Below, in pieces: positions 1 through 20,000 of a stretch of 20,000 bases of DNA; within the stretch, counting starts at the first letter, position 1, and each line of letters opens with the position of its first letter. The stretch spans positions 1,177,817 through 1,197,816 of the forward strand of contig CP120456.1 of NCBI GenBank assembly GCA_034226945.1, in the 5' to 3' direction. Below the pieces are notes generated by a model. The model did no database searches, was not told the origin of the DNA, and was given only the letters and a program-made list of their open reading frames with translations. The translations under genes were made by a program, and so were the position numbers. The DNA is from Picochlorum sp. SENEW3 (Eukaryota).

Positions 1-1
1 T

Positions 2-499
2 GTCGTTTTTGACCTTAAATGTCTTTTCTGATTTCGAAAAGATCATGAAGTGGTTATGTTTTGATGATTTTTGATGCTGTGCTAGCAATGTCTTCTTCTT
101 TGCAGCATTGACTATCACCATCTTGCCTGTGCCTAATGAGCACCATTCACAGTATTGTTCTTGGCCTGCCACACGCAGCCAAGGAAACTCGGCCATCCAA
201 TGAACATTAATCTTCCTACTCTTCACCGCTCTACTAGAACCTGCACTTGTGTCTGGATCACCACTGAACTTCCGCTTCGAGGCCTCAGTCTGCTGGGAAG
301 ACATTTTTGACTTTGCTTCCTCCCAACTCTCAAGGTTAGCTCGAATTGCCCTCCTGGTATCATCGTTGATGCCCTTGGACTCTATTATTTTACCCTGTCT
401 TTGTTTTATTTCTTTTTCACTCAAGATCTCGCAGAAATCACTTTCACTATTCTCTAGGGGAGAGGAATGTCCCGCCTCGTCGTCCCCTGAAGATCCCAT
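2..499 (-). CDS. 5' part of a TTF-type zinc-finger protein, probably a hAT-family transposase; runs off the window's left edge
   Basis: Manual translation from ATG at 499 is open to the edge (absent from the ORF track): MGSSGDDEAG...KSRKINVHWMAEFPWLRVAGQEQYCEWCSLGTGKMVIVNAAKKKTLLAQHQKSSKHNHF. W-x3-FPWL...CxxC...HxxSxxH matches the TTF zinc finger of hAT/ZMYM1/ZNF862-like proteins. No DDE domain lies inside the window. Confidence 0.7.
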   Translation of the reverse strand, partial: MGSSGDDEAGHSSPLENSESDFCEILSEKEIKQRQGKIIESKGINDDTRRAIRANLESWEEAKSKMSSQQTEASKRKFSGDPDTSAGSSRAVKSRKINVHWMAEFPWLRVAGQEQYCEWCSLGTGKMVIVNAAKKKTLLAQHQKSSKHNHFMIFSKSEKTFKVKND

Positions 500-510
500 T
501 CCTGAGCCAC

Positions 511-585
511 TTTGGTGTCATCTTTTTACAGATTTTGTCATATTTTGGTGTCATATTGCCAAAAAGTGTCAATTTTGGTGTCATA
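511..585. repeat. Cluster of TTT(T)GGTGTCAT motifs upstream of the putative transposase (possible subterminal binding sites)
   Basis: Three TTTGGTGTCAT copies plus partial TTTTGTCAT and GTGTCA copies within 75 bp. Confidence 0.6.
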
Positions 586-879
586 TTTCCGCCAGGAAAG
601 GGTAGGGTAGGGTAGTTATATGGCCCAAATCCATGTGTCAAGCACGGTAGGGTATAGATTTTTTGACGATGTGCTCCGTCTCTCCACATATTAAGTTTTA
701 TTTACCTTTCAATAGCATCAAACACGAGTCAGAACTGAAAAATATTTTGTTTTGGGTCCATTTCAGAGGGGTCAAAAACTGGGGCAAAATTGGGCGCGCC
801 ACAAGGAGAAAAAGGCGCCCCCACTTGGAAGAAGGTGACTGTCACTAGTCCAATCCTTTGCAGTGGTCTAGCTACCAGA

Positions 880-2371
880 CGAAAACGTGTCCAGTCCCGC
901 ACGTTTGCCCAGATATATAATCATATATAAGTAGTATCTGAGTGAACGTAGAGAAAAAACAAATGTCTCTGAGGTTGGTTTTCAGGGGGCTGAAGTGGGC
1001 CACCCTGGTGGTGAGTGTCAGGGGGCTTGTGGGGCGTGTTTGGGGGTGTCAAAGACAATGTCCAGTCCTGCGCTCTTTTGTGTGGCTGTATTTATATAAT
1101 ATCAATGTATGTGCAAAGCGAGAGGAGTGGAAATTGTCTCTGGCATGGTCATTTGTCGGGGTGAAGTGGTAAAGCTGGTTGTCACTATGACCAAGCTTGT
1201 GGGGCGTGTTTGGTGGTGTCAAAGACAATGTCCAGTCCTGCGCGTTTTTTTGTAGATGTATTTATATAATATCAATGTATGTGCAAAGCGAGAAGAGTGG
1301 ACATTGTCTCTGGCATGGTCATTTGTCGGGGTGAAGTGGTAAAGCTGGTTGTCACTATGACCAAGCTTGTGGGGCGTGTTTGGTGGTGTCAAAGACAATG
1401 TCCAGTCCTGCGCTCTTTTGTGTGGCTGTATTTATATAATATCAATGTATGAGCAAAGCGAGAAGAGTGGACATTGTCTCTGGCTTGGTCATTCGGCGTG
1501 TTGAAGTGGTGACACTGGTGGTGAGTATGAGTGAGTTTGTGGGGCGTGTTTGGCGGTGTCAAAGACAATGTCCAGTCCTGCGCCTTTTTGTGTGGATTTA
1601 TTTATATAATATCAATGTATGAGCAAAGCGAGAAGAGTGGACATTGTCTCTGGCATGGTCATTCGGCGTGTTGAAGTGGTGACACTGGTGGTGAGTGTCA
1701 GCGACCTTATAGCGCGTGTTTGGTGGTGTCAGAGACAATGTCCAGTCCTGCGCGTTTTTTTGTAGATGTATTTATATAATATCAATGTATGAGCAAAGCG
1801 AGAAGAGTGGACATTGTCTCTGGCATGGTCATTCGGCGTGTTGAAGTGGTGACACTGGTGGTGAGTGTCAGCGACCTTATAGCGCGTGTTTGGTGGTGTC
1901 AGAGACAATGTCCAGTCCTGCGCGTGTTTGTGTAGACGTATTTATAGTATAGTAATATATGTGCAAAGCCAGAGGAGTGGACATTGTCTCTGGCATGGTC
2001 ATTCGGCGGGGTGAAGTGGTGACACTGGTGGTGAGTATCAGCGACCTTGTGGGGCGTGTTTGGTGGTGTCAAAGACAATGTCCAGTCCTGCGCGTTTTCG
2101 TGTAGATATATTTATATAATATCAATGTATGTGCAAAGCGAGAAGAGTGGACATTGTCTCTGGCATGGTCATTTGGCGGGGTGAAGGGGTAAAGCTGGTT
2201 GTCACTATGACCGAGCTTGTGGGGCGTGTTTGGGGGTGTCAAAGACAATGTCCAGTCCTGCGCGTTTTCGTGTAGAGGTATTTATATAATATCATCGTAT
2301 GTGCAAAGCGAAAAGAGTGGACATTGTCTCTGGCTTGGTCATTCGGCGTGTTGAAGTGGTCACCTTGGTGG
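880..2371. repeat. 170-bp tandem satellite, about 8.7 copies, each with an internal inverted repeat
   Basis: GCGTGTTTGG-containing anchor recurs at 1031, 1201, 1371, 1541, 1711, 1881, 2051 and 2221 (period 170), with a degenerate first copy from ~880. GACAATGTCCA...TGGACATTGTC arms in each unit. Confidence 0.95.
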
Positions 2372-3850
2372 CTCCCCTTGAAAAATTAGTCGACTGTTGA
2401 GTCCGGTCCAGGCATCCTTCTGACAGATCACCAGGAAGGGCTAAAAAGGGATAAGGGATAATTGGGATTAGAAATCACGCGCTGCTTGTCGGCTGAGTCT
2501 TGTTTCGCCGCGTCCGTGGCGCTTTTGAGTCTTTCATGTATCCACAGAAACCGTGCGAAGTGCTAGATCGGGCATTTGGGTGGCGACCACCAACTTTGGT
2601 CACCGCATGTTTTTGTAACGGGCCAGGAGGCAAAGCAGGAGCAGTTGCCTCAGACTCGATGGCTGAGAGCTTTCACCATGGCCTGCCGAGTTTAGGCATT
2701 CATATGGACTTGATGAGAAGGAACTGGCATTGTAAAGAGCTTCCCCGCTCGCCAGCATCAGGAGTAGTTCGCGTCCCAACAGAATTCACAACGACCTCTG
2801 GGCAAAGCAAATTTTGTGAGTTTGATTGTTGGAGGGATACATATATATATATCAATACAAGATAGAGGGTAGGAACCACTAGGACAAGAGGTCGTGGCTT
2901 GTTGGCACCGGTATGATTGTTGTTGTCATGACATTCCCGTGGAACGGTTGTTGTTGGAACCCTGTTGTGCTCCGTGGTGGTCAATCGTCGGCTCTTTCGA
3001 CTGATATATAATTTTAAAGCAAGAATGATGCTCCCTTATACCCACAAAGGAACGATTCTCGGCGTGTTCATCCCAACCGTCGCGACGCGATCGGAATGGA
3101 CCAACGTCGGTTCGTGAGATCCATTCGACTCGGCGCCGATGAAAATAGTCCTTAATATTGTTTTATTCGTCCAATTAACCAACACCAACAACCAATACTG
3201 CTATGCGCTGCCGGTGAGTGGCGAGGGTGTGGGGTCACCGAGGCCACATGATGCGTTGTGTGCAAGAAGGTGGCTGAGTGCGTTTTCTGTTTAGGGTCAC
3301 ATCTGCGATGTTACCACCAAGTGTTGAATGTATCCAAAGAAACTATGGAAGGTGCCAGATAGGTCCATCTATATAGCAGGGACAGCGTCGATGAGGGCTT
3401 TTTTCTTTTTCAGGCGTGTCCGTCCGTAAATGAAGATAATAAAAAAGGACGACCATGGGCCAGAGAGCCCACCCGCTTTAACCGCTCGGCCACACTCAGC
3501 GTGCTTTTTTAATCTTCCATCACAAGGGAGGTTTGACCGAGGATATCATCGTGATGTTTATTCACAGCTCTCCCCATCCAAGATCTAGTCTGATGGGGGA
3601 AAAAGCCTGGGTGTGGAGCACACACAGCAAAGCCAGGAGGAAGAGGGGAGAGCTGAGGAGCAATCTTTAAAACACGACGAGATCTTCCCCAAAGAAGCGT
3701 CGCAATTGTATACATATAGTACTATCCTACGATGCTCATTGCAACACATGTAGTCTAAGTAAGACAACGTGCCATGCATGCTGCTGATACTGAGATACTT
3801 GCTCCAGCATTAGTGCAACGTTACTCCAGTGCTTGCCTCACCTTGCTTGC

Positions 3851-3881
<31 letters not shown>

Positions 3882-5460
3882 GAAACAAAGACAATACTTT
3901 TTTCATTTTTTCTTGTCTCATGTCTTTTCATATACTTCTTATTGTACCTCTCTCTACCTCATATCTTGTCTGTGAGTCTATCTCCAGGTTCCTATCTTCT
4001 TCTTGTGTGTGTGTCTTTGTGTTTCGTCCTGTTATTATTGGCTGCTTGCTCATATCGATTGTTGTGCATGTTAGTATGATTATTACTATTTCTCTAACTA
4101 GTAACTGGTATGAGATAGTATCCTGTTTTGATTGCTTTGCTTTGTTGGTGTGTTCTCTTGTGTTGTAGTAGCAGTAGCAGAGCTTGTGGTGTGTGTTGTC
4201 AGAGTTGTTGTTTCAGGTGGTGTGCGACGCTTTGATGAGTGCTGTTTTTTTTTACTATACAACACCCTTTTTATTTTGTGTATTGGTTTGGTTGGTATAT
4301 TTTTGGTGGAGGTCCCAGTCAAGTCAAGGGGGGGTGATGGGAAGATCGCCATTCTTCTTGTTCCGAGAAGCTCCCTCTTCTTCTTCAGACAGTCCACCAG
4401 ACCTGTTTGTTGTTTTGCCCTGGTTGTGGGAGTTTTCTTTACTGATGGGTGTTTATTATTCACACAGATATAACGCAACAAGCACTTAAAAATTTTTTTC
4501 CCTTCAATAGAAAGATTATAAATTCTACATGGTATCACTGTGGCACGAATGCGCTAAAGCTCTCTGCTGTGAGAGAAACGACTCCGTGCTTTTCTCGAGG
4601 TAGAGGAACGAAAACGGCCTGTAGGCCCGACTCAAATACCAACGTGACCGAGGAGAAGCGTCGGCCTGGAATCGTTTGTAGATTTTCCGACACAGCCCGT
4701 CCGACAAAGTCCTGGATAGAAGGCCACGCGCGACGGGCAGGAATCCTAGTTCTTATTTAAATTGGTACTCTTCTTCTTACTTACTTACTTAATATTGTGT
4801 CCTTCTGTTGTTGTTGTTGTGAAAAAGGACAGAGATTCTTTTCATTCATGCATAGCATAGCATAGCATAGTATAGATTGTTGTTGTGTCATTATGATTAT
4901 TATGAGATTTTTATCTTTTGATTTTGGTTTTGCTTTGCTTTGCTTTTGTGTTGGTTGCTGTTGTTGTTGTCTTCTCTTGTTGTTGTAGTAGTAGTAGTAG
5001 TAGGAGGAGCAGTAGTAGTAGCAGAGCTTGTGGTATGCCGTGTCTTTTGTTGTTGTCGTTGTTGTTGTTGTTGTATATATAGTATAGGTGGTTATTATAC
5101 TACTTATTATTCTTCTTGATATTGTATTGTATATTCTCGTTCTTTTGGTGGTGTTTTTGGATGTTTTTTTAGTTGGTGTGTTTTTTTGGTTAGGGTATTT
5201 TGGTCTTGTTGGTGGTGTTTTTTCTTGGCTTTATTTTTGATTTTTTGGATATTTTCTTATTTTTGGGTAGTTTGTATATTATTTAATTTAGAAATCGTGT
5301 TTATTTTTCTGTGAATGCGGTGGACGTGGGGTGACTATCTACTGGGGTTCTGCCCGGTGGCTCCCCTCGAGAAATTAGGCGACTGTTGCGTCCGGTCCAA
5401 GCATCCCTCTGACCGGTCACCAGGACTGGCTAAAAAGGGATAAGGGATAATTGGGATTAG
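2367..5460 (+). mobile_element. Unclassified non-coding ~3 kb repeat element, copy 1, preceded by a 5'-truncated end box (2367-2471)
   Basis: Colinear homology with 5461-8788 and ~15930-19905. Shared landmarks: AATCACGCGCTGC head, CATTCCCGTGG, AATAAAAAAGG(A/G)CGACCATG, GGTCCCAGTCAAGTC...GGGAAGATCGCCATTCTT, (TTG)n tracts, and the end box finishing GGGATAAGGGATAATTGGGATTAG. Strand is nominal. Confidence 0.7.
4460..4749 (+). mobile_element. Non-autonomous Helitron (~290 bp) nested in copy 1
   Basis: Absent at the homologous site of copy 3 (GTTTATTA^TTCTTATTT, ~19329) and of copy 2. Starts (T)TC and ends CTAG followed by T. GCCCGTC (4695-4701) and GACGGGC (4732-4738) form a stem ending 11 nt from the terminus. 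No target-site duplication. Confidence 0.8.
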
Positions 5461-8400
5461 AAATCACGCGCTGCTGGTCGACTGAGCTCTGTTTCGCCGG
5501 GTCCGTGGCGCTGTTGAGTCTTTCATGTATCCACAGAAACCGTGCGAACTGCCAGATCGGGCATTTGAGGGGCGATGACCAACCTTGGTCACCGCATGTC
5601 CCAATTGAGTCACGAATCACGCGCTGCTGGTCGACTGAGCTCTGTTTCGCCGGGTCCGTGGCGCTGTCGAGTCTTTCAAGTATCCACAAAAACCGTGCGA
5701 ACTGCCAGATCGGGCATTTGAGGGGCGATGACCAACCTTGGTCACCGCATGTCCCAATTGAGTCACGAATCACGCGCTGCTGGTCGACTGAGCTCTGTTT
5801 CGCCGGGTCCGTGGCGCTGTTGAGTCTTTCATGTATCCACAGAAACCGTGCGAACTGCCAGATCGGGCATTTGGGTGGCGATGACCAACCTTGGTCACCG
5901 CATGTCCCAATTGAGTCACGAATCACGCGCTCCTGGTCGACTGAGCTCTGTTTCGCCGGGTCCGTGGCGCTGTTGAGTCTTTCATGTATCCACAGAAATC
6001 GTGCGAACTGCCAGATCGGGCATTTGAGGGGCGATGACCAACCTTGGTCACCGCATGTTCGAATCGAGTCAGGAATCACGCGCTGCTGGTCGACTGAGCT
6101 CTGTTTCGCCGGGTCCGTGGCGCTGTTGAGTCTTTCAAGTATCCACAGAAACCGTGCGAACTGCCAGATCGGGCATTTGGGGGGCGATGACCAACCTTGG
6201 TCACCGCATGTCCCAATTGAGTCACGAATCACGCGCTGCTGGTCGACTGAGCTCTGTTTCGCCGGGTCCGTGGCGCTGTTGAGTCTTTCATGTATCCACA
6301 GAAACCGTGCGAACTGCCAGATCGGGCATTTGAGGGGCGATGACCAACCTAGAGTGTTGTCATGACATTCCCGTGGGGCGGTTGTTGTTGGAACCCTGTT
6401 GTGCTCCGTGGTGGTCAATCGACGGCTCTATCGACTGATATATATTTTTAAAGCAATAATGATGCTCCTTCATGTCCATGGAGGGCGACTCCAGGCCTGT
6501 GCTGGTCCCAACCGTCGCGACGCGAACGGAATCGACGACTGTCGGTTGGCGTGGAAACTGACGCGGTCACCACGGAGAGACCCTCAATGCTGTTTTAATT
6601 ATCCATTTATTCAATATTAATCACTGTGAGGCACCGTTTCTTCGGCAGTGCGTGGCACCCCCTGGGCCAACGCGATGTCATGGCTCTGCAAGGTGTGGTG
6701 TCAACTTGGTCTGGAACAGTCGAAAGATAGCCGCAATATGTTGGGTATGCACAACAACCATAGAAAGGGACACCTGATACTGCTGACCTATTCGGGCTGG
6801 TTCTTACACACGGCTTTTCCTTCTTGTGTTGTGAGGACATGCTTCTTTGTTCGTTTTCTCAACCCTTCGGTCCGACAAAGCCCCAGACCGTTGGCATGCG
6901 ACCCGTAGTAGTAGGAGAGGAGTAGAGACGGGTCTCTGGTCGTGCTCTGGCGAATGTCCGTAAACAAACACAATAAAAAAGTTGGACCAAGTTGAACCCC
7001 GGTCTCCTCGGACGTGGTGTTCGTCCGTCAATGAGGACAATAAAAAAGGGCGACCATGGGACCGCTCGGCCACACTCGTCGTGCTTTTTGGTGGCATGTT
7101 TTTCATTCTTCTTCCCATCCCATCACACAAGAGGTTTGACCGAGGATATATCGTGATTTTTTTTGGTATTCACAGCTCTCTCCATCGAAGACATATTTTG
7201 ATGGGAGTGGATGTGGAGCACACACACACAGCCAGCTGGTCGAGGAGGAGAGCTGTGACTCGCCTGCTTTCTTTGCAGCAACATAAACACGACGACATCT
7301 CCCTTATTCAAAGAAGCGTCGCAGTTGTATCCTACTATTCTAATAGCAACTCCTCATGAAGTCTACGTAAGACAATGTCATACTTTCCTCCAGCATCAGT
7401 GCAAGGTTCCTAGTGCTTGCCACAGCTTGCTTGTTGTTGTTGTTGTGAAGCAGACGATTTGTTTCCATTTCATTCTTATTTCATGATGTCTTTTCCTTAT
7501 TTATTCATTTCACAGGTATTGTTATAACTCTTTCTCTAGAGAATCTCACATGTTGTCTGTGAAGGGTATCTCCAGGTTGTTCTTCTTCTTGTGAGCATGA
7601 GACTTGTGTGCTTTGTTGTGTCCTGTTATTATTGCTCGTGTGGATTGTTGTGCATGTTTCTATCATTATTATTACTACTACTATTATGAGATATTTACTT
7701 TCTCCTTTTGATTGCTTTCCTTCTTTGTTGGTGTGTTGTCTCGTGGTGTAGCAGCAGCAGCAGTAGTAACAGTAACAGTAGTAACAGTAATAGTAGTAGT
7801 AGTAGTGGTGGTGGTGTGTATGCTGGATGGTTGTTGATTTATTGTATTATTATTGTTGTTGTGTAGGGTGGCTGCTTTCTACACCCTTTTGCTTGGTTTG
7901 GTTGGTATTTTTTGGGTGGTGGTCCCAGTCAAGTCCAGGGGTGGTGATGGGAAGATCGCCATTCTTCTTGTTCCGAGATGCTCCCTCTTTCTTCCGAGGG
8001 CACCATCATCATCACCTGTTTGTTCCGCGTGGGTGTGCGACGTTTTTTTCAATGATGGGTGTTTATTATTATTATTATTATTGGTATTCTTCTTACTTCC
8101 TTACTTACTTACTTAATATTGTGTCCTTCTGTTGTTGTTGTTGTTGCTGTTGTGAAGAAGAAGACAGAGATTCTTTTCATTCATGCATAGCATAGCATAG
8201 CATAGATTGTTGTTGTGTCATTATGATTATTATGAGATTTGTATCTTTTGATTTTGGTTTTGCTTTGCTAATTTTTGTGTTGGTTGCTGTTGTTGTTGTC
8301 TTCTCTTGTTGTTGTAGTAGTAGGAGGAGGAGGAGGAGCAGTAGTAGTAGCAGAGCTTGTGGTGTGCCGTGTCTTTTGTTGTTGTTGTTGTTGTTGTTGT

Positions 8401-8788
8401 ATATATATATAGTAGGTGCTTATTATACTACTTATTCTTCTTCTTGATACTGTATTGTATATTCTCGTTCTTTTGGTGGTGTTTTTGGATGTTTTTTTGG
8501 TTGGTGTGTTTTTTTGGTTAGGGTATTTTGGTCTTGTTGGTGGTGTTTTTTCTTGGCTGTATTTTTGATTTTTTGGATATTTTCTTATTTTTGGGTAGTT
8601 TGTTATTTTTTTTATTTGGAAATCGTGTTTATTTTTTGTTTGTGTGGTGGGAAGTGGGGTGAATATCTACTGGGGTTCTGCCCGGTGGCTCCCCTCGAGA
8701 AATTAGGCGACTGTTGCGTCCGGTCCAAGCATCCCTCTGACCGGTCACCAGGACTGGCTAAAAAGGGATAAGGGATAATTGGGATTAG
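5461..8788 (+). mobile_element. Unclassified ~3.3 kb repeat element, copy 2, head-to-tail with copy 1
   Basis: Same landmark order as copy 1. The end box 8667-8788 looks identical to 5339-5460 and abuts Mini-III coding sequence at 8789. Confidence 0.7.
5462..6349. repeat. 153-bp tandem array, about 5.8 near-identical copies
   Basis: AATCACGCGCT at 5462, 5615, 5768, 5921, 6074 and 6227; 51-aa periodicity in ORFs 5451..6365(+) and 5417..6418(-). A single diverged unit sits at ~2473-2610. Confidence 0.97.
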
Positions 8789-9315
8789 TAGTGTTCCAGG
8801 CGCATTCTTCCCCCACTGCAGCACCTGCTCCTCCTTTGCTGTGAGTATCTCACCATGGAGCAATTTTTGATACGCCTCAGACTGAGCCTCGGCCCGAACT
8901 TGATCAATAACTGCCTGGCGATACCGAGATGCGTGCGAGGGCGGGCTAAAATGACGCCTCCTTGCATACAGCTGCACCGTGGCAATACAGACGCACTGAG
9001 CAAACTACCTTGGCAACAACAACAGTGCCACACATGTCTTCCACGTACCTCCCACACGCTATCACCCAAAAATGCTAGTGATGATGCATTCCAAGACTGC
9101 TCGGCCTTCCTCTCGCCTAAATCGGGGGCAGGAGGAAGAACATGCTCGACTGGCCTGGAAGGTTTTCCTGCGTCTGCGACGATGCATCTCGGTCTATGCT
9201 GCCCCCCGAACGCCAGCACGGCTTTTCCTACGTGACTTTTAAGATACTCGAGGTGGCCTGTACCGGACAGTTGCCGTTGCTGCTGCGGAGCCGAGAGTGC
9301 TCGACAGACCTGCAT
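8789..9315 (-). pseudogene. Mini-ribonuclease III (plastid RNC3/RNC4-like), 3'-truncated by the repeat element; exons 9315-9049 and 8971-8789
   Basis: Spliced (GT at 9048, AG at 8972; 77-nt intron): ...SWNASSLAFLGDSVWELYARRRHFSPP...VRAEAQSEAYQKLLHGEILTAKEEQVLQWGKNAPGT. LAFLGDSVWE is the RNase III signature and WGKN is typical of plant Mini-III. The N-terminus resembles a transit peptide. The expected C-terminal E-x-LIGYLY segment is missing. Confidence 0.85.
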
Positions 9316-9578
9316 GTCCTTGCTCAACACCCTACAGGGACTGCATTTTGCGAACGAATATCGGGAAATAATTATACCCTTGCAATGTGATTCGAGATTC
9401 CAATTGCCATCGACACTGCGTGTTCTCTGGAGATCTCTCTCTTTCTCTCTCTCCTACAATCGTTGTGCGAGTGGCCACTCTCCATGTTGCGAATCAGGGA
9501 GGGTTGCACCGCCAGGATCGCCGTTCGTCCTACTAGGAGGTCCAGACGTTGCCTCTGCGGAATCAATTGAAGAAATTT
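9316..9578. promoter_or_regulatory. Putative bidirectional promoter region between the divergent Mini-III and GGT genes
   Basis: 263 bp between inferred head-to-head ATGs (9315 minus, 9579 plus), with a CT-rich tract at ~9434-9454. Positional inference only. Confidence 0.45.
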
Positions 9579-11889
9579 ATGGCCGGACCTTCTTCCGCCC
9601 CTTTGGAGGTGGAGAGTGTAGACTCGCCATGGCAGGAGGGCGTGAGTTTGCTCGACAAGTAAGATGTGCATGTCATTCGTCTGCAGGCTTCGGGATACAG
9701 TAGACCAATAGGATACGAATGTATTTGCAGGCACCAGGTGACAGGGCGGAGCAGGCAATGGCAACTGGGAGTCGTGGGGACTGGTATGTGTTCTGTTGGC
9801 CTTTACTTCTTGTCCCCTCGTATTTCGTGTCACACATAGAATGGTATCACGCAGTGCTGGCTTTTATTGGAATCGCTGGATCCTTTTACATCGGGAGGAG
9901 CAGTTCACCTTGCTACAGCAGTGGGCAAGGGAGTGGCAAGGACCAGGTGAGTCCAGAGGGACGCATTCTCGGCAGCTACGACATGCTTCACGATTTTCGT
10001 GGGAGGCCCAGGTTTATCGAATCAGAAAGAGCCGCTGTAGCATCAGATCATGGTAGGTGTGCCGATCAAGGCGTTGAGGTGATGAGAGGCGGAGGGAATG
10101 CAGCAGATGCTGCAGTGGTGACGGCCCTGTGTCAGGGTTTATACAATCCGATGGCCAGCGGCATTGGTGGAGGGCATATTATGGTGGTGAGGTACGTTTT
10201 CATATATTGTCTTTTGTCTTCAAGGCGTATCAATGACAGACGCGCAAGATGCATACTTGCAGACTGCCAAACAGCACTGCACAAGTGATTGATGCTCGAG
10301 AGATTGCCCCCCAAAAAGCAAGGAAAAATATGTTCAAGGGCAAGCCAGACCTTTCGTTGACGGGTGGAAAGGCGATTGCGGTGCCTTTAGAGCTTCAAGG
10401 ACTATACTTGCTGCACTCTATGCATGGTGTAAAGCCTTGGAAAGAGCTCCTGCAGCCAGCCATTAAACTTGCCAGGGACGGTTTTCCAGCCCATCCGTAT
10501 CTGGTATCCTCACTCCAGAACGCTAATTTCAAGGTATGCATTGAACCGTAATAATTTTGAAGAGATGAGTTGTCTAATCTCACCGTACATTCGTTGTGCA
10601 GGCATCCGAAGATGATCTCAAGAGGACATTTTTTGTGTTTGACAAGAAACTGAATTCCTACAGGATACCAAAAATAAACGAGACTTGCTGCAGGCGAGGA
10701 ATGCTTGCCCAGGTTCTGGAAGATGGTACGGTTGATTGATTCGCTGAATTTACGCTGCTGATTTGAGGATGAACCATGGATGAATCATGCTGTGCAGTTG
10801 CCAACCATGGTCCTGAGGCCCTCTACAAGGGGAAGTACACCGACTCTTTAGTGAACGATATTCGGCAACATGGTGGTATCATTACAAAAAAGGATTTTGA
10901 GAAAGCTGATGCGACGCTGAGGGAGCCTGTTCGGGGGAAGGCCTTTGGTTTGGAGTTTCTCATGCCTCCACCTCCAAGCAGCAGTGCAGCAGTTTTGTTG
11001 GCACTTCGGATTTTGGAGGGCTACAGCCTTCCACTTGCAGGTATATCGACTCTCGGATTTCATAGAATAATCGAATCCATGAAACACGCTTTTGCAATAC
11101 GCATGTCTCTCGGTGATCCAGGGAGCGGCAGCTCGTGGCCAACCAGTGAGCACATTATGGAGGATGTGCTGGATCGTGCTTTTGCGGAGGAACTGCGGTC
11201 TGTGATTCAGGATAATAATGTTCGTAATGTGACAGAGTATGGTGGGAAATGGAATGTGGTCGAACGGGGAATGTCGCCAGACGACCATGGAACCTCCCAT
11301 ATGAGCATTGTGGACCAATCTGGCATGGCTGTTTCCCTCACCTCCACGATCAACACTGGCTTTGGCAGTAAAGTCATCTCCGCATCCACTGGAATCTTAT
11401 TGAATAATCAGATGGATGATTTTTCGACACCAAGCCAGAGCAACGTGTATGGCATTCCCCCATCAGAGTCAAATTTCATCTATCCAGGGAAGAAACCTCT
11501 CAGCAGTATGAGCCCCATGATTTTGCTCCAAGACAATCAACCTCGCCTTATCATTGGGTCTCTGGGGACCTCGAATCATTTCTGCCGTCTTGCAGACAAT
11601 TTTGAGAACCGTGGCCTACGGGGAGGACTTGTTTGATGCAGTGAGGCAGCCCCGACTGCACCACCAGTTGGTGCCAGACTCGCTGCAAGCAGAGCGTTGG
11701 GGTTCGGGTGGCATCTCGTTTGAATACAGTGACGATCTCCTACAGGCTCTCGAGAGAAGAGGACATAGATGGGATGCAACAAATTGGGGGGCTGTCGTTC
11801 AGGCTATCAAAATAGACAGAGGACCCTCTAGTAGGGTCCTGCATGCGGCCTCGGATCCCAGGAAAGATGGCTCCCCATCTGGATTTTAA
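9579..11889 (+). CDS. GGT: Gamma-glutamyltranspeptidase (glutathione hydrolase); exons 9579-9658, 9731-9783, 9855-10191, 10263-10533, 10602-10725, 10798-11889; frameshift near 11556-11567
   Basis: Motifs GGNAADAAV, SGIGGG, IDAREIAP, HGTSHMSIVD (nucleophile Thr), TSTINTGFGS, GILLNNQMDDFS, PGKKPLSSMSP, PRLHHQL, AASDPRKDG. Five in-phase GT-AG introns of 68-72 nt. N-terminal hydrophobic anchor. The first two exons are less certain. Confidence 0.93.
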
Positions 11890-11955
11890 TATCTATACCG
11901 TATAATCTTTTTGTACATCATACACATGTAGCAATAACAGGGATATCCTCCTTTT

Positions 11956-12400
11956 CTAGTTTCTGAGGTCTTTTGCTTTCTCCTCACCATTGGCTTGCCA
12001 CAGGAAAAACTTGGCAAGATTGATGGCTGCATTCACATCTCAGAGTTGCCAGAAAGCACGCTCACATCCATTGTTCGTACAACGGCGTACTTTCCAGCGC
12101 TTGTGAAGCCCGACTGCTGGGGGCATTTTTGGCATGACAGCCGCTGCAGGATTGGCTACTTTGGAATTCATCAATCTCGACAAAACAACACCTCTGCCGA
12201 AGCAGGTCCTTCAGGGCTCGAAGGCATATCCTCTCTGTACCGTGTTTTCCTGAATTAATCAAGGCGTTCCCAAACACAACTACAGTCCTGCTCTGAGTCT
12301 CCCTGTTCTTTGTCACACAGGTCCTTTCAACCATGGAGTCCAGCATTCGTTGCGTCTTTGTGTAAACAGAGAACCTTTGCCTTCGGAAACAGTTCTGGTA
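11956..12400 (-). pseudogene. Fanzor/TnpB-family RNA-guided nuclease, C-terminal fragment (RuvC-II, zinc finger, RuvC-III), disrupted
   Basis: Two frames joined at the T5 run 12126-12130: YQNCFRRQRFSVYTKTQRMLDSMVERTC...RTVVVFGNALINSG...LRALKDLLRQRCCFVEIDEFQSSQSCSGCHAK / MPPAVGLHKRWKVRRCTNNGCERAFWQL*DVNAAINLAKFFLWQANGEEKAKDLRN*. The order DE-x2-SS-x2-CxxC...C-x4-C...(R)DVNAAIN is characteristic of TnpB/Fanzor. Confidence 0.85.
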
Positions 12401-13349
12401 CTTGGGAGTGTGTGTCGATCAGTCTAGAGTGTCCAATTGCATTGAACATGGGATTATACTTGCAAAAACGTCCTGCTGACACCGCGAGGAATGAAAATCC
12501 CCATGAAAAACACAGGTGGTCGTCGTCAGTTCCGTTCACATAAGTTGGGACGAAAAGGAGGGGCCTGCAGAGCTGTCACCCATGGGCAGGAAGGGCCAGT
12601 AATATGATTCATATTCATACTAAAATAATTATACCACCCATGTATGGCTACGTCCAGAGAGTGTTTTTCTGCTGTAATTGAACACAATAAAAAATTGTGA
12701 CCATGCCCATTTGGCCATTTGCCATTTGCACATTTGTCGCGTGGTCGTCTTTTTTTATTGTCTTTTTACAGACTAATATCACGACGAGCGTTGTTGACAT
12801 CGTGTCTCCGGTCGAATGGATGCCAGGAGCGGACACAGTTCAGTGAGACCCACGAGGTTGAACAAGCTAGCGTGCTCTTGGCGCGACACACTCGCTGCCA
12901 CCCGCCTGCTTGAGCTTGGTTTTGTTTCTTTCTGCCGTCTCATTGATTTGATTCAAAAGTATTGCAATATCAATCAACGATTCGTGCAGAAACCCATCAG
13001 GAGAAACAGAGGTCCTGGAAGTCGTGGCTCTGTCCACTGTAATTGCCAAGGCATTCCCGTGGAACAGCTACGGGCCCCTCTCTGTGAATGTGTCCATACG
13101 TGGGTCGTATGATGGACTTGTTATGAGTCTATGAATCATATTAATGGCCCTTCCTGCCCATGGGTGACAGCTCTGCAGGCCCCCTCCTCGTCCCAACCAA
13201 TGTGACGCGAACGGAATTGACGACGACCAGCTGTGTTTTGAATGGGGACTTGCATTCGTTGCGGTGTCGGCAGGACGTTTTTGCAAGTATAATAACCCAT
13301 ATTCAACAATTGTACACCAGACTGATAAATACACATTCCCAAGTACCCA
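12397..13349. repeat. Long imperfect inverted repeat; arms ~12397-12613 and ~13131-13349
   Basis: GGGGCCTGCAGAGCTGTCACCCATGGGCAGGAAGGGCCA in the left arm is the exact reverse complement of the right arm's TGGCCCTTCCTGCCCATGGGTGACAGCTCTGCAGGCCCC; TATACTTGCAAAAACGTCCTGC is also mirrored. Confidence 0.9.
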
Positions 13350-14330
13350 AGTGTTTTTCTGCTGTAATTGAACACAATAAAAAATCGTGACCTTTCAATT
13401 TTAACGACAACTTTAACGACAATTTTAACGATTTCACCCCAGTGTTTTTGTTGTAATTGAACACAATAAAAAATTGTGACAAAAAATTGGGCTCGAACCC
13501 TGGACCACCGTCGCTCTTTTTTATTGTTCCCATTTACGGAGAGAAACGAGTAGAGTTGAGTCAAAGTGACTTATTCTACTACCATCCAACGGGTCGACGG
13601 ACCGGACCATTGTGCTATCAAAAATTTCCACGCTGGTGTCAGAACTGTCCACTTTTGTCGCGTGGTTACCTTTTTTATTGTGTCTTTTACGGACAGAGAC
13701 GACGAGCGTGCCAGGCGTGATATCTCCGGTCGAATGGATGCCAGGAGCGGACACTGTCAGTGAGACCAACACACAGACTCTCCTCTACTCCGCTCCCATC
13801 AAGTACTCCTCCTCCTCTTGAAGAGTAATAAACACCACCATTAACATGTATTAAATGTTACATGGTTTATGTGTCCACAGTTTTGCGTGGCGACGACAGA
13901 TGCTCGCAATTAGCAGCTTTGGCTTTCGTTGGCATTCTTGGCAACACTCACAACCATTCGCTTTCTTGAGGTTTGGAGTAGTCTGCCGTCTCCTTAATTT
14001 GATTCAGCGATATTGTGAAATAACAATCAACGAGTGATTCGTACAGAAACCCACCCGGAGGAGAACTTCGTCTTGGCTCTCCAGACCTGTCAATGGCATT
14101 CCCGTGAACCTGTTGGGGACCCCTTTCTCACTCTCTCTCTCACTCTGTGGACGTGGTGGTCATACGGTGGTGATAGATTTGGTTCATTGTGAATATATAC
14201 AAATAATCAGCGTGGCCCTTCGTGACAACTGCAGGCTTCCTTGTCTCAACAGCCTTGACGCGAACGGAATTCGTGTTGATAGGACATTCAACTCATTGAC
14301 AAACGGGAATACCCCTGTATCATTTCACTA
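12660..14330 (+). repeat. Diverged direct duplication (~12660-13349 vs ~13350-14330) related to the 3 kb element
   Basis: AGTGTTTTTCTGCTGTAATTGAACACAATAAAAAAT at ~12660 and ~13351; TCTCCGGTCGAATGGATGCCAGGAGCGGACAC at ~12805 and ~13723; TCTGCCGTCTC...GGCATTCCCGTG...GACGCGAACGGAAT in both. Confidence 0.8.
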
Positions 14331-16042
14331 CATACATCATGAGGGTCATATTTAATGCCAAATATGGTGCTCTGACTTTTTTCTACTCGTTGCACTACTT
14401 CGGTCACTGAGGTGTCATGGCCCATGGCTCTAGGTCGGGTTGATACGGCCAAGGTCTTTTCTACCACCTTTAGTAGTAAGTAAGTACCACTGCTAGTGGT
14501 ATGTATGCAATCATCGTGTGTCATCGTGGTGGTTTGGCAATGTACGCATACATTCTAAGGCTATGGATGGACGGTCCATCTGAGGGGCAGATGGACCATT
14601 GTGTTGTGTAGCATGTGGACATCCATCCATTCTCATGTGGACTCTCATGTGGACCGACCCTGAGTCCCACCATTTCTCTGCGCAGTATTGATTGTACATT
14701 ACACGTGTCAATCCAACATTTAAAAATAGTATCGAATCAAGTCAAGGAAACGACAGACGAAAGAAAACCAAGCCAGCGGGTGGTTGTGGGATGCACCTCT
14801 GGGCCTCTTGTGGTGAAACTACCCCTTTGTTTGTCGTCGAACGTTGCACTTTCCCTGTGTGCTTTCCGCTCTTAATTTTTCTTTTCTTTTTCGAACAGAT
14901 GGATCGATTTGTCCTGCGAGCCTGGCTCGTGGCTTCTTATTCTTTTTTTTCTTGCCTCGGTTTGAGGCTGTGCCTGCTCTTCCAATCTTCTCAACTCCTT
15001 TTCTTGTTCTTGTTGCTTGGCAGCCTTTTGAATTTCGACTATTCGACAAGGTGTCAAATACTAGTAGAGCCCCATTCAACAACCAACCTATTGAGGGTGA
15101 GCTCACCTCCTTTCTTGTCACAGGCTCTTTTTGTATTGTTGTTCTATTACATTCCGTTCAATGTTGTTGACTGGTATACAAACGCATGATAATAAATTTT
15201 CTTTGTTCTCGATGTTTTACTTTTGAATGTTGATCGTTGTGTAGCAGAGAAGCCTTTCTTTTTTTTCTTCTGTAGTAGTTGTAGATCCTACATTCATTCA
15301 TCCAGGTCAGAGCAGCTCCTGTGGTGGCCAGATTCCCTAATAGTGTGTGGTGGACAGACAACACTATCATTTCCATCCAAACCAGATTGATTCTGTTATA
15401 TATCTTTTGTTCTTGTATTGTTGATGTACAAGGATACGACATACTACTACAAACACTGCTCAAAAAGCAGTCGCGTGTCAGGACAGCAGGGTGTGTTGCA
15501 TGATTCCCAACAGATCCCTGTGCATGTGTGTGAGTGTCCACATCCATCCTTATATTCACACGTTGCCCTACTTACCATACGATAGAATAGATCGATTAGA
15601 ACATATTTTTTCATCATCCGTGTTATTCTTGTGTTTTCTGAATCCACGAATCAGTGTGTGTGGAGATATGTTTGAAGCTGTTTAATTGGGTTGAGTCTGT
15701 GGATGGTGGGTGAGCACACATTGTGTGCTATTGCTATTACTACTACTCTCTTCGTTGTTTCGTTGTTTCTCCCTCTAGAGCAGCAACAGCAGTAACTATT
15801 GTTGTTTGTTTTTAGTAAACCGACAGTAATAGTAATAGTTGTAGAGAAGAAGAAGAACAAAAGGTGTGGTAGCAGAAGAGGTATCTCGTCAAAGGTCTTG
15901 TCTCCATCGGGAGGGGTAGATAGACTGAAGGCATCGGTCCGACAGAGTATTGGATCGATCAGTAAGGTCGGCCTCTTTTTCTTTTCTCGCGAGGCGTGTC
16001 CGTCCGTAAATGAGGACAATAAAAAAGGACGACCATGAAACC

Positions 16043-16371
16043 TGTGGCAGGGTACATTGCCAGTCGTGGCCTGGACTTCCTTCGCAGGTTACACAACGTA
16101 CTGCCAATACACTCTCGTGTCGTTGCCAACACAGAGCGTTCAACCTTCACACGCAGTGAGGTTCGATAGAAGAGGATGGAATAGAATACCAACCAATGTA
16201 CAGAGGGTTCTCTCTTCCTTCACAAGATAGTTTGAATTAGAAGTTGTTACATGAGAATAAATCTTCTCAGTATATGAAATTGACCATGATGACCAGATCT
16301 CTCCTAGGGATCTCATCTCCCTAGATGTTGACGAGAGATCTCCTCCCACAGGGACGTAGCTCTCTGCTACA
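16043..16371 (-). repeat. 3' LTR
   Basis: TGTGGCAG...CTGCTACA; matches 17839-18167 with no differences seen by eye. Confidence 0.95.
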
Positions 16372-16769
16372 ATTCCTCCCTGCTAAAAACAAACCAAATG
16401 TCCTCATTTGGAACAGAGTATTCCTCCATGATGAAACAATGCAAGATAAAATACCTTGTCTCCTCCCTGCTAAGAGCAGGCTATTCATCATCCAAAGGAA
16501 TGATCAAATCATCATCATCTGAATTCATAGAGTAGTATGATCAAAAGTATGATCTCCTTTGATAACAACATTATCTTTTGTATAACCAAGTGGCTATTCA
16601 CGCTGAGTGCTCACGTGAATCCTGCACAGTTCTTCCACTTCCAAGACAGGCTAGCATTTCTGTCTCATGTTCAAACAGACAGCAGCAATTCATCTTCCTG
16701 GGCATGTAAGACTTTTCGAGTTGGCTTTCTCAACAATACAGACATGGATTAATAGCACACACTGGCTCC

Positions 16770-17080
16770 TAGTGCCTTCAATCATGGCTGGCCTAAATAC
16801 ACATCATGCTTGCTGTTCGAGGGTGCTACTCGGAGTGCCTCATTCCTCACACTCCAGAGTTCCATTTTGCACTACCCTCAGAAACAATTTAGGACTTGAT
16901 CAATCTTCCTTCCAGATGACCCGTCTGGAAGCCTGAGTACTAGTGGTCGGCCGGTCTTCACATTCAACCCTCTAGTACCATCGAGGAAATTCTCAGCCAC
17001 GAAGTTTTCCTCTGCACCTGAGTCAATTAAAATCCACACTCAATTTCCTTTCATATAGCCGTCGAAAGAGAATATCAACC
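16770..17080 (-). pseudogene. Degenerate retroviral-type aspartic protease
   Basis: LIFSFDGYMKGN*VWILIDSGAEENFVAENFL...LVLRLPDGS...; catalytic DSG at 17016-17024; in-frame stops, then a frameshifted LGQP*LKALG remnant of the ILGxPWL motif. Confidence 0.8.
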
Positions 17081-17838
17081 CTTTATCACCTTTCTTCGAC
17101 CCCTGGAGATGATACACAATTCTCAATCTTTGGAAACACAGCCCAATTCTAATCCACCAGCTTCGGTCAAGGCGGCTTCACTGTGCGATTCCCCAGCACC
17201 CTTAATCTCTTTGCTGTCGGAATCCAAGGGTGACTCAAGCGCTTATTTCCCACATTCCCTTGTTCCTGATCAATCTCCAGATGCATTTGTTGTGAGCTCC
17301 CCCATGGCATGAAATGGGTACTCCAACTAAACAAGTGAGCTACTAATCCTTCCCTTCTACTCCCATTGAACATCCAAGCAACTTGACAACCCTCAACCAT
17401 CAGGGCTCTCATTATCATTGCTACTTCATTTCTTTCTCGTGGATAGGGAAAACGATTAATACAAGCTCATCAAGGTTGACTTGTTGAACAACTAATCAAA
17501 GTACCTGTGAATGAAAAGAAACGATACCGGTCGTCCTACAATTCCGCAGTAACGACTCCAATATCACCCTACTGTACGATTGATGGTGGTGTTGGATGCT
17601 GGATTGTTCTATCAAGTACTAGATATTTACCGACATTGCTATACTTTCCAGAGACGTCGCCTTTTTATCAAGTGGTGCTTCGAAACGACCACCCAGAACC
17701 TGTCGTTGACTTTTGAGACGACTCCTCAGATTCTGTCACGACTTTGGGGAACGGTCTCCACGTCCTTCAATCTCGGTTTGCGCGCAAATACTTTGTACTC
17801 CTTAGAACACGAATGATATATCTGTGAGCTGAAACCAT

Positions 17839-18167
17839 TGTGGCAGGGTACATTGCCAGTCGTGGCCTGGACTTCCTTCGCAGGTTACACAACGTACTGC
17901 CAATACACTCTCGTGTCGTTGCCAACACAGAGCGTTCAACCTTCACACGCAGTGAGGTTCGATAGAAGAGGATGGAATAGAATACCAACCAATGTACAGA
18001 GGGTTCTCTCTTCCTTCACAAGATAGTTTGAATTAGAAGTTGTTACATGAGAATAAATCTTCTCAGTATATGAAATTGACCATGATGACCAGATCTCTCC
18101 TAGGGATCTCATCTCCCTAGATGTTGACGAGAGATCTCCTCCCACAGGGACGTAGCTCTCTGCTACA
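17839..18167 (-). repeat. 5' LTR
   Basis: Same 329-bp sequence as 16043-16371, followed on the plus strand by TSD AAACC. Confidence 0.95.
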
Positions 18168-20000
18168 AAACCACACGCTTTATCCGCTCGGCCACACTCA
18201 GCGTGCTTTTTGTGGCTTTTTTCATCTCCCATCACAAGGGACGTTTGACCGGCAGTGTAGTTCTCTCCTCCATCAAACACCTCTTCTGATGGGAGCCTGG
18301 ATACGGAGCACACACAGGTGGAGGAAGAGAGAGCTGTGGAACAGTCTTTAAACACGACGAGATCTTCCCCAAAGAAGCGTCGCAATTGTATATATATAAT
18401 TATATCCTACTATCCTATCCTCATTGCAACTCATGAAGTCTAAGTAATTAAGTAAGCGTTCCATGCATGATGATGATACTGATAGTTGCTTCAGCATTGT
18501 AACTGCTGCAACAGTACTCTAGTGCTTGCCACAGCTTGGTTCTTGTTGTTGTTGTTGTTGTGAAGAAGACGATTTCCTTTCATTCTTTTTCTCCTTTCTC
18601 TTATAAATTTGTTCTTTTCATATACTTCTTATTATACCTCTCTCTGGTCTTCTTGTCGCTGTTGTTCTTTGTGGAGACAGACTTCATGGCACCACCTTGT
18701 TGTGAAGACGACGATTTGTTTTCATTTCATTCTTGTTCCATGATGTCTTTTCCTTATATATTCATTTCACAGTTATTATTCTAACTCTTATATAATAAAC
18801 TCTTTCTCTATCTCACATGTTGTCTGTGAGTCGAGCTCCAGGTTGTTCTTCTTGTGTGCTTTGTTGTGTTCTGTTATTATTGGTTGCTATTATTGGTCAT
18901 GTCGATTGTTGTTGTGCATGTTATAATCATTATTACATTATTACTACTATTATGAGATATTTACTTTCTTCTTCTTTTGATTGCTTTGCTTCTTTGTTTG
19001 TTGGTGTGTTGTCTCGTGTTATAGCAGCAGCAGCAGCAGTAGTAGTAGTGGTGGTGGTGTGAATGCTGGATGGTTGTTGATTTATTGTATTGTTGTTGTT
19101 GTTGTTGTGTGGGGTGGCTGTTTTAGACACCCTTGCTTGGTTTGGTTGGTATTTTTTGGTGGTGGTCCCAGTCAAGTCCTTTAAGAAGTCAAGGGGTGGT
19201 GATGATGACGGGAAGATCGCCATTCTTGTTGTTCCGAGATGCTCCCTCTTCTTCCAACATGTGGCAGCAGACCATTGTTTGTTTTGCACTGGGTGTGCGA
19301 CGCTTTTTTTTAATGATGGGTGTTTATTATTCTTATTTATATTGGTACTCTTCTTCTTACTTACTTCATATTGTGTCCTTCTGTTGTTGTTGTTGCTGTT
19401 GTGAAGAAGAAGACAGAGATTCTTTTCATTCATGCATAGCATAGTATAGATTGTTGTTGTGTCATTATGATTATTATGAGATTTGTATCTTTTGATTTTG
19501 GTTTTGCTTTGCTTTGCTTTTGTGTTGGTTGCTGTTGTTGTTGTCTTCTCTTGTTGTTGTAGTAGTAGTAGTAGGAGGAGGAGCAGTAGTAGTAGCAGAG
19601 CTTGTGGTATGCCGTGTCTTTTGTTGTTGTCGTTGTTGTTGTATATATAGTATAGGTGGTTATTATACTACTACTTATTCTTCTTGATATTGTATTGTAT
19701 ATTCTCGTCCTTTTGGTGGTGTTTTTGGATGTTTTTTTGGTTGGTGTGTTTTTTTTGTTAGGGTATTTTGGTCTTGTTGGTGGTGTTTTTTCTTGGCTTT
19801 ATTTTTGATTTTTTGGATATTTTCTTATTTTTGGGTAGTTTGTATATTATTTAATTTAGAAATCGTGTTTATTTTTGTTTGTGTGGTGGGAAGTAGGGTG
19901 ACTATGTTGTTATATACCCTCATTACCCTCCTGCCAAGGAACGACGGTATGCACAGGGTATAGGGTATAGGGAGCAATACGTAACTGAACGAAGTACTGA

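Follow-up and report, generated by a model that had tools for sequence, protein, structure and literature searches.

The window, that is, the whole 20-kb stretch of DNA that was analysed, carries a gamma-glutamyltranspeptidase (GGT) gene on the plus strand (10076..11889) and, on the minus strand (11959..12398), a pseudogene fragment that very probably derives from a Fanzor1 gene. The two are convergent and their stop codons are 66 bp apart. The GGT coding sequence ends with a stop codon at 11887-11889 and is interrupted by introns at 10192-10262, 10534-10601 and 10726-10797, all of the GT-AG type; four ORF pieces together matched positions 2-512 of the Pfam profile PF01019 with E-values from 1.6e-10 to 1.8e-76. 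As the gene contains three GT-AG introns of 68-72 nt, we conclude that the host is a eukaryote. Compared with contigs from two other sequencing data sets (X7 and X17), GGT in the window has a 2-nt deficit at 11558-11563 that breaks its GASGG-type motif, and the window assembly is thus imperfect near the fragment. Searches of the window with Rfam and for tRNAs returned 0 families and 0 genes, respectively. Fanzor1 proteins are the eukaryotic and giant-virus homologues of TnpB; they are omega-RNA-guided RuvC DNA endonucleases carried on transposons.

A C-terminal fragment divided between two reading frames

The fragment occupies positions 589-735 of a family profile of about 760 positions, i.e. 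roughly the last fifth of a protein of 950-1000 aa. Its upstream part lies in an open frame of the minus strand (frame A, P0001; 12062-12418) that contains ..QNCFRRQRF.., VVVFGNA, IDEF and CSGCHAK, the homologous piece extending from QNCF to CSGCHAK (12128..12397). The remainder lies in a second minus-strand frame (frame B, P0002; 11956-12210) that reads ..WKVRRCTNNGCERAFWQL, a TGA at 12040-12042 and then DVNAAINL.., and ends with a TAG at 11956-11958. Frame B contributes two homologous pieces. The piece upstream of the TGA (..GLHKRWKVRRCTNNGCERAFWQL; 12043..12126) carries the second Cys pair of the zinc finger, and the piece downstream of it (DVNAAINLAKFFLW..; 11959..12039) corresponds to RuvC-III and runs up to the TAG. 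The first-pass annotation had joined the two minus-strand frames into a peptide of about 147 aa; a scripted read-through of the minus strand with X at both breaks (12397..11959) gave 147 residues containing every motif that had been listed.

We compared the whole window with the family in two ways. In tblastn searches with nine relatives, all matches with E<1e-3 were inside 11962-12403. A family HMM built from alignment A1 (see below) was also run against 795 stop-to-stop ORFs of at least 15 aa from all six frames. Only three pieces scored, and they were collinear: 12065-12418 (HMM positions 589-678, E 1.2e-39), 12043-12210 (689-709, E 4.5e-6) and 11959-12039 (711-735, E 3.5e-7). The next best of the 795 ORFs reached an E-value of only 0.84. 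Neither tblastn nor the HMM detected homology to profile positions 1-588, which comprise the N-terminal region, WED, REC and the RuvC-I Asp, anywhere in the 20-kb window. From these results we conclude that about four-fifths of the protein is missing from the window, in agreement with the earlier claim that RuvC-I and the N-terminal lobe are absent. Homology begins at 12397/12398 and continues down to ~11962-11965, indicating that the fragment extends nearly to the natural C-terminus of its closest relative, P0038.

A residue-by-residue comparison was carried out for the motifs of the RuvC domain and zinc finger. In frame A, the Gly standing at the canonical RuvC-II Glu position (VVVFG) is encoded at 12269-12271, and the predicted alternative catalytic Glu (IDEF) at 12167-12169. 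They align with G828 and E862, which are invariant in the relatives and have the same spacing as in the window; the Glu 34 residues after the Gly of VVFG that had been pointed out from the motifs was therefore correctly identified. None of the four zinc-finger Cys codons is missing, and they are divided between the two frames, the first pair in frame A (12146-12148 and 12137-12139, aligning with C869 and C872) and the second in frame B (12079-12081 and 12064-12066, aligning with C895 and C900). The RuvC-III Asp codon is at 12037-12039, the NAAIN residues follow, and this piece aligns with the invariant D908 and N914. The fragment thus keeps the Gly, the relocated Glu, the four Cys codons, the RuvC-III Asp and the NAAIN residues. 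From G828 onward its match to the invariant columns of the relatives is complete except at R907, the position occupied by the TGA.

Relationship to Fanzor1

A phmmer search of 1.84 billion (1.84e9) representative proteins identified 29 hits with E<=1e-3, eight with E<=1e-10 and two with E<=1e-30. Four of the proteins (P0006-P0009) are full length at 948-1003 aa and matched query residues 6/8-97/102 near their C-termini with 44-53% identity; the E-value for a 963-aa relative was 1.3e-20. P0003 (94 aa) is 97% identical (91/94 residues) and has the same out-of-frame tail, P0004 (171 aa) is 91-94% identical and extends 94 residues further toward the N-terminus, and P0005 (214 aa) is 57% identical to the query. 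P0003 and P0004 are fragments as well; they were the only proteins recovered in a search with P0001 for proteins of similar length, and no longer protein came up when P0001 was used in a word-indexed search. One phmmer hit, a bacterial Big_2 repeat protein of 2893 aa (P0011), was judged to be spurious and unrelated and was excluded. Plasma kallikrein, which appeared when P0001 was compared with PDB sequences by phmmer (E 0.5-1.2), was dismissed as noise.

The closest relative with a complete core from DPG to RuvC-III is P0038, a partial protein of 413 aa that was found in the search with P0004. It is 59% identical to frame A and, over the two pieces flanking the TGA taken together, identical to frame B at 42/54 residues (78%). 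P0038 reads across the site of the A5 run, where the window changes frame, in a single frame.

Alignment A1 comprised 20 longer relatives, including three added members of the P0007 cluster; P0003-P0005, P0015, P0017, P0020, P0024-P0026, P0030, P0031 and P0011 were left out. Its invariant columns are D685 (the DPG of RuvC-I), G828, E862, S866, C869, C872, C895, C900, R907, D908 and N914. When the A1 profile was compared with PDB, ten distinct sequences were found at E<=1, and the top three were the Fanzor1 proteins SpuFz1 (8gkh, E 5.6e-30), PpFz1 (9cf0, E 9e-23) and GtFz1 (9cer, E 1.3e-19), the last of which matched almost the whole profile in a single stretch. The weaker matches included Cas12f (0.0032), a chain named 'Transposase' (9j09, 0.014), LaTranC (0.17-0.19) and ISDra2 TnpB (0.46). 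No Fanzor2 chain was present at E<=1.

Both frames were then aligned with the A1 profile using hhalign. Frame A matched columns 584-676 with a probability of 99.8% (E 8e-30), and frame B matched columns 685-731 with a probability of 98.3% (E 1.6e-14), collinear with frame A. The test with frame A is partly circular because A1 was collected from frame A hits. Frame B was never part of a search query, and neither its profile match nor its identity to P0038 is circular.

An AlphaFold2 model of P0038 was generated from a 28-row alignment (A4) and had a mean pLDDT of 77.5. In a Foldseek search of PDB with this model, ranks 1-7 were all Fanzor1 structures (E 8.4e-10 to 1.6e-6) and were followed by Cas12 variants; Fanzor2 appeared at rank 17 and TnpB (ISDra2) at rank 23. 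By the profile of its relatives and by the structure modelled for P0038, the fragment is thus closer to Fanzor1 than to Fanzor2, TnpB or Cas12. A profile and structure comparison of this kind had been named in the first-pass annotation as the means of refuting its Fanzor reading, and the reading was not refuted. The statement that this lineage carries or carried a Fanzor1-like system is likewise supported by the relatives' profile, the alignment of both frames and the P0038 model.

The fragment alone gave weak signals in curated libraries. Its only Pfam family was PF07282 (Cas12f1-like TNB), with an E-value of 0.0067 and 17 bits compared to a cut-off of 26.3 bits, and NCBIfam returned nothing relevant (secA at E 0.1, which is noise). 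Since these signals are weak, the family assignment rests on unnamed metagenomic relatives. Among the 29 phmmer hits, PF07282 was found at E<=0.01 in 25 and above the gathering cut-off in 14, and three had no Pfam family. An unrelated zinc-finger family had been proposed as the alternative identity; none competed with PF07282 in the fragment or its relatives. Clusters neighbouring P0006 in the Atlas carry PF07282 and PF26935 (DUF8286); the few members with taxonomic labels are mostly Nucleocytoviricota, with some eukaryotes.

Solved Fanzor1 proteins are the best match among known systems, namely SpuFz1 of Spizellomyces punctatus (8GKH/9CEU-9CEZ), PpFz1 of Parasitella parasitica (9CF0) and GtFz1 of Guillardia theta (9CER). 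Features that they share with the window are Gly in place of the RuvC-II Glu, a relocated Glu shortly ahead of the CCCC zinc finger, and a eukaryotic setting; of their RDxNAAxN motif, the window keeps the Asp and the NAAIN residues and has a TGA at the Arg. In the available portions of the published accounts, all Fanzors are described as having the canonical RuvC-II Glu changed to Gly or Pro with a compensating Glu ~45 residues further on (PMC10530073), and SpuFz1 as having a CCCC zinc finger in its NUC/TNB domain (PMC10432273). The rearranged RuvC-II of Fanzor type recognised in the first-pass annotation is described in the same portion of PMC10530073 and was borne out here at columns with no variation among the relatives. 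The spacing between Gly and Glu is 34 residues in the window and its relatives, whereas ~45 is given as typical of Fanzors in that portion of PMC10530073. The intact relatives (948-1003 aa) are also longer than the Fanzor mean of 620 aa and are only ~14-16% identical to the solved Fanzor1 proteins. Fanzors are widely distributed and well known; the same portion of PMC10530073 puts the family at 3,655 unique Fanzors in 22,497 assemblies, with up to 122 copies per genome and the mean length just mentioned. In comparison with the solved proteins, the window contains the last fifth only, lacks RuvC-I, WED and REC, and is interrupted by a frameshift and a stop codon.

Prokaryotic TnpB (IS200/IS605; ISDra2, 8H1J/8BF8), Cas12f and Fanzor2 (ApmFz2, 9B0L) belong to the same superfamily and share the RuvC fold, the zinc finger and PF07282. 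Their matches were far weaker than those of Fanzor1 by both profile and structure, and the window lacks the canonical RuvC-II Glu. A prokaryotic TnpB of the IS200/IS605/IS607 type was ruled out by the Gly at the canonical position, the E-value of 0.46 and the spliced neighbouring gene.

Lesions and the 5' break

The fragment is not an uninterrupted ORF. An A5 run at 12126..12130 (minus strand) marks the frameshift from frame A to frame B, and frame B resumes at the ATG at 12124-12126. The second interruption is the in-frame TGA at 12040..12042, which replaces the Arg of the RuvC-III motif RDxNAAxN and is preceded by an extra Leu codon (12043-12045). At this site the window reads FWQ-L-TGA-D where the relatives have FWQ-R-D, one codon more than in any relative. 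Because of the extra codon, the lesion can have arisen in two ways: by a point change together with a gain of 3 nt, or by one 3-nt gain that fell inside the Arg codon. The placement of the TGA at the Arg of RDxNAA in the first-pass annotation was therefore correct, and the plain CGA>TGA change suggested for it holds only in part.

We examined contigs from other data sets at both sites. X7 and X17 contigs cover 12047-12355 and have 0 gaps over the A5 run. The TGA is retained in an X7 contig (11660-12074) and in a contig of the oligo-dT metatranscriptome X19 (11903-12072, 0 differences). As the same lesions were found in independent contigs, and the shifted tail recurs in P0003, a protein of different source, we conclude that they are not assembly errors. 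Six contigs of a noisy run, X1, lack one base at 12126. The X1 contigs have many scattered one-base omissions, and the omission at 12126 was accordingly treated as read noise rather than as an intact allele. Coverage was uneven, with no X19 contig past 12072 and no X17 contig over ~11946-12029; such coverage holes prove nothing. Summed contig depth was higher over 11988-12113, 12240-12407 and the repeat described below than over GGT, which fits the presence of several copies and is not a copy number.

The 5' end of the fragment coincides with the end of a dispersed repeat. One copy of this repeat (repeat R) lies at 12397..12656 on the minus strand, and it ends (..CCCAAGTACC) directly at the Fanzor fragment, at the point where the latter is truncated on its 5' side. 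A second copy is inverted relative to the first (13085..13356, plus strand) and is located inside a degenerate direct repeat of ~1 kb (12729-13218 and 13650-14271). The two copies are 85% identical; they are alike up to ..CCCAAGTACC and split exactly after ..TACC. Beyond this point copy 1 continues into the Fanzor fragment and copy 2 into a different short repeat. Repeat R, or a rearrangement at its end, may have caused the truncation. The repeats border the fragment at its 5' break only and are unrelated to Fanzor, and Pfam found no family in the ORFs of the repeat block and its surroundings, nor at 2-517.

Paralogous contigs from X17 and X7 match the window at ~90% identity from 12327 (or 12318) up to 12398, where they depart from it. 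The reverse complement of one such loose end encodes the stretch of Fanzor found ahead of QNCF in P0004 and P0038. This reading indicates that paralogues with a longer ORF exist in related genomes.

Origin and fate of the fragment

Taken together, we consider it very likely, at a probability of about 0.93, that this stretch is a non-functional C-terminal remnant of a Fanzor1 gene. The copy in the window cannot act as a nuclease, because it has only two of the three catalytic residues and none of the RNA- and DNA-binding lobes, and its frame is interrupted twice. Judged from its sequence, the fragment is predicted neither to bind a guide RNA nor to cut DNA. It is an unremarkable, decayed member of a known family, in which dead copies are common.

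We propose that a Fanzor1 copy of ~950-1000 aa was once situated tail-to-tail with GGT. The 140-150 C-terminal codons that would remain of it specify the RuvC-II strand with its Gly, the relocated Glu, the CCCC zinc finger and RuvC-III. Three defects disable the remnant. Its 5' four-fifths are lost, among them the RuvC-I Asp and the N-terminal, WED and REC lobes, and the break falls precisely where an unrelated dispersed repeat ends; the frame changes by one base in the A5 run inside the zinc finger; and an in-frame TGA, accompanied by one additional codon, occupies the Arg position of RDxNAA. Its intact ancestors would have been omega-RNA-guided RuvC nucleases with a catalytic triad made up of the RuvC-I Asp, the relocated Glu and the RuvC-III Asp, and the copy now in the window is very probably a neutral remnant. 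A triad of Fanzor1 type and the omega-RNA-guided mechanism are established for the family in the available portions of PMC10530073 and PMC10432273.

Neither transposon ends, a target-site duplication, a transposase nor an omega RNA was found in the window, and only 66 bp separate the stop of the relic from that of GGT as a 3' flank that could contain an omega RNA. For this reason, that the Fanzor copy arrived by transposition is something that we infer. A scan of metagenome contigs with alignment A2 produced 135 pattern stretches, none of which was confirmed, and an exact 24-nt pattern of the relic had 0 matches in metagenome contigs. In the literature we found nothing relevant on degraded Fanzor1 copies, and the available portion of PMC10711439 has no passage on pseudogenes.

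Several other explanations were weighed against a decayed Fanzor1 copy. The probability that the fragment resembles Fanzor1 by chance, or that it belongs to a different family of CxxC zinc fingers, is negligible. In favor of this explanation, the fragment itself does not reach the curated Pfam cut-off, but the E-values of 1e-14 to 1e-39, the three collinear pieces in two frames and the retention of every catalytic and zinc-binding column speak against it; the phmmer E-values and the collinear HMM pieces place the resemblance far beyond chance. It is also very improbable that the fragment belongs, as one exon, to a living Fanzor gene with introns and that its frameshift and stop are assembly errors. 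Fanzor genes can contain introns according to the available portion of PMC10530073, an AG dinucleotide (12401-12402) stands ahead of the codons where homology starts, the assembly has its apparent 2-nt error in GGT, and the six X1 contigs lack a base at 12126. However, the lesions were kept in three other data sets (X7 and X17 with 0 gaps, X19 with 0 differences) as well as in the protein P0003, and the scattered one-base omissions of X1 resemble read noise. In addition, no upstream Fanzor homology was found across the 7.6 kb to the end of the window, and the break is the end of a repeat that is also found elsewhere.

Two minor alternatives, which are not mutually exclusive, concern the fate and the origin of the fragment. 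It is improbable that the fragment, although dead as a nuclease, has been co-opted by the host, whether in the 3' UTR of the GGT mRNA or in the form of an antisense or regulatory transcript. This idea arises from X19 contigs at 11738-11916 (16 gap positions) and 11903-12072, both free of base substitutions, which extend from the end of the GGT coding sequence into the relic as far as 12072 and hint weakly that the tail of the relic is part of a transcript, possibly the GGT 3' UTR. The locus with the same lesions is also present in contigs labelled as several different organisms, and the minus-strand RNA fold of 11800-12060 is slightly more stable than shuffled sequences (z -1.85). But the contigs, albeit from an oligo-dT library, show neither strand nor transcription, and DNA can occur in RNA libraries; the fold is not significant, as 9/200 shuffles were as stable; the window has no Rfam match; and, as far as signs go, the relic is no more conserved than its flanks. 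Somewhat less improbable, though still unlikely, is descent of the fragment from a giant virus (Nucleocytoviricota) whose sequence became integrated, instead of from a cellular transposon; this would alter the origin of the fragment and leave it just as dead. The predominance of Nucleocytoviricota labels in the Atlas clusters near P0006 favors such an origin, but those taxa are based on few labelled members. Moreover, the window has no recognisable viral gene and the neighbouring ORFs have no Pfam family, a scan of IMG/VR viral contigs with A2 gave 36 pattern matches of which none was confirmed as a relative, and the flanks consist of a spliced host gene and dispersed repeats.

A bolder reading of the decayed Fanzor1 copy, which we regard as doubtful but as more probable than either of these two alternatives, is that it is the footprint of an undescribed Fanzor1 subfamily of long proteins (~950-1000 aa) that is common to protists or algae and giant viruses and is still alive in this lineage. 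We entertain it because the X7 and X17 paralogues have an ORF that continues past the break in the window and P0038 has a complete core. The large-bodied subfamily may be new, although published supplementary tables (PMC10530073, PMC10432273) may already list it. If the reading were true, an intact copy, taken with its guide RNA, would add a new nuclease to those that can be programmed.

As one further dead copy, the fragment leaves knowledge of the family unchanged, and its main use is in correct annotation of the locus. The motif-based reading made from the sequence alone proved to be sound. The fragment also serves as a pointer for mining intact nucleases. For the organism, the finding means that the source eukaryote, along with close relatives present in several sequencing studies, very probably once hosted a large-bodied Fanzor1 element belonging to a subfamily that, to date, is known solely from unnamed metagenomic proteins.

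GGT reading frame and the adjoining relic

The reading frame of the gamma-glutamyltranspeptidase (GGT) gene shifts at window positions 11558-11563. Contigs from two sequencing runs (X7 and X17) differ from the window at these positions by two additional bases and two substitutions, and their version yields an uninterrupted GGT frame with a GASGG-type motif. As these contigs restore the frame, the GGT sequence in the window represents either an assembly error or a frameshifted allele. We consider an assembly error to be the more likely explanation.

Contigs from an oligo-dT metatranscriptome (run X19) at 11738-12072 span the terminal part of GGT and, in the Fanzor1 relic, the third nearest its 3' end. 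No base substitutions relative to the window were observed in these contigs, and the contig at 11738-11916 contained 16 gap positions. The 11738-12072 segment may correspond to the GGT 3' UTR, the contigs themselves showing neither strand nor transcription.

Tandem arrays, a dispersed repeat and a terminal open frame

Two satellite-like tandem arrays were identified, one at 1005-2371 (170 bp, 8.0 copies, 90% matches) and the other at 5462-6350 (153 bp, 5.8 copies, 96% matches). The latter contains a repetitive ORF that is open on both strands, for which a Pfam search returned only sub-threshold noise. A low-complexity dispersed repeat is present in three copies (4781-5230, 8268-8666 and 19430-19798) as minus-strand ORFs; once translated, these have in common a long stretch that is nearly identical between copies (SQEKTPPTRPKYPN..), and trinucleotide-repeat tracts flank all three copies. 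A 172-aa minus-strand open frame (2-517) extends beyond the window start. It includes a Cys-containing stretch (..EFPWL..CEWC..) and may be similar to a zinc finger of the TTF or hAT-related type; comparison of this frame with Pfam identified no family at E<=0.01.

Nested repeats upstream of the relic

The segment from 12397 to 14271 is a block of nested repeats, and no Pfam family was found for its ORFs. It includes three copies of a 43-bp unit (12660-12702, 13350-13392 and 13439-13481), a degenerate direct repeat of ~1 kb (12729-13218 and 13650-14271), and two inverted copies of the ~260-bp repeat R (12397-12656 and 13085-13356), the first of which adjoins the 5' break of the relic. Loose contig ends in several runs suggest that repeat R is dispersed in the genome.
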